Source: Nitrospinales bacterium (GTDB taxonomy: Bacteria; Nitrospinota; Nitrospinia; Nitrospinales; VA-1). From it: a stretch of 64,000 nt of DNA. Shown here one piece after another: positions 1-64,000 of the stretch. Position numbers and translations under genes: made by a program. How positions within the stretch are numbered: position 1 is the first letter of the stretch; the number at the start of each line of letters is the position of its first letter. The notes under the pieces were generated by a model. That model had not been told where the DNA came from, did not search any database, and saw only the letters and a list, made by a program, of their open reading frames with translations. The DNA lies in contig OZ253496.1 of NCBI GenBank assembly GCA_965262115.1, positions 608,001 to 672,000 of the forward strand, in the 5' to 3' direction.

Positions 1-107
1 CCTTAATTTTAAGTTTCCAATCACTTCAAAAAATACTGAGTCAGGTATAACTTAATTTAGCACATTTATCGATCCGAATTAAATCGCATAATTTATTATT
101 GTTATAT

Positions 108-136
108 TTGACACGACCGGTCAATAATCTTATGAT
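108..136 (+). promoter_or_regulatory. sigma70-type promoter upstream of LRR gene
   Basis: TTGACA (108-113), 17 nt spacer, TATGAT (131-136); ATG at 191. Confidence 0.65.
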
Positions 137-190
137 AAACTGATTATAGTAAAGCATTGTATTTAATGATTTTTTTCGCCTGAATTTTTT

Positions 191-685
191 ATGTCCGAAG
201 AACAAATTATTGATTTAAACAAGCTGGTTTCTGACAAAATGGAAAGAGTGGTTGCAGATGTCAACCTAGCCTTGGAAAACAAAAAACTGGGCGATGATGA
301 AATCATTCGCCTGGCAGAAATGGAAATTCTAGCCGAAGTGACCCATCTGGACCTTGGGGAAAACAATATCAGCGACAAAGGCTTAGCAGTGCTTTGCCAA
401 TCCCCTTACACAAAAAACCTGAAATCACTAAATTTGAAATCCAATAATATAACGGAAGCGGGAGCCCAGTCTTTAGCCCAGGCCGACAATCTGGTCAAAC
501 TGGAACAATTAATTTTAAAATTCAACCGCATAGGCGAACAGGGTGCACAATACCTGGCTAAATCAGAAACCCTTGTAAACCTGACCACATTGGACCTTTT
601 TCGCAACCGGATTGGAGAAGTTGGTTCCAAAGCCATCAAATCCTCAAAAAATTTTAGGCGAGTGAGCCGTCTCAGGCTTGACTGA
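191..685 (+). CDS. leucine-rich repeat protein (RNI-like LRR)
   Basis: Repeats LxxLxLxxNxIxxxGAxxLA (LDLGENNISDKG, LNLKSNNITEAGA, LILKFNRIGEQGA, LDLFRNRIGEVG). Confidence 0.85.
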   Translation: MSEEQIIDLNKLVSDKMERVVADVNLALENKKLGDDEIIRLAEMEILAEVTHLDLGENNISDKGLAVLCQSPYTKNLKSLNLKSNNITEAGAQSLAQADNLVKLEQLILKFNRIGEQGAQYLAKSETLVNLTTLDLFRNRIGEVGSKAIKSSKNFRRVSRLRLD

Positions 686-693
686 ATTATAAA

Positions 694-1116
694 ATGGATC
701 TATCAAGAGCCTATCCACGCAGTCCAAAATAAAAAATGGCCGGGCTGGTGCAATTAGCACGAATGGTCGATAAAGCCCGGTCCTTTAAAGAAAACCGGAT
801 CGCGGACTATATTTACCCCTGCCCACTCGACAAAATTATCCTCAATTTCCTGCGCATCGACTCTGACGTATTTGCCACAAAGGCCATGGATTGTGGAGAT
901 GACGAAATCAGCAAATGGTCCAAAGAAACATTAAAAAACAAAAAAGCCGCAGAGTTCGATTTCATCAATGATCAGATTCTTGAGCGAAGACCTGACTCTG
1001 AGGATCGACTAAAATATTTTTATGAAACCCGTGACAAGATTGATCCCTCGAGAACAGACGTGAACACCTGGGTCGACCTTCTGGACCTTGAAGAAGGCCA
1101 CTTGCCACCAAAATAA
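694..1116 (+). pseudogene. DUF5069-like protein with in-frame TAA at 730-732 (or shorter CDS from ATG 736)
   Basis: ATG 694 reads MDLSRAYPRSPK*KMAGLVQLARMVDKAR; PRSP..GL..L.RM.DKAR and Y.YPCPLD are typical of DUF5069. Confidence 0.6.
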
Positions 1117-1197
1117 TTTTTTTCTACACTTTTAGCTCATGCAACGACCACCCGTTTTTACCAGCCTGTTCCCCGCTTGACGTTATAACGATTGACC

Positions 1198-3585
1198 ATG
1201 AAAAAATCACTGAAAAATCAGAAGCCCACTAGACCAAAAAAGAAAAAAGAACGTTCCAGGTTCGGAAAAATTTTCTTTATCACGTTTTATTCCATCACCC
1301 TTTTTTGTTTGGTCGCAGGCTTTGTCGGAGCAGGCTTTATATATTTCCACTATTCTCAGGACCTTCCCGATGTCCGTGAACTAAAAAATTATCACCCCAG
1401 CACCATCACCCAGATTTATTCCGATGGGAATGAAAAAATCGCCGAGTTTTATATAGAAAAACGTATCATGATCCCGCTTGAGAATATTCCCCTGGCCTTG
1501 AAGCAGGCCTCTCTAGCGGTTGAGGACTCTAACTTCTACTATCACTTTGGCATTGACCCTAAAGCTATTTTCAGGGCTTTTATCACAAATCTGAAGGCCG
1601 GCCATGTGGTGGAAGGTGGAAGCACCATCACCCAGCAATTGTCCAAAACACTGTTTTTATCCAGCGAACGTACATTACCCCGAAAAATCAAGGAAGCTAT
1701 TCTAGCTGTCAGGCTGGAACTGGTTTTCACTAAGGATGAGATACTTGAAATGTATCTCAACCAGATTTATTACGGCCATGGCAGTTATGGTGTGGAAGCT
1801 GCCGCCCACACCTATTTTGGCAAAGGTGTTGCCGATCTAACCATAGCGGAATGCGCCCTGATTGCCAGTCTGCCAAAAGCCCCCAATCACTACTCGCCCT
1901 ATAAAGACCCGGAGCGTGGTCGAAAAAGAAGAAACCATACTATCCGCCGAATGGCCTACCTCTCCTTCATCACCAGGGAAGAAAAAAAACAGGCCCTGAA
2001 TGAAGAGCTTCATTTGGGTGAAGTCACCACCATGCTCAACAGGGCTCCTTATTTTGTGGAACATATACGGCAATTTCTTGAAGGGAAATATGGTAGCACC
2101 AAACTTTATCGCGGCGGTTTAAAAGTTTATACGACTCTCGATATTAATTTACAGGAATCCGCTCAGAGAGCTATCAAAGAAAATTTAAGAATCGCAGACA
2201 AACGATATGGATATCGAGGCCCGTTAGGCACCCTGTATTTATCCAAAGGAGAATCGGCCATCCAGGAAACTCTTATCAAAATGAACCAATTTGAAGAGGG
2301 TGAAAGCATCACAGAAGGCAAAATTATCAAAGGTGTTGTTTGGTCGGTGGGTGAAAAACAGGTAGAGGTTCTTTTAGGGCTCGATTTTGGAATCATTAAT
2401 ATTCTCGATATGAATTGGGCACGGCCTCCCAACACCCAGCTCGATGGAAGGTGGGAAAAAATCAGAAGTCCGAGCCAGGCTCTTGCTCCGGGAGATTTGA
2501 TTTTAGTAAAACCACTCAGGATTAAAAATGGAGGCTGGTCGCTGGCTCTTGAGCAAGAGCCGGATGTGGAAGGCAGTCTGGTAAGCCTGGATCCTAAAAC
2601 CGGCCATTTGAAGGCAATGGTCGGAGGTTATAACTTCTCCAAGAGCCAGTTTAACCGGGCCGTACAAGCCATTCGACAACCCGGCTCCGCCTTCAAACCC
2701 ATCATTTATGCCGCAGCCATCAAAGAAGGTTTTTCCCCTGCCAGCATCATCATAGACTCGCCGATAATATTTAAAGAAAAGGAAAATGCTTTTGACGAAT
2801 GGAAACCGGTGAATTTCGAACAAAAATTTTATGGACCAACATCACTGAGAACCGCCCTCACCCACTCCCGCAATGTGGTGACGGTCAAACTCATGCAAAA
2901 TATTGGAATAAAGGGAACCATCAGGCTGGCAAAGAGTATGGGAATATCGAGCAACCTGGAACCCAACCTGTCCATTTCTCTGGGATCATCGGGTTTAACA
3001 CTTTTCCAACTCACTTCTGCCTATTCGGCATTTGCCAATAACGGAACCCTGATCAAACCCAACGCAATCAGAAATATTAAAAACCGTAAAGGAGAAATTA
3101 TATACACTTCCACCCCCGAAATCACCCAGCCGATTGCGCCAGGTGTCGCTTATACCATCACAAGTTTATTGCAAAGTGTTGTAGAACATGGAACCGGTAA
3201 AAAAGTTAGAGTGCTTAATCGACCTGTAGCAGGAAAAACAGGCACCACCAATAATTGCGTAGATGCCTGGTTCATGGGCTACACACCCGATTTGGTAACC
3301 GGGGTTTGGGTCGGTAAGGACAAAGATGAATCTTTAGGAAGAAATGAAACGGGATCTCGCACTGCCATACCCATCTGGCTACAATTCATGCAGGAGGCTC
3401 TTGTCAATAAGCCCATCACTAATTTCCAAGCTCCAAGGGATATTCAGTATTTAAGAATCCTGCCGGAAGCAGGAGAGCCAGCTTCGTTCGACGAGCCCGG
3501 CTCCAGGTTCGAAATTTTCTTACAGGATCACCTCCCAGACAATGAGGAACCTTTCCTGGAAGATTCTTTTGAAGACACCTTTTGA
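1198..3585 (+). CDS. mrcA: penicillin-binding protein 1A (transglycosylase/transpeptidase)
   Basis: N-terminal TM helix; GT51 motifs EDSNFY, GGSTITQQ, RKIKE; TP motifs PGSAFK, SRN, KTGT. Confidence 0.93.
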   Translation: MKKSLKNQKPTRPKKKKERSRFGKIFFITFYSITLFCLVAGFVGAGFIYFHYSQDLPDVRELKNYHPSTITQIYSDGNEKIAEFYIEKRIMIPLENIPLALKQASLAVEDSNFYYHFGIDPKAIFRAFITNLKAGHVVEGGSTITQQLSKTLFLSSERTLPRKIKEAILAVRLELVFTKDEILEMYLNQIYYGHGSYGVEAAAHTYFGKGVADLTIAECALIASLPKAPNHYSPYKDPERGRKRRNHTIRRMAYLSFITREEKKQALNEELHLGEVTTMLNRAPYFVEHIRQFLEGKYGSTKLYRGGLKVYTTLDINLQESAQRAIKENLRIADKRYGYRGPLGTLYLSKGESAIQETLIKMNQFEEGESITEGKIIKGVVWSVGEKQVEVLLGLDFGIINILDMNWARPPNTQLDGRWEKIRSPSQALAPGDLILVKPLRIKNGGWSLALEQEPDVEGSLVSLDPKTGHLKAMVGGYNFSKSQFNRAVQAIRQPGSAFKPIIYAAAIKEGFSPASIIIDSPIIFKEKENAFDEWKPVNFEQKFYGPTSLRTALTHSRNVVTVKLMQNIGIKGTIRLAKSMGISSNLEPNLSISLGSSGLTLFQLTSAYSAFANNGTLIKPNAIRNIKNRKGEIIYTSTPEITQPIAPGVAYTITSLLQSVVEHGTGKKVRVLNRPVAGKTGTTNNCVDAWFMGYTPDLVTGVWVGKDKDESLGRNETGSRTAIPIWLQFMQEALVNKPITNFQAPRDIQYLRILPEAGEPASFDEPGSRFEIFLQDHLPDNEEPFLEDSFEDTF

Positions 3586-3597
3586 TTTATTTGGCTG

Positions 3598-5607
3598 CTA
3601 GTTTTGCTGAACAATTTTTTTTCTTTTTACCGTCAACGCAAAAATATTTTTCTCAGAATCTCCGGATGGAAGCAAGGTGGTCTTTCCTGTAACACCAGGA
3701 AAGTTTATAATGGTTTTTAAGCTTTCCTTAAGTTTAATTCGGTTATCCACACCTGCAAGAATATTTTTTATGACTATGTTTGCCGCATCAAAAGCCTGGG
3801 CCGACAAGTAGGTCGGCTCTTCACCAAAATTGGTTTTAAAATCCTCAACAAATTTTCTGACCTCTATCTGGTGAGAATCGGGATAGTAACCATCAACGAA
3901 ATAAACCGTCTTCAAATACTTCCCCCCTATCTTGACCAGTTCGGGAGAGTTCCAGCCATTTGCTCCCAGCAAGGTAATATTATTGACATTATAAAAAGCC
4001 AATTGTGGAATAATCAGACCCACTTTATCGTAGACCCCGGGAATAAAAATCGCGTCATAACTCAACTCCAGCGACACGTTCAATTTTTCGATATCATTCT
4101 CCGACCAATGCCCCATATCAAGTATGGGCCGAGATAAAACAGATGCATTACTGAAGTCCTGCGTCACACCCTCGCCCAGCAATAATTCGCGGACAATCTT
4201 CTCCAAGGCATCATCTTCGACACCTCCTAGTTCCAAAATCTGTTTTTTAAAATCGTTTTGGGTGCGTTCATATCCAGCAACCGCAACCACCTCTCCACCC
4301 AAGGACTTCACTTCATTGATGAAAATATCTTTCAATTCCAATCCAAAAGGTTCGAAAGGATGAAGAACAGCAAATCTTCTCAACTGGAGAGTGTTGACAG
4401 AATACCGCGCCAGGAATTTAGCCTGAATCTCCCGAGTCAAGGCATTACGGAATATAAATGGATTCATATCCACCAACCCCTGAGTTGAGGCTGTGGGTGA
4501 AAATATGGGGATTCGATAATGCCGGGCAACCTCACCAGCAACTTTAACCTCATCGCTTAACAAGGGTCCAATGATACCCACAACATTAGGCAGCCCAGAC
4601 AATTCAGCTATAATTTCATTCATCGGCAACTGGTGGCCCGAATCCCTCACTTCCAGCGCCAGTTTTTCACGAGCCTGGAAAGGAAGCTGATTCACTGCTA
4701 ACTGAATTCCCTGCAGAACCCTTTGCCCGGTCAGCGCAAGTTTGCCGGTCAAGGGAAGAACCACGCCTATTTTAATTTTAGACCCTGTATCTGCCTTAAT
4801 CTGGTTTAACCAATTCTCCACTTCAGCTTTACGAGAATGCGTGGGAAAAGTTGCAATGAACTTTTCAAGGCTTGCCATGTAGCTGGCAATATCCCTGACC
4901 TCTCGGAAAGAAGATATTTTTCTCAATAATAAAAGGTCTACCGGAAAACCGTTGCCTAACTTCTGAATCAATGCTGAGACCTGGGCTATCCCAAGTTTTT
5001 CGTTAATCAGGTTTTCGGCCACCTCGACTGCGTGTTTACGAATATCTTTGTTCTCAATTTGACCATGGACTTGTTTCAACTTGGTAAAAGCTTTTTCATA
5101 ATCCATTCGGCCGCCATTAATCCTGGCCAAGTAAACCATAATCTCCCATTTACGCTTTTTATCTGGAGATGATCGTAAAACTATTTTAAACAAGGATTCC
5201 GCCTGATCATAATTCGCTAATTCATAATGGCAGAGGGCCATGTTGAATCTCGCTGAATTTGCGAAAAGAGAATTCGAAAAACTCTGCAAAAGAATTTGAT
5301 AAAAACGGATGGCCGTGGAATAAGAACGACTTGACTGATCTATGCGACCGAGACGAAATAACGCCTGATGGCTTCTTTTTCCCGATGGATTTTGCGATAA
5401 ATAGTCATGATAAGGTAGCTTGGCACCGAGAAAATCTCCCGAATGAAACAGGTACTCGGCCTGCAAGAAAGGATCTCCCTGCAAATCAGGCATGTTCTGC
5501 TTTATTTTACCATTTCCTGAAGCATCTTCTTCAGGTCCAGCATAGGCCAGCCCGAAAATGCTGAGCAGACAAAGCAAAATAAAATAAATTCTAACTGTTC
5601 TTATCAA
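3598..5607 (-). CDS. TPR + periplasmic-binding (LppC/LpoA-like) penicillin-binding protein activator
   Basis: Signal peptide, TPR repeats, then IGVVLPLTG and IIGPLLS type-1 PBP fold; convergent with PBP1A. Confidence 0.7.
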   Translation of the reverse strand: MIRTVRIYFILLCLLSIFGLAYAGPEEDASGNGKIKQNMPDLQGDPFLQAEYLFHSGDFLGAKLPYHDYLSQNPSGKRSHQALFRLGRIDQSSRSYSTAIRFYQILLQSFSNSLFANSARFNMALCHYELANYDQAESLFKIVLRSSPDKKRKWEIMVYLARINGGRMDYEKAFTKLKQVHGQIENKDIRKHAVEVAENLINEKLGIAQVSALIQKLGNGFPVDLLLLRKISSFREVRDIASYMASLEKFIATFPTHSRKAEVENWLNQIKADTGSKIKIGVVLPLTGKLALTGQRVLQGIQLAVNQLPFQAREKLALEVRDSGHQLPMNEIIAELSGLPNVVGIIGPLLSDEVKVAGEVARHYRIPIFSPTASTQGLVDMNPFIFRNALTREIQAKFLARYSVNTLQLRRFAVLHPFEPFGLELKDIFINEVKSLGGEVVAVAGYERTQNDFKKQILELGGVEDDALEKIVRELLLGEGVTQDFSNASVLSRPILDMGHWSENDIEKLNVSLELSYDAIFIPGVYDKVGLIIPQLAFYNVNNITLLGANGWNSPELVKIGGKYLKTVYFVDGYYPDSHQIEVRKFVEDFKTNFGEEPTYLSAQAFDAANIVIKNILAGVDNRIKLKESLKTIINFPGVTGKTTLLPSGDSEKNIFALTVKRKKIVQQN

Positions 5608-5625
5608 TCGATTTTCGAATTCCTA

Positions 5626-7017
5626 TTAATCATCATTTTTTGATTTATCTTTTAATTTGTGCTTTCCAATCCGATACCTCATTGAGCGAAAACTGAGATT
5701 CAATTTTTCCGCCGCCTTGTTAATAATGCCATCAGAACGCATCAAGGCATTGGCTATCATTTTCATTTCGATTTGATCCAGAGTTTTTTCCAGATCAATA
5801 TCAGTCTGGTCGAGCCCCGGAACCTGTATTTTATCTGGAGATGGTTGCCCTAGTAGTTCATCCGGCAAGCTGGTTTTGCGAATCCTTTCCGCTGTTTCCA
5901 GAACCACTGCCCTCTCAATAATATTTTCCAGTTCTCTCACATTTCCCGGCCATGGATACCATTCAAAAACTCTCAAGGCATCCGAATCTATTCCTTGAAT
6001 ATAGGTTTTATTGTGCCTAGCATTGTACTTATTGATAAAAAATTCAACCAAATCTGGAATATCCTCCTTGCGTTCTCTTAAAGGAGGAAGATGACTAGGA
6101 ATGACATTTAACCGGTAATACAAATCTTCACGGAAGGATTTCTTCTCCACTAAACCCGAAAGGTTGCTATTGGTCGCCGCAATGATTCTCAAGTCCACAG
6201 GAATAGACTTGGTGCCCCCCAATCGCATGATTTCATGCTCCTGCAGAACACGCAGCAGTTTGACCTGGGTCGACAAAGGAGCCTCGCCCACTTCATCAAA
6301 AAAGAATGAACCCTTATTGGCAGATTCCATCAACCCCAATTTCAGGGAATCGGCACTGGTGAACGCTCCTTTTTCATGCCCGAACAATTCACTTTCAAGA
6401 ATGTTTTCCGGCATGGCTCCACAATTGATGGAGACAAAGGGATAATTTTTTCTATTGCCATTAAAGTGGATGGCTTTCGCGATAAGCTCTTTGCCTGTAC
6501 CACTTTCACCGGTGATCAATACGGTTGCTTTGCTCTGGGCAACCTTTTCCACCAGATCAAAGATTTTCTGTATCGAACTGGACTTTCCTATGACATTTAA
6601 AATCTGAAAACGGTCATTCAATGCGGTTTTTAAAAACCGGTTTTCCGTAGAAAGTTTTCGCTTTTCTAAAGCGTTCTTGACGATCAGATGAATATCTTCG
6701 ATTTTGAATGGCTTGGAAATATAATCGTAGGCACCCTTTTTCATGGCGGTCACAGCTGTTTCTGCAGAAGCATAAGCCGTCATCATCACAACTGGGGTGT
6801 CGGGCAGGGCATTCCGGGCCGCATCCAAAACATCTATACCATTGGAGCGCCCCATGCGGATATCGGTCAGAACCAGATCAAAATTATTTTCACGAATCAG
6901 CTTGATGGCTTTTTCGACACTGGGAGCGGTTACAACCTGATAACCTTCCTCTTCAAGCATAATGACCAGGAAGTCCCGCAAGCTTTTTTCATCGTCCGCA
7001 ACCAGAATGGAACTCAT
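5626..7017 (-). CDS. sigma54-dependent response regulator (PilR/NtrC family)
   Basis: Receiver domain (ADDE, LTDIRM, AYDYISKPF); AAA+ with GESGTGKE and GAFTSA; Fis-type HTH with LSFRSMRYR as in PilR. Confidence 0.9.
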   Translation of the reverse strand: MSSILVADDEKSLRDFLVIMLEEEGYQVVTAPSVEKAIKLIRENNFDLVLTDIRMGRSNGIDVLDAARNALPDTPVVMMTAYASAETAVTAMKKGAYDYISKPFKIEDIHLIVKNALEKRKLSTENRFLKTALNDRFQILNVIGKSSSIQKIFDLVEKVAQSKATVLITGESGTGKELIAKAIHFNGNRKNYPFVSINCGAMPENILESELFGHEKGAFTSADSLKLGLMESANKGSFFFDEVGEAPLSTQVKLLRVLQEHEIMRLGGTKSIPVDLRIIAATNSNLSGLVEKKSFREDLYYRLNVIPSHLPPLRERKEDIPDLVEFFINKYNARHNKTYIQGIDSDALRVFEWYPWPGNVRELENIIERAVVLETAERIRKTSLPDELLGQPSPDKIQVPGLDQTDIDLEKTLDQIEMKMIANALMRSDGIINKAAEKLNLSFRSMRYRIGKHKLKDKSKNDD

Positions 7018-7106
7018 ACTAAGATTTTATCGCCATTCTTACCTGTAAATCAATAAAGGTTCATGAAAACTTTTGCGAAATAAAGACTAGCCTGGGATGA
7101 GCCACA

Positions 7107-8312
7107 TCAACGATTAAAGGTCTCCGCATAGAGCTTTAAACGCAGGGCGTTGAGTTTTATGAATCCTTCCGCATCATCCTGGCTGTAACCATGACTCTCT
7201 TCGAAACTGGCAATATTCTGGTTGTACAGCGATTTTTCAGCCTTTCGGCCTATGACAATGCAGTTGCCCTTATACAGTTTCAGTCTGACTTCGCCAGTAA
7301 CATTGGCCTGAGCATGGTCCATGGTTTGCTGGAGTAGCTCCCTTTCGGGAGAAAACCAGAAACCGTTATAGATCATCTTGGCATAGGAGGGGATCAAAGA
7401 ATCACGGAGAAAAGCGACTTCCCGGTCCAAGGTGACAGATTCAACTGCCCGATGAGCTTCATGCAGAATCGTTCCACCCGGGGTTTCATAGACCCCGCGT
7501 GACTTCATCCCGACAAAGCGGTTCTCCACAATATCAATACGACCTATTCCGTTTTCCCCACCATGCTGGTTTAGACGCTCCAGCAAAAATGCCGGGCTCA
7601 TTTTCTCTCCGTTTATGGCAACAGGATTTCCCCGCTCGTAAGCAATCTCTATGGTAGTGGGCTTATCAGGGGCCGCTTCAGGGGTCACTGACAACAAAAA
7701 CATATCATCATGCGGCTCATACCACGGATCTTCCAACACCCCTCCCTCATAGCTAATATGAAACAAATTACGATCCGTGCTATAGGGCTTGGCCTTGGTG
7801 ACAGGAACGGAAATCTCGTGCGTCACTGCATAATCGATCAATGCCGTCCTGGAGTTAAGATCCCATTCACGCCAGGGGGAAATAATCTTTATTTCGGGAT
7901 TGAGCGTGTGGTAAGCCAGCTCAAAACGAACCTGGTCATTGCCTTTACCCGTCGAACCATGCGACACCCCATCTGCCCCTTCCAGGTTGGCAATTCGTAT
8001 CTGCTCTTTGGAAATCAAAGGCCGGGCAATAGAGGTTCCCAAAAGATAATTGTGTTCATAAAACGCATTGGCCCGAAGCATGGGAAAGACAAAATCTCTG
8101 ATAAATTCTTCCCGCAGGTCTTCGATATAAACCTTGCTGGCCCCGGTTGCCAGGGCCTTCTCCCTGACCGGTTCCAATTCCTGGCCCTGCCCCACATCAG
8201 CAGCAAAAGCGATGATTTCGCAATCATATTTTTCCTTAAGCCATTTGATAATAACGGAGGTATCCAGTCCACCTGAGTAGGCCAATACAATTTTCTTAAA
8301 TTTAGTTACCAT
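7107..8312 (-). CDS. argG: argininosuccinate synthase
   Basis: [41 protein letters not shown]; start taken at ATG 8312. Confidence 0.97.
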
Positions 8313-8375
8313 AACTGCTTTCTTTTCCAGGTTAAATAATTCCGCTAGTAATCCTGAATTCAAACAATGATCAAT

Positions 8376-9308
8376 TCACGAAACAAGGGCATATTGGGCA
8401 GCCCCCAGCAAAGGGGCAAATTCATCCATCACCACTTTCACAGGGGTCTCCAAAAGATACTTTTCGAACCTGCCCTTGGAAAGAAACGCCTTCATAAATT
8501 CCCCTTCTTGTAACAAGGGTACGATCTTCGGAGCAATACCTCCGCCAAGATAAACCCCGCCATCCGATAAATATTGCAACGCTAAATTTCCGGCCAAGGC
8601 TCCATACAGGGAAATAAATAGTTTTATAGTTTTCTCACAAACCGGAGAAGTTTTTGCGAGGGCTCTTTCAACGATAGTAGCAGGAGAATCGACAACCTCA
8701 TGTTCCACCGTCTTGAAAAATCCATAAATATCCAACAAGCCGGACCCTGATAATACGCGCTCTATGCTGACCCTGGAATATTTTTTTTGCAGAAAAAATA
8801 AAAGCTCCGCTTCCAATTCATTCCGGGGAGAAAAATCACAATGTCCTCCCTCGGAATCCATAACAATATATTTGCCATTTTTCTCAGGCACCAGGAAGGC
8901 CTGCCCCAAACCCGTGCCAGCTGAAACCACCGATATTCTTGCTTCACTTACAGGGGTTCCGGCTTGAATGACCTCAAAGGATTCAGAACCCAATAAAGGA
9001 ATCGCATATGCCATCGCGGCCAAATCGTTGATCAACCAGACCGCATCCACGCCTAAGTTTTCCCTTAAGCGCTCTGCCTCAACCTGCCAGGAAAGGTTGG
9101 TCAACCGGCATTTTTCGTCAATGACACGACCGGCTACGCCAAAGCAGGATTTCTCAACCTTTGAATCGTTGTTCTTTAAAAAATCGTCCAGTACCTTCTC
9201 AATACTGGAAAAGTCCCGGCTCTCATAACGCTTTTCCGTTATCCGTGTTCTGCCATCAAAAAGAGCCAGGTTGACCTTGGTTCCCCCGATATCCCCCGCC
9301 AGTATCAT
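8376..9308 (-). CDS. glk: glucokinase
   Basis: LAGDIGGTK, LIND, AGTGLG, SEGGH, ERVLSG, GGVYLGGGIAPK. Confidence 0.93.
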   Translation of the reverse strand: MILAGDIGGTKVNLALFDGRTRITEKRYESRDFSSIEKVLDDFLKNNDSKVEKSCFGVAGRVIDEKCRLTNLSWQVEAERLRENLGVDAVWLINDLAAMAYAIPLLGSESFEVIQAGTPVSEARISVVSAGTGLGQAFLVPEKNGKYIVMDSEGGHCDFSPRNELEAELLFFLQKKYSRVSIERVLSGSGLLDIYGFFKTVEHEVVDSPATIVERALAKTSPVCEKTIKLFISLYGALAGNLALQYLSDGGVYLGGGIAPKIVPLLQEGEFMKAFLSKGRFEKYLLETPVKVVMDEFAPLLGAAQYALVS

Positions 9309-10549
9309 CTGAGAAACGAACGGATGCGCTCGTCCAGCGCATTCTGGTCTTTGGTAAAAGACTGTAACGCCGATTGCGTCATCAAGTCATCCAGCGCAAC
9401 GGATTCGGGCCAAACCGACAAGTCAGGAATTTTTCCATGATCCTGGATTTTCTTTAAATCGTCATCGCTGAAAGGATGAAACAGGTTGACTCCTCGATCA
9501 CGCGCAATTCCAGCCAGTTCCTTTCCCTGCATGGAATCCAGTTCCGGTGTGTCAATCAGAGCATTCACAAAATCTTTGAACTCGTCAGACAGTTGCCAAA
9601 GCTCTGGAAAACGCTTTGCAAGGGCGTGTTGCGGATCAATCCCCGGTTCAATAGGATCATTAATATGAGACTCCACCTGCTCAAAGGATTTCCCGGATTC
9701 CTGAAACTCTTTCATAGCCTTGGGAGGAATGGTCAACACATCCAGTCCGGCCAGAAAAGCCACCTGTTCGCCGTTTCTTATACTGGCGGCAATCAATCGT
9801 GATCCCACATCTTTGTGCTTATCCCGCACTGACCGCAACGCCTGTTGGGTCGCCAACGTCACTTTTTCCCCCACCAGTTCTCCCGTTCCGGCTTTATGGT
9901 CCATCACCAATTGATTCAACCTGCCAAAAAATACGTTCACAAAATCAGGATTGGCTAAACGCGCTGCCAGATAATTTTGTCGGACCGAAAACCCCAAAGT
10001 AAAATTAATGGGAACTCCTTCCTGTCTTAAAGTGCGAACCGCCAGATACCCTTCAGGTGTCAGGGGCACTTTAACAGTAAAATATTGTGGGCAAACCTTG
10101 TAATATCGGCTACCAAAATGAAGGGTGCGCTCTATATTCCGGGACACGACCGGGTGCAATTCGACACTGACTTTCACCTTGAAAGCTTGGACCAGACGCA
10201 GGGCAATCTTGCAATTGATCACAAAACCCACCTCCAAAATCATTTCCTCTTCAGACAACTCCAACCCTTCCTGCTGAATTTTTTGGATGGTGTCTTCAAT
10301 GACCTTATCCATAATCCCACTTTGCACCACTTGGTTTGCCAAGGTGTTATTGGTGGTCAAAGCCGTGAGTTCGTTTTTCCATATCTCTTGGGCTTTCTCC
10401 AACTCGCCTGTGTCGATCCAAACCTCACTGCCAAGGGCTTTCAATCTGGCTAATAAAGGATCAGATTCGCTCCGGGGTGACTCCCCTTCAATCTTTTCAA
10501 AAGCCAGCCCATGCAGAACCTCTTCCAGCTTTTGGCTCACAGTATCCAT
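9305..10549 (-). CDS. transaldolase family protein
   Basis: WIDTG, TTNNTL, VSVE, VKVPLTPEG (Schiff-base Lys), INFTLGFS, LIAASIR. Confidence 0.8.
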   Translation of the reverse strand: MDTVSQKLEEVLHGLAFEKIEGESPRSESDPLLARLKALGSEVWIDTGELEKAQEIWKNELTALTTNNTLANQVVQSGIMDKVIEDTIQKIQQEGLELSEEEMILEVGFVINCKIALRLVQAFKVKVSVELHPVVSRNIERTLHFGSRYYKVCPQYFTVKVPLTPEGYLAVRTLRQEGVPINFTLGFSVRQNYLAARLANPDFVNVFFGRLNQLVMDHKAGTGELVGEKVTLATQQALRSVRDKHKDVGSRLIAASIRNGEQVAFLAGLDVLTIPPKAMKEFQESGKSFEQVESHINDPIEPGIDPQHALAKRFPELWQLSDEFKDFVNALIDTPELDSMQGKELAGIARDRGVNLFHPFSDDDLKKIQDHGKIPDLSVWPESVALDDLMTQSALQSFTKDQNALDERIRSFLR

Positions 10550-10615
10550 ATGTAGTTATCCTTTCTAAAAAAAGAGACCCTCACACAATTTAGCTGACAT
10601 CGAAAGAAGCAATAT

Positions 10616-10695
10616 TACCCCTTCTACCCCTTCGGGGCATGAAAGCTAATGAAGAGGGCATAACAGGGGCACGAACACTATGGTTAAATATCACG
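10616..10695 (+). repeat. 41-nt mini-element (10625-10665) nested inside a diverged 39-nt copy (10616-10624 + 10666-10695)
   Basis: Inner copy TACCCCTTCGGGGCATGAAAGCTAATGAAGAGGGCATAACA; removing it rejoins TACCCCTTC|GGGGCACGAACACTATGGTTAAATATCACG. Confidence 0.8.
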
Positions 10696-10716
10696 CGCTC
10701 TTTGCCAAAGGTCTCT

Positions 10717-12018
10717 CTAAAACCCGGGTTTCCCCAAAAGCTTGAACATATTTTTCTTATAAAACTCAACACCCGGCTGATCAAAAGGATTCACTCCATT
10801 CAGATAGCCGGTCATTGCCACCGCCCTTTCAAAAAAATAAAAAACCTGGCCCAAAGAGTATGGCGAACGATCTTTAATTTTAAGGGTCATGTTGGGAACG
10901 CCTCCCTCCTTATGAGCACTTGCCGTTCCTAGCCATGCTTTCTCATTAACCGTATCGAGCGTTTCACCAGCGAGGTAGTTTAAACCGTCCGCATCATTTT
11001 TAAAAGTGGGTATTTTCAGCTGCCGCCGGGAGGACTCGAGAATTAAAAAAGTCTCAAAAATATTGCGATTGCCCTCTTGAATCCATTGACCCATGGAATG
11101 AAGGTCGGAGGTAAACTCCACCGACGAGGGGAAAATCCCTTTCAGATCCTTGCCCTCGCTTTCACCAGCCAATTGTTTCCACCAATCCGCAAGATAATGA
11201 AAAGCGGGTTGGAAAGTTGCAAGAATTTCAGTGGTTTTTCCCTTCTGGTAGAGCAACTGACGCATCACAGCATAATAGTAAGCATCGTTTTGATCCAGAG
11301 AGGGCTTGGAATATAATTTTTCACCCTGACGGGCTCCCTCCATCAATTCCTTAATATTGATCCCCGCCACCGCCATAGGAAAAAGTCCCACGGGTGTTAA
11401 TACAGAATACCGGCCTCCCACATCATCCGGAATCACAAAAGTCTTATACCCTAATTCATCGGCAAGACTTTTAAGAGCTCCCCGGCTGGAATCGGTGGTG
11501 ACGACTATCCGATCCCGGGCTCCGTCAGCCCCATATTTATTTTCCATCATCTGCTTTAGCAGGCGGAAGGCAACAGCCGGTTCGGTGGTGGTGCCCGACT
11601 TGGAGATCACGTTGAGACAAACATCCTGGCTCTCTATCAGGTCGAAAAGGTCGGCATGGTAATCGGAACTGATATTCTGTCCGGCAAAATATATTTCCGG
11701 CCTGCCCTGTTTGCCAACCTGATTGGAAAAAGAAGAGTTCAGGTAGGAAATCCCGGCCCGGGCTCCCAGATAAGACCCACCGATACCCACAACGATAAAA
11801 ACATCACATGAATTGCGGATGGCGTCTGCTGCGGATTCAATCTCTGCCAAACTAGAAAAACTGGAAGGCAAGCGCAACCAGCCTAGATAGTCTGCCCCCT
11901 TACCATACCCTGCCTCCAATCCGTCATGGCACAGGTTAACTTGCGGCTGGAGGCCATTGACCTCCAGGTCGGAAACCAAGGACCTAAGGTTTTCACAATC
12001 AAGAGAAAGGTTTGACAT
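10717..12018 (-). CDS. pgi: glucose-6-phosphate isomerase
   Basis: GIGGSYLGA, SKSGTTTEP, DDVGGRYSVLT, QLAGESEGK, DLHSMGQ, NPFDQPGVEFYK. Confidence 0.96.
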   Translation of the reverse strand: MSNLSLDCENLRSLVSDLEVNGLQPQVNLCHDGLEAGYGKGADYLGWLRLPSSFSSLAEIESAADAIRNSCDVFIVVGIGGSYLGARAGISYLNSSFSNQVGKQGRPEIYFAGQNISSDYHADLFDLIESQDVCLNVISKSGTTTEPAVAFRLLKQMMENKYGADGARDRIVVTTDSSRGALKSLADELGYKTFVIPDDVGGRYSVLTPVGLFPMAVAGINIKELMEGARQGEKLYSKPSLDQNDAYYYAVMRQLLYQKGKTTEILATFQPAFHYLADWWKQLAGESEGKDLKGIFPSSVEFTSDLHSMGQWIQEGNRNIFETFLILESSRRQLKIPTFKNDADGLNYLAGETLDTVNEKAWLGTASAHKEGGVPNMTLKIKDRSPYSLGQVFYFFERAVAMTGYLNGVNPFDQPGVEFYKKNMFKLLGKPGF

Positions 12019-12039
12019 GCTGGATGTATGAAACCCTGT

Positions 12040-12621
12040 TTATCTTTCCAGTTTACTGAACTTGGACCCTTCCAAGGTCAAATTATACATCAGACCTTTC
12101 TGGCCAAATATAAACGCCACAATAGGATCCTCAACATTGATGGTGTCCAGAGAATCCCCCATACCCAGAGAGATCAATGCCACAGATCCATCCACTCCGG
12201 CCTTCCAGCCATCGCTGTTTCTAAACTGCTTTAAAGCACTCTCTGTGGTAAATACCAAAACGATGGATTTTGCCTGGGCACCCAGTTGAAACCCTATCGA
12301 AGCCGCCATAGTACTGTAATAATCGGCAGTTTTACCGCCAATTCGCAAAGCCCCTTCGCCATATTCTCCGCCAATGCCAATTCCTATTTTTATGACCTGC
12401 GGAAAAACAAGTACGCCTTTGGCTTTTTTTATAAAGCTGTCAGCGCCTGGAATTTCCTTATTAAAACGCTCCAGGGTGACATCCACACTCATATCTATTT
12501 CCTTGGCGGTTTCCGAAAAGGCCATGCTGGCGGAACACATTAAAATCAGGCCTACCAAAACCCATTGAGTGAAATTAAGAGCTATTGCCTGTCGCATTTG
12601 CGAAAAATCTTTATGAATCAT
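12040..12621 (-). CDS. YSC84/SYLF lipid-binding domain protein, exported
   Basis: AKGVLVFP, GIGGEYGEG, SIGFQLGAQ, GQKGLMYNLTLEGSKF. Confidence 0.8.
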   Translation of the reverse strand: MIHKDFSQMRQAIALNFTQWVLVGLILMCSASMAFSETAKEIDMSVDVTLERFNKEIPGADSFIKKAKGVLVFPQVIKIGIGIGGEYGEGALRIGGKTADYYSTMAASIGFQLGAQAKSIVLVFTTESALKQFRNSDGWKAGVDGSVALISLGMGDSLDTINVEDPIVAFIFGQKGLMYNLTLEGSKFSKLER

Positions 12622-12877
12622 TTGTAGCTACCTTTCAAATCAGGATTCCTGAAAACGACTTCTGCCCCGCATACCTTGATAATTAAATGGACCGGTCATT
12701 TTGCTTAAAATCAAGGCAAATGGGACCCTAAGAAACATAATTAAAAAAATAATCTACTAATTGAAAAATAAATACTAATCAGATTCACAATTTAAACACC
12801 TGATAGATTAACAGATTCTATTAATATAAATTTTTTGATTAGACACATAAACACTTACCTTTTAATGGGGGTGCCAC

Positions 12878-13068
12878 ATGTTCTACGAAACGAGAATTTA
12901 GATGCTTTCGGAAATGTTAAACAGACCCTCTCTCCCCAGGAGCTGCGCAACCGGCACTGGATGATGTTTCAACGATCAGAAGAAAGTCTGAGTATCTACC
13001 CGAAGAAGAGTTCTTCCAAGCCGGTAAGAAAAAAGAGGAGCGCAGGCTTATTGATCAACCATCATTAA
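12878..13068 (+). pseudogene. small hypothetical gene, probably frameshifted near 12897-12899
   Basis: GGGGG RBS-like site, then ATG 12878 reads MFYETRI and stops; adding one T to the TTT run joins it to LDAFGNVKQTLSPQELRNRHW... Confidence 0.35.
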
Positions 13069-13186
13069 TAAGCCAGACAGTTATAAGCTTATACCAGACT
13101 TTCTGATGGATCAATCCTCAGCGAATAGTCCCAGTGCTCAATGACCTTTTCAAGGATTTTTCGAATTCGCTCCGTATTCAAAGATC

Positions 13187-14140
13187 CTACCTCGTCAATC
13201 CCTTTTCGGCGAGCCAGCGCTCAGCCTCCAAAGATGCAGCACAACCGGTACCTGCAGCGGTGACGGCCTGCCTGTATTTATGGTCATGCACATCACCAGC
13301 GGCAAAGACGCCTTCTATATTGGTTTCCTGGGTTCCCAGTTTCAGGTTGATGTAACCTGCATCGTCCAGATCTAACTGCCCGTTGAAGATGGACGTGTTG
13401 GGCGTGTGACCGATGGCATAAAAAAGACCTGCGACTTCCATCTCTCGCACCTCATGAGTCTTGACATTTTTCAGACGAGCCCCGGTCAAATAATCCTCGC
13501 CGATGGCGTCTTCGAGCACTGTGTCCCAGAGGATTTCCAGTTTGGGATGTTTAAGAGCTCTCTCCTGCATGATCTTGGAAGCTCTGAGTTGGTCGCGCCG
13601 GTGCACCAGATAAACCACCGAACCGAACTTGGCCAGATAGGTGGCTTCTTCTACCGCCGTGTCCCCTCCCCCGATAACCATCAGCGGCTGGCTGCGGAAC
13701 ATGGGAAGTGCACCATCACAAACAGCACAGGCCGACATGCCGTTGTTCCACATTTTTTCTTCATTGGGAACACCCATCCTTTTTGCTGTCGCGCCGGTGG
13801 AAATGATCACCGAATGAGCTTTCACTTCACGGTTCTCGGATTTCAAAACAAAAGGCCGTTTACTGAAATCGGCCGAGATCACATCTTCCTGAACCATTTC
13901 GGTACCGAAACGCTCGGACTGCTTGCGGAACAACTGCATCAGTTCCGGCCCTTCGACTCCTTCGGGAAATCCGGGATAGTTTTCGACATCCGTGGTGGTG
14001 GTCAACTGTCCCCCTGCGGACCCCCCCATGACATAACCTTCAAACATAAAAGGGCTGAGATTAGCCCTGGCGGAATAAATTGCGGCGGTATGCCCGGCAG
14101 GCCCCGAACCGACGATGACAACATTCTTAATATCCGACAT
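13187..14140 (-). CDS. trxB: thioredoxin-disulfide reductase
   Basis: GSGPAG, GGQLTTTTDVENYPGF, CAVCDG, GGGDTAVEEA, AAGDV; RBS AAAGGGAG before ATG 14140. Confidence 0.96.
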   Translation of the reverse strand: MSDIKNVVIVGSGPAGHTAAIYSARANLSPFMFEGYVMGGSAGGQLTTTTDVENYPGFPEGVEGPELMQLFRKQSERFGTEMVQEDVISADFSKRPFVLKSENREVKAHSVIISTGATAKRMGVPNEEKMWNNGMSACAVCDGALPMFRSQPLMVIGGGDTAVEEATYLAKFGSVVYLVHRRDQLRASKIMQERALKHPKLEILWDTVLEDAIGEDYLTGARLKNVKTHEVREMEVAGLFYAIGHTPNTSIFNGQLDLDDAGYINLKLGTQETNIEGVFAAGDVHDHKYRQAVTAAGTGCAASLEAERWLAEKGLTR

Positions 14141-14243
14141 AACTCCCTTTCTACCGGGCCATGCCCGGTGAGAATATAGCAACGACCCGTTGAGCCGCCA
14201 AAACTCTTTGTTCGCCTGAAACAGTTATTTCTTATTGGCCCCA

Positions 14244-14283
14244 TGTTATGATCCCTCATCAGTCTTCATGCCCCGAAGGGGTA
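14244..14283 (-). repeat. 40-nt copy of the mini-element; supplies the stop codon of the FGE-family gene
   Basis: Minus strand TACCCCTTCGGGGCATGAAGACTGATGAGGGATCATAACA; same termini as the copies at 10625 and 49563/50802. Confidence 0.75.
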
Positions 14284-14981
14284 CCCCGAGTGGGCTTGAC
14301 ACAGCGAAATCCAACATCACTGTATCTCAACTCGGGATCTTTTTTGACCCGATCAGAGGTTCTTAAAAAATGGCTGGGAGAGCTCCACGACCCACCCCGC
14401 ACCACTTTGTTTTTTTCGGACCCTTCACTGTACCAGCTCAAAGTCCATTCATTGGCATTGCCCATCATATCGTAGAGACCGTAAGAATTGGCTTCAAACT
14501 TACCAATTTTTTCTGGAGCACCCGTTCCATAAGGTTGGTCATAATGGGCACCACCCAGTCTTTTGCCTTCGGCCGCCGCCTCCCATTGCGCCTCGGTCGG
14601 GAGATTTCCTCCACGCCAGGAACAATAGGTTCTGGCGTCTTCCCAGTTCACAAACAACGCCGGTTGGCGGGGTTTATTAAAGTCTTGTGGGCGGTCCTCA
14701 TGCAATACCGATGGTTCGCAAATTCCGGCAATGAAGCATTCCCGGTAATCGGCATTAGTGACCTCATATTTATCGATCCAGAAACCATCGAGTTTCACCT
14801 TGTGGGGAACCTCATCGCTACACCAGTCGGCGTTACCCTGCTCTTCTTCGCAATAAAGACTCCCTAAATTGTATTCACCGGCCGGAATCAAAGCCTGCAT
14901 AGCCACAGACTCCACTTCAACGGGGGAATGCGCCATGAAAACGATCAGAAACAAAACCCGTTTAAAATGGGGAAAGATCAT
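14259..14981 (-). CDS. formylglycine-generating enzyme (SUMF1/FGE-sulfatase) domain protein
   Basis: [41 protein letters not shown]. Confidence 0.88.
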
Positions 14982-16309
14982 ACTTCTATTTTATCCAAAA
15001 TCGCTTTTCTAACCTGTTCATAGTCTGCATCCAGTTCGATCGGGGAGAAGGCGTGCTCCGACTGAATTCCCTTCAATTGATCCGTGTGGTATTTGAAAAG
15101 AAAGTCGGTGAACTTCAATCCGTTCGCGGTGGAGATCACCACTACCTTATCCTTTTTCTTAATTTCCCCACGCTGAGCCAGTTTCTCAAGAACGGCGAGA
15201 GCCACCCCGGTATGCGGACAACAGAGCAGTCCTGTTTTATTGGCCTTACCCACTGCATAAGCCAACTCACTTTCGGTCGCCTCTTCGACGATACCATCAA
15301 AAGCCTGGAGAGCACGAATGGCTTTTTTATAACTGACCGGATCTCCAATCTGAATGGCACTTGCCAGGGTCGTTTTCGCCTGGACAGACTCAAATGATTC
15401 GAATCCTTTTATATAGCTGCGGTAAAGAGGATCGGCCTGTTGTGCCTGGGCACAAACCAGACGCGGGAGCTTATCAATCAGCCCCAAGTCATGGAACATC
15501 TGGAATCCTTTGCCGATAGCGCTGACATTCCCCAGATTGCCACCGGGGACGATTACAAAATCTGGCACTTCCCAGTTGAACTGCTGAACCAACTCGAAAC
15601 TGATGGTTTTTTGGCCTTCGATTCTCAGGGAATTCATTGAGTTTGCCAAATATATATCGTTTTTCTGGCAAACCTCCTGAACCAGTTTCATGCATCCGTC
15701 AAAATCAGTATCCAAAGACAAAGTGAGCACACCGTGCGTGATGGGTTGAATCAACTGTGTCAACGAGACTTTATTTTTGGGTAAGAAAACAATGGCAGGA
15801 ATTCCGGCTACGGCGCAATAAGCGGCCAGCGCGGCCGAGGTATCTCCGGTTGAGGCACAGGCCACCGCCTTGATATTTTTCCCGGAAGAAATCATTTGCT
15901 TGACCATGGAGACTAGCACGGTCATCCCCAAATCCTTGAAGGATCCCGTATGCGCCATGCCGCACTGTTTGACCCATAGATCATCGAGGCCAATTTGTTG
16001 GCCCAACCGTTCGGCCCAAAACAGGTTAGTGCCCCCTTCATAAGTGGAGACAATATTTTTGTCTTCCACATTCGGGCACACCAGTTCCATTTTGCCCCAT
16101 ACGGAACTGCCATAAGGCCATTCATTGCGCCGATACCGGCTCTCAAGCAGGGTTCTCCACTCTTCAGGAGATCGTTTTTTTAGCTGCTCCATATCGTGTT
16201 GCACTTCCAGAAGTTCATCACACTCCCTGCAACGATAGATGATGTCGGTCAGTTCGTACCGGCTTTGGCAATCCAGGTTGATGCATTGAAACCAGGCTTT
16301 AAATCCCAT
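14978..16309 (-). CDS. thrC: threonine synthase
   Basis: TGSFKDLGM (PLP Lys), [31 protein letters not shown]; downstream of hom. Confidence 0.93.
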
Positions 16310-16311
16310 TA

Positions 16312-17619
16312 TTACCTTTCCACACGAATCAAGTTAGACTTTTCACACACCACATCCAGTTCTTCTATTTCCTTTAAAGCAGACTGAATATTTTTCTCAC
16401 TGGCTTTGTGACACATCATCACCAGTGGCACCCCTTCGCCACGGTCTCCCCGTCCCCTCTGGATCATGGACTCAATGCTGATGGAATGTTTGCCCAGTAT
16501 CCCGGATATTTTTGAAAGCACGCCTGGATGATCCAGCACACTAAAGCGCAGAAAATATTTAGACTCGATTTCACTGATATTCTTCAGAGGGATGCTTTTG
16601 ATCTCTCCACTCTGGAAAGACCCAACAGGTAATCTTTCTCCCACACCCGAGAGGATGTTGCGGGCAATTTCGACGACATCGCCCACCACCGCACTGCCAG
16701 TAGGCAGAGCACCTGCCCCATGACCAATCAGTACATTTTCATCCATCATATCATCACAGACGCGAATGGCGTTTAACACTCCGTTGACATTGGCCATCGG
16801 GTGCGTAATTGGAATCATGGCTGGATGGACACGAATATCAATCTTCTCGCCATCGTATTTGGATATGGCAAGCAGTTTGATACGGTAGCCAAATTCCCGT
16901 GCGCATTCGATGTCTTCCGGGGTGATGCCTGAAATACCGGAAACTGTTATATCGTCAAACGATACAGGGGTCCCGTAAGCCAGACGAGTCAATACCGCTA
17001 TCTTGTGGGCAGAATCGATGCCTTCAATATCAAAAGTCGGGTCCGCTTCAGCGAAACCTTTTTCCTGTGCTTCTTTCAAGGCGGTGTTGAAGTCGAAATT
17101 CTCATCCGACATTTTACTGAGAATATAATTTGCGGTGCCATTGACGATGCCTTCAATGGTCTGAATACGGTTGGCAACGAACGCCTCCCGAATCGACCGA
17201 ATTATAGGAATGGCCCCTCCTATAGAAGCTTCGAATCCAATCGACAGGCCTTTTTCAGTAACCGCTGAAAATATTTCGTCTCCATGCTTGGCCAGCAAAG
17301 CTTTGTTAGCCGTCACCACATGTTTTCCTTGACCAATGGCCTGTAGAAGAAATTTTTTGGCAGGTTCGTATCCGCCAATCAATTCGATAACTACCTCAAT
17401 ATCAGGGTGATTGATCACCTCATCAGCAGAAGTCGTCAACACATTGGAGGCCAGTTTGACACCTCGGTCTGTAGTGATATCCAGATCCGCGACTTTAATC
17501 AGCTGCACCCCGGCTCCCAACCTTTTCTTTATAATTTCGCTGTTTTGCGTGAGGATTTTAGCCACGCCGGCACCTATGGTACCAAAACCGATCATGCCCA
17601 CCTTTACCGTTTTCATCAT
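16312..17619 (-). CDS. hom: homoserine dehydrogenase
   Basis: [37 protein letters not shown]-terminal ACT domain. Confidence 0.96.
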
Positions 17620-17625
17620 CTTCCC

Positions 17626-18792
17626 TTAAAAAATCTCTTTAATTCCCCGGACCGCCTGCCTGATCCTGTGTTCGTTTTCGACCAGCGAGAAACGCACAAA
17701 ATGGTCCCCGCCCTCTCCAAATCCGATGCCGGGTGCAACCGCCACCTTGGCCTTTTCCAGCAACATCTTGGAAAACTCCAAGGATCCCATTTTCTTGAAG
17801 CGGTCCGGAATCTCCGCCCAGACCATCATCGTTGCTTTCGGCGGTGTCACTTCCCAGCCAATTCGATTCAACGACTCGCACAAGACATCTCGTCGGCTTC
17901 GGTATCTTTCCCGAATTTCTTCTACACAGTCACGCGGACCATTCAGAGCCACCGTGGCCGCGATCTGGATTGGCTGAAACATGCCATAATCCTGATAACT
18001 TTTGATACGCGCCAGGGCATGAATAATTTCAGCATTTCCTACCGCAAAACCAACCCGCCACCCGGGCATATTATAACTTTTTGACAAGCTAAAAAACTCT
18101 ATTCCCACCTCTTTTGCTCCTTTAACTTGCATAAAACTGGGCGCCCGATAACCGTCAAAAACAATGTCCCCATAAGCAAAATCGTGGATCACAATCAGGT
18201 CATGTTCTTTGGCAAAATCCACCACTTTATCAAAAAAATCTATACCCACCACTTGGGTCGTGGGGTTATGCGGGAAATTGATGACCATCACCTTGGGTCT
18301 GAGCCAATTGCTCTTGAAGGCGTCGAGCAGGGCATCAAAGAAATCTATTTCGGCGCTAAGCGGCACATGAATGACATCACCGTTGGCCAAAATGAACGCG
18401 TAAGTATGAATGGGATAAGTCGGCGTTGGCACCAGAACTGAGTCACCAGGAGTGGTGATCGCCAGTGCCAGGTGAGCAATGCCTTCTTTCGAGCCAATCG
18501 TTGCAATGGCCTCGGAATCCGGGTCCAGGTCCACACCATGATTACGCTTGTACCAGTCGGTGATAGCGAGACGTAGCTTGTATATGCCCTTGGATACGGA
18601 ATAGCGGTGATTGCTTTCCTTATTCGCGGCTTCCGTTAATTTATCAACAATATGCTTTGGGGTTGGCATATCAGGATTTCCCAAGCCAAAGTCGATAATA
18701 TCCTCCCCGCGTCGACGGGCATCATACTTGAGCTCGTTGACGATCCCCAAAACATAGGGAGGAAGGCGCTGAATTCTGGAAAATTCTCTCAT
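17626..18792 (-). CDS. alaC: PLP-dependent class I/II aminotransferase (AlaC/YfdZ-like)
   Basis: [49 protein letters not shown]. Confidence 0.8.
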
Positions 18793-19238
18793 GGCTTCAA
18801 AATGTTATAGGTGGCAGTGGCCGATCACGTCCCGATGATTGATAACCGGGAATAGGAATCTTAAACATTAATGGTGCCCTTAAAATAAGACAGGCCAAAC
18901 CGCAAAAAAAATCCGGGTCAGTCAGGGTTTGTAAGGAGGCAACCTGTTAATTTCCAAGGGAATCCGACCGAATGCCCACGTAACATAACATAATTTGCAA
19001 AACCCGGCAAACCTAAAGCCCTGAGTGGGAAGCCGCTTTTCCCCACCGAGGAATCCATTAATTCTTTTTTCTTGATTCTGGCCTTTTACAGGGAGTAGTA
19101 TTTGCCCTTGAGATGGTCGACAATCATCTTGTTGGTTCCCGCTTGCAGGTTTCTTTCCAGATTGAGCCGGGGATGGTGGACAAAATCCACTCCCGGTGAT
19201 CTTCCGGGCTTAGCCAGATCATCTTCCTCCAATTGCAA

Positions 19239-20045
19239 ATGGAATTTTTTCAAATAATTTTATTGAGCATTATTCAGGGACTCACTGAGTTTCTGCCTAT
19301 TTCCAGTTCCGGACATTTGATATTGGCTCCTCTAATCTTCAATTTTGAAGATCAGGGCCTTGCTCTGGATGCCATTTTGCATTTAGGCACCCTTCTGGCA
19401 ATCATAATCTTCTTCCGCAAAGAACTGATAGATTTAGCCAAGGGATTGTTTGACCGTCAGGGCTCTCCAGAAACTCACCACCTTGCATGGTGCATTATCA
19501 TTGCTTCGTTCCCGGCTGGGCTGATAGGACTGTTTGGCGGAGGATGGATTGAAACCAACCTGAGGAGTCCTACTTTTGTCGGGTACAATCTTTTATTCTG
19601 GTCCCTCATATTCCTGGTGGCAGACCGGTACGGCTCAAAAAGCGCCAACCCCAATACAGAATTAAACCGGTTGAGCCTGAGGCAAATTTTATTTATCGGG
19701 TGCGCCCAGGCCATTGCCCTGTTGCCGGGAACCTCGCGGTCTGGCATCACCATCGCCGCAGGACTCTTCAGCAACCTCTCGCACACTTCAGCAACCCGGT
19801 TTTCTTTTCTCTTGGGAACTCCAATTATTTTTGCAGCAGGCATGCACAAGCTGATGCAGTTTTTTACGCACCCGGTTGCAGAACAAGCCTATTCCAACCT
19901 TCATCTTGCAATAGGAATGGGGATAAGCTTTCTGGTTGGTTTGCTGGCTATTCAGCTTCTTCTCAAGATCGTTGCGAGAGTGGGTCTTTTACCCTTTATC
20001 ATATATAGAGTGATTCTCGCGGGCGGGATTCTTTTCTATTATTGA
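19239..20045 (+). CDS. uppP: undecaprenyl-diphosphatase (BacA)
   Basis: QGLTEFLPISSSGH, PGTSRSG, RFSFLL; multi-TM. Confidence 0.95.
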   Translation: MEFFQIILLSIIQGLTEFLPISSSGHLILAPLIFNFEDQGLALDAILHLGTLLAIIIFFRKELIDLAKGLFDRQGSPETHHLAWCIIIASFPAGLIGLFGGGWIETNLRSPTFVGYNLLFWSLIFLVADRYGSKSANPNTELNRLSLRQILFIGCAQAIALLPGTSRSGITIAAGLFSNLSHTSATRFSFLLGTPIIFAAGMHKLMQFFTHPVAEQAYSNLHLAIGMGISFLVGLLAIQLLLKIVARVGLLPFIIYRVILAGGILFYY

Positions 20046-20060
20046 AAAGGTGATGGCAAT

Positions 20061-20091
20061 AAAAAAGCCGACCTGTAAAACAGGCCGGCTT
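20061..20091 (-). terminator. intrinsic terminator between convergent genes
   Basis: Minus strand AAGCCGGCCTG-TTTTA-CAGGTCGGCTT followed by a T run, just after the stop of 20112..20540. Confidence 0.75.
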
Positions 20092-20111
20092 AGTAATAAA
20101 ACTAGAAAGAA

Positions 20112-20540
20112 TTAACCACAGGTTACAATAAGATCAGTTGTACCGTTATTGGTGATTCTAACTTCGCCATTGATGTCTGAAATGGAATCGCCACGGCTGA
20201 AGTTATTTTGCCTAACTAATGTTACTGATTTTCTCCCCATGCTATGCTTGCTGCCCATTTTCACTTGGGCATTACCTGCAGCTCCACCACCGTTCGTGGG
20301 AAAACTCATATTCGCATTCGGGGCCAAGCTTATAGCACTCGTGATATGAGTTGAAGAAAACCAGACCGAAGCATTTGCTTCACCCCGATCTTCAGCTCCG
20401 CCACCCCCAGCTTCAATTTTGATGGATTTAGCGTCGGTGCATTTAGTCATCGCGCCCACCGACAACATTCCTGCAAATGCAGAACTGGCGAGACAGAAAG
20501 ACGCAATGGTTACAACTAAAACAATAGCGAGTTTTTTCAT
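20112..20540 (-). CDS. exported hypothetical protein
   Basis: Signal peptide MKKLAIVLVVT...SAFA, RBS AAGGGAG, own promoter and terminator. Confidence 0.75.
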   Translation of the reverse strand: MKKLAIVLVVTIASFCLASSAFAGMLSVGAMTKCTDAKSIKIEAGGGGAEDRGEANASVWFSSTHITSAISLAPNANMSFPTNGGGAAGNAQVKMGSKHSMGRKSVTLVRQNNFSRGDSISDINGEVRITNNGTTDLIVTCG

Positions 20541-20763
20541 GATAAATTCTCCCTTACCCTAGTTAACAAACATTCACCTACTAATATTCTAAACGAGGCA
20601 AATTCCAGGGAATTAGCCCCCTCCCATTAGAACTAAAAGTAATTTCTCAAAGAACATTTCAGCACCTTAGCTCCTAGCGACTGGAGTGGTTTTCGGCGCT
20701 TTTCCCAAAACTGACAAGTAGGAAATATCCTACTTCAAGAAGCCCGGTCTCGGATTTAGACAA

Positions 20764-20791
20764 AGTATACTTATGCGCTAAAACATGTCAA
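20764..20791 (-). promoter_or_regulatory. sigma70-type promoter for 20112..20540
   Basis: Minus strand TTGACA, 16 nt spacer, TATACT. Confidence 0.6.
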
Positions 20792-20972
20792 CATTTATTT
20801 CCAGTACGGGATGAAACTACTTTATATACAACAAGTTATATGAATGCTCCTGACCACCCTCAAACAACCCACAACAGAGACTCAGAACATCCGATAATGT
20901 ATTAAGTATTTATCTTACAACTTGTAAGGGATTTAATCTTATATCTGGACACATATTTCCACTATCCGCCCA

Positions 20973-22334
20973 TCAACCTTGTCGGCTTTCATCGGCAAGC
21001 ACCGCTCCTGAAGGCAGGACTAAAGTCTTTTTCAATCCTTGCAAATGAACCTTACCTTTGAGGCAAGCTGCTCCTTCAAATCGAACATCGCCATCTATCT
21101 TCAGTTCCTCCAAATCTACAAGTCCTGGAATGATAGAAAAAGCGTTTTGAAAATTTTCTATATCTTGCAGGAAGTCCCCCAGCTCTATTAGGGGTAATGG
21201 ATGGGACTTTCGGTCTCTAATTAACTTTCCATTGCTCAAGCTAAAAATGTTGGAACGGACCAACAGCAAATCATCCGTCTTTTTAACTGGCAAAAAACGC
21301 TCACGCGAAACAGTGAGACCTACCGCCCCCTCAAAGCATTCCAAACCCGAACCGATAGCTGTTTCAAGTTGAACAACAGGAATTTCTCCAACATTTTTCC
21401 GGTTCACCATCACACTTAATTCCAGAGGGCCTTTTTTTAGCCTGTTTTTCAGAGCCACCAGGTTTATCCAGATATTATTGGTATTAAAAACCTTGAATTT
21501 TTTCTGGTCACAAAACTCATCGACCTTATCATCGGGAACGCGGGCAATCTCCAACAACTTAAGCTTTCCATTCTGCTGATAAAGAGTACCGCCCTTAACA
21601 TCCGCTGGGGTTTTAGCTGTCATTTCCATTAAGAAAGGGATGTTGAATTCATCCATATAATTCAGGATGACAGGGTCCACAACCGCGCCGAGATTATCGG
21701 CATTGGAAATAAAAAGAATTTCCCTGCCCGCATCTATCAGCTTTTGTAAAATTCCCTGTTGCCAGACACATTGATAAAAGTCTCCATGCCCGGTAGGATA
21801 GTACGCCTGATCTCCCCACTTAGCAGGGGTGAGCGGACTCAGGCCATCTGAATGCAGGCGGGGAAATTTGTTTTGTTGAAAGCCTATTATTTCCGAAGAA
21901 AACCTCAAGGCACTCAAATGGTTCTGGGTTTCCTCATGCGTGTAGAAACTGTTCATCAAGAGGAGAGGGATTTTTTGATCCCAGTCCTGATTCAGGCTCT
22001 CGGTTTGTTCTAATATCAAATCCAGAAAGGATTTACTATCCCGCACCTCAACCAGAGACTTTGGTCCCACACAGCCCATGCTGGTACCCATGCCACCATT
22101 GAGCTTGCCCACAACAAGCTTTGATAATTGGCGCGCGGTCTGGGAATGTTCCGGGGAAGGCAGACTTGAAAAATCCAACAGGTTGCTGGAGTCGGGGGTC
22201 ATTATGGAACTCCAGTCCTGAACCTTAGACGGTCCATGGCGGAACTGGGCGATCATTTCCCAATAATTGCTTAATTGAGAACTTTCAAGTAATTTGCCCA
22301 ACTCATTCCATAAAGAATCTTCACTGTCTAACAT
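20973..22334 (-). CDS. UTP--glucose-1-phosphate uridylyltransferase, UDPGP (eukaryote-like) family
   Basis: KLNGGMGTSMGCVGPKS, LMNSFYT, GHGD, SNADNLGA, DVKGGTL, FNTNNIW, QLETAIG, RFLPVK. Confidence 0.9.
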   Translation of the reverse strand: MLDSEDSLWNELGKLLESSQLSNYWEMIAQFRHGPSKVQDWSSIMTPDSSNLLDFSSLPSPEHSQTARQLSKLVVGKLNGGMGTSMGCVGPKSLVEVRDSKSFLDLILEQTESLNQDWDQKIPLLLMNSFYTHEETQNHLSALRFSSEIIGFQQNKFPRLHSDGLSPLTPAKWGDQAYYPTGHGDFYQCVWQQGILQKLIDAGREILFISNADNLGAVVDPVILNYMDEFNIPFLMEMTAKTPADVKGGTLYQQNGKLKLLEIARVPDDKVDEFCDQKKFKVFNTNNIWINLVALKNRLKKGPLELSVMVNRKNVGEIPVVQLETAIGSGLECFEGAVGLTVSRERFLPVKKTDDLLLVRSNIFSLSNGKLIRDRKSHPLPLIELGDFLQDIENFQNAFSIIPGLVDLEELKIDGDVRFEGAACLKGKVHLQGLKKTLVLPSGAVLADESRQG

Positions 22335-22417
22335 ACTGGAATCCTAAAGCTGTTTTTTCGTGATAAACTTGCAAGGACTTGCTGCTTTTTTGCAAGTTGC
22401 TTTTAAAAGGCTTGTCC

Positions 22418-23017
22418 ATGCTGGTATTTAAAAAAAATATCCACAACACCTCTCACTCCCATCATCCTGAAAATGAGGCCCAGCAAAACCTGGATCCTTT
22501 TGCTTTTATTTTCAGGTCGCTGACCACCGACCGAGAAATCTTTTACGGACTACAACAGCTTCCTCAAGCAGAAGGTCGGGATCGCTTCAAGACTTTATTC
22601 CCTCATGTATCCAGATTTGGGTCCATTTCGCTGATCAACAGTTTCTCCCGGTCGCTCCTGGAAGGGCTGATCGACAAAAACCAGTGGCACTCCATGAATG
22701 CATATCATATGACATATCTGTTCGACAGCCTGCATGGTACTTTTGAGGACTACAGCTACTCGGAACCGGCGCAAAGGAAAGAAATATTTCCCGAGCTTCA
22801 CGGAGATGCTATTAATTTTGATCATTTCCTGGAAAATTATTTTTTTGGGACCGCATTTTTAATGGATGCCGAACGATTCAACAATATGCCGCCGGAAGAA
22901 AAGAAAGACCTGAAACTCACCGATCCCTGCCTGTTCGGGGTGATCAACAGGCTGATCCCTACTGAAGAAGAAGTTGTGCTTAAAAAAAGCCCGCAAACTC
23001 CCTACTCCCCTGAATAA
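22418..23017 (+). CDS. hypothetical protein, paralog of 23755..24363
   Basis: 200-codon ORF from ATG 22418; aligns by eye with 23755..24363. Confidence 0.75.
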   Translation: MLVFKKNIHNTSHSHHPENEAQQNLDPFAFIFRSLTTDREIFYGLQQLPQAEGRDRFKTLFPHVSRFGSISLINSFSRSLLEGLIDKNQWHSMNAYHMTYLFDSLHGTFEDYSYSEPAQRKEIFPELHGDAINFDHFLENYFFGTAFLMDAERFNNMPPEEKKDLKLTDPCLFGVINRLIPTEEEVVLKKSPQTPYSPE

Positions 23018-23040
23018 AAACCCTGCCGATAAGAAATGCG

Positions 23041-23622
23041 CTATTTCCCTAACTCCTCTTCCAGTTTCTGGATCAGAAGGCTGGAGTCCGGTGTCACCTC
23101 ACTCAAAAAACTGGCCACGGGCATTCCATTTTTACCAATCAGAAATTTATGGAAATTCCATTGCGCTTCATTTTTTCCTGGCACCCACTTTCCTTTTAAC
23201 CGGTATAATACCCATTTTACCAGCCCAAATATTTGCGACCGAAATCCCTCACCGCCTTGATTCTTCATGCCACAGTCATATAAATATTGGTAAAGATCAA
23301 GTTTTTGCGGACCCAGAACAGACACCTTACTGAAAAGATCAAACGTTACGTTAAAATTTTTCTGGCAAAAATTTTTGATCTCCTCGTCGGATCCGGGTTC
23401 CTGCACGCCAAAGTCATTAGAAGGAAAGGCCAGAATACTCAATCCCTGATCTCGGTATTGCTCATAGAGTTTTTGGAGCCCCGAATATTGAGGAGTGAAT
23501 CCACAATCCGAAGCCACATTGACAATCAGCAAAACCCTCCCCTGATATTTACTAAGCCCGGACACCCTCCCGGCAATGGATCGAGCTTCAAAGTCATAGA
23601 TGTTTTTATCTAAAAAGTTCAT
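23041..23622 (-). CDS. glutathione peroxidase family (Cys type)
   Basis: VNVASDCGFTPQY, LAFPSNDFGVQEPG, WNFHKFLI. Confidence 0.92.
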   Translation of the reverse strand: MNFLDKNIYDFEARSIAGRVSGLSKYQGRVLLIVNVASDCGFTPQYSGLQKLYEQYRDQGLSILAFPSNDFGVQEPGSDEEIKNFCQKNFNVTFDLFSKVSVLGPQKLDLYQYLYDCGMKNQGGEGFRSQIFGLVKWVLYRLKGKWVPGKNEAQWNFHKFLIGKNGMPVASFLSEVTPDSSLLIQKLEEELGK

Positions 23623-23754
23623 ATTCCAAACTTGGGTTTAGAAACCGAATTGGGTCCTGCAGTTCAGGTATAATATAGGGTGGTGAGAGCCGTAGAAATA
23701 GGGCTCCTTTAAATATAGCAGATTACTGAAAAAACCAAATAGCAAATTCGTCAA

Positions 23755-24363
23755 ATGCTCGTTTTCAAAAACAATATTTATGACACCTCGTCCCCTGGCA
23801 AACTGATTCCTTGCCCCGACTCAGACTACAATTCCTGTTTCGATCCCCGCCATTTTGTTGAAGTGGCACTCAATCAGGAAGAAGATGTCCTGTCATTCAT
23901 TGAACACCAGCCTCAAATGTACTGGAAAGAGGATTTCAAACAGTTTTATCCCCACGCAGGAAGAATCAATTCTTTGCACTCGCTTAAAGAGATCCTGAGA
24001 ATATTGCGGCTCGGATTAATCCAGGCCGCATGCTGGCAGCATATGAATACTTACCATTTTTGTTTTTTGTATGATGTGTTGGTGCGCTTTTCTTTTGACT
24101 ACAACCATGACAGTTTGCAGGAGAAGTCATCACACCTTCCTGAGTTGAAGGGCAAGCCTGTATATCTTGGAAATTTTGTCAGCAACTATTTCTTCAATAA
24201 ATCATTCCTGGTCGACCCCGAGCATTTTAATTCGCTTAAATCGGAGGATAAAGTCGTGTACGACTGCCCCTGCCTGTTTGGTGTGGTCAATGGCCTCATC
24301 CCGACACGGGAAGAAATGGCCCTTAAAGAATCCCAAAATTATCCTTACACGGTTTTTGTGTAA
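23755..24363 (+). CDS. hypothetical protein, paralog of 22418..23017
   Basis: Shared MLVFKxNI, WxxMNxYH, PELxG, NYFF, PCLFGVxNxLIPTxEE. Confidence 0.75.
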   Translation: MLVFKNNIYDTSSPGKLIPCPDSDYNSCFDPRHFVEVALNQEEDVLSFIEHQPQMYWKEDFKQFYPHAGRINSLHSLKEILRILRLGLIQAACWQHMNTYHFCFLYDVLVRFSFDYNHDSLQEKSSHLPELKGKPVYLGNFVSNYFFNKSFLVDPEHFNSLKSEDKVVYDCPCLFGVVNGLIPTREEMALKESQNYPYTVFV

Positions 24364-24500
24364 ATATATTCATACCCCTCTATTGAGGGGGATAGCTTGA
24401 ACTAGCAACCTCCAGCTAATCTAAAGAAAATCAGATCAAGTTTTAGATGGCCTTGTCGTCTGCAGGAGAAACCCATTGCTCCTTATCGCCCCAGTACAAG

Positions 24501-24529
24501 TTGACACCTGTCATGTTGCATATTACAAT
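24501..24529 (+). promoter_or_regulatory. higBA promoter with overlapping imperfect palindrome (operator)
   Basis: TTGACA, 17 nt spacer, TACAAT; palindrome TGTCAT...ATTACA; ATG 5 nt after the -10 box. Confidence 0.7.
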
Positions 24530-24534
24530 ACCAA

Positions 24535-24813
24535 ATGATTGAGAACTTCAGACACAAGGGTTTAAAAAAGCTCTACGAAAAAGGTGACAAAAGCCGATTG
24601 AGGCCGGACATTGCAAGCAAGGCAGAGCTTTATTTGTCGGTTCTTGACAGTGCTGAAACACTGAAGGAACTGGATATTATAGGATTCAGTTTTCACCCTC
24701 TTGCAGGCAACATGCGGGGTTTTTACAGTGTTTTTGTCTCGAGAAACCATCGAATTGTCTTCCGATTTGAAGATGGGAAAGCTTTTGATATTGATTTAGT
24801 GGATTACCATTAG
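24535..24813 (+). CDS. higB: HigB-like RelE/ParE toxin (plasmid maintenance killer family)
   Basis: MIENFRHKGLKKLY, FHPLAG, YSVFVSRNHRIVFRF, DLVDYH; toxin-first order. Confidence 0.9.
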   Translation: MIENFRHKGLKKLYEKGDKSRLRPDIASKAELYLSVLDSAETLKELDIIGFSFHPLAGNMRGFYSVFVSRNHRIVFRFEDGKAFDIDLVDYH

Positions 24814-24824
24814 GAGAAATTATT

Positions 24825-25118
24825 TTGGCAATGAAAAACCCTGTTCATCCGGGAAAAATGATAAAGCATTGCGTAGAATCTTCGGGATTGAATGTTACAG
24901 AAGCCGCAAAAGGCTTGGGTGTTACCCGGCAAACACTCTCGCGGGTGATCAATGGAAAAACCTCCTTATCAGCAGAAATGGCTATTCGCGCATCCAAGGC
25001 TTTCGGTAGCACACCAGAACATTGGCTTAGAATGCAAATAGCTTATGACATGGCCCGGATGCGCGATAAGGCGGCGGGAATAAAAGTCAAACGTTTCGCT
25101 TCTGCCACCGTTGCCTGA
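24825..25118 (+). CDS. higA: HigA-family antitoxin (HTH-XRE)
   Basis: NPVHPG, AAKGLGVTRQTLSRVING, LSAEMAIR, PEHWLRMQIAYD. Confidence 0.92.
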   Translation: MAMKNPVHPGKMIKHCVESSGLNVTEAAKGLGVTRQTLSRVINGKTSLSAEMAIRASKAFGSTPEHWLRMQIAYDMARMRDKAAGIKVKRFASATVA

Positions 25119-25191
25119 CAGAATTTACCACAAGCCATTTCCAATGTTGCAGGGTCGGTAAACGGGTACGCCAAGAGTACAACTTGCTAAA

Positions 25192-25850
25192 TCATTCAAT
25201 GCTCACTTTGCCATCCAGAAAAGCATTTGCACATTCATAGTGCCAGTTGGTTTTTGTTCGAGTGGGATAACATTTTGGCGTAAATCCGGCAGGTAATTCT
25301 GGACGAATAGCAGAATTATAAAATACAGTTTTCCGACACTTTATATTTTCCATTAAAGAACAGAAAAGAGAAATATAGTCCCTCCCTCCAAAAAAAACAA
25401 CATCTTCGTTCGGATCGTCAGGCATCATGCAAAAATCTTCGTATTGGTCTCTTTTCTTCCAGCGCTTATAAGGCTTGGCACTTAGGGAAAACGTAATATC
25501 ATATTTTGGTGTCAGAAAATCAGATTTGATCAATCCCCACCCCGCCGAGAGAATATATATTTGGTCTGTTCCAAGCTTGTTAACAAGTCTCTCATAAATG
25601 GGGTTTATATAGACCTTATATGCTTGGTAGAAACTTAATGCATTACCTTTTTCTTGGGCGTTGTATTCCCAAAGCAGTTCTCTCCAAGACTTTCCATGCC
25701 CGGATGGGTCATCAGGCCGGACATAAACCTGATTGCAGTCAAAAGGAGCTCTTTCAGGGTTTGCTACAAAAATAACAGGTTTCCATCCTTTGACAGGAAG
25801 GAGCCCATTTCGAGGCACTTTTTTGCGGCACATTGCATAACAATCTTCAT
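25192..25850 (-). pseudogene. DUF6884/YaaA-like hypothetical gene, frameshifted at about 25781
   Basis: ATG 25850 reads MKIVMQCAAKK...SKDG; adding one A gives KPVIFVANPE, which continues in the ORF with IYILSAGWGLI...YDITF. Confidence 0.55.
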
Positions 25851-26545
25851 CAGGGCTTTTCCGTCTCAGACACAAGAAATTCCAGCTTGTCGAGAAAAGC
25901 TGGATCATAATCTTCATCAACATGGTTCTGGTTCCATAAGCATGAATTCCCGACCCGCTCGCGATTACATTTCTAGCCCAGCCAATTTTGAGAAGGAGGA
26001 TCGAGAGATTGCTTGTTCTGATTACTGAGTAAGGCAATAGAATTCCTTTCAATGTATCCGCGCAGACTATCAGGACCGGAATCATCTTTGATAGCAAGCC
26101 AGAGGAAAGACATGTTGCCAATAACCTGGCTGACTTCCTTTTCCAATGGCTGTTCAGTTTTTTTGGTAGCATGCTTGGCGATACCCCAGCTTGGGAATTT
26201 ATAGCCGTTTTTTTCTACCAAAGCTATGCCGACAAGTAGCCTAAATATAGATATTCTATGATTTCCGCCACCTGTTTTTGCCGTACCTTTGTGCTGTGAT
26301 AAGCGGTTCCACAATTTGGTACGCGAACCCGTTTTGAGGGCATGGGTTCCAACCCGGACAATTCGCAAACCTTCTCCGGTGTCCTCTCTAATTTCGCCGG
26401 GTTCCTTAAAAAAATAAACTCCTCTTTCCGACCATTCCATGCGCCCATGATAATCGGCCAATTTGCGCTCCCCTCCAATATTTTTTTTAAGCTGCTCCAG
26501 GATAGAATAAAACCTGCGCAAGTCTTTTATTCTCTTATTCGACAT
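25850..26545 (-). pseudogene. GIY-YIG-like hypothetical nuclease gene with in-frame TAG at 25973-25975
   Basis: GVYFF...IVRVGTH...LWNRLSQH; the frame stays open 40 codons past the TAG, to a TGA overlapping the next ATG (TGATG). Confidence 0.55.
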
Positions 26546-26646
26546 ATTCCAATGATTCTTACGATAGTATTTCAACAAAATGTTAATCTAGGATAACATT
26601 GATTAAAGTAAAAATTTATTAGCTTTGCAGTATAAGGAGGACTTCG

Positions 26647-28191
26647 TTGCGCCCAGTCGTTACAGCAAAACAGATGCAGGCTATCGATCAGCAGGCGATT
26701 GATGGATTTGCCATTCCCGGTATCACCCTCATGGAAAACGCCGGGATTGGAGTTGTTCAGGAATTGCAAAAGCGTTTTCCCGATCTGCCTCAAAAAAAGG
26801 TATTCATATTTTGCGGCAAGGGTAATAACGGAGGGGATGGCTTTGTCATTGCCCGGCATTTAAGTAACCTGGGGTCCAAAGTTACCGTCCTGTTATCCGG
26901 AAAATGGTCGGAGCTGAAAGGAGATGCTGCAATCAACGCCAACTCTGCCAAAAATATCGGAATTCAGGTTGATGAACTAGACTCTGCACATTTGAACCGC
27001 CACGATCATAAACTGCGCCATTGCGATATCATCATAGATGCCGTGTTCGGGACCGGACTGAATAAACCCGCCTCAGGCTTCATGGAAAAAGTCATCGATA
27101 AAATCAACCGGTTCGAAAAGTTTGTGGTCTCGGTGGATATCAATTCCGGGGTGGACTCCGATAGCGGCCAGTTGATGGGGCCGCATGTCAAATCTGACCT
27201 GACCCTTGCCCTCGCCTGCTACAAGCAAAGCCATTTGCTCCACCCGTCAGCCGGGGTCATGAAAGAAATCCAGCTCATTGATATTGGAATCCCGGCACAA
27301 GCCTGTGAAAGTCAGAATATTCAGGTCCATCAGTCGGAAGAGGAGGACATAAAATCTTATTTCCAAAAACGCCACCCCAATTCCCACAAAGGCGATTATG
27401 GTCATGTTCTGGTGCTTGCCGGGTCGAGAGGCAAAAGCGGTGCCGCAGGGTTGACGGCTCTCGCTGTTCTACGGGCCGGAGCCGGTTTATGCACACTCGC
27501 GCTTCCCGGCTCCAGCCAGAAGGCGGTTTATCCTATGGAAGTGATGACCATCCCACTACCTGAAACTACCAGCGGCACATTATCCTTGAAGGCAAAAGAA
27601 TCCATTCTGAATCTTCTCGAGGGTAAGGCAGCGTTAGCTGTAGGACCAGGAATCTCCACCGATCCGGAAACGGTTGCTTTGATCGGTGAGACACTGCCGC
27701 AGATTCAGTGCCCACTAGTGCTGGATGCGGATGCTCTAAACGCGTTATCGTTGCATAAGGATTGGCTGGGAAAGTTGAAACCCGAAACCGTTCTCACCCC
27801 ACATCCGAAAGAAATGTCCCGTTTAACCGGAGTGCCAACTGAAGAAATTCAAAGAAATCGCATTGCCACAGCGTCTAAATTTGCCCGCGATCATTCCTTG
27901 ACCCTGATCTTAAAAGGTTCTCCAAGCCTGATTGCATTGGCCGATGGATCACTGGTTATCAATCCCACAGGCAATGCCGGCATGGCAACCGGTGGGTCGG
28001 GAGACGTTTTAACCGGAATCATTGCAGGGTTAATGGCTCAGGGTTTTTCCACCGCACAGGCTTCCGTTGCGGGAGCTTATATACACGGCGAGGCAGGAGA
28101 TTATTTTGCCAAAAGTGAAAGCCAAACCACTTTGATCGCGGGAGATTTATTAAGATGCCTGCCGGAAACCCTGAAATGCATACTTCCCTGA
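26647..28191 (+). CDS. nnr: bifunctional NAD(P)H-hydrate epimerase/dehydratase
   Basis: LMENAG, GKGNNGGDG, DAVFGTG, HKGDYG, DADAL, TPHPKEM, TGGSGDVL. Confidence 0.95.
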   Translation: MRPVVTAKQMQAIDQQAIDGFAIPGITLMENAGIGVVQELQKRFPDLPQKKVFIFCGKGNNGGDGFVIARHLSNLGSKVTVLLSGKWSELKGDAAINANSAKNIGIQVDELDSAHLNRHDHKLRHCDIIIDAVFGTGLNKPASGFMEKVIDKINRFEKFVVSVDINSGVDSDSGQLMGPHVKSDLTLALACYKQSHLLHPSAGVMKEIQLIDIGIPAQACESQNIQVHQSEEEDIKSYFQKRHPNSHKGDYGHVLVLAGSRGKSGAAGLTALAVLRAGAGLCTLALPGSSQKAVYPMEVMTIPLPETTSGTLSLKAKESILNLLEGKAALAVGPGISTDPETVALIGETLPQIQCPLVLDADALNALSLHKDWLGKLKPETVLTPHPKEMSRLTGVPTEEIQRNRIATASKFARDHSLTLILKGSPSLIALADGSLVINPTGNAGMATGGSGDVLTGIIAGLMAQGFSTAQASVAGAYIHGEAGDYFAKSESQTTLIAGDLLRCLPETLKCILP

Positions 28192-28199
28192 TATGAAAA

Positions 28200-28682
28200 A
28201 TGAAAAAAATATCCCACAGTCCTGAAGAAACTTTACAACTGGGAAAATCTCTCGGCAGTTCATTGATCGCCGGAGACATTGTTCTTCTATTTGGGGACCT
28301 CGGCGCAGGCAAAACCCACCTGACCCAGGGAATCTGTTACGGTTTGGAACTGCACAAGGATTCCTATATTCGCAGTCCAACATTCACACTGATCAACGAA
28401 TACCTGGGCCGCCTTCCTATTTACCATATCGATCTATACCGGATCGAGAACCAGGAAGAAATCTATTCTCTGGGCCTTGAGGAAATTTTATTTAACCAGG
28501 GAGTGACCGTCATTGAATGGGCAGAAAAACTACGCTTGCCCAAAAACCCTGAAAATCTCATCCTGAACATTCAAGATCGAATAGAAATTAATATAAAAAT
28601 TATCAGCGACTCCGAACGTGAATTCACCTTCCATTCGTTTTTCCCGGAACCCCGATCCCTCCCTATTTTTACTTTACTTTAA
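28200..28682 (+). CDS. tsaE: tRNA threonylcarbamoyladenosine biosynthesis ATPase
   Basis: GDLGAGKT, SPTFTLINEY, HIDLYR, IEWAE. Confidence 0.95.
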   Translation: MKKISHSPEETLQLGKSLGSSLIAGDIVLLFGDLGAGKTHLTQGICYGLELHKDSYIRSPTFTLINEYLGRLPIYHIDLYRIENQEEIYSLGLEEILFNQGVTVIEWAEKLRLPKNPENLILNIQDRIEINIKIISDSEREFTFHSFFPEPRSLPIFTLL

Positions 28683-28709
28683 AGACCCCCTATGTCATGA
28701 TTGGATTTA

Positions 28710-28725
28710 TGGTATGCCATTTGCA
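28710..28725 (+). promoter_or_regulatory. candidate sigma54 (-24/-12) promoter upstream of lptC-lptA-lptB-rpoN
   Basis: TGGTATGCCATTTGCA = GG-N10-GC, 35 nt before the lptC ATG. Confidence 0.5.
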
Positions 28726-28759
28726 TAAATTTTTAATGTATTATAAATTAAACATTTAA

Positions 28760-29185
28760 ATGATTAATACGGTCAGGAGAGCTTTACTATTAGTGGCCTT
28801 CAGCGTAATAGGAATGGCAGGTTTTTACTTTTTCAAAACCCTGGGTAATTCTGTTGAAATGGAGAACATCAAAATCAAGGTGATGGAAAAAGGAGTCGAT
28901 GTCGAAATTGAGAATTTCAAGATAATCCACGAAAATAAAGGGGTTAAGGAGTGGGAACTCAAAGCAGATTTAGCGCAAATCGACAATCGGAAAAATTTAA
29001 CAAAGTTACAGAATGTGGAAATGATTCTCCACAAGGGAGAAAACAGGCAATACATCATTTCTGCTGATTTTGGTATCTATAAAAGCAAAACCGATGATGT
29101 GAGTCTGGACGGCAATGTAAAGCTTGTGAGCTCCGCAGAAGGATTAAAGCAAAGGCTCAGCATCAACTCCGAGAAAAGCAACTAA
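28760..29185 (+). CDS. lptC: LPS export protein LptC-like
   Basis: N-terminal TM, WELKADLA, GNVKL; lies before lptA/lptB. Confidence 0.7.
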   Translation: MINTVRRALLLVAFSVIGMAGFYFFKTLGNSVEMENIKIKVMEKGVDVEIENFKIIHENKGVKEWELKADLAQIDNRKNLTKLQNVEMILHKGENRQYIISADFGIYKSKTDDVSLDGNVKLVSSAEGLKQRLSINSEKSN

Positions 29186-29201
29186 AAACAAATGGAACAG
29201 A

Positions 29202-29765
29202 ATGAAGAATAAAAGCTTAGAAACCGGACTTATTTTTCTTGTCACCTGGGTATTGATGGCTATACCTAGCGTGGCTCAAAGCCAGAGCTCGCAAAAATCC
29301 AAGCAGGACAAGGAGCCTATAGAAATCACCTCCGACCGAATGCGGTCTGAAGATGGGGGGGTGAAAATCATATTTTCCGGGAATGTCGTGAGTTACAAGG
29401 GTGACTTGAAAATCACTTCTGACATCATGGAGGTCTACAATTCTCCAGATAAAAAAGAAACAGATGAGATTGTAGCCATCGGCAATGTTTTTATTACCCA
29501 GGGGGGGAAAAGAGCTTCGGGAGACCGGGCAGTTTTTTTGGATAAATTGCAAAAAATTATTTTAACGGGTACTCCCAAGGCCACTGCATGGGAAGATGGA
29601 AATATGATTGAAGGTCGGGAAATGATTTTACTTTTGGATAAAGACCGGTTTGTAGTCAATGAAAGAGTACGCATGAAGATTTATCCAAAAGATAAAGAAA
29701 CCAAGAAAACCCCGAAAAAAAAATCTAAGCTAAACAATAAAAACCAACTTTCCTCTCCCAAATAA
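29202..29765 (+). CDS. lptA: LPS transport periplasmic protein LptA/OstA
   Basis: Signal peptide, [22 protein letters not shown]; synteny. Confidence 0.82.
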
Positions 29766-29770
29766 AAAAA

Positions 29771-30493
29771 GTGGCTGGCCTGAGAACTGAAAACCTTGTC
29801 AAGGCATACCGGACTCGAAAAGTAGTCAACAATGTAAGTATTGAAGTCAATCAAGGCGAAATTGTCGGCCTCCTGGGTCCAAATGGTGCCGGAAAAACCA
29901 CTACTTTTTACATGGTTGTGGGGCTGACTCGCCCGGATAACGGTAAAGTTTTATTAAACGAGGAAGATGTCACCTGTTTTCCCATGCACCAGCGCGCCAA
30001 AAAAGGGGTGAGTTATTTGCCGCAGGAGCCTTCGGTGTTCAGAAAATTGACAGTGGAAGAGAATATCATCGCGGTACTGGAATCTCAGAAGCTCTCAAGT
30101 TTTGACCGCAAAAAAAAGGCCCGTGCGCTGCTTCGGGAACTCAACATCCTCCATATAAAAGACTCCAAAGCTTATTCGCTTTCAGGTGGAGAACGAAGAC
30201 GGGTGGAGATCAGTCGAGCTTTGGCAACGTCTCCAGTGTTTATTCTCCTGGACGAACCCTTTGCCGGCATCGACCCTATCGCTGTGGAGGATATTCAATC
30301 CATAATATCGCAGTTGAAAAAAAAGGGTATTGGAGTTTTGATCACCGATCACAATGTGCGGGAAACTTTAAGCATTACTGATCGTGCCTACATTATCAAC
30401 GAGGGCAAAATCATCGCGTCAGGCAAACCGATGGATGTTGCCCATGATGAAAAAGTGAAACAGATTTATCTGGGCAACCAGTTTTCATTCTGA
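29771..30493 (+). CDS. lptB: LPS export ABC transporter ATP-binding protein
   Basis: [50 protein letters not shown]. Confidence 0.96.
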
Positions 30494-30510
30494 GCCGGGA
30501 GTAAACATAT

Positions 30511-31941
30511 ATGGCAATGGAAATGAAAATGAGTTTGAACCTGAAGATGACCCAGAAGCTGGTCATGACCCCCATGCTTCAACAGGCCATCAAGCTCCTG
30601 CCATTGGCACGCCTGGAACTCGCCCAATTGGTAAGACAGGAAATTATAGAAAATCCAATCCTGGAAGAATTACTTGAAGATGAAAACGAGCAAGAAGATA
30701 GCCAGGAAGAAGAACGACCGACTGAAGAATCCACCACCTCCGACACGGAACAGGATACGAGCTCTCAGGATCAGGAAATCGACTGGGATAATTATTTCCA
30801 AGACAACATTGATCGGGGGATGTCGATCGAAAGCTATGCCGAAAAACCTTCTATTGAGGCCACCTACAAAAAAGAAGCTACTTTGGCAGACCACCTCATG
30901 TGGCAACTGGATTTGTCCGTCGACTCTGAAGAGGATAAGTTTATTGGCTCCTGCATTATCGGCAACATTCAGAACGATGGGTACCTTTGCGCGGACCTGC
31001 CGGAAATTGTTGGCATCAGCCAATCCGATGAAGAAAGTGTACTGAGGGTTTTAAAAATCATACAAACCTTTGAACCCACTGGGGTTGCCGCCCGGTCCTT
31101 GAAAGAATGCCTGATGATTCAGGCCCATGCCCTTTCAGATAAAAACCCCTATGTCGAAGTGCTTATTGAAAATTATCTCGAGCGGCTTGAGGACAGGTTC
31201 CTGCAAAAGGTTGCCTCTGAATTAAAGATTGATTTAGAAGAAGTTTTAGGAGCCTTGAAAATCATCAAGGGTTTTTGTCCGAAACCAGGGCTTTTATTCA
31301 GTTCCGAGGGGGTCGATTATGTGATTCCAGACCTTGTGGTAGTAAAAACGGATAAGGGTTACGATGTGGCCTTGAACGATGAGGGGGTACCCAACCTGAG
31401 GATCAGCTCTTATTATCACAACCTATTAAAAACCACTAAGGAAGGACAAACCAAAGAATACCTGGAAGACAAATACCGATCTGCTTCATGGCTGATTAAA
31501 AGCATCGACCAGAGAAGACAAACCATCTACAAAGTTGGAAAAAGTATCGTAAAACTGCAAAAGAATTTTTTGGACGACGGCTTATCCTATTTACAACCCA
31601 TGGTTCTAAAAGATGTGGCTAAGGATATTGAAATGCATGAATCGACGGTAAGCAGAATTACCACTAACAAATATATAGATACACCGCAGGGAGTTTTTGA
31701 GCTGAAATTCTTTTTCCATAGCGGCATCAAGTCCTATATGGGAAGCTCCATATCCTCCATCCGTGTAAAAAACATGATCAAAGAAATTATCATTGAAGAA
31801 GACAAAAATAATCCATTGACAGATGACCAAATGGTGGAGGCATTAATGAGAAAAAATGCTAAAATAGCCAGGAGGACAATCACCAAATACCGAAAAGAGC
31901 TGAATATTCCACCTGCGAGCAAGAGAAAAAAGTTGTTTTAA
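30511..31941 (+). CDS. rpoN: RNA polymerase sigma-54 factor
   Basis: MTPMLQQAIKLL, HESTVSR, RpoN box ARRTITKYR. Confidence 0.97.
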   Translation: MAMEMKMSLNLKMTQKLVMTPMLQQAIKLLPLARLELAQLVRQEIIENPILEELLEDENEQEDSQEEERPTEESTTSDTEQDTSSQDQEIDWDNYFQDNIDRGMSIESYAEKPSIEATYKKEATLADHLMWQLDLSVDSEEDKFIGSCIIGNIQNDGYLCADLPEIVGISQSDEESVLRVLKIIQTFEPTGVAARSLKECLMIQAHALSDKNPYVEVLIENYLERLEDRFLQKVASELKIDLEEVLGALKIIKGFCPKPGLLFSSEGVDYVIPDLVVVKTDKGYDVALNDEGVPNLRISSYYHNLLKTTKEGQTKEYLEDKYRSASWLIKSIDQRRQTIYKVGKSIVKLQKNFLDDGLSYLQPMVLKDVAKDIEMHESTVSRITTNKYIDTPQGVFELKFFFHSGIKSYMGSSISSIRVKNMIKEIIIEEDKNNPLTDDQMVEALMRKNAKIARRTITKYRKELNIPPASKRKKLF

Positions 31942-32023
31942 TTTCCCCTGCATTTTAGTAATTTATGCACCTTTAGCGTGCTTTAATCATCATAAGCTGT
32001 TGACGTTTTTTTTGGAGAGATCG

Positions 32024-32353
32024 ATGAAACTGACTGTAGCCGGACGAAACATTGAAATCACGGATGGCATCCGTGAGCACTTGCAAAATAAAATGGATAA
32101 GACTATCAACGAACTGGGTGAGAAGGCAGACGTCCACGTGGCACTGTCTGTAGAAAAGCACCGGCATTTTGCGGAGGTCACCGTAAAAACAAAGGGGTTT
32201 ACGGTACACAGCACGGAGGAGACTGACGACCTCTATGCTTCGATGGATAATGCTCTGACAAAAATGGAAAAGCAATTAAGAAAACACAAGGAAAAAGCCC
32301 AGGCACTTAGAAACAAAAAAGGCTCGCAGTCCAAACTGAGAAATCAGGCCTGA
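32024..32353 (+). CDS. hpf: ribosome hibernation factor (HPF/RaiA)
   Basis: GRNIEITDGIR, DLYASMD, KQLRKHK; follows rpoN. Confidence 0.9.
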   Translation: MKLTVAGRNIEITDGIREHLQNKMDKTINELGEKADVHVALSVEKHRHFAEVTVKTKGFTVHSTEETDDLYASMDNALTKMEKQLRKHKEKAQALRNKKGSQSKLRNQA

Positions 32354-32385
32354 ACCGACATTATCCATAATTTGCTCCCATTAAA

Positions 32386-32850
32386 ATGAAAATTGACGAT
32401 ATTTTAAAAAAGGGTTCCATCATTGCCAATCTGGCTGGAACCAATAAGGAAGAAGTCCTCCGGGAAATCACCGATTTCCTGCAAGAGCAGGGCCTTGTCA
32501 AGGACAAGGAGACCTTGCTCAATACCTTGATGGAGAGGGAAAAACTGGGAAGCACGGGAATTGGTGAAAATGTGGCCATTCCACACGGAAAATCCGATGA
32601 ACTTTCCCAAATCATTACGGTATTTGCACGTTCATTAAATGGGGTGGATTTTGAGTCCCTTGACCAAAAGCCTGTCCATTTTGTATGCATGGTTATCGCC
32701 CCCTCTAATTCCACAGGGCAACATTTAAAAGCGCTGGCTCGCATATCAAGGATTTTTAAAATCCAGAATTTGCGCGATAGTATTCTAAAGCTACAGGACG
32801 CAAATCAAATCTATTCACTTCTTCTTGAAGAAGACTCAAAGTTTATTTAA
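32386..32850 (+). CDS. ptsN: PTS IIA(Ntr)-like protein
   Basis: REKLGSTGIGENVAIPHG, FESLDQKPV, HLKALARIS. Confidence 0.9.
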   Translation: MKIDDILKKGSIIANLAGTNKEEVLREITDFLQEQGLVKDKETLLNTLMEREKLGSTGIGENVAIPHGKSDELSQIITVFARSLNGVDFESLDQKPVHFVCMVIAPSNSTGQHLKALARISRIFKIQNLRDSILKLQDANQIYSLLLEEDSKFI

Positions 32851-32856
32851 TTGGCC

Positions 32857-34626
32857 ATGAAAGGTATCGCCGTATCAAAAGGGGTTGCAATCGGAAAAGC
32901 GTACCTGCTTGATTCAACCAAGTTCTGCATCATCAAGCACCAGGTCAGCGAACTTGAAGCAGAAAAAGAGGTTGAGCGCTTTCGCGAAGCCATTGAAAAA
33001 ACCAAGCTCCAAATGGCGGAAATAAAAAAGCGCGCTGAAAAAATTGCCGATAAATATGCGGTTATTTTGGATACCTACACCCTGCTCCTGGATGATGACA
33101 TCCTGGTAAACGATACCATTGAAAATATAAAAAAATATAAAACCAATGCAGAGTGGGCGCTCACCCAAACTTTAAATAATTTTTTAAAACTGTTTGACAA
33201 TATCAACGATGACTATTTGAAGGGTAAAAAAGACGACCTCGACCTGCTGGTTCAGACTATTTTGAAAAACCTCATTGGCCATTCCCAGGAATCCCTGTCT
33301 GATATTCAGGAGCCAGTTATTATTGCAACCCATTCCCTGAGTCCCTCCGACACCATAATGATGCCTAAAACCTTCGTCAAAGGTCTGGTCACCGAGGCAG
33401 GCGGAAAAACCTCCCATGTGGGCATATTTGCCGCAGCGCTGGGAATCCCTGCTATCACCGGAGTCAAAGAGATCACTTCAAAAATAAATTCCGGGGATCA
33501 GATCATTGTTGACGGCATTGATGGCGAGGTCATCATCAGCCCCTCCAGTGAAACGATACAACAGTACTCAAAGAAAAAGGAGAACTACCGCAAATATGAA
33601 GAAAGGTTATTAGCCAATATCCATCAACCGGCAGAAACACTTGATGGACACCATATTAAACTGCTGGCCAATATTGAGTCCAATCAGGAAGTCAAAAGTC
33701 TGCATAAGTTTGGGGTGGAAGGCGTAGGACTTTACCGCACAGAGTTTCTTTATTTGGCGGCAACTACCCTGCCGGGAGAAAGAGAACTCTATGAAAATTT
33801 CAAACAGGTTGTCCAGGAAATGGACACTCGGCCCGTTGTCATTCGCACCCTGGATATCGGAATGGACAAGCAATTCAACGATGTCAGAAGTAGCGATGAA
33901 GACAATCCCGCCCTCGGCCTAAGAGGCATTCGCTTATCTCTCGCCCAACCTCATCTATTTACAAACCAGTTAAAAGGCATTTTGGGGGCGAGCTTATATG
34001 GAAATGTGAAAATTCTTTACCCTATGATCTCTTCGACAACGGAAATTGTTCAAGCCAACAAAATCCTGGAAGACGCAAAAAACGATTTGCGGCAAGAGCA
34101 AATTCCATTTAATGAAGAAATTGAAGTCGGCGCCATGATAGAAACCCCGGCCGCGGCCATCTGCATTGATCATATACTAGAAGAAGTTGACTTCATCAGT
34201 ATTGGCACCAACGATTTAATCCAATATCTTCTGGCAGTAGACCGAGTCAATGAGAGCGTCGCACACCTGTATCAGCCCTTTCATCCTTCCGTGTTAAGAT
34301 CATTAAAAAATATTTTGCAGTCTGCAGAAAATGCTGGCAAAAAGGTTTCCATTTGTGGAGAGCTTGGGGGAGACCCGATGGCAACCATGCTGTTATTAGG
34401 CTTGGGAAAAATTGATGATTTGAGTATGGAGCCTCATTCGGTTCCAAAAGTAAAAAAAATCATTCGCACCATTCGGCTTGAAGAAGCACGCCAATTGGCT
34501 GATGATGTTTTAAAGATGAGTTGCCCCGACGAAATAACATCCTTCATCACCAATGCCATGAGAATCCGATTCCCAGAAGATTTTGACCGGGACCTCAGCT
34601 TTGAGGAAAAATTGAATCCCGCCTGA
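32857..34626 (+). CDS. ptsI: phosphoenolpyruvate-protein phosphotransferase (PTS enzyme I)
   Basis: GGKTSH, GVGLYRTEF, NPALGLRG, MIETP, SIGTNDL, ICGE; no N-terminal GAF domain. Confidence 0.9.
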   Translation: MKGIAVSKGVAIGKAYLLDSTKFCIIKHQVSELEAEKEVERFREAIEKTKLQMAEIKKRAEKIADKYAVILDTYTLLLDDDILVNDTIENIKKYKTNAEWALTQTLNNFLKLFDNINDDYLKGKKDDLDLLVQTILKNLIGHSQESLSDIQEPVIIATHSLSPSDTIMMPKTFVKGLVTEAGGKTSHVGIFAAALGIPAITGVKEITSKINSGDQIIVDGIDGEVIISPSSETIQQYSKKKENYRKYEERLLANIHQPAETLDGHHIKLLANIESNQEVKSLHKFGVEGVGLYRTEFLYLAATTLPGERELYENFKQVVQEMDTRPVVIRTLDIGMDKQFNDVRSSDEDNPALGLRGIRLSLAQPHLFTNQLKGILGASLYGNVKILYPMISSTTEIVQANKILEDAKNDLRQEQIPFNEEIEVGAMIETPAAAICIDHILEEVDFISIGTNDLIQYLLAVDRVNESVAHLYQPFHPSVLRSLKNILQSAENAGKKVSICGELGGDPMATMLLLGLGKIDDLSMEPHSVPKVKKIIRTIRLEEARQLADDVLKMSCPDEITSFITNAMRIRFPEDFDRDLSFEEKLNPA

Positions 34627-34698
34627 TATTACTGAAACAATAATTAAACTATTTATCTAAATTTAATTTTTAACCTTCCCAAAATAAGGAAATTTTGA

Positions 34699-35859
34699 AT
34701 GAGCTCAGGAAATTATTTATTCACCTCAGAATCTGTATCCGAAGGACATCCCGACAAAATAGCGGATCAGGTTTCCGATTCAATTCTGGACGCGATATTA
34801 GAGCAGGACCCCAAAGCAAGAGTTGCTTGTGAAACGATGATCACCACCGGCTTCGCTGTAATTGCTGGAGAAATCTCGACCGACTGTTATGTTGAAATTC
34901 CTAAAATTGTCAGGAACACCATAAAAAATATAGGGTTCTCCCACTCCGATATGGGTTTTGATTTTGAAACCTGCGGTGTAATGGTTGCACTCGACGAACA
35001 ATCCAAAGATATCGCCCAAGGGGTAGACGATGACAAGCGCGAGCAAGGCGCCGGGGACCAGGGAATGATGTTCGGCTATGCCAGCGATGAAACTCCGGAA
35101 CTGATGCCAGCACCCATTATGTATTCCCATAAACTGGTGCGTAAGCTTGCTGATTTGAGAAAAAAGAGAGTGCTCCCCTATTTGAGACCTGACAGCAAAT
35201 CTCAGGTCTCGGTCAGGTATGAGAATAATAAACCTGTCAGCATTGAAACGGTCGTCATTTCAACCCAGCATGATCCCAACGTCTCCAACAAACAATTACG
35301 CTCCGAAATAACGGAACTTGTGATTCAAAAAGTTATCCCGAAAAAACTGCAACATAAAAAGATGAAAGTCCATATCAACCCAACAGGACGCTTTGTTATT
35401 GGCGGTCCGCACGGCGATTGCGGTTTAACGGGAAGAAAAATTATAGTGGATACCTATGGTGGATTCGCCCGGCATGGTGGGGGTGCCTTTTCGGGAAAAG
35501 ATCCGTCCAAGGTCGACCGCTCCGCCGCTTATATGGCCCGCTACATCGCTAAAAATCTGGTTGCAGCCAAAGTGGCCCATCGATGCGAAGTTCAGCTTGC
35601 CTACGCCATTGGGGTTGCCAACCCAGTTTCAGTTTGCGTGGAAACTTTTGGAACTCATAACGTCAACCCGGATATCATGGAGGATCTGGTCCGGTCCCAT
35701 TTCAACCTCAGGCCCGCAGGCATTGTTAAAACGCTGGATCTCTTAAAACCCCGTTACCTGTCAACTGCGGCTTATGGACATTTTGGCAGAAAGGAAAGTT
35801 CTTTCACGTGGGAGAAAACAGATAAAGCCAAAGCCATCAAAAAGGATGCAGGATTATAA
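34699..35859 (+). CDS. metK: S-adenosylmethionine synthetase
   Basis: [42 protein letters not shown]. Confidence 0.98.
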
Positions 35860-36247
35860 GGCAAGAAAGAATGTGGTTTTGACCGGTGGTGTTTGATAGC
35901 CGTTCAGGCCGCCGCCCCAAAAACCACTTCTTTAATTTTCCGGTTGCTAAGAAAGCACTCCCGGCATAGACCTCTTCAATATGCTGAACCTCGAAACCCG
36001 CCTGTTCCACTCCCGTTCCAAGGATATCCAGCCCGGTATAAACCATACCCTCCTGAATACGCGCTTTTAGAAAACGCAAAAGAAGACCGGAACCACAACC
36101 CGCATCCAACAGGTTCAAGGATTTTCCGTCCGGCAAAGCAGCAACCACCCGCCGCATCGATTCAAAATAGGATTCCGGAGACAGTCGGTCATAAAGACGG
36201 GATTGAAATCCCACCAACCAATAGTTCCTGCTGTAAAACTTACTCAT
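35837..36247 (-). pseudogene. class I SAM-dependent methyltransferase, apparently internally deleted
   Basis: Motif I LLDAGCGSG and YTGLD are followed almost at once by a C-terminal-type AGFEVQHIEE segment; the central motifs are absent. Confidence 0.5.
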
Positions 36248-36334
36248 GGTTTTCCTGAAAATTAAAAACTCAACCGCTTGTCAGCCACCGGGAAAAAGAA
36301 TATAATTACCGTTGTAACTGAAAGGAGTAACTGG

Positions 36335-36772
36335 ATGGCTAAAAAACCTTTTATCAATAAACACGGGTTTGTGGAATACCCGTTTCTCCATGACACTCGC
36401 AAACAGAAGAACTGGTGGTTTTATAACCTACTTGAGGACCACCTCAAACGCCGGGCCCGACAAAAGGTCGGCCCTAATTATACTCGGGACGATTGCGAGG
36501 ATGATTTCAAAAGAATCCTGGCCGGGACCAACCTGAAATTTTATGTCTTACTCCCCTCAGGAATGGGAATGGAATTCAAGTTGATCGGGAAATATAAAAC
36601 CCCCGAACTCATAGAAATTGAAGACCCGGTTCCTTATATCGCCGAAAAATATGGTGGTGGAAAATTCAAGGTTAATATCTATCACGAAGGCACCTTCGCC
36701 GGAACAGAAAATTTTAAAGCCCATGGTGATCAAAAATGGGTCGAGATTGAAGATGACAATCCCACAGGCTGA
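36335..36772 (+). CDS. hypothetical protein
   Basis: RBS AAGGAG before ATG 36335; 145 aa with globular composition. Confidence 0.7.
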   Translation: MAKKPFINKHGFVEYPFLHDTRKQKNWWFYNLLEDHLKRRARQKVGPNYTRDDCEDDFKRILAGTNLKFYVLLPSGMGMEFKLIGKYKTPELIEIEDPVPYIAEKYGGGKFKVNIYHEGTFAGTENFKAHGDQKWVEIEDDNPTG

Positions 36773-36861
36773 AAAATTTCCATATACCTGTGGATAACTG
36801 CAAGCTTATATATTTTGAGGGTTGTCCTAATTACAAAAAGGTGTTTGGAATTATAAGAAGT

Positions 36862-37278
36862 TTAATCCAGCTCTTCGTCGGGATTGCGCGGCTTCTGAAT
36901 GGTGGGAACAGTGAACTTGAGGCTCGATGGCAAGGTGGAGGCTTTTTTTCCGTAGGCAATATTCCCGCTTTCCCCTTCCAGTCCAATATAGATATTTTCA
37001 TTTCTGACCTTTACCGGATAAGTCGGGATAAAAAGTTCCGGGTTTTGCATATTCGCCCCGCTCTCCAGTTTGAAACGCCATTCATGATTCGGGCAGATCA
37101 CAATGCCTTCTTCAATACGCCCTTCTCCTAAAGGCGCACCTCTATGCGGACACTTGTTGGCAATGGCATAATATTTTCCCTTATAGTTAAAAAGAGCGAT
37201 CTCATCCTCACCTGCTGATATGATGGCGGACTTGCCGATAGGAAGATCCTCCTCGGTCATGACTTTGACGTATTTCAT
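36862..37278 (-). CDS. Rieske [2Fe-2S] ferredoxin (NirD-like)
   Basis: CPHRGAPL...CPNHEWRF (CxH...CxxH). Confidence 0.88.
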   Translation of the reverse strand: MKYVKVMTEEDLPIGKSAIISAGEDEIALFNYKGKYYAIANKCPHRGAPLGEGRIEEGIVICPNHEWRFKLESGANMQNPELFIPTYPVKVRNENIYIGLEGESGNIAYGKKASTLPSSLKFTVPTIQKPRNPDEELD

Positions 37279-37284
37279 AAAGTT

Positions 37285-38646
37285 TCAGCTTTCCTTCTCT
37301 GGCTCTTCGCCTTCTTTATAATACTCAATCTCGCAGTTTGAGTAGATAAAGTTCATGGTTTTCTGCCCCAGTAACTTGGTCGTGGTCTGGCTCAACGAAT
37401 CCGGATTGGACATGATGCGTTTTTGGATATCTTCCACCTTCTGCTTAGTCTGTTTGGCCAGTAGTTCATATTCGCCTTCCATGTCCTGTTGAGTCAGATG
37501 AATATTTTCGGCAGCGGCAACGGACTCCAACATCATATAACCGGTGGTGTTAAAGATGGCTTTTTCTCTCCATTCCTTAACCGCTTTTTCAGGCTCAAAT
37601 CCGGAGTCCTCCAGCTTCATTCCCGACTGGGCAATTTGAAACTTCATGCCTTCTATCAGGAATTTCAATTCCCGCTCTATCACCGATTCCGGCGGATCCG
37701 TCTCGGCATCTTTGACCAGCATGTTAAAAATATCCTCTTTAATTCTTAGCTCTTCATGCTGCTCTTTATGGTTTTGCAGGTCAATCTTGATGGCCCGACG
37801 AAGTTCAAGGACAGTGTCAAAACCTTCCCGCTGGGCAATTTCATCGGTTAATTCCGGCAAGTGCAGTTTTCTTATTTTTTTAATTTTAACTTTAAAGATG
37901 GCCCGATCATCTGCCTGCTTTTCGTCAGCCCCCGGAATGGGAAAACTGATCCGGCGCATTTTCTGGTTCCAGTCAGCGGGGAGGACGGCCTTCACCTCAA
38001 AATCCTCATCCTGGACATGCCCGATCAACTGATCCTCGAAACCGGGAATCATCTTCTTTTCACCCACCCGCATTTCATGATCTTTAGCGTTGCCATTTTC
38101 CAACAGCTCCCCATTCATTGTACCTTTAAAGTCCAAAGCCAGGATGTCTCCATCCTGAACCGCATAACCCGCAGGCATGTCTTCCAGCGAACCCTGGCGA
38201 CTGAGAACCTTTATCAGGGTTTCTTCAACATCCTCGTCCTTGACAACCGCTTCCTTCTTCTTAAATTTAAGCCCCTTGTAATCCTTAACTTTTAATTCCG
38301 GTTTTATGTCAAGAATCACAGCAAACTTCAAAGGCTCATCGCGTTTCATATCCTGCATCCCAGAGTGGTCGATCTCCGGCTGACCCATAGGTCTGAGTCC
38401 GGATTTATGAAGTGCCTCTTCATAATATTCCTGCATCAACTCCTGAAACATTTCCGTTAAAGACTGCATCGGAACCTGTTTCTCAAGGATTTGCTGAGGA
38501 ATCTTTCCCGGTCGAAATCCCGGAATCTTGACCTGCTTGTTCAAAACTTTATAAGCATCTTTCACCCTCTTCGATACTACATCTTCGGGGATAGTGATAT
38601 TGATCTTTCTCTTCAAACCTTCTAGTTCTTCAACATCAAATTCCAT
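37285..38646 (-). CDS. tig: trigger factor
   Basis: IPGFRPGKIP ribosome-binding loop; FKBP domain MIPGFEDQLIG. Confidence 0.94.
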   Translation of the reverse strand: MEFDVEELEGLKRKINITIPEDVVSKRVKDAYKVLNKQVKIPGFRPGKIPQQILEKQVPMQSLTEMFQELMQEYYEEALHKSGLRPMGQPEIDHSGMQDMKRDEPLKFAVILDIKPELKVKDYKGLKFKKKEAVVKDEDVEETLIKVLSRQGSLEDMPAGYAVQDGDILALDFKGTMNGELLENGNAKDHEMRVGEKKMIPGFEDQLIGHVQDEDFEVKAVLPADWNQKMRRISFPIPGADEKQADDRAIFKVKIKKIRKLHLPELTDEIAQREGFDTVLELRRAIKIDLQNHKEQHEELRIKEDIFNMLVKDAETDPPESVIERELKFLIEGMKFQIAQSGMKLEDSGFEPEKAVKEWREKAIFNTTGYMMLESVAAAENIHLTQQDMEGEYELLAKQTKQKVEDIQKRIMSNPDSLSQTTTKLLGQKTMNFIYSNCEIEYYKEGEEPEKES

Positions 38647-38740
38647 ACTCAAACCTTTCCACCAGGCGTGGCCGAAGAACCGCCGGGGATAATTAGCAAA
38701 TAAACATTTCTCTGTGAAAGCTGCGTTTCGGCACAACAAC

Positions 38741-39898
38741 TCATTTCCCAGTTGCCTCCACGGCTGGTGGGAATTTTTCCAGGATCATCTGGTCGATTTC
38801 CTTTTTCAACTGACCCAGTATCTCTTCATAGGGAAAAGATCCCAGCGTTTCTGTTCCCTTTTTCAGGTTCACCCGTGCAGGTCCGCACCAGAGCCCCAGG
38901 TCCGCGTCATCAGTTTCTCCCGGACCGTTCACTCGACATCCCATCACCGCGATGGTCAGCTTATATTTTTCAGCATACTCGGTCATCTTCCGCACATCCT
39001 GAGCCAGATCGATAAACTTTTCATTCTCCACCCTCGAACAACTGGGGCAAGCAATGATATTCAATCCTTCAAGAAAATTTTCGGGAACAGAGCGGAAGCG
39101 GCCTTCCTCAATATCTTTCAGGATTTCCCGGCCAACCTCAATTTCCTGACCTTTCTCATCGTTGGGCAGGGTTAGGGAAACTCGAATCGTATCGCCAATC
39201 CCGGCGGATATCAACTGCTCAAAAGCGATCCGGGTCTTAATGATACCTTCAGGGGGAAGCCCCGCTTCGGTCACTCCCAGATGTAAAGGAACATCCGGGC
39301 GTTCTTTAGAAAACCGGCGATTGGCTTCAATGACTTTCTGAGATTCTGAATCTTTGAGTGAAACACAATAATTTTCAAAACCCATCTCATCAAGCATCTG
39401 GCAATGATCGACTGCAGACCGGACCATGGCCTCTACCGAATCGTCTTTATAACGTTCCTTGTAGTCCGGGTCCACCGAACCACAGTTGACACCGATGCGA
39501 ATGGCGCAATCGTTTTTCTTCGCCGCGTTAACGATGAACTCCACTTTTTCACGAATGGACTTTTCTTTTTCCAAATGAAACAAGTGCCCCGGATTGTAAC
39601 GAATCTTGTTCACTAAAGGAGCAACGATAGGCGCCAGCTTGTAATTTTCCTGCAGGTCCACCGACCACACACTTTCGGGAAATTTTTGTCGCAGGATTCG
39701 AAGAGCTTCCACATCCTTTTCGCTGTCCACAGCAATACGAATAATATCGGCTTGAGCCGCTTCCAGAACCTCAATCTGTCTGGCCGTGGCTTCCAGATTC
39801 TGAGTTTGGGTCGCCGCCATGCTTTGCACTGCAATGGGGGCATCACCACCAATCTCAACTCTGCCAATACGTATTTTTCGTGTTTTTCTCGGTTTCAT
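38741..39898 (-). CDS. ispG: (E)-4-hydroxy-3-methylbut-2-enyl-diphosphate synthase
   Basis: [50 protein letters not shown]. Confidence 0.95.
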
Positions 39899-39987
39899 AT
39901 ATATTGCGTTCCTGTAGGGTCCTGTGGGTCGAAGGTAAAGATTAACAAATAAAGGGTTCCAGAACAAGGAAGCTCTTATCCTGAAGG

Positions 39988-41073
39988 TTAGCCCGCCCTG
40001 GAATTTTCCTGGTTATGAGTGCGATCCAGAGGGAAGGGATTTTCAGTATTGTTAAAATCCGGCAAATTATGCACGGTCGCTTCCATGGATTGAAGGTACA
40101 AATTTTCAAATCCCAGTTCCCGGGCCATAGTGATGGCCCTTTCATATTCCTCTCGGCTGATTTCCCGGTTCAGCAGTGGTTCAGCGGAAAAGTTCGAACC
40201 CAAATCAGAAGATTTTGACCGGAGATGAAAATTTGTCCCTCCGGCGAGGAGCGCGGCTTTATGAACAGGACGGTACTGGCTCATCAGGCTCAAAGGCACG
40301 CTCGGCGACAGTTCGAGAGCGATGAAGCAAAGGGTCTCCCAGGTTCCGGCATGGTCTTCGGGCAAGAGCAGATGCCGAACCAGTAATCCCCGTTGGGCCA
40401 GACCATCCTCCCCTATTTCCAGAGGTCCGACCTGCCGATACATTTCCAACACCGCCAGTCGGGAAAATTCCGGGTATTCCTGAATATGCGAAATCTTCTT
40501 GGCTGTAGCGGAATGGGCATATTTCAAATCCGGCAGATAAATGTCCACCACCCCATCCAGAAGTTTTAAAGTGGGCATGGCATCATAACCATTGGTGTTA
40601 TAAATGATCGGAATTTTCAAACCCATCTCCCGGGCAAACGACAGGCTTTTCAAAAGTCCCGGAACGACATGGGAAGGAGAAACCCAACCGATGAAATGCA
40701 CCCCCTCCTCCTGCAAGCGCAGCATTTGTTGAGCGGTAGACAGCCAGGATTGCTCCAGACTGACTGCATCCGTCGGATTCTGCCAGAGCTGGGAAATCTG
40801 AAAATTCTGGCAATAATCACAACGCATATTGCACGCCGTGACAAACAGGTTGCCCACCCCACCCGTGCCGACCAGAGGAGGTTCTTCGCCAAAATGCCGG
40901 ACACTGGAGGAAACCCTTAAAAGATCGGTTTGACCGCAATAGCCGGTTTGACCCTGGGTGCGGTCCACCCCGCAAGCATGGGGACACACCCGGCATTCCC
41001 GGTAAATTTCATAGGCCTGTTGGGCTCGTGACTCCAACTCAGACCGGCTCAATTCCAGATAACGTGCAGACAA
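39988..41073 (-). CDS. radical SAM protein (PflX-like)
   Basis: [48 protein letters not shown]. Confidence 0.85.
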
Positions 41074-41110
41074 TTTATTTTATTTCCATTTTATTTATGA
41101 AACTTACTCA

Positions 41111-41917
41111 TCACACTGTCATTATATCAGGAAGGAGTTCCCGACCGATTGCAAAAGCCGATGTGAAACGCTCCAGCCCATGACTGCCACCATTGACCAA
41201 CTTTCGCGCTCCTTTCAGGTCTCCCTCCAGCAATTCCTTTTTGATTCTTATTTCTTTAGATGCTAGAAATCTGGCCAGCAAGCGGGAGGCAATATCGGGC
41301 TCATTGGCCAAGTCCGGTTGCTCCAGCAAGTCCTCTTCAATAGCATTGCCATGAACCGCGTAATTATCACGCCCGGTCAACTGGATAAATCCACGGCCTC
41401 TAAACCGCTCACCATCCGGGGGGCCTTGGTTGCCCAAGTCTTCCCGGAAATCGTACAGGTCGAAAGGGTGCCCATCGGGCGAGGTATTGAATCGGGAACG
41501 AAATTCGCTGATGGGACGGAACCCTTCCGTTTCCGCTCGAATGGTTGCCAAAGCCACCAGAACCATTCCTTGATCCACCAACCCTTGCTGTTCGAGTCCA
41601 TTCAGCACAAAGGGGAGATATGTTTCTATATTCGCAATGGGCGTATGAGGAAACATTCGCGCCACGATGGAAACCGTGACCGCTGGAAGAATAGAAACCA
41701 CCTCAATTTGATCTTCAGGGATCAAAGCAGAAAGAGTGCGTGGCCCGGCTATGCCATCATCCAGCAGGCCTTTACTTTTTTGAAAAGCCATCAAAGCCGA
41801 TTCGGTTCCCGGCCCAAACTCACCGTCAATCGGTCCGAGATTAAAACCACTCTCCTTCAGCATTTTTTGCAATGCCTCGACTTCCGACCCGGACGAATGC
41901 AATCTTAAAGTTTTCAT
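41111..41917 (-). CDS. peptidoglycan-binding domain + GH19-like lytic enzyme
   Basis: PG_binding_1 repeats ([19 protein letters not shown]); GH19-type [16 protein letters not shown] and VNGGSHGL. Confidence 0.8.
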
Positions 41918-41977
41918 GGCGACACTCAGGAATGCTAATATAATGGAAAATTGAAAACACTTTACGATTCTTACAAC

Positions 41978-43840
41978 ATGACAAAATTTCTTTTATCCAT
42001 CATCCTCATACTGGCTCTGGCTCAACAAACCTGGGCGATGCCCCAGCACGGGCTTTCATTATATGGCCCTCAGGACCTGAAATACAAACCCGGACAGACT
42101 TATGAACACGCCAATCCCAACGCCCCAAAAGGCGGTAATCTCGTGCTGTCAGATTTTGGCGCTTTCACCAAATTGAACCCGGCCTCGCTGAAAGGTGTGA
42201 CCGCCCCCGGTATCGGGCAGTTGGTCTTTCAATCTGCCATGGACAGTTCCGCTGATGACAACGAGGCCTTTTCGCTATATGGCAACCTGGTGGAAAAGGT
42301 CGAGCTGGCCGAAGACCGGCTCTCCATGACCTATACGATCTATAAACAGGCACGGTTTTCCGATGGGCATCCACTGACGGCGGATGATTTTGTTTTCTCG
42401 TTCAACCTTATTAAAGACCCGGAATACCATCCCTTCTTTAAGGAATATTTCAAGGACATCAAGTCTATTGAAAAAATCGATACCCACACCGTTCGTTATC
42501 ACTTCGCACTCTACAATCAGGAACTCCCGTTGATAACGGGCCAGATGACAATTTTTCCACAACATATTTATGACGTTAAAGGAAAATCTTTCGGTGCGGA
42601 TTTCGATGACATGGCTATCGCCAGTGGACCCTACACAGTCGAGAAATACGAATTCGGCAAATATATTACGTTCAAGCGTGATCCAAATTGGTGGGGCGAC
42701 GATGTCGCCATCAACCGCGGACGCTATAATTTTGACCGGGTCACTTACAGAGTATACCTCGACCCGGTAGCCCAGCGGGAAGCTTTCAAGGGCGGTGAGT
42801 TCGACATGCAGTTGGTCAACAGTTCCCGCGACTGGGCCCTCGACTACAAAGGCGATTTTGTTAAAAAAGGATATTACATCCGTGGTGAGTTTCCTCACAC
42901 CCGCGTTGCTGGCATGCAGGGATTCGCCATGAATATGAGGAATGAATTCTTCCAGTCCCGCAAAGTCCGGGCCGCCATCGCCATGGCTTTCGACTTCGAA
43001 TGGAGTAATAAAAATCTATTTTATGGACAGTACACCCGGAACGAATGCTATTTTGATAACAATCCTGAAATGAAAGCCCCGGGAATTGCCCAGGGTGAGG
43101 TCAAGTCCCTTCTCCTTGAGTTGCGAAAAAAGTATAAAAGCCATGTTCCTAAAACCGCAATCACCAAACCGGTGGGCGCACCGGGACAAGGTCAGTCGTC
43201 CGTCAAAAATATCCAAGTCGCCAATGCTTTGCTGGATTCCGCCGGATGGAAAATCGGTTCCGATGGTATTCGCACAAAGGGCAAGCAGCGATTGGAGTTT
43301 GAACTTCTTTTGGCCGGGCCCGGGTTTCAGCGCATCGCCGAACCCTATAAGAATAATTTAAAAAAGATCGGTGTGCATCTGGATATCAAAGTCGTGCAGG
43401 TCGCCGAATATGAAGAGCGCCTGCGCAATTTCAAATTCGGGATGATCGTGGCAAACTATTTCCAAAGCCGGTCGCCAGGAAATGAACAACGCTCCATGTG
43501 GGGAAGTGAAGCGGCAGAAACTCCCGGAACCAGAAACTATATGGGCATTAAAAATCCCGCACTCGATGAATTGATCGAGGGGATCATCAAAGCAAAAACC
43601 CGCAAGGACCTTATCATCCATCTCCATGCCCTCGACCGGATTCTCACACATCAGTTTTATATGGTTCCACATTGGTATATTTCCTATGACCGGGCAGTCT
43701 ATTGGAACAAGTTCAGCCGCCCCAAAATCAATCCTTCACAAAGCTCTATACTCAACAACCTCCTGCAATGGTGGTGGTGGGACGAGCAGAAAGCACAAAA
43801 ACTGAAAGACGCAAGATCAAAAGGAACGTCTCTCCAATAA
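41978..43840 (+). CDS. yejA: ABC transporter peptide-binding protein (YejA-like, SBP family 5)
   Basis: [42 protein letters not shown]. Confidence 0.8.
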
Positions 43841-43867
43841 TAAACATGCGCTTCCCTGAATAATTCC

Positions 43868-45007
43868 ATGACCGCTTACATCATACGCCGGATTCTATTG
43901 ATGCTTCCCACTCTGATCGGAATCGTCACCATCACTTTTATCGCCACGCAATTCGTTCCCGGGGGTCCGATCGACCAGATAAAATCACTTTTAAGAGGCC
44001 ACGCTGGCACCCTGACCGAGGCAGGCGGCGGAGCTATGACAGACCCCGGAAAAAAATTTGGCGAGATAGACCCCAAACATATGGAGCAATTAAAAAAAAT
44101 CTATCACCTCGACCGACCGCTCTGGGAAAGATATCTGCGCACCTTTTTATGGTACTCGCCGCAAAATAAAAATGCCCCCTTGGTTGAGAGTTTTTTCAAC
44201 CGTGAAAACTGGGAAGGGTTTCTCGTCTTTAAATTCGGCAACTCGTTTTACCGCAATAAATCCGTTCTTGAACTCATCAAGGAAAAGTTGCCGGTTTCCG
44301 CATCGCTGGGTGTCACCAGCTTTTTTTTGACCTACACCATCTGCATCATTCTGGGCATCGCCAAAGCCGTGAAGCATGGAACCCGTTTTGACACCGCGAC
44401 CAGCTTGATTGTGCTCATCGGTTATAGTGTCCCTGGATTTGTTCTGGCAATATTTATCATTGTCCTGTTTGGTCCGGGAGATGGGGCCATCGCCCATCTT
44501 GTACCGATCTCCGGCTTGACTTCGGCGGGAACTCCCGGTTACGAGTCGTGGACGGCTTGGGAAAAGCTGACCGATTATCTCCATCATCTGGCCGCCCCCT
44601 TGTTGTGCTATGTACTCGGTGGATTCGCCACGCTGACCCTGTTGACCAAAAATGCCTTCCTGGAAGAAATGCGCAAACAATATGTGTTGACGGCCCGAGC
44701 CAAGGGCCTGCCGGAAAAGCGCGTCCTGTTCAAACATGTGCTGAAAAATTCACTCATTCCACTGGTGACAGGATTCCCCATTGCCTTTCTCGCCATGTTT
44801 TTCTCCGGTTCGTTATTGCTGGAACAAATTTTTACTTTGGACGGACTGGGGCTTCTTTCCTACCAGGCGGTGATCCAGAGAGATTATCCCATTGTCCTCG
44901 GCACTCTGTTTATCTTCTCACTTATGGCGCTGGTCGGCCAGTTGTTGACCGACCTGTCTTACGTTTTAATTGATAGAAGAATTTCTTTTGCTGAGTCCCA
45001 GGGCTGA
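43868..45007 (+). CDS. yejB: ABC transporter permease (YejB-like)
   Basis: YIIRRILLMLPTL, VPGGP, KQYVLTARAKGL, EQIFTLDGLG. Confidence 0.82.
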   Translation: MTAYIIRRILLMLPTLIGIVTITFIATQFVPGGPIDQIKSLLRGHAGTLTEAGGGAMTDPGKKFGEIDPKHMEQLKKIYHLDRPLWERYLRTFLWYSPQNKNAPLVESFFNRENWEGFLVFKFGNSFYRNKSVLELIKEKLPVSASLGVTSFFLTYTICIILGIAKAVKHGTRFDTATSLIVLIGYSVPGFVLAIFIIVLFGPGDGAIAHLVPISGLTSAGTPGYESWTAWEKLTDYLHHLAAPLLCYVLGGFATLTLLTKNAFLEEMRKQYVLTARAKGLPEKRVLFKHVLKNSLIPLVTGFPIAFLAMFFSGSLLLEQIFTLDGLGLLSYQAVIQRDYPIVLGTLFIFSLMALVGQLLTDLSYVLIDRRISFAESQG

Positions 45008-45009
45008 AC

Positions 45010-46272
45010 ATGCTGAAATTAGATAAAGAACTGAAAGTTAAAATAGAGGTCTACAAAAAAGACAAGCGGGCCTATTACAGCTTTTTGATCCTGGCTTTTC
45101 TTTTTTTAGCGACCCTGCCAGCCGAACTGGTCTGTAATGTGCGTCCGCTTGTGATCGTTGTGGAAGGGAAACCTTTTTTCCCCATCTTCTTCACCTACAG
45201 CGAAAAAGATTTTGGCGGTGTCCTGCCGAGTGAACCGGATTATAAGTCCGCCCGATTCCAAAGGTTTTTAAACGGGGTGTCTGCGGCACCTTCTACACAG
45301 CCAGCAGAAAAGAACTCTTTCAGCTTGGAGTTGGATGACTTCGAAGAAGAGGGTTCGGAACCGGCGTTCAGCATCGGGCTTGATGATTTTGAGGACAGTG
45401 AAGAGTCTGTTGACCCGCCTGCCCCTGCTGCAGAAGTCGCACTTTCTCTCTCTCCCAGAGACTACTGGATACTCTGGCCGCCGGTGCGTTATGACTACAA
45501 ATATATTCCGACCGAATCAAAGACCGGCAATGTTGTGCTGGCCGCTCCCTACCGCACTCCTGCGCGCAATGGTGAAGGGTTCATCAAGTCTTCGTGGGAA
45601 GACGGGCATTACCTCGGTACCGACGACCGGGGCCGGGACGTGCTGGCGCGTTTGTTTTATGGTTTTCGCATTTCAATGCTCTTTGGGGCTTCGCTGGCGA
45701 TCACCGGCACCCTGATCGGTTGCCTGATTGGAGGGACTCAGGGGTTTCTGGGAGGTTGGGTGGACCTTGTCGGCCAGCGGTTGACAGAAATCTGTGGATC
45801 CATCCCGCGCCTCTATATTCTAATAATTTTGAGTTCCTTTCTGGTTCCTTCGGCATTACTGCTATTTCTGATTTTAAATCTCACCGCATGGATGGGAATT
45901 GCCGCCTATATTCGTGCGGAATTTTTAAAAGTCCGCAACTTTGAATTTGTCAAAGCAGCCAAAGGGTTGGGAGTTTCCAATTTCACCATCATGCGCCGAC
46001 ATATCCTGCCCAACGCCTTAACTCCCGTGGTCACATTTTTCCCCTTTGAAGTCACCGCAGGAATTCTCGCCCTGGTGAGTTTGGACTACCTGAACCTGGG
46101 GGTACCCAGTCCAGCCCCCAGCATGGGTGAACTACTGGCACAGGGGAAGAACAACCTTCAAGCATTGTGGATATTACTGCCCACCTTCGCGTCGCTCACT
46201 TTGACGATCACATTATTAACTTTTGTTGGGGAGGGTATTCGCAATGCCTTCGATCCAAGAAAAACTCTATAA
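45010..46272 (+). CDS. yejE: ABC transporter permease (YejE-like) with acidic insertion
   Basis: LGTDDRGRDVLARL, RAEFLK, HILPNA, GEGIRNAFDPR. Confidence 0.8.
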   Translation: MLKLDKELKVKIEVYKKDKRAYYSFLILAFLFLATLPAELVCNVRPLVIVVEGKPFFPIFFTYSEKDFGGVLPSEPDYKSARFQRFLNGVSAAPSTQPAEKNSFSLELDDFEEEGSEPAFSIGLDDFEDSEESVDPPAPAAEVALSLSPRDYWILWPPVRYDYKYIPTESKTGNVVLAAPYRTPARNGEGFIKSSWEDGHYLGTDDRGRDVLARLFYGFRISMLFGASLAITGTLIGCLIGGTQGFLGGWVDLVGQRLTEICGSIPRLYILIILSSFLVPSALLLFLILNLTAWMGIAAYIRAEFLKVRNFEFVKAAKGLGVSNFTIMRRHILPNALTPVVTFFPFEVTAGILALVSLDYLNLGVPSPAPSMGELLAQGKNNLQALWILLPTFASLTLTITLLTFVGEGIRNAFDPRKTL

Positions 46273-46276
46273 AACT

Positions 46277-48307
46277 ATGCTGCTATCGGTAAAAAATCTA
46301 GCCACCCATTTCCATGCCGGACCCGGGAAAATTGCCCGGGCGGTGGATGGCATCTCTTTTGATCTTGAGCAAGGCAAAACCCTGGCTCTGGTGGGGGAAT
46401 CCGGTTGCGGCAAAACCCAAACCGCGTTTTCGATCATGCGGCTGATTGCTGAGAACGGTTACCATCCAACGGGAGAGATCCACTTTCAAGGACAAAACCT
46501 GTTCGGATTAAACCCTGAAGAAATGCGAAGCTTGAGAGGAAATGACATCGCCATGATTTTTCAGGAACCGATGACCTCTCTCAATCCCTTGTTTCGCATC
46601 GGTGACCAGTTGGAAGAGCCTTTAAGGCAACATCTGAAAGTTGCAAAAGGGGATTCCCGAAAACGGGCTCTTGAGCTTCTCGAACGAGTAGGAATTCCCG
46701 ATCCTCATAAACGCATTGATGATTTTCCGCACCAGCTTTCAGGAGGCATGAAGCAGAGGGTTATGATCGCCATGTCCCTGGCCTGTGAGCCAAAACTGCT
46801 CATTGCCGATGAGCCCACCACCGCTCTCGATGTCACTATTCAGGCGCAGGTGTTAAGCCTGATGAGCGATTTGCAGAATCAAACCGGGATGGCGATTTTG
46901 TTGATCACCCACGACATGGGCATCGTCAACCAGATGGCCGATGATTTGTGCATCATGTACGGAGGCCGGGTGGCAGAGTATGGAAGCCGGGAGCAAATCT
47001 TTAACAATATGACCCACCCCTACACGCAAAGACTTTTCAGTTCCATTCCCAAACTTGAGAAAAGCGATACTTTGCTGGACACCATTCCCGGCCTGGTTCC
47101 TTCCGCCAACGAATATGGAGAAGGATGCAGGTTTGCTGGCCGCTGTTCCGAAGTCATGGACATTTGCCATGAACGGGAAAGCAAAGTGCATCACATCACC
47201 AGCAACCATAAAACAGTTTGTCACTTAATGGAAAAAGGAGTGGGCAGCGCCCGCAAGCAAAGCAGAACAACTGATCCTGTACCGGTTCGCAAACTTGAGA
47301 ACACGCCGCTTATCAAGATACGGAATTTAAAAACCCATTTTCCTGTGCGCAAGGGAGTGTTTCTGCGCGTCGTCGACCATATCCGGGCCGTGGACGATAT
47401 TAGTCTGGATATTCCCAAAGGCGCAACCGTGGCTCTGGTCGGAGAATCCGGTTGCGGAAAAACAACCCTGGGTGAATCCATTCTGCAATTGGTTCCCGAC
47501 GCACGTGGAGAAGTCTTCTTCGACAATCAAAATATCATGAACCTGAAAGGCGAAGCCTTGAAACAATTTCGCAAACATATGCAGATTGTGTTCCAGGACC
47601 CTTTCGGTTCCCTGCAACCTCGCATGACCATCGAAAGAATTGTAGGGGAAGGACTAGAGGTTCACCAGCCCTTGCTTTCACCGGATGAACGATCTCAAAA
47701 AATTGCCCGGGTTTTAAAGGAAGTGGGATTGAGTTCATCCATCCTGGAACGCTACCCGCATGAGTTTTCCGGCGGCCAGCGGCAACGCATCGCTATTGCC
47801 CGCGCTTTAATTCTGGAACCGGAGTTTCTGGTGCTGGATGAACCCACAAGCGCTTTGGATGTATCGGTGCAGGCCCAGGTTCTCAACCTGCTTAAAGAAT
47901 TACAATCACGACATACACTTACCTATCTGTTCATCAGCCATAATTTAAGCGTCGTGCGCTATATGGCAGACACGGTAGCCATCATGTATCTGGGAAGAAT
48001 TGTGGAGCAGGCGCCTGTGGAAGAACTCTTCAAGAACCCGCGTCACCCATACACAAAATCGCTTCTTGAGTCGGTGCCCGATCTGGAAACCCGCAAACCA
48101 TTCAAGCCCTTGGTGGGAGATGTGCCCTCCCCTCTCAATCCGCCGTCAGGTTGCCATTTTCATCCCCGGTGCCCCATTTATCTGAATGAGGAACAGGGTT
48201 CTGCATTGGCAAAAAACTGCACCAGCCAATATCCTGAAAAGATGGGGGAAAACCACTCGTTCGTTTCCTGCCACCATGCCGCGCCCTCCGCAAAAATCCG
48301 GGAATAA
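46277..48307 (+). CDS. dipeptide/oligopeptide ABC transporter fused double ATPase
   Basis: Two GESGCGKT Walker A motifs, LSGGMKQR and FSGGQRQR signatures, oligo_HPY tails. Confidence 0.9.
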
Positions 48308-48350
48308 AAACCTGTAAGAATTTCTCCTGCAACTTTTTGCCATGCAAGGC

Positions 48351-48653
48351 GAGATTCTTCGTCACGTTGTTCCTCAGAATGACAAATCGGCGCTTCTTGT
48401 CATTCTGAGCGATTGCATTGTCATTCTGAACGCAGTGAAGAATCTTGTCTTTCCCCTTTTTTGACTTGCGCAAAGGTCCCCCTGACAAGGAGACCTTTGC
48501 ATAACCCGAGACCCTCATTGATCCTCCCCTCTCATGAGGGGAGGTCTGGAGGGGTGTGGATTATTTTACGGAATTCATAATCCAACCCTCCCCTGGCCCC
48601 TCCCTATGAAGGGAGGGGAGATTTCTGCTTCCGCTTTCAACTTACACAAAGCT
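48351..48653. repeat. cluster of REP/REPIN-like palindromes (two families)
   Basis: GAGATTCTTC...CAGAATGACA; TGTCATTCTGAACGCAGTGAAGAATC; GCAAAGGTC..CTGACAAGG..GACCTTTGC; inverted pair of CCCCTC-type units at about 48523-48562 and 48580-48620. Confidence 0.8.
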
Positions 48654-48683
48654 TGATCTTCCCCTGTTTTAGTGGACAGTTAG

Positions 48684-49547
48684 TTAAGAGGCATAGGCCT
48701 GTTTCTCGAATTCGGCAGGGCTGAGATAGCCGAGATATGAGTGACGGCGCTGCCGATTATAAAACACTTCGATATATTCAAAAATATCCTTCTTTGCTTG
48801 CTGACGGGTTTTGTAGTTCCGGTTATGAATGAGTTCCACTTTGAGAGTATGGAAAAAACTCTCCGCCACGGCGTTATCCCAGCAATCGCCCTTCCGGCTC
48901 ATACTGCACTCTATCCCATGAACATTGAGCAAGGCTTGAAAATCGTTGCAGGCATATTGAACCCCCCGGTCAGAATGGTGAATCAATCCCGGTTTCATGC
49001 CGCCGTTCTTCATTGCCATATTTAAAGCTCTCATTACCAACCAATGGGTTATCCAACGATCCATGGCCCAACCAATAACTTTACGGTGGAATAAATCCAG
49101 CGTCACCGCAAGGTATAACCAGCCCTCTTGAGTCGGGATATAGGTGATATCCGAAACCCAGCATTGACCGGGCTCAGCAACATTAAACCGCCGTTGCAGT
49201 TTGTTTTTTGCCACCGGGTGATTATGTTTGGAATCGGTTGTCACCCTGAACTTTCTTTTGTGCTTGGCAACGATTCCATGCTCGCGCATAAGACGGGCAA
49301 TACGATGCCTGCCAATGGCATATCCCTTGTCTTTCAAGTCCTCATGAATTCTGGGACTGCCATAAGTCTGGCGACTCTTCTTATAAACGGTTTTGATCTC
49401 ATCAACCCATCGCTGCTTCTCACGGCTCCTCAGGCTCTCGGGGCGGCTCAGCCAGGCATAGAACCCACTTCGTCCCACTTCCAGAACCCGGCACATCGGG
49501 CTTACCGGAAATGCTTCTCGATGATCCCGTATAAACCGATATCTCAT
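48684..49547 (-). CDS. IS3-family transposase OrfB (DDE integrase core)
   Basis: [42 protein letters not shown]. Confidence 0.93.
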
Positions 49548-49583
49548 TGGGAACCCTTCGAGTACCCCTTGTATGTTGTTCAT

Positions 49584-49792
49584 AAGGGGAATTTGTAGTA
49601 GTTGTACCTGTGAGCCCTGTGGGAAGCCGGTTTTGTGTTTTCCACAAGGCTCACAGGGTTTGATTCAGGGCACAATAGATCGTTTACCCCTTGGGCTTTT
49701 AAGCCCGTCCCGAAGCGCAGATCGTTGTGTCCTATTTTGATTAACCCGAACAGTTGCCTGGGCCACTGAGCCCGCATCGGCAAGGCTGGGAG
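49584..49792 (+). ncRNA. IS110 bridge RNA (5' hairpin, target-binding loop, donor-binding loop); ends approximate
   Basis: Hairpin 49607-49657; target guides TTTACCCCT (49683-91) and CCCGAAG (49709-15); donor guides ACAGTTGC (49750-57) and GCAAG (49780-84). Confidence 0.82.
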
Positions 49793-49800
49793 ACCAAATT

Positions 49801-50751
49801 ATGAATCAGAAACCCCATTTTATTGGCATCGATATTTCTAAACTCCATCTGGATGTTGCTGACAGCATGACTCAAGAAACCTGGCAAACCGCTAACAATG
49901 AGGAAGGAATTGCTGGTTTGGTCGAGAGTTTATCCGCCTTAAATCCTCCATTGATCGTTTTGGAAGCCACAGGCGGCTTAGAGATCCCGTTGGCTTCGGC
50001 CCTGGTTGCGGGTCGACTGCCAGTAGCCGTGGTCAACCCACGGCAAGTTCGTGATTTTGCCAAAGCCACCGGGAAACTGGCAAAAACCGATGTCATTGAT
50101 TCTCTTGTGCTGGCCCATTTTGCCAGGGCCGTACGTCCTGAGGTCAGGAAAATCAAAGACGAAGAATCTCTGGAACTCTCAGCTCTAGTGACACGCCGTC
50201 GCCAGTTGATCGAGATGCTGACCAAAGAAAAAACCCGTCTAAAACAAGCTCCAAAATGGATATGTAAAGACATTAAGGAGCATATCGAATCTCTTAAAAA
50301 ACGCTTGCGAAAAATCGATGGCGACCTTTCCAGAACCATCAAAAACAGTTCTGCCTGGCGTGAGCACGACCAGATCATACAAAGTGTTCCCGGTGCCGGT
50401 CCCGTTCTGGCTGTCAACCTCTTGGCCGGGGTTCCGGAACTTGGAGTTCTTAATCAGAAGCAAATCGCCGCCCTCATCGGTCTCGCTCCCCTCAATCGGG
50501 ACAGCGGAAAGTTCCGGGGCCGCCGGTGTATCTGGGGCGGCCGCGCCAATGTGCGTGCCGCTTTATACATGGCCGCCGTCACTGCCATGCAGCATAATCC
50601 CGTGATTCGTACCTTTTACACACGCCTCATCGAAAAGGGCAAACCCTTTAAAGTTGCCATTACCGCATGCATGAGAAAGTTATTAACGATCATCAATACC
50701 ATGATCAAAACAAAAACACTCTGGAATGAAAATCTCATTGCCAGCACTTGA
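49801..50751 (+). CDS. IS110-family DEDD recombinase
   Basis: RuvC-like DEDD (GIDISK, LEATGG, KTDVID); Tnp domain VPGAG...GLAPLNRDSGK with Ser; ACMRKLL; ORF intact. Confidence 0.96.
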   Translation: MNQKPHFIGIDISKLHLDVADSMTQETWQTANNEEGIAGLVESLSALNPPLIVLEATGGLEIPLASALVAGRLPVAVVNPRQVRDFAKATGKLAKTDVIDSLVLAHFARAVRPEVRKIKDEESLELSALVTRRRQLIEMLTKEKTRLKQAPKWICKDIKEHIESLKKRLRKIDGDLSRTIKNSSAWREHDQIIQSVPGAGPVLAVNLLAGVPELGVLNQKQIAALIGLAPLNRDSGKFRGRRCIWGGRANVRAALYMAAVTAMQHNPVIRTFYTRLIEKGKPFKVAITACMRKLLTIINTMIKTKTLWNENLIAST

Positions 50752-50802
50752 CATTTAACACAGTTGCTTCGGGGCATGAAAGCCAATGAAGAGGACATCA
50801 CA

Positions 50803-51077
50803 AAGATAACTGTCGCCTTTTTTAATATGTCCCGCTCCATACGAAGGCGAGCGTTTTCTCGCCGCAACTGCTGCAACTCATCTCCCGGCTTAAGCTGTCC
50901 TTTGCCGGGAAACGCATTCCCCTGATCCTCCTCATACTCCTGTTTCCAGCGACCCAGAAGGGCAGAACGGATTCCCAGATCCCGGGACACCCGGGCAATG
51001 CTATCGCCTACTTCAATAACCAATCGAACCGCTTCTAACTTGAATTCTTTACTGAAACTCCTGCGTTTGGTTCCCAT
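50803..51077 (-). pseudogene. IS3 OrfA (HTH), 3' end disrupted by nested insertions
   Basis: RRSFSKEFKLEAV...LRRENARLRMERDILKKA; the natural end FSKGSQ* is recovered only after removing the insertions. Confidence 0.9.
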
Positions 51078-51142
51078 AAAAACACCTCCAAAAGTGTATT
51101 ATCCACACTTTTCGATGTGTCCACCAATTCAGGGGAAGATCA

Positions 51143-51335
51143 GCTCTCCCTGACAAGGGGGATTGAGGGGGTTTGCTTAGGTTGTCATTGCGAACGTAGT
51201 GAAGCAATCCAGAATCTGGATCGCCACGCTCCTTTCAGTCGCTCGCGATGACGGGAGTGGGAGCTGCTAAACCATTTTCCTGACTTCGAAAATTGGTAAG
51301 TGGTAATTGTCATTCTGAACGCAGTGAAGAATCCC
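51143..51335. repeat. REP/REPIN-like palindromes right of IS3
   Basis: CTCTCCCTGACAAGGGGGATTGAGGGGG; TGTCATTGCGAACGTAGTGAAGCAATC...GATCGCCAC...CTCGCGATGAC; TGTCATTCTGAACGCAGTGAAGAATC. Confidence 0.8.
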
Positions 51336-51356
51336 CAAGCCTATGCAAGGCTTATA

Positions 51357-51752
51357 TTAAACTTCTTTTCCGCTCCCGGTAGTAACTACCGACCGGCCCT
51401 GTTGCTCTCTCCATCTGAATTTGCCAACCACAATCCTCAAAACCTCGTGAAGCAGCCTCAGCTCCTTGTAGGACAAAACTCTTAACAGACTAATCAGCTT
51501 GGCAATTTCCCTTTCAAAGGCTGGGTGTTTTACAGGAGCCTCTTCAAAATCAAAAAATGTTCCAAGAGAAACATTTAATTTTTCCGCAAGAAATTCAAGG
51601 GTTCTCAACGAGGGAATGCTCACGCCGCGTTCCAGGCTGGAAACCGTTTCCACGCTCACATTGATCTTCTCGGCTACCTGAAACTGGGTCAATCTGCGCG
51701 AAAGGCGGATTTCGGTAATTCTTGCGCCAATCCTCTTCTCAATATCAGACAT
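51357..51752 (-). CDS. XRE-family HTH transcriptional regulator
   Basis: IGARITEIR...LTQFQVAEK...VSSLERG..PSLRTL. Confidence 0.85.
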   Translation of the reverse strand: MSDIEKRIGARITEIRLSRRLTQFQVAEKINVSVETVSSLERGVSIPSLRTLEFLAEKLNVSLGTFFDFEEAPVKHPAFEREIAKLISLLRVLSYKELRLLHEVLRIVVGKFRWREQQGRSVVTTGSGKEV

Positions 51753-51886
51753 GATTTATCACCTCTGTAGAAAGAATAGACAAATCAATGTCCGCTGGCG
51801 TCGAGGGGTAAAATCGGCGTAAAAGTTCTGGAGGGCATGAGTAGGACTTGAGTAGCTGTAATTTTAAGTCATAAGAGGAGGAAAAA

Positions 51887-52492
51887 ATGAAGAATGTTAT
51901 ATCTGCTGCGGTTTGTGCCTTGTTGCTGTTCCCGTCGCTCGGTTTCGCAGGGAGTAAAGACAATTTTACTTATATCAGTTTCTCAGGAATGGTTTTCGTG
52001 GCGGAAGATTCCACCCTGGAGGCTAAAAATTTCATGATTGCAGGAGGAACAGAAGCAGAATTAGATGTCGGCCTGGGTTTTTCCGTGGCGGTGGGCAAGA
52101 AGGCAGGCAACGGCTGGCGGGGAGAACTCGAATACTCCTACAGGAAAAGTGATACTGGCGATTTAACACTGGGGGCTGTGAACGTTCCCACCCTTGGCGG
52201 AGAAGCTGATATCCATATTATTATGGCTAATGGCGTTTACGACATTACAAACAACAGCCTGTTCACACCGTATCTTGGTGCGGACGTTGGGTGGGAAGAA
52301 GAAGCTGAGGGTGCAGAGTTTGCTTATCAACTTTTGGCCGGAATAAACTATGAGGTCGCTCCTAAAGCCGATTTGATTCTTGGTTATCGTTACACGGGGA
52401 TGACCGATCTGAATTATGAGGCAGCTGGCTTAAAATATACCGCCACGGTGGATACCCACAACTTTGAACTCGGATTCAGGCATTCGTTTTAA
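51887..52492 (+). CDS. 8-stranded outer membrane beta-barrel protein (opacity/OmpA-TM-like)
   Basis: Signal peptide, WRGELEYSYR, MANGVYD, FTPYLGA, FAYQLLAG, C-terminal Phe; RBS GAGGAGG. Confidence 0.85.
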   Translation: MKNVISAAVCALLLFPSLGFAGSKDNFTYISFSGMVFVAEDSTLEAKNFMIAGGTEAELDVGLGFSVAVGKKAGNGWRGELEYSYRKSDTGDLTLGAVNVPTLGGEADIHIIMANGVYDITNNSLFTPYLGADVGWEEEAEGAEFAYQLLAGINYEVAPKADLILGYRYTGMTDLNYEAAGLKYTATVDTHNFELGFRHSF

Positions 52493-52705
52493 AGACAGGC
52501 CAAACGGGTGATGATAGAACCATTCTGGTAATCTATTTTCTGGTACTTTCTCCTCCAGGCCGTTCGCTTTGTTTTTTTCTAATCTCCTTTTTTCCACTCC
52601 AGGGAGAGTAGACTTTTAATTCTGGAGAGTTAAGGCGTGCCCTTCAAAGAATTTTTTTTCAACCTTGATGATTGGGATGGGATAAACGAAATTTTTCTTA
52701 AAAAA

Positions 52706-52839
52706 TTGCCGTTATCAATTAAAAATCTTGCCGCCCATTTCCATGCCGGTCCGTGGTACGTTATATGGTGGACACGGTAGCCATTATGTATCCGGGAAAA
52801 ATTGCAGGACAGGTTCCCGGTCGATGCTCTCTTCAAGAA
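52706..52839 (+). pseudogene. internally deleted remnant of the ABC ATPase gene 46277..48307
   Basis: 52706-52752 resembles 46277-46323 and 52753-52839 resembles 47951-48036, joined directly. Confidence 0.7.
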
Positions 52840-52887
52840 AAGGGGTCAAGGTCTTCTTGACTACAAGAGGGTAAAAGAAGTGCGGCA

Positions 52888-53339
52888 ATCCAACCCTCCC
52901 CCAGCCCCTCCCTATGAAGGGAGGGGAGGCCGATGTTTTAAAATCTTTTCAAAAACTCCATCCAGGTTTTCATAAACATCCTGATTGGTAAATCGCAGAA
53001 ACCGTATCCCCATATCTTCGATGGTTTTCTGCCGGATTTCATCCGATTGGATCGCCGTTCTACTGAAATGAGAGTCTCCATCGATTTCAATCGCGAGTTT
53101 TGCCGATGGGCAATAAAAATCCAGAATGTATTGGTCGACACTGTATTGTCGCCAAAACTTATGTCCACCGGCCTGTCTGTTTCGCAAAAACTGCCACAAA
53201 GCCACTTCCGCTGGCGGCATTTCTTTGCGCAGGGATTCTCTTTTGGTTTTTTCTGTGTTTCTGTTGAAAATCTTTACCATCACTTTCTACATTCCAAGCT
53301 CCCCTCCCTTCATAGGGAGGGGCTGGGGGAGGGTTGGAT
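52888..53339. mobile_element. DUF559 gene bracketed by perfect 41-bp REP-like inverted repeats
   Basis: ATCCAACCCTCCCCCAGCCCCTCCCTATGAAGGGAGGGGAG at 52888-52928 and its exact reverse complement at 53299-53339. Confidence 0.65.
52912..53283 (-). CDS. DUF559 (Vsr-like PD-(D/E)XK) endonuclease domain protein
   Basis: LRKEMPPAE..LW..LR, KFWRQY, ILDFYC, LAIEIDGDSH, LRFTN. Confidence 0.88.
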   Translation of the reverse strand: MMVKIFNRNTEKTKRESLRKEMPPAEVALWQFLRNRQAGGHKFWRQYSVDQYILDFYCPSAKLAIEIDGDSHFSRTAIQSDEIRQKTIEDMGIRFLRFTNQDVYENLDGVFEKILKHRPPLPS

Positions 53340-53562
53340 CAAAGTTAGCATCCATCCTGATTCAGCACAAAATAAATCTCAAAACTCATTGCGCCAGAAT
53401 CCAGCGTTTATCAACCTTTTCCTGAACTAAACACCCTCCGCAGACAACCTTCTGTAAGCTTTTTGCAATACCAACGACTCATTTACAGTTATCTAAATAG
53501 CATGAATTTGTTATCATGTTAAACCAACATTAGAATGAGCACACATTGCGAGGATACTTGTC

Positions 53563-54711
53563 ATGAATAAACTCTATGCGGTCTTTTTAATATTTTTAGG
53601 TTATTTTCTTCTCGTAACTTTTTCACCAAAAAATGTTGATAGTGCTTCAAAGCAATCTGCTGTTCCCACAAAGGTATCTGAAAATTCCGGGAAAACCGAG
53701 ACGGCTATTTTTGCAGGAGGTTGTTTCTGGTGCATGGAGCATCCTTATGAAGACCTGTCGGGAATTTCAAAGGTCATTTCCGGATATACCGGCGGAAAAA
53801 AGAAAAATCCCACCTACAAACAAGTCGCCTCAGGTTCCACTTCCCATGTTGAAGCCGTGGAGATCCATTACGATCCGGAAAAAATTTCCTACAATGATCT
53901 TTTAGAGATTTTCTGGAGAAATATCAATCCAACGGATGCAGGCGGACAATTTGTGGATCGAGGCAAACAATACACAACAGGGATTTTTTATACGAGCGAA
54001 CAGCAAAAACGAACTGCGGAACAATCAAAAAAAAGACTGGAGGATGGCAAACGATTCAGTAAAAAAATTATTACAAAAATTGTTCAGGCAGGACCGTTTT
54101 ACGCCGCAGAAGAATACCATCAGGATTTTTTCAAGAAAAATTATATCCGTTACAAAGTATACCGGGCCGGTTCGGGAAGAGATGAGTTTATAACCCGTGT
54201 CTGGGGGGAATACAAAGAATACAAAATTTCCAAAATGGGGTTTAATGAAAAAAAAGCTCCCCGATACGCCTTGATTGGCAGCAAAGCAGGGTCTAAAGCG
54301 AACTTGACTAAGATGCAATATAATGTCACCCAGAAAAACGGTACGGAGCCTCCATACAGAAACGAGTATTGGGACAATAAGCGAGCCGGAATTTATGTGG
54401 ATATCGTTTCTGGAGAACCCCTGTTCAGTTCTAAAGACAAATTCAAATCCGGCACGGGCTGGCCTTCTTTCACGCGCCCGCTGGTGCAGGAGAACATAGT
54501 TCGAGAAAAAGACGTCTCCTTCGGCATAGTTCGAATCGAGTTAAGTTCAAAATCTGCGGACTCGCATTTGGGACATTTATTTCATGATGGTCCCAAGCCG
54601 ACAGGATTACGGTATTGCATCAACTCGGCGTCCATGAGGTTTATTACGGTTGAGAAACTAAAAGAAGAAGGTTATGAGGAATTTTTGCCCTTATTCAGCA
54701 AGGGTATTTAA
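53563..54711 (+). CDS. msrAB: exported bifunctional methionine sulfoxide reductase MsrA/MsrB
   Basis: N-terminal hydrophobic signal; GGCFWC and AEEYHQD (MsrA); GTGWPSF, HLGHLF, RYCINS (MsrB). Confidence 0.93.
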
Positions 54712-55029
54712 ATGACCGTAATGGATTGCAAAGCTTTGCTCTGGCACCTGTATATGGTGAGAGCCAACCATGGCCAGCTTTATACTGGAATCACCCAGGA
54801 TGTCACCCGGCGTTTCCTGGAACATCAGGAAGGCGGCAAAAAAGCGGCGAAGTATCTCCGGGGGAAAGGTCCGCTTAAACTGGTGTTTCAGCAAGAAATA
54901 GGGAGCCGGTCTTCTGCATTAAAAGCAGAAACCGCACTCAAAAAACTTCCCAAGCGGCAAAAAGAAAGCCTGGCAGAAAACTCAGGCAGGTTGATTCTTG
55001 ATAATCTAGAATCCATCCAGAAAAAATAA
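54712..55029 (+). CDS. GIY-YIG nuclease family protein (YhbQ/UPF0213-like)
   Basis: WHLYMVR, LYTGITQDVTRRFLEHQ, AKYLRGKGPLKLV, ALKAE..LKKL. Confidence 0.88.
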   Translation: MTVMDCKALLWHLYMVRANHGQLYTGITQDVTRRFLEHQEGGKKAAKYLRGKGPLKLVFQQEIGSRSSALKAETALKKLPKRQKESLAENSGRLILDNLESIQKK

Positions 55030-55036
55030 ATAAGAC

Positions 55037-55204
55037 TTACTGGATAAGTTTATTTTTGAATGCATAGTTCGTGATTTGCGCATTATTTTTCAAGGTGGTC
55101 TTTGCAAAAATGATCTGCCCCGTTTCGTCCAACACGCAAATGTTTGCGGGGATTAAATCCAGCAATTCTCGAAACTCTTTTGGTGCTATAGATGAGAATT
55201 TCAA
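55037..55204 (-). pseudogene. PAS-domain N-terminal fragment
   Basis: TTG 55204 reads MKFSSIAPKEFRELLDLIPANICVLDETGQIIFA..., 55 aa, then a stop. Confidence 0.4.
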
Positions 55205-55205
55205 T

Positions 55206-55301
55206 TTACTCTGCGTTCCACTCGGTCAAAAAATAATAAACCAGTGTGATCGCAACAACGCCTGCCAAACCAACAGTTACAATACAACTCAAATTCATCA
55301 T
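55206..55301 (-). CDS. 31-aa single-pass membrane microprotein
   Basis: RBS GAGGGG, then MMNLSCIVTVGLAGVVAITLVYYFLTEWNAE*. Confidence 0.45.
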   Translation of the reverse strand: MMNLSCIVTVGLAGVVAITLVYYFLTEWNAE

Positions 55302-55465
55302 AGTCCCCTCTCAGAAAACCTATTCACCATGTTTATATTTTATTAAATTCTATACCAAAAATGAAAATTTCGCTCATAACGGCTGAAGTATTTTATTAGA
55401 AAACTGGATAACTAGGTTGAGAGGGCCTATATTTCTAGTGAGCAAATGCCTTATATCCGGTTATT

Positions 55466-56332
55466 ATGAAACTACTATACACATTTGCCAAGCGTTTCAT
55501 TGCAGGGCCCGACCTCAAAACAGCTTTACCCGCCATCCACCGTATTCAAGAATCCGGTTATTTTTCATCCATTGATGTTCTGGGAGAAAGTGTTGCCACC
55601 CGACCGCAAGCAGAAGCCGCAAAAATTGAATATCTAAAACTATTTGAGTCGCTCAATAGCATTAACCATTGCTTCGACTTTTCTGTGAAACTTTCACAGT
55701 TAGGCTTGGATATTAACAAAGAATTATGCACAGAAAACCTAGAACAATTGGCACGGGCAATGGGCAATCACACAATCCGGTTGGATATGGAAGATTCCAC
55801 CCACACCCAGGACACCCTGGAAATTTGTGAAGAAGTACACAGAACCTGTCCTCATCTAGGCCAGGCCATTCAGGCTTACCTGTTCCGCTCTGAAAATGAT
55901 GTGCGCCATTGCATTGAAAATAGAATCTCCATAAGGCTTTGCAAAGGTGCTTATAAAGAACCTCTGGATGTTGCTTTGCAATCCATGGATAAAATCAGGG
56001 CAAACTTTTTCAAACTCGCCTGCCAACTATTGAAAGAAGGATATCAGCCCGCACTCGCAACCCATGACGAAAACCTGCTAGTGGAACTTCTGGATTTCAT
56101 ATGCCAGGAAAAGATTAATCCAGAATCCTTTTACTTCGAAATGCTGTATGGAGTCCGACGGGATCTGCAGAAAATACTCAAAGATAAAGGATATCGGGTA
56201 AGAATCTATATCCCCTACGGAAAAGCCTGGCTACCTTATACCCTCCGCCGACTGGCCGAAAAAAAAGAAAACTTACAGTTTGTAATCACTCATCTGTTTA
56301 GAGAAACTTTTGGCCTGAGAAAACTGCACTAA
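55466..56332 (+). CDS. monofunctional proline dehydrogenase
   Basis: RFIAG, DVLGE, SVKLSQLG, RLDMED, QAYLFRS, RLCKGAY, ATHD, YIPYG, RRLAE. Confidence 0.92.
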   Translation: MKLLYTFAKRFIAGPDLKTALPAIHRIQESGYFSSIDVLGESVATRPQAEAAKIEYLKLFESLNSINHCFDFSVKLSQLGLDINKELCTENLEQLARAMGNHTIRLDMEDSTHTQDTLEICEEVHRTCPHLGQAIQAYLFRSENDVRHCIENRISIRLCKGAYKEPLDVALQSMDKIRANFFKLACQLLKEGYQPALATHDENLLVELLDFICQEKINPESFYFEMLYGVRRDLQKILKDKGYRVRIYIPYGKAWLPYTLRRLAEKKENLQFVITHLFRETFGLRKLH

Positions 56333-56691
56333 GCCATGTCGCAAACTTCCGGACCAAAAGGGTTAAGCCCGTAAGCGGTCCACATAGCGAATCGTTTCTT
56401 GAGAATATTTTCCGGTGACTTGTGGAAACAACAACATTCCACCACAGCCCCAGCTATGCTCCCAATTTTTCGCTGGAAACATCCATCATTTGCCTGGCAG
56501 ATATTCTGGCAAACAGTATGCGACCGGGGTGTAGTGGGGAAACTAACATACCGTCCGTTTTGGACGAGTAAGCATGGGATAGAATCCAACTTCCTGAGCG
56601 AATAAAGCTCTCTGATTTAAGAAAAAAAATTCAAAAAGCCTACGATGAAATAGTCAATCTATATCTTCAGGAAGCTTGATTGTTATTAGAT

Positions 56692-57576
56692 TCAATCTAA
56701 TCCCACGGCCCGGGCCTGCTGGTCTGCCAGGTAGGAACTCCGCACAAGAGGCCCTGCTTCCACATGATTCAGGCCTAATGATTCGCCAATCTCCTTATAT
56801 TCTGCAAAACGGTCGGGGTGAATGAACTCGACGACTTCCATATGAGTTGGGGAAGGCCGAAGATATTGTCCGATTGATAGAATTTGGCAGCCTGCCTCTA
56901 CAAGATCCTGCATTGCTTGAATCACTTCTTCTCTTTTTTCTCCCAGACCCAGCATAAGTCCGCTTTTTGCTATAACCCCTTTGGTTTCTGCTGCTATTTT
57001 CAAGGTTTTCAGGGACCATTCGTAGCGACATTGAGGACGCGCATGCCTTTGTAAAGATTCGACCGTTTCAAGATTGTGGGCCAGCACATCAGGACGGGCT
57101 TCGCATACCTGGCGGATGAGATTTGTTTTTCCCTGAAAATCTGGAATCAACGCCTCAATTTTTATCCCCGGGCACTGACTTCTAATTGCCACGATGGTTT
57201 TAACCCACTGCCCTGCCCCACCATCCGGCAAATCATCGCGATCGACCGAAGTTATGACGGCATATTTCAAATCCAGTTGTGAGAGCGACAGAGCAACCTT
57301 ATCAGGCTCATCAGGGTCAGGATGATTCAGGTGCCCTGTGGGGACATCGCAAAAGCGACAGGCCCGGGTACAAGTATCTCCCAAAATCATGAAGGTCAGG
57401 GTACCCGCATCCCAGCAGGTGCCTATATTAGGGCACGATGCTGATTCGCAAACCGTGTTCAATCCATTTTTTTTTAAGAGGGATTTTAAATGAAAAAATT
57501 TACGCGTTCCAGGAAGCCGGGTCTTCAACCAGTGAGGTAACCTTTTATGCTGATATTTTGTGGCTGGGTTGCTCAT
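56692..57576 (-). CDS. lipA: lipoyl synthase
   Basis: CESASCPNIGTC, CTRACRFC, TSVDRDDL, HNLETV, PLVRSSY. Confidence 0.97.
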   Translation of the reverse strand: MSNPATKYQHKRLPHWLKTRLPGTRKFFHLKSLLKKNGLNTVCESASCPNIGTCWDAGTLTFMILGDTCTRACRFCDVPTGHLNHPDPDEPDKVALSLSQLDLKYAVITSVDRDDLPDGGAGQWVKTIVAIRSQCPGIKIEALIPDFQGKTNLIRQVCEARPDVLAHNLETVESLQRHARPQCRYEWSLKTLKIAAETKGVIAKSGLMLGLGEKREEVIQAMQDLVEAGCQILSIGQYLRPSPTHMEVVEFIHPDRFAEYKEIGESLGLNHVEAGPLVRSSYLADQQARAVGLD

Positions 57577-57704
57577 TAAAATTAAAAGGGTGCGGCGTAA
57601 TCCAGAAGTCGGGATGTAGTATAATGTGAGGGCTTATAAAAAGAAACCCTTCGTTTCTTTATCCATAACTCCAGCCAGTTCTCAAAGTATTCAAAAGCAA
57701 CTCC

Positions 57705-58994
57705 ATGTTTTTCAAGACCATTGACAGATATATATTCAGAGAATTATTAAAGATGTTTCTGATCAGTATCTTCGCCATGACAATGATCCTCTATCTGGAC
57801 AAATTCTTGTTCATGGCTGAAATGATCGTCAATCGCGGCGTTTCTTTCATGGAAATGGTGATGATGATGGTCTATATATCTCCTGCTTTTCTTGCCATCA
57901 CTATTCCCATGGCAGTCCTCATGGCATCTGTAGTCACATTCAACCAATTTTCAGTCCATAATGAATGGGTAGCCATGAAGTCCTGCAGCTGGAGTTTTAT
58001 GGAATTGATGAGACCCGTTCTATTTTTTTCATTGTTCGCATATTTTCTGGCCAATATCGTGATGTTCTGGGCTCTCCCCTGGGGTAACCAATCCTACAAA
58101 GTCCTGATGTATGACATCATTAGGAACCGGGCTAATATAGACATCCAACCTAACGTCTTTAACCGGGACTTTAAAAACCTGATTCTTCTGGTTAAAGAGC
58201 GCCATCAAAATTCACAACTTAAAGGTGTGTTCATCGCCGATACCAGCAATGCTGAAGCTCCGCAAATTATCACCTCTGAACGGGGGGTCATATTTCCCGA
58301 TCCGAAAACCCTGAAAATTCAACTCAAACTCAACAATGGAACCATCCATGAATTGAGCAATGAAAGAGGCGACTACCAGACTTTGAATTTTGACCGTTAT
58401 GATATCAACCTCAGCCTCCCGGATACAGAAAGACTGGAGCAAAAAGCCCTTGTCGGGAACAGGGAACTATCGTTCTCAAAAATCAAAGAAAAAATTAGGG
58501 ACATGAAAAAAAAGGGACTCCCCACCTCCGGTCCAGAGGTGGAAGTGAGTAAAAAATTCTCCATTCCTTTCACCTGTCTACTTTTTGCGTTCCTTGGAGC
58601 CCCGCTCGGTATCAAATCAAGCCGTTCAGGAAAATCAGGTAGTTTTGGCATCACCGTGGCTGTTATCATGGTTTACTATGTAGGACTCATTGTGACCCAG
58701 AACCTGGGAAGAGTTGGCGAAATCCACGCCTACACCTCTGTATGGATACCCAATATTATCCTGATTTGTGTGGTTATTTATGTGCTCTACAAAATGCAAA
58801 AGGATTTGCCCTTTAAATTCATGGAGAGCTTCATCGGTTTTCTGATAACAATTGTTGAATTCTTCAAAAATTTGTTTGGCAAAAACAATAAAGGGCCTAT
58901 CAGAAAAATTAAGGGCACCCGGAAACCCGCCCGTCCATCTCTGGAGGGAATAGACCGACTACGCAAAGTATCTAATCCAAAGAAGCAGGACTGA
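57705..58994 (+). CDS. lptF: LPS export permease LptF/LptG family
   Basis: IDRYIFRE, NEWVAMKSC, KKFSIPF...LGAPLG, WIPN; 3+3 TM layout. Confidence 0.8.
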   Translation: MFFKTIDRYIFRELLKMFLISIFAMTMILYLDKFLFMAEMIVNRGVSFMEMVMMMVYISPAFLAITIPMAVLMASVVTFNQFSVHNEWVAMKSCSWSFMELMRPVLFFSLFAYFLANIVMFWALPWGNQSYKVLMYDIIRNRANIDIQPNVFNRDFKNLILLVKERHQNSQLKGVFIADTSNAEAPQIITSERGVIFPDPKTLKIQLKLNNGTIHELSNERGDYQTLNFDRYDINLSLPDTERLEQKALVGNRELSFSKIKEKIRDMKKKGLPTSGPEVEVSKKFSIPFTCLLFAFLGAPLGIKSSRSGKSGSFGITVAVIMVYYVGLIVTQNLGRVGEIHAYTSVWIPNIILICVVIYVLYKMQKDLPFKFMESFIGFLITIVEFFKNLFGKNNKGPIRKIKGTRKPARPSLEGIDRLRKVSNPKKQD

Positions 58995-59017
58995 ATTTTA
59001 CTGGAACGGAGAATCAA

Positions 59018-59463
59018 ATGAAAACGGCACGCGATATCATGACCCAGGATGTGGTGACAGTGACAAAGGATCAGCCCATCAGTGACCTTTCCAAGCTATT
59101 TATCGAAAACCATTTTAATGGTGTGCCCGTTCTTGATGATGCGGGGAAAGTTATCGGTGTAGTCACCCAGGGAGACTTGATTGAGCAGAATAAAAACCTG
59201 CACATCCCCACCGTCATAGCTCTGTTTGATGCCGTCCTGTTTCTGGAGAGTGAAAAAAGTTTGAGTCCGATGTAAAAAAACTGACCGGCTCCAAAATTGA
59301 AGACATTTACCGCAAAAACCCTGTCACCGTTTCCCCCGAAACAGACCTCAGCGAAATCACCACATTGATGGCCGAGAAAGATGTCCACACCCTCCCCGTT
59401 CTGGATAACGATAAATTGGTTGGTATCATAGGCAAGAAGGATGTCATCCGCGCCATGGCTTAA
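59018..59463 (+). pseudogene. CBS-pair protein with a 1-nt deletion in the A run 59253-59258
   Basis: CBS1 (TARDIMTQDV...GVPVLD) in one frame; CBS2 (PVTVSPETDL...TLPVLD...GIIGKKDVIRAMA*) in another; one extra A fuses them. Confidence 0.75.
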
Positions 59464-59742
59464 ACCTCTTCCCACCTTTAGAAAAATATATTTCCCACCC
59501 TTTTAAACTCTTTGATTGCTAAATTCTTCAAACACGAATTACCCCAAAGGATATTGCAAGTCCGATTCTTACACTTGATTTATTTGGTAGGCCAACATAG
59601 CATTCATTTAATTGAGCACTGGGGGTAAGCGACGCACCGAAATCTATTTCAATATAAAACAAGGGTCATGACCCTAAAACAATTAACGCTGCGAACAAAT
59701 GCAAGCACATTAAACAATAAATTTAGTTTCTGGAGGCCTTAA

Positions 59743-63102
<3,360 letters not shown>

Positions 63103-63380
63103 GAACCAACCCTCTCCTTAAGCTCATCACAAGAACTTTCAAATCACACAAATTGGAATTTTTATCATCCCAGGAAACGATAACAATACTTGAAAAAAAA
63201 CAGGGCTCTAACTAGAAGAAACGGGAACTCAAATGATCGGAAAGGCTTCAGGTCAGGCAGTCAGGTTATTGATAACAGAAAAAAACCGCCCAGCCTTTGT
63301 GAAAAGAAAATAACCCAAAACTCAACCGGCTTCAACCGCTAAGTGGAGAGGAAAAGCTAATTGGTTTGTAAGACGACTGG

Positions 63381-64000
63381 TTACTGAATCTGGTTCAATT
63401 GGGCAAGAATTTTTCCACGCACTTCAGAGGGAGGATTCTTCTTCAAGGCACCATCCAGAACTTCAACCGCACGACTGGTTTCACCATTTTTAGAATAGGT
63501 CAGACCCAACATATATCGGGAGTCATGCGCCTTGTTTCCTCTAGGGTATTCGTTTAAAACTATCTCAAACTGGAAAATCGCATCATCATACATCTCCAGA
63601 GCCACGTAATTGGCACCAATCCAGAAGGCAATATTATCCCTGAGTTTATTTGGCGGGTTGCTCAGAGCCAGGTTCTGGAACAGCAAAATGGACTCGTCAT
63701 AATCTCTGCTTCGATAAGCGTTCAAAGCTTTATCATATTCCGGGGGAGTCTTGTCCGGTACCCTACGCATGCGCTTTTTGCGGACGGGTGCCTGATCTCT
63801 TTGCATTTTAATTCGGGTAATCTCTTCATTGAGACGAGCCATCTGCGCCTTCAAATCCTCAACTTCCAGTTCCAGAAAATCAGAAGAACCTGTAACCGAA
63901 GAGACGCTACCCTCCAGCCTTTCGCTGGCGGCATTGATCTTGGGTTCCAGCGTACTCAAAACCTCTTCCAGTTCCCGAACCTTGCTGATCAAGGCCTCCT
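63381..64000 (-). CDS. coiled-coil + TPR protein (CpoB/YbgF-like), 5' end outside the window
   Basis: Coiled coil, then YDKAL...DNIAFWIG...YPRGNKAHDSRYMLG; frame open to the window edge. Confidence 0.7.
   Translation of the reverse strand, partial: EALISKVRELEEVLSTLEPKINAASERLEGSVSSVTGSSDFLELEVEDLKAQMARLNEEITRIKMQRDQAPVRKKRMRRVPDKTPPEYDKALNAYRSRDYDESILLFQNLALSNPPNKLRDNIAFWIGANYVALEMYDDAIFQFEIVLNEYPRGNKAHDSRYMLGLTYSKNGETSRAVEVLDGALKKNPPSEVRGKILAQLNQIQ

Follow-up and report, generated by a model that had tools for sequence, protein, structure and literature searches.

A candidate family of 39-41-nt mobile DNA units in Nitrospinota

Four related units in one window

The window analysed here, a stretch of 64,000 nt from a Nitrospinales bacterium (contig OZ253496.1 of assembly GCA_965262115.1, positions 608,001 to 672,000), contains four related units of about 40 nt, one of which lies inside another and one of which is split. 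The locus raises the question of whether so short a sequence moves in its own right or has been carried by the larger repeats around it, and what kind of enzyme would move it. A preliminary description had proposed an ultra-small mobile element with fixed ends, no target site duplication and a preference for targets resembling itself. All four units that it listed were found again, as follows.

10616..10695, + strand: host unit, C-type (position 16 C, last base G), in two halves (10616-10624 and 10666-10695) with the nested unit between them
10625..10665, + strand: complete 41-nt unit, T-type (position 16 T, last base A), assigned from sequence, nested in the hairpin loop of the host unit
10573..10717, no strand: MITE-like element carrying both of these units, with inverted ends AGAGACC.../...GGTCTCT, from orthologous alignment, ends approximate
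14244..14283, - strand: complete 40-nt unit, inserted in a small REP-like hairpin
49563..49569, + strand: 5' part of the split unit, TACCCCT, in the IS3 frameshift window and antisense to IS3
50769..50802, + strand: 3' part of the split unit, TCGGGGCA ... CATCACA, which belongs to the same unit as the part at 49563-49569, about 1.2 kb away

The MITE-like element is present with both units in G073, shorter and with another interior in G072, and absent from G053, G064 and G074; related MITE copies occur with and without units. The unit borne by IS3 has seven intact copies elsewhere in the genome.

Anatomy and abundance of the family

Members of the family are 39-41 nt long, with a 15-nt hairpin followed by a 25-nt non-palindromic tail. 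They start with TA, followed by a G/C stem of 4 bp around a TNC loop; CA and roughly 20 nt of purine-rich tail come next, and the 3' end is AYCAC plus one base, which pairs with position 16. In the window, the 15-nt hairpin word is found twice with at most two mismatches, against 0.15 expected from shuffles. The genome-wide search proposed in the preliminary description bore out the family: in the 2.68-Mb genome the hairpin word with N in the loop occurs 134 times, against 0 for the reversed control word, and the profile has 270 matches at E<=1e-3. The matches are mostly intergenic (235/270), with no bias in orientation relative to flanking genes (64 sense, 64 antisense) and no replichore strand bias (82:80 and 51:57 on the two replichores, as delimited by GC skew).

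Across the phylum, the hairpin word is present in 41 of 120 genomes, with counts per genome from 0 to 337 (337 in G073, 0 in G054), and complete units are also found on two IMG/VR contigs. The host is a member of Nitrospinota and the family is specific to this phylum, so that the cyanobacterial framing of the preliminary description falls away. Among the papers listed in a literature search, none dealt with repeats in Nitrospina.

Stem pair 6-10 covaries among the 270 copies (C-G 134, G-C 76, T-A 15), and in the CCCG/CGGG stem variant the loop can be read solely as a TNC triloop. The stem substitutions are compensatory, and the stem structure is apparently kept by selection. Together with the conserved termini, these compensatory changes suggest that selection acts on the unit itself. 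When similar flanks are collapsed, 97 distinct contexts are left, referred to here as independent contexts. Position 16 and the last base are a Watson-Crick match in 86 of them (T-A 62, C-G 22, A-T 2), a match that rests on three subfamily types and may partly be a lineage effect.

Fixed ends and empty sites

The ends of the unit are defined most directly in IS3, where excision of exactly 41 nt had been said to restore orfA and the -1 frame from AAAAAAG into OrfB. All four homologous IS3 elements from other genomes have a gap of exactly the unit's 41 columns, and in the same four both the A AAA AAG window and the stop of orfA are intact. A unit common to G000, G073 and G053 has an empty site in G074, placed to within 1 nt at 82% identity, and the site orthologous to 14244-14283 is empty in G053 and G072 with flank length unchanged. 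A block of about 170 nt with unit-in-unit nesting is missing from all three relatives compared. After in-silico excision, a paralogous site without interruption exists for 129 of 198 units, a figure that is not a count of events, since many pairs may descend from few events. Copying of MITEs or IS elements, or gene conversion, could have multiplied a small number of events.

The IS3 homologues, the orthologous sites and the paralogous empty sites agree on fixed ends without target duplication, as the preliminary description had held, and the comparison of filled and empty alleles that it suggested finds the latter in G053, G072 and G074. At least a dozen unrelated targets show exactly the same ends, and the junctions have no repeated core dinucleotide. 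The termini (TACCCC... and ...ATCACA) do not form an inverted repeat, and filled and empty sites have flanks of the same length. On these sequence comparisons, the unit evidently goes in and out of DNA as a single block whose ends are exact, and the target is not duplicated. There are also signs of recent activity, in that the IS3 copies are near-identical and identical units recur in 2-4 different contexts. One unit type has 15 copies confined to 2 contexts. Logan contigs from four runs end at the repeats and give neither empty alleles nor interpretable joints.

Choice of target

The units cover 0.41% of the genome, and 24 of the 97 independent contexts involve another unit, 12 being inside it and 12 abutting it. 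Within units there are hot spots after positions 9, 20 and 30, the first of which holds the nested unit at 10625-10665, and targets inside units repeat the unit's own neighbouring sequence. The remaining 73 contexts are neither inside nor directly against a unit, many of them being other repeat families, and no fixed target word was found among the 97 (the commonest 5' triplet, AAG, occurs in 13). The self-like target preference claimed earlier thus holds for about a quarter of contexts, but the others follow no single motif. Landing is mostly intergenic and disproportionately in other small repeats, including the three fixed points in the family's own copies.

Two simpler rules based on hairpins were rejected. 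Insertion at the boundary between loop and 3' arm of any hairpin with a stem of at least 3 bp is seen in 24/97 contexts against 12-28/97 at shifted positions, and hairpin loops with stems of at least 5 bp span 17/97 insertion points, against 10-18/97 at offsets and 66/500 at random sites, so that neither is enriched.

The IS3 and IS110 layers

The split unit is part of a three-layer nesting, with the unit inside IS3 and an IS110-family element inside the unit. The preliminary description had not mentioned that the 1.2-kb insert in the unit is an insertion sequence of the IS110 family.

48656..51142, - strand: IS3-family element, 1290 nt without IS110, from copy boundaries and ORFs, with the unit between orfA and orfB
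49570..50768, + strand: IS110-family insertion sequence, about 1199 nt including one CT core copy, from Pfam DEDD_Tnp_IS110 and Transposase_20, ends ambiguous by 1-2 nt
49801..50751, + strand: IS110-family transposase gene, 316 aa, from ORF and Pfam
49684..49722, + strand: internal loop of the folded 5' non-coding region of IS110, fold z = -3.4

All 17 IS3 copies carry the unit, with whole-element identity of 99.6-99.9%, and the unit was carried along during IS3 amplification. The unit may have switched recoding from -1 to +1 at the hairpin's CCC_C run. If so, all 17 unit-bearing copies could have stayed active, and the insertion offers a testable case of possible re-wiring of programmed frameshifting in a transposase gene. 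In one IS3-borne unit, the tail has been replaced, not simply interrupted.

The IS110 element has 24 copies in the genome, 23 of them full-length. The 3' hairpin half lies behind 23/23 full-length copies and the 5' half before 22/23, and behind 6/23 a second unit is nested at position 20 of the split host. The element has the features of its family: a transposase with DEDD and Transposase_20 domains, a long 5' non-coding region, one specific insertion sequence and no inverted ends. In the predicted fold of the non-coding region, the loop at 49684-49722 has on its 5' side a repeat of the unit hairpin's left half, and its 3' side is complementary to the right half. With matches to both halves, the loop reads as a putative bridge-RNA-type target-binding loop, by analogy with such RNAs. 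To judge from the hairpin halves at its ends, the unit hairpin is the programmed landing site of the IS110-family element, which would thereby be a naturally occurring bridge-RNA-type element directed at a hairpin of high copy number.

Search for the mobilising enzyme

Longer versions between the same ends, which the preliminary description had thought might carry an enzyme gene, were found in one form, the IS110 insertion, which is the sole longer element between unit ends. Genes bracketed by units (REPtron-like) were rejected as a source: among 17 ORFs scanned from 20 segments, 15 have housekeeping-type Pfam domains and two have no Pfam match, and no nuclease-, transposase- or recombinase-type protein is present. 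DUF559 nuclease cassettes were also rejected, as they have their own inverted repeats and their numbers do not track unit numbers; PF04480 (DUF559) has eight matches in G000, seven of them with the ORF itself, none in G072 or G064, and one in G074. TnpB is absent from 5/5 genomes; G072 and G053 have no reverse transcriptase, and the one in G000 is broken.

PF01797, the domain of Y1 HUH transposases and RAYTs, is matched in 16/70 family genomes, including G054 with its 0 hairpins, and has 0 matches in G000, G073 and G072, which are unit-rich and complete or near-complete. Around eight loci with Y1-domain genes in relatives there is no full unit and one partial match, and the two unit-bearing IMG/VR records have no PF01797 match. 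The IS110 transposase is found in 5/70 family genomes; G073, with 337 hairpins, has one broken copy, and it was not found in G072, G060, G064, G069 or G045. Neither a PF01797 Y1 transposase nor TnpB, a reverse transcriptase or the IS110 recombinase is thus the mobilising enzyme; like DUF559, they do not track copy number. HUH and reverse transcriptase, both named as possible movers in the preliminary description, do not fit this phyletic pattern.

Alternative explanations

The most serious alternative, although a rather unlikely one, is that the units have no transposition of their own, and that a few ancient insertions were spread or removed by copying of MITEs, IS3 and REP-like elements, together with gene conversion or template switching. 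Long identical flanks are common to many copies, MITE arms recur, and the targets within units repeat the unit's adjacent sequence, as homology-driven exchange would give; the replaced tail in IS3 and the lack of a dedicated enzyme among Y1, reverse transcriptase and TnpB point the same way. However, copying of larger repeats does not readily account for exact ends in a dozen or more unrelated targets, among them an IS3 coding region and sites empty in relatives, nor for the 97 distinct contexts that are left after collapsing, nor for conserved termini with compensatory stem changes. Alternatively, the units could be elements at the RNA level, either retro-inserted small RNAs or RNA motifs (terminators, stabilisers) that only seem mobile; the loop fits UNCG when read as a tetraloop, and the location is intergenic. 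This is very improbable, given the even orientation relative to genes, the variant that allows the triloop alone and the distribution of reverse transcriptase. In addition, no Rfam family matched 49400-51000, the stretch with the two halves of the split unit; the scan gave a single sub-threshold hit, to sX15, antisense to the non-coding region of IS110.

Three further explanations invoke a specific enzyme. The units could be REP/REPIN elements moved by a very divergent or recently lost RAYT (Y1 HUH). Like REPs elsewhere, they are short, hairpin-bearing, intergenic and high-copy, and are hit by the IS110 family, for which REPs are hot spots according to PMC1525189; PF01797 is also present in some family genomes. 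Yet the domain is missing where units are abundant and present where the hairpin is not, and no RAYT gene is flanked by units, as such genes usually are by REPs. REPs carry an unpaired GTAG (or CGTC) tag at one palindrome end, as PMC3733652 describes, whereas the units have no such tag (a flank base completing GTAG is seen in 13/97 contexts), end in TA... and ...AYCACR, and are not imperfect palindromes. Their bias against divergent spacers is also weaker than that reported for REPs. Divergent or lost RAYTs are therefore an improbable source of the units. In a second explanation, the IS110 recombinase, reading the hairpin through its RNA, would move or multiply the units as well as target them. 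The hairpin halves around its copies, the predicted match of its non-coding RNA loop to both halves and the second units nested behind some copies would fit, but its phyletic pattern nearly refutes this. Moreover, unit junctions lack a repeated core dinucleotide, and a unit nests after position 9, whereas the IS110 crossover is at positions 6-7. It is also very doubtful that the units are Ssn-related motifs served by a small GIY-YIG single-strand nuclease. Small single-domain GIY-YIG genes do occur in the genome, but GIY-YIG nucleases cut DNA and do not rejoin it. On either side of the genes at G000 2573218 and 2378957 lies another repeat, which carries a CGTC tag; the GIY-YIG gene of the window has neither repeat, and near these genes units occur only as insertions into or beside the CGTC-tagged one. 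In Neisseria, the NTS/dRS3 repeats with SsnA resemble the units in being oriented hairpin repeats with hundreds of copies, variable between species and used as an integration site by a site-specific phage recombinase (PMC11893778). A repeat flanking a small GIY-YIG (ssn) gene defines an Ssn-related motif in the same paper, whereas here the Ssn-type repeat is the separate CGTC-tagged family, and the units are not associated with GIY-YIG genes.

Possible mode of movement

The units are best explained, with reasonable though not high confidence, as a non-autonomous mobile DNA module of 39-41 nt that is recognised by its structure. The element would probably be handled as a single strand, with the hairpin as the handle. 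Base pairing of positions 15-17 (A, N, G) with the first base and the final two would make the ends abut at the hairpin foot, an arrangement like that of a circular or tandem junction. There, an enzyme acting in trans and specific for the structure would cut and rejoin the DNA, much as IS200/IS605 and REP/RAYT elements work. Neither a circle junction nor a de novo event was seen, and the lack of replichore bias counts against a lagging-strand single-strand mechanism, since one of IS200/IS605 type would be expected to leave such a bias.

A more specific form of the mobile module, put forward tentatively, is a self-guided micro-transposon, in which bases 15-17 would present both cut sites to a non-HUH enzyme of Nitrospinota or their phages, with a single-stranded circle of about 40 nt as a probable intermediate form. 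If true, this would be a tractable model for the movement of the smallest known mobile DNAs. The family is in itself a cleaner system for studying how such DNA moves, with hundreds of exact-ended copies and signs of recent activity. Three complete or near-complete genomes are without every usual suspect enzyme, and copy numbers of 0 to 337 among species of one genus are suited to phyletic profiling.

Comparison with known mobile elements

Mobile DNA far below MITE size has been described since 2008, to our knowledge mainly in Nostocaceae, and SDR1-8 of Nostoc punctiforme and its relatives were reportedly described by Elhai et al. in 2008 (Genome Res 18:1484). These small dispersed repeats are tiny, are present or absent at matching sites, nest in themselves and in other repeats, and make no duplication; they are not known to have a mobilising enzyme. 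We read them as the closest known system: the units share filled and empty matching sites, self-nesting and lack of duplication with SDRs. Compared by description, the units differ in their terminal hairpin, which shows compensatory changes, in their end-pairing signal, and in being the target of an IS110-family element. They also differ in size and host, being 39-41 nt in Nitrospinota, whereas SDRs are 21-27 nt and reported solely in Nostocaceae, according to PMC5861425.

The IS200/IS605 family and its gene-less derivatives are similar in their lack of target duplication and inverted ends and in their reliance on hairpins, and the ends of the units may likewise be read by pairing at the hairpin foot. 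In contrast, the units have a single hairpin at the extreme 5' end as opposed to two subterminal ones, are about ten times smaller, and show neither a dominant flank word nor replichore bias. TnpA and TnpB are both absent from this genome.

Identity with the end of a known IS/MITE or REP family, considered in the preliminary description as an outcome that would speak against a new element, is not borne out for REPs and MITEs, as the tag, a RAYT in the unit-rich genomes and terminal inverted repeats are all lacking. MITEs such as Correia elements are likewise non-autonomous, intergenic, multi-copy and sometimes nested, but they are 100-400 nt long as opposed to about 40 nt, and the units are without their terminal inverted repeats and target duplication. 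In this genome, the units ride as passengers inside genuine MITEs.

Repeat units in the window and in the genome

The four units of the preliminary description are all present in the window, each at the coordinates assigned to it. They are 39-41-nt repeats (TA, a 4-bp G/C stem, a TNC loop, CA, a purine-rich tail and an AYCAC end plus one base), and one lies within an IS3-family element and is itself split by an IS110-family element.

10625-10665: complete 41-nt unit, lying between bases 9 and 10 of another unit
10616-10624 and 10666-10695: the host unit, in two halves, interrupted by the unit at 10625-10665
14244-14283, minus strand: 40-nt unit
49563-49569 and 50769-50802: one unit in two parts, with about 1.2 kb between them
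48656-51142, minus strand: IS3-family element with unit; also at L015 341-1630
49570-50768: IS110-family insertion sequence with DEDD_Tnp_IS110 and Transposase_20 domains

Two occurrences of the 15-nt hairpin word fall in the window, where 0.15 would be expected. The genome holding the window (G000) is a single contig of 2,684,264 bases with 46.8% G+C, in which the hairpin with any loop base has 134 occurrences and the control word, its reversal, has none. A profile made from the first copies found gave 270 matches at E<=1e-3; relaxing the threshold to E<=1 raised this to 390, split 195:195 between the strands. Unit matches occupy 11,059 bases (0.41% of the genome).

Anatomy and end pairing

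A strict pattern search of G000 recovered 198 whole units, mainly of 39 nt (n=85), 40 nt (n=44) and 41 nt (n=63), and collapsing copies with similar flanks left 97 independent contexts. In these, positions 1-5, 7, 9 and 11-15 are near-invariant, the loop reads T-N-C, in which the middle base is free, and the final six bases read A-T/C-C/A-A-C-R. The stem is under selection, positions 6 and 10 showing compensatory changes (C-G 134, G-C 76 and T-A 15 in 270 hairpins, with no complementarity filter applied).

Position 16, the first base past the hairpin, makes a Watson-Crick pair with the last base of the unit in 86 of the 97 contexts (T-A 62, C-G 22, A-T 2), and T-G is found in five more. On this pattern the ends would abut at the hairpin foot, with T1 paired to A15, G17 facing the penultimate C, and position 16 pairing with the last base. 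At a head-to-tail junction the hairpin would grow to eight positions, one of them an A-C mismatch. Shared descent may explain part of the position-16/last-base signal, since only three subfamily types carry it.

Evidence for mobility

At the level of sequence, three kinds of comparison (homologous IS3 elements, empty orthologous sites and paralogous sites) show the unit to be a block with fixed ends, inserted without duplication, as had been proposed. G000 has 17 copies of the IS3, all with the unit at one place, and no empty copy. In homologous IS3 elements of four other Nitrospinota genomes (G070, G045, G068 and G047), aligned near the unit site as blastn pieces of 69-85% identity, the alignment gap is exactly the 41 unit columns, confirming the 41-nt excision first suggested from the window alone. 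Each of the four retains its A-rich slippery heptamer and its orfA stop.

Among orthologous sites, that at 14244-14283 is empty in G053 and G072, with flanks of equal length. A unit common to G000, G073 and G053 is missing, within one base, from the G074 site (82% identity). A block of about 170 nt holding one unit nested in another is found only in G000 among four genomes compared, and G073 carries intact the small hairpin repeat that holds this block. At the site orthologous to window 14225-14300, an unrelated sequence of about 97 nt stands in G073 (L017/L024) in place of the G000 unit, between two copies of the small target hairpin.

Within G000, in-silico removal of the unit gives an uninterrupted match elsewhere for 129 of the 198 units, one example being a MITE whose copies hold zero, one or two units. 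Such paralogous empty sites do not give event counts, because filled and empty repeat lineages can each multiply.

The IS3 carrier and its reading frame

The 17 IS3 copies are 99.6-99.9% identical over the entire 1290 nt, and the IS3 therefore multiplied after uptake of the unit. In the unit-bearing IS3, shifting by -1 at the heptamer leads to the former orfA stop. No stop interrupts orfA's own frame across the unit, and that of orfB has none from the first codon of the unit on. A +1 step at the sole in-frame CCCC (in the unit hairpin, followed by CGA AGG) gives an uninterrupted 379-residue OrfAB, with predicted HTH_Tnp_1, HTH_21 and rve domains. That a +1 shift at CCCC would restore OrfAB is a testable idea, an open frame under a chosen reading being no evidence of cellular use.

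The IS110-family element

The IS110-family element has 24 copies in G000, 23 of them full-length. The 3' hairpin half lies behind all 23 and the 5' half ahead of 22, the sole exception being inside another IS110 copy. The shared core is CT, as fixed by two diverged copies in TGC-loop hairpins. Among the 17 IS3-borne units, 10 hold the IS110 (truncated in one of them), as judged from its left-end junction. The 5' non-coding region of the IS110 gives a better fold than any of 200 shuffles (z = -3.4); in the internal loop of the predicted fold, the 5' side repeats the left hairpin half and the 3' side complements the right. This layout matches that described for bridge/seek RNAs, and targeting of REP sequences by IS110-family elements has been recorded (PMC1525189). 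An antisense, sub-threshold match to Rfam sX15 lies over this region (window 49654-49810, minus strand; 35.4 bits versus a gathering score of 55).

In six of the 23 full-length copies, another unit, with the CCCG stem, follows 13 bases on, nested in the split host at its position 20:

G000 121570, 736447, 1744403, 1896472, 1418004 and 2114486: IS110 copies with a nested second unit in the right flank

The second unit is identical in four of the six and the downstream tails differ; hitch-hiking, recombination between IS copies and a preference for disrupted hosts are all possible.

Target choice and nesting

Of 270 unit matches, 235 fall outside crude gene calls. In spacers of co-directional genes, 64 units are sense and 64 antisense, and no replichore bias is seen in G000 (82:80 and 51:57). 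No target word stands out in the 97 contexts, the top 5' triplet being AAG (13/97 versus 1.8 expected). Two structural hairpin-target ideas did no better than controls and were dropped.

Other small repeats, units above all, are preferred: 12 of the 97 contexts are inside another unit and 12 abut one. The suspected self-like target preference is thus real (24/97), but explains just a quarter of contexts. Same-strand nesting occurs only after host positions 9, 20 and 30, and loop-nested copies make up 25 of the full 198. The nesting point follows subfamily, units with a CCCG/CGGG stem and TGC loop nesting after position 20 and ATAACA-ending units in the loop.

At G000 814859-815064, five units form a spacer-free head-to-tail array, made up of four identical 39-nt copies and one 41-nt variant. 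The MITE family (about 130 bp, inverted ends starting GGAGA(C/G)CTTTGC) is found at L016 (G000 1874650-1874960) and many other places, its units lying at two fixed internal points. G073 has at least 20 copies with a tandem pair of a T-type unit (position 16 T, last base A) and a C-type unit (C and G).

Candidates for the mobilising enzyme

Every candidate mobiliser tested fails. The HUH and RT enzymes suggested initially do not fit the unit-rich genomes: PF01797 (Y1 HUH, RAYTs included) has no match in G000, G073 or G072 and one in the unit-free G054, and reverse transcriptase is broken in G000, missing from G072 and G053, and present in the unit-poor G074. RAYT-like genes of about 325 aa in relatives are not flanked by units (one partial match in eight loci). 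The IS110 transposase is present in 5 of 70 genomes of the family of G000, within which the element is nearly confined to G000; G073 has one broken copy. The TnpB domain is missing from all five genomes searched. Of 17 unit-bracketed ORFs scanned, 15 are housekeeping genes and two have no Pfam match.

Presence of DUF559 (a Vsr-like nuclease) does not follow unit numbers. Its genes lie at window 52915-53319 (minus strand) and seven other G000 places, each flanked by a G-rich inverted repeat of its own, and look like small selfish cassettes. Small GIY-YIG genes are flanked by a different, CGTC-tagged repeat family:

G000 2573218-2573433 and 2378957-2379070, and window 54742-54963: small single-domain GIY-YIG genes

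Direct copies of the CGTC-tagged hairpin repeat, into which units have inserted, lie on either side of two of these genes, in an arrangement resembling NTS-ssnA-NTS.

Explanation of the units

The units probably have a true mobility of their own. A structure-specific enzyme acting in trans would recognise the unit itself, because exact ends are found in many unrelated targets, the termini are conserved, the stem changes are compensatory and the ends carry a pairing signal; handling would be like that of IS200/IS605 and REP/RAYT elements. The lack of a strand bias and the failure of every candidate enzyme weaken this reading, and a specific single-strand, end-pairing mechanism is doubtful. The self-similarity of the targets leaves some room for a recombination or hitch-hiking model, which is unlikely.

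The units are not members of tagged REP families, MITEs or Ssn-related motifs. The closest described elements are the small dispersed repeats of Nostocaceae, which behave alike and likewise have no known mobilising enzyme, but are smaller and from another phylum.

Distribution in Nitrospinota

A 19-base version of the motif has at least 116 matching stretches in public species genomes. Among the 80 matches listed, 79 carry a Nitrospina, Nitrospinaceae, Nitrospinales or Nitrospinota title and one a KSB1 title, and the cyanobacterial background invoked in the preliminary description is not applicable. The hairpin word is found in 41 of 120 genomes of the phylum, including 20 of 22 other members of the genus of G000 and all six of a second genus, with counts per genome of 0 (G054, G055), 5 (G074) and up to 337 (G073). 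Complete, properly ended units are also present in viral contigs in IMG/VR, with three copies (L203-L205) in a 50-kb contig and one (L202) in a 39-kb contig.

Follow-up and report, generated by a model that had tools for sequence, protein, structure and literature searches.

An IS110-group insertion sequence with a predicted bridge RNA whose guides match a repeated hairpin in a Nitrospina-type genome

The window, a stretch of 64,000 nt from the genome of a marine Nitrospina-type bacterium, contains an insertion sequence of the IS110 group at positions 49568-50768. In our main reading, to which we give a probability of about 90%, this element is autonomous and selects its insertion site by means of a bridge RNA from its left end. 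It combines the anatomy of such an element with catalytic residues that are conserved, an RNA scaffold that is conserved and covaries, and guides that agree with the insertion sites. The initial annotation of this DNA had proposed a bridge-RNA recombinase from the letters alone, and the junctions, the target and donor loops, the guides, and the hairpins that it listed were all found where it had placed them (Table 1). Its reading is borne out by the Pfam domains and five catalytic residues of the recombinase, by the covarying scaffold, by guides that predict the flanks, and by a compensatory change in a diverged lineage.

The element measures 1199 bp when the CT present at both junctions is counted once, which agrees with a contig joint that jumps 1199 bases (49567 to 50767). 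Its left end is long and shows no differences among the copies of the main lineage, and its right end is short, extending 15 nt past the stop codon. The donor is flanked by a short subterminal inverted repeat (AAC, 50757-50759; GTT, 49575-49577), and there are no long terminal inverted repeats. We take the IS621 donor to be very similar to the right-donor half TGTAT of this element. Insertion is site-specific with a common CT core and without target duplication beyond it, the empty sites holding one CT. The recombinase carries the domains DEDD_Tnp_IS110 (PF01548, 1.5e-25, 90.3 bits, cut-off 29) and Transposase_20 (PF02371, 1.9e-20, 73.4 bits, cut-off 21.3). All five catalytic residues are kept, the serine within S235-G236, and they correspond to D11, E60, D102, D105, and S241-G242 of IS621, whose PDB chain numbering is offset by 2 in the residue alignment. 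On sequence grounds we assign the element to the IS110 group of the IS110 family, whose domain order, catalytic residues, end layout, and CT core it has.

Table 1. Features of the insertion sequence and its surroundings (positions in the window)
Feature	Position	Strand	Remarks
IS3-family orfB, rve integrase core	48684-49567	-	split from orfA by the IS110 insertion
Left target AGTACCC	49561-49567	+	the 41-nt repeat unit begins with TACCC (49563-49567)
CT core, left junction	49568-49569	+	junction AGTACCC-CT-TGTATG
Non-coding left end, 231 nt	49570-49800	+	begins with TGTATG, the right-donor half
TATGTT, -10-like hexamer	49572-49577	+	predicted; promoter only upon circularisation
Predicted bridge RNA	49584-49795	+	5' end placed from the -10 hexamer
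5' stem-loop	49607-49657	+	present in MFE and centroid structures
Target-binding loop module: basal stem, guides, inner hairpin	49668-49732	+	basal stem GGGCACAAT (49668-49676)/GTTGTGTCC (49724-49732) plus GATC/GATC; within it the guides and hairpin GGGCTT/AAGCCC (49693-49706)
Left target guide TTTACCCCT plus one extra base, T (G in retargeted copies)	49683-49692	+	9-nt guide itself at 49683-49691
Right target guide CCCGAAG, then handshake C49716, G49717	49709-49717	+	CCCGAAG (49709-49715) is the reverse complement of CT-TCGGG
Donor-binding loop module: CCC/GGG basal stem, guides, inner hairpin GGGC/GCCC	49745-49790	+	inner hairpin at 49760-49763/49770-49773
Left donor guide ACAGTTGC	49750-49757	+	matches right-end ACAGTTG plus core C
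Right donor guide AU-(CG)-GCAAG	49776-49785	+	pairs CT-TGTAT with one G.T; GCAAG at 49780-49784, handshake G49785 follows
Recombinase gene, 316 aa	49801-50751	+	catalytic residues by alignment: D11, E55, D97, D100, S235
TTGACA, -35 hexamer of junction promoter	50748-50753	+	predicted; overlaps the stop codon
Left donor ACAGTTG plus CT core, right junction	50760-50768	+	junction ACAGTTG-CT-TCGGGG, CT at 50767-50768
Right target TCGGG (50769-50773) plus remainder of 41-nt repeat unit	50769-50802	+	ends in ATCACA
IS3-family orfA, HTH_Tnp_1	50803-51077	-	slippery site A6G lies 14 nt away from the repeat unit

Folding of the left end yields -82.8 kcal/mol (z = -3.53), a value that none of 200 shuffled sequences reached. 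To place this fold in a comparative frame we aligned 42 left ends: that of the window copy, that of one diverged copy from the same genome, and those of 40 relatives from other genomes. The 26 named pairs are paired in 94.7% of the cells of this alignment, against 33.7-45.5% when the partners are slid, and 0 of 500 shuffles attained this value. Changes on both sides occur in 19 of the 26 pairs (5-9 with slid partners), including 12 of the 13 pairs of helix 1 of the target module. RNAalifold, run on the 42 left ends, independently recovers 24 of the named pairs, so that the helices first proposed from a single sequence were found again from the alignment. The two-loop scaffold is thus conserved and covarying across relatives. 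A search of Rfam 15 gave no family on the + strand at E values up to 1.

The target-loop guides TTTACCCCT and CCCGAAG agree with the insertion site TACCC-CT-TCGGG, and the donor-loop guides ACAGTTGC and AU..GCAAG agree with the junction of the element's own right and left ends. At the handshake positions, G49785 stands opposite target C7 and C49716 opposite donor G7. The site of the window copy agrees with the left guide at 7 of 9 positions only (AG against TT), the sequence 5' of TACCC varying from site to site. The initial annotation had taken the AG mismatch as the mark of an element that tracks a mobile repeat; the mismatch is present, but it need not have this meaning, since guide position 1 equals the flank in 12% of the relatives and position 2 in 47%. 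These two positions seldom match, and the effective left guide in the clade is therefore about 7 nt.

By analogy with IS621, transcription, circle formation, binding of RNA by the protein, and catalysis would proceed as follows. The element would leave as a circle in which the right and left ends abut at a single CT. Their junction would create a sigma-70-type promoter, with TTGACA and TATGTT 17 nt apart as read from the joined sequence, that would drive transcription of about 210 nt of RNA and, after it, of the recombinase gene. The donor loop would pair with the circle junction (ACAGTTGC to its bottom strand) and the target loop with the genomic site ((TT)TACCCCT(T) to its bottom strand), and a tetramer of the DEDD/Ser recombinase would exchange strands at CT. 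We saw no joint of the right end to the left end in the contigs of four runs, a material that cannot show such joints reliably. The contig joint that skips 1199 bases (X2, X5; side 27) was considered as a trace of excision and set aside, because the IS3 copies without the element in this genome (7 of 15) would give the same joint.

A BLAST search of the 2.68-Mb genome located the element in 29 places, 24 of them longer than 1000 nt. Among these 24 near-complete copies, the 316-aa reading frame is present in 15, a stop truncates it at 264 aa in 7, and at 172 aa in 2. The initial annotation expected other copies to lie in TACCC-CT-TCGG, and most do: 23 of 26 right junctions read CT-TCGGGG (the others CT-GCGGGG in 2 and CT-CGGGGC in 1), and on the left side TACCC-CT is found at 22 of 25 junctions (the others end in ACCCC in 2, with 1 in a nested copy). 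We considered the nested copy (G000 2144617-2144781) as a 'half-match' off-target event and rejected this because its pseudo-site, GTGTC-CT-ATTTT, is unlike both donor and target.

The target is a 4-bp GC hairpin that opens a 41-nt repeat with about 330 copies in the genome (346 nhmmer matches, of which 326 are nearly full length). It is the 'mini-element' of the initial annotation, which is real, and its left edge is exactly TACCC. The innermost pair of the stem covaries (C-G 192, G-C 68, T-A 15), and the CT core consists of the innermost stem base and the first loop base. The loop occurs in the variants TAC, TCC, TGC, and TTC, each with 28-42 empty copies (empty TACCCCTNCGGGG sites with N = A 42, C 30, G 38, T 28), and the main lineage uses TTC only: it is found in at least 11 distinct left-flank contexts, all with N = T, which has a chance probability of (51/163)^11, or about 3e-6, with the contexts treated as independent. 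As a short GC-rich hairpin in hundreds of copies, the repeat resembles REP and REPIN sequences. A search for the RAYT family (Y1/HUH transposase, PF01797) gave 0 matches in this 93.9%-complete, single-contig genome and was positive in the control genomes. Because no RAYT was found, we refrain from calling the repeat a REP in the narrow meaning of the term.

The 41-nt repeat also occurs inside an IS3-family element, and it is there that the window copy sits. Among 15 IS3 copies, the IS110 element is present at the same position in 8 and absent from 7, and 4 have an intact empty site. The repeat itself appears to be an insertion into the IS3 element, which would stack three selfish DNAs one inside another, and the IS110 element would disable 8 of the 15 IS3 copies. 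At least 11 of the 24 copies of the IS110 element adjoin IS3 sequence, so copy number is in part not a count of independent insertions; the copies next to IS3 may owe their spread to IS3 or to recombination. One may go further and suppose that the family is real but that most copies stem from passive spread, by riding on IS3, segmental duplication, or homologous recombination, and that even the window copy may not be the product of an insertion of its own. The same IS3 sequence at 9 left flanks points this way, as do the 7 copies with a 10-bp deletion, all of which adjoin IS3, the several copies with IS3 sequence on one side only, and the two flanks that the window copy has in common with the copy at G000 1775110. 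We nevertheless regard passive spread of most copies as rather unlikely, though a serious contender, because intact copies at 99.0-99.7% identity lie in at least 10 different left contexts other than IS3, and the 4 empty-site IS3 copies stand alongside occupied ones. This explanation concerns the history of the element and not its mechanism, and it is compatible with site selection by a bridge RNA.

The notion that the halves of the repeat travel at the tips of the insertion sequence as a longer composite, with a site specificity that is an artefact of misdrawn ends, accounts for the 12 nt past the right CT being nearly the same in 23 of 26 junctions, but is hardly credible in view of 28 uninterrupted TACCCCTTCGGGG sites with contiguous halves, about 330 repeat units without any insertion sequence, repeat tails that past these 12 nt vary among occupied sites as they do among empty ones, IS3 copies with (8) and without (7) the insertion at the same position, and contigs that skip exactly 1199 bases.

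The relatives of the element provide independent information on the guides. We collected 80 loci with 48-73% amino-acid identity, among which the scaffold is conserved and the guide columns are free to vary. For the right target, 24 of 35 elements carry a guide that fits their own flank perfectly (5/5), compared with 2 of 1172 cross pairs; for the left target, at least 5 of 7 positions match in 27 of 40 elements, against 71 of 1556 cross pairs, counts in which some ends were missed or mis-called by the automated procedure and five relatives with right flanks at 3/7, including two core bases, were scored as misses. The handshake base 3' of the right donor guide pairs with position 7 of the target in 48 of 51 cases (G:C 36, T:A 8, wobble 4); for the base 3' of the right target guide and position 7 of the donor, the count is 51 of 51. 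In another Nitrospina assembly, an element with 73% identity has guides for the loop variant TCC (L033).

Within the host genome, two copies with 88% identity sit in CT-GCGGGG; their right guide reads CCCGCAG instead of CCCGAAG, and they have G instead of T right after the left guide. This diverged lineage thus appears, from the letters of guide and site, to be re-aimed at the TGC loop variant by compensatory guide changes. It consists of two pseudogene copies with 40 nt of right flank in common, which may represent a single insertion event. The T-to-G change was considered as a handshake position and rejected, because the handshake bases of IS621 lie 3' of the antisense guides; it is therefore read as lengthening the left guide by one base, which faces target position 10. 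In the relatives, the base after the left guide has no regular match to either partner.

These data bear on whether an RNA is needed at all. A recombinase might read the hairpin by protein-DNA contacts alone, the left end being a 5' untranslated region and the guide matches a coincidence or by-product. The target is indeed a structured hairpin, and a 2026 preprint on ISPpu10 reports a stem-loop specificity that goes beyond base pairing (bioRxiv 10.64898/2026.03.19.712850). Against this, guides and flanks co-vary across relatives with unrelated targets at the frequencies given above for the right target, one changed target base in this genome is mirrored by two guide changes, and the handshake positions co-vary, which leaves recognition by protein alone very improbable. 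Whether the bridge-RNA element and the hairpin repeat family have been caught co-diversifying in one genome is another matter: we find this doubtful and offer it tentatively. If it were true, and if recognition also depends on the structure of the hairpin (the dual-match idea), the evolution of guides in pursuit of a diversifying target could be measured here in a natural system.

The closest described system is IS621, the bridge recombinase and bridge RNA of Escherichia coli (Durrant et al. 2024, PMC11208160; Hiraizumi et al. 2024, PMC11208158), with which we compared the predicted RNA through the descriptions in these papers. As described there, IS621 has the same IS110-group layout of a long left end, a short right end, a CT core, and DEDD and Ser residues, and the same RNA order from 5' stem-loop to target loop to donor loop. 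The guides also agree: a 9-nt left target guide in top-strand sense, an antisense right target guide ending in AG, a left donor guide of 8 nt whose last base is the core C, and a right donor guide made of AU, two unpaired bases, and GCAAG, with G.T at donor position 12. The handshake positions, a promoter split between right and left ends (predicted for the window element), and a hairpin repeat as the natural target complete the likeness (PMC11208160, PMC11208158). The differences are that the natural right target guide pairs 7 nt in the window element against 4 nt in IS621 (PMC11208160, PMC11208158), that the 5' stem-loop is larger here (51 nt), that the target is the 41-nt repeat with its 4-bp hairpin and no RAYT found rather than an E. 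coli REP, and that the host is a marine Nitrospina-type bacterium instead of E. coli. The protein is distant from IS621 (phmmer 109.8 bits, E 1.5e-30), and the best match among solved structures, the ISCro4 transposase (PDB 9t56; 119 bits, E 2.4e-33), has the same domain order and is distant as well; both matches cover recombinase residues 1-304. A blastn search of complete E. coli genomes with 11-base words gave only three 78-nt matches, in IS110 transposase genes of plasmids.

Two elements of Pseudomonas putida resemble the window element in their choice of site. ISPpu9 and ISPpu10 are IS110-family elements of which all copies are reported in one repeated intergenic hairpin (PMC12288879; bioRxiv 10.64898/2026.03.19.712850), and the ISPpu10 preprint proposes the target stem-loop as a second layer of recognition (bioRxiv 10.64898/2026.03.19.712850). 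By comparison, the CT core lies here inside the hairpin, as the last stem base and first loop base, and the repeat family has four loop variants with the main lineage on one. The initial annotation had announced a new natural specificity. The specificity is indeed new, whereas as a principle it is not, since IS110 elements at hairpin repeats (IS621, ISPpu9, ISPpu10) had already been described. Elements of the IS1111 group (seekRNA elements) share the DEDD recombinase family and RNA-guided site choice (PMC11208160, PMC11208158). In them a long right end holds the RNA, and the subterminal inverted repeats are long; the window element has its predicted RNA in the left end, its right end stops 15 nt past the stop codon, and the only inverted repeat around the donor is the 3-bp AAC/GTT.

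The element is a further clear case of a mechanism that was reported for the first time in 2024, and it leaves that mechanism unchanged. It adds a well-documented natural ortholog from a marine nitrite-oxidiser lineage to the bridge recombinases and is a candidate for the ortholog screens in progress. Its specificity can be read from the genome, which offers 24 copies, 28 empty sites, three unused loop variants as built-in negative controls, and a sister lineage that is naturally re-aimed. With a right guide of 7 nt, a left guide of effectively 7 nt, and its handshake positions, it is a convenient test case for the rules that relate guides to targets. For genome annotation, the element accounts for many interrupted IS3 copies, shows the 41-nt repeat to be a favoured landing pad, and points to likely sites of rearrangement.

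Two further observations concern other organisms. A contig from another organism carries a copy of the insertion sequence that is about 96% alike (44 letters and one gap differ over about 1180 aligned bases), with TACCC to its left; to its right stands TCGGGGCATGAA, and the repeat tail there is a different one. The only Rfam family at the bridge-RNA locus is sX15 (RF02234), which matches over its full length (model 1-159) on the antisense strand in 3 of the 11 sources tested, with 35.4 bits in the window, 41.1 in L030, and 38.2 in L047, all under the gathering score of 55. Schmidtke et al. 2011 (PMC3300014) describe sX15 and asX7 of Xanthomonas as RNAs that are complementary to each other, are encoded on a plasmid, and have 10 homologues in Stenotrophomonas maltophilia, all of which would fit an insertion sequence.

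A CT marks either end of the element (49568-50768). Its protein contains both Pfam domains of IS110-family transposases; among solved structures, the chains of ISCro4 (E 2.4e-33) and IS621 (E 1.5e-30) are the only ones that it matched. The residues D11, E55, D97, D100 and S235-G236 align with D11, E60, D102, D105 and S241-G242 of IS621 (in an alignment where the PDB chain of IS621 is offset by two residues), which form the composite active site of that recombinase (Hiraizumi et al., PMC11208158). This agrees with the initial annotation, which had called the recombinase intact.

The left end folds at -82.8 kcal/mol (z = -3.53), lower than all of 200 shuffled sequences, into a 5' stem-loop (49607-57) followed by the two expected internal loops, each enclosed by a stem. 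We collected 80 loci of relatives (48-73% amino-acid identity) and aligned the upstream region of 52 of them, which revealed a conserved scaffold and two short segments of the first loop that vary freely. We then used a compact alignment of 42 sequences: the window copy, one copy of the same genome with 88% identity, and 40 of the 49 distinct relatives, leaving out eight with long hairpin insertions and one near-duplicate. RNAalifold found 24 pairs in this alignment (18 with compensatory changes), all of which are among the 26 pairs read from the window. These 26 show standard pairing in 94.7% of cells, versus 33.7-45.5% with slid partners, and 19 of them changed on both sides, versus 5-9 with slid partners. 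None of 500 shuffles reached any of the five pairing measures. In 3 of 11 sources, the antisense strand of the bridge-RNA locus matches Rfam family sX15, a Xanthomonas sRNA, over the whole model, always under the gathering score. sX15 and asX7 are described as complementary, multi-copy RNAs (Schmidtke et al. 2011, PMC3300014); the pair may correspond to opposite strands of an IS110 left end.

The guides fit both loops of this predicted RNA, in line with the proposed IS621 architecture with a CT core. In IS621, the donor-loop guides match the joined ends of the element, the left one has 8 nt, and the right one is interrupted by two flipped-out bases and makes a non-canonical G:T pair at donor position 12 (Durrant et al., PMC11208160; Hiraizumi et al., PMC11208158). 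The left donor guide and the split right donor guide with its G.T pair are alike in our element. The handshake positions described for IS621 also hold in its clade. Of 51 distinct left ends, 48 have a pair between target position 7 and the base that follows the right donor guide (G:C 36, T:A 8, wobble 4), and all 51 have one between donor position 7 and the base that follows the right target guide. In the basal stem of the donor loop, the GGG of the 3' strand belongs to a GGGAG Shine-Dalgarno sequence 8 nt upstream of the recombinase ATG, so that translation could be masked when the RNA is folded; in relatives, a separate Shine-Dalgarno lies further downstream.

Features of the element, its repeats and its relatives (G000, genome of the window; L numbers, fetched loci of relatives)
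Feature	Position	Strand	Detail
Left junction	window		AGTACCC-CT-TGTATG
Right junction	window		ACAGTTG-CT-TCGGGG
Non-coding left end			231 nt, between left CT and ORF
Left target guide	49683-91		TTTACCCCT; sense of (nn)TACCC-CT
Right target guide	49709-15		CCCGAAG; reverse complement of CT-TCGGG
Left donor guide	49750-57		ACAGTTGC; right end + core C
Right donor guide	49776-84		AU-CG-GCAAG; pairs CT-TGTAT, one G.T pair
Shine-Dalgarno	49788-49792		GGGAG
Recombinase ORF	49801-50751		316 aa; sole ORF of the element
Right end			15 nt
41-nt unit split by the element	49563-49569 + 50769-50802
sX15 match	window 49654-49810	-	below gathering score
sX15 match	L030 1049-1203	-	below gathering score
sX15 match	L047 1052-1197	-	below gathering score
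Bp1_684 matches	L096 921-1027; 2307-2403	-; +
Bp1_684 matches	L102 343-452; 2307-2402	-; +	2307-2402 exceeds gathering score
Element of 73% identity	L033 97-226		guides ATTACCCCT and CCCGGAG
Copies with 10-bp deletion	G000 1896475, 1418001, 2013360, 1463653, 1635422, 1935080, 2034345		ORF 264 aa
Copies with IS3 sequence at one side only	G000 1811279, 1296052, 1418001, 2013360, 2034345
Partial and full copy	G000 2144617-2145980		left-end bases 1-166, then directly a full copy; fragment stops at CT within the bridge-RNA gene (GTGTC-CT)
Two short left-end fragments	G000 2519310-2519438		inverted orientation

The insertion site forms the beginning of a 41-nt unit (TACCC-CTNC-GGGGCAyGAA...ATCACA), with flanks that differ directly upstream of TACCC. 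This is the mini-element postulated initially. A profile built from 322 pattern matches has 346 hits in the genome, and 326 of these cover nearly the full length. A 4-bp hairpin opens the unit; its innermost pair shows covariation (C-G 192, G-C 68, T-A 15), and the CT core consists of the innermost stem C and the first loop base. No Y1/RAYT gene was found in this genome, and we therefore class the unit as a REP-like hairpin repeat rather than a REP. Across the genome it often occurs in tandem or beside other recurrent modules, including ...gagctttgcataacccgagat upstream, ...ctagctcagcatgacaata downstream and short TACCCCTTC tandem repeats, which points to a mosaic repeat system.

Of 29 BLAST matches to the element in the genome (one contig, 2.68 Mb), 24 exceed 1000 nt; their identity is 98.3-100% in 22 cases and about 88% in two. 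The 316-aa ORF is kept in 15 of the 24; seven stop at 264 aa because of a common 10-bp deletion, and both diverged copies stop at 172 aa. As predicted, the copies sit in the same site: left junctions end in TACCC in 22 of 25 cases (ACCCC in two, nested in the left end of another copy in one), and right junctions read TCGGGG in 23 of 26 (GCGGGG in two, CGGGGC in one). The uninterrupted target TACCCCTTCGGGG occurs 28 times, and the variants with another loop base 42 (A), 30 (C) and 38 (G) times. Copies of the main lineage, aimed at the TTC loop variant, have T at this position in all of at least 11 different left-flank contexts; were the loop base irrelevant, the probability would be (51/163)^11, about 3e-6, assuming that the contexts are independent. 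The two diverged copies serve as a natural experiment on the guides: they sit in CT-GCGGGG, their right guide is CCCGCAG, and the base after their left guide is changed from T to G. They may count as one event, since both are pseudogenes with 40 nt of right flank in common.

We compared the guides of each relative with its own flanks and with those of other elements, locating element ends automatically and counting wrongly called ends as misses. For the right target, all five non-core bases were correct in 24 of 35 elements, versus 2 of 1172 cross pairs. For the left target, five or more of the seven bases were correct in 27 of 40 elements, versus 71 of 1556 cross pairs. Among relatives, left guide and flank agree in only 12% at position 1 and 47% at position 2, versus 65-88% at positions 3-8. 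Hence, the AG/TT mismatch noted in the initial annotation is real but is a property of the clade and need not come from tracking a mobile repeat, irrespective of whether it also reflects the repeat edge. On a 1193-nt Nitrospina contig, the element of 73% identity has guides that would direct it to TACCC-CT-CCGGG, where the same hairpin has the loop TCC. On both sides of the Burkholderia relatives lie matches to Rfam Bp1_684, described as a "Burkholderia sRNA" family; this looks like another repeat serving as landing site.

By analogy with IS621, the bridge RNA would be transcribed from a circle. Joining the right and left ends at one CT would place TTGACA (50748-53) 17 nt from TATGTT (49572-77), by reading, an arrangement as in the RE-LE promoter of IS621 (Durrant et al., PMC11208160); the circle junction may form such a promoter, with a predicted transcript start near 49584. 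The recombinase would then bind the RNA, and a tetramer would carry out a serine-linked exchange of top strands at CT, followed by resolution. A 2026 preprint argues for copy-and-paste via a single-stranded circle, and a 2026 Nature paper argues that insertion is more efficient than excision; either view is compatible with a family at 24 copies.

Overall, as far as sequence allows a test, the element shows all the features that define the IS110 group and an IS621-type bridge RNA. The suggestion of a new natural specificity stands as regards the match between guides and site. Hairpin-repeat targeting as such was already known: IS621 targets a hairpin repeat (Choi et al. 2003, via a citing paper), as do the IS110 elements ISPpu9 and ISPpu10 (PMC12288879; bioRxiv 10.64898/2026.03.19.712850), and this element is a further case. 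Bridge RNAs were predicted in 85.7% of catalogued IS110-group elements (Durrant et al., PMC11208160), and the supplementary tables of that study may already include the present element. A copy from another organism, on a contig of a public run, is roughly 96% alike (44 letter differences and a single gap in about 1180 aligned bases), with TACCC on its left and TCGGGGCATGAA with a different repeat tail on its right.

In the window, the element lies within an IS3-family insertion sequence of the opposite strand, between orfA (HTH_Tnp_1) and orfB (rve), in a 41-nt unit 14 nt after the A6G slippery site. The unit is present in all 15 IS3 copies of the genome. Removing it in silico puts orfB in the canonical -1 frame downstream of the slippery site, instead of the +1 frame; judging from these frames, the unit is therefore itself an insertion into the IS3 element. 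The 15 copies contain the IS110 element in eight cases, an intact empty site in four and a mutated empty site in three. The IS-free form seen in four public runs (all contigs) is explained by such IS-free copies; among the public runs listed, none was of RNA. All seven copies with the 10-bp deletion adjoin IS3 sequence, and this defective lineage apparently travels with IS3 or is mobilised in trans. Some copies have IS3 sequence at one side only, which suggests rearrangements between copies, homologous or guided.
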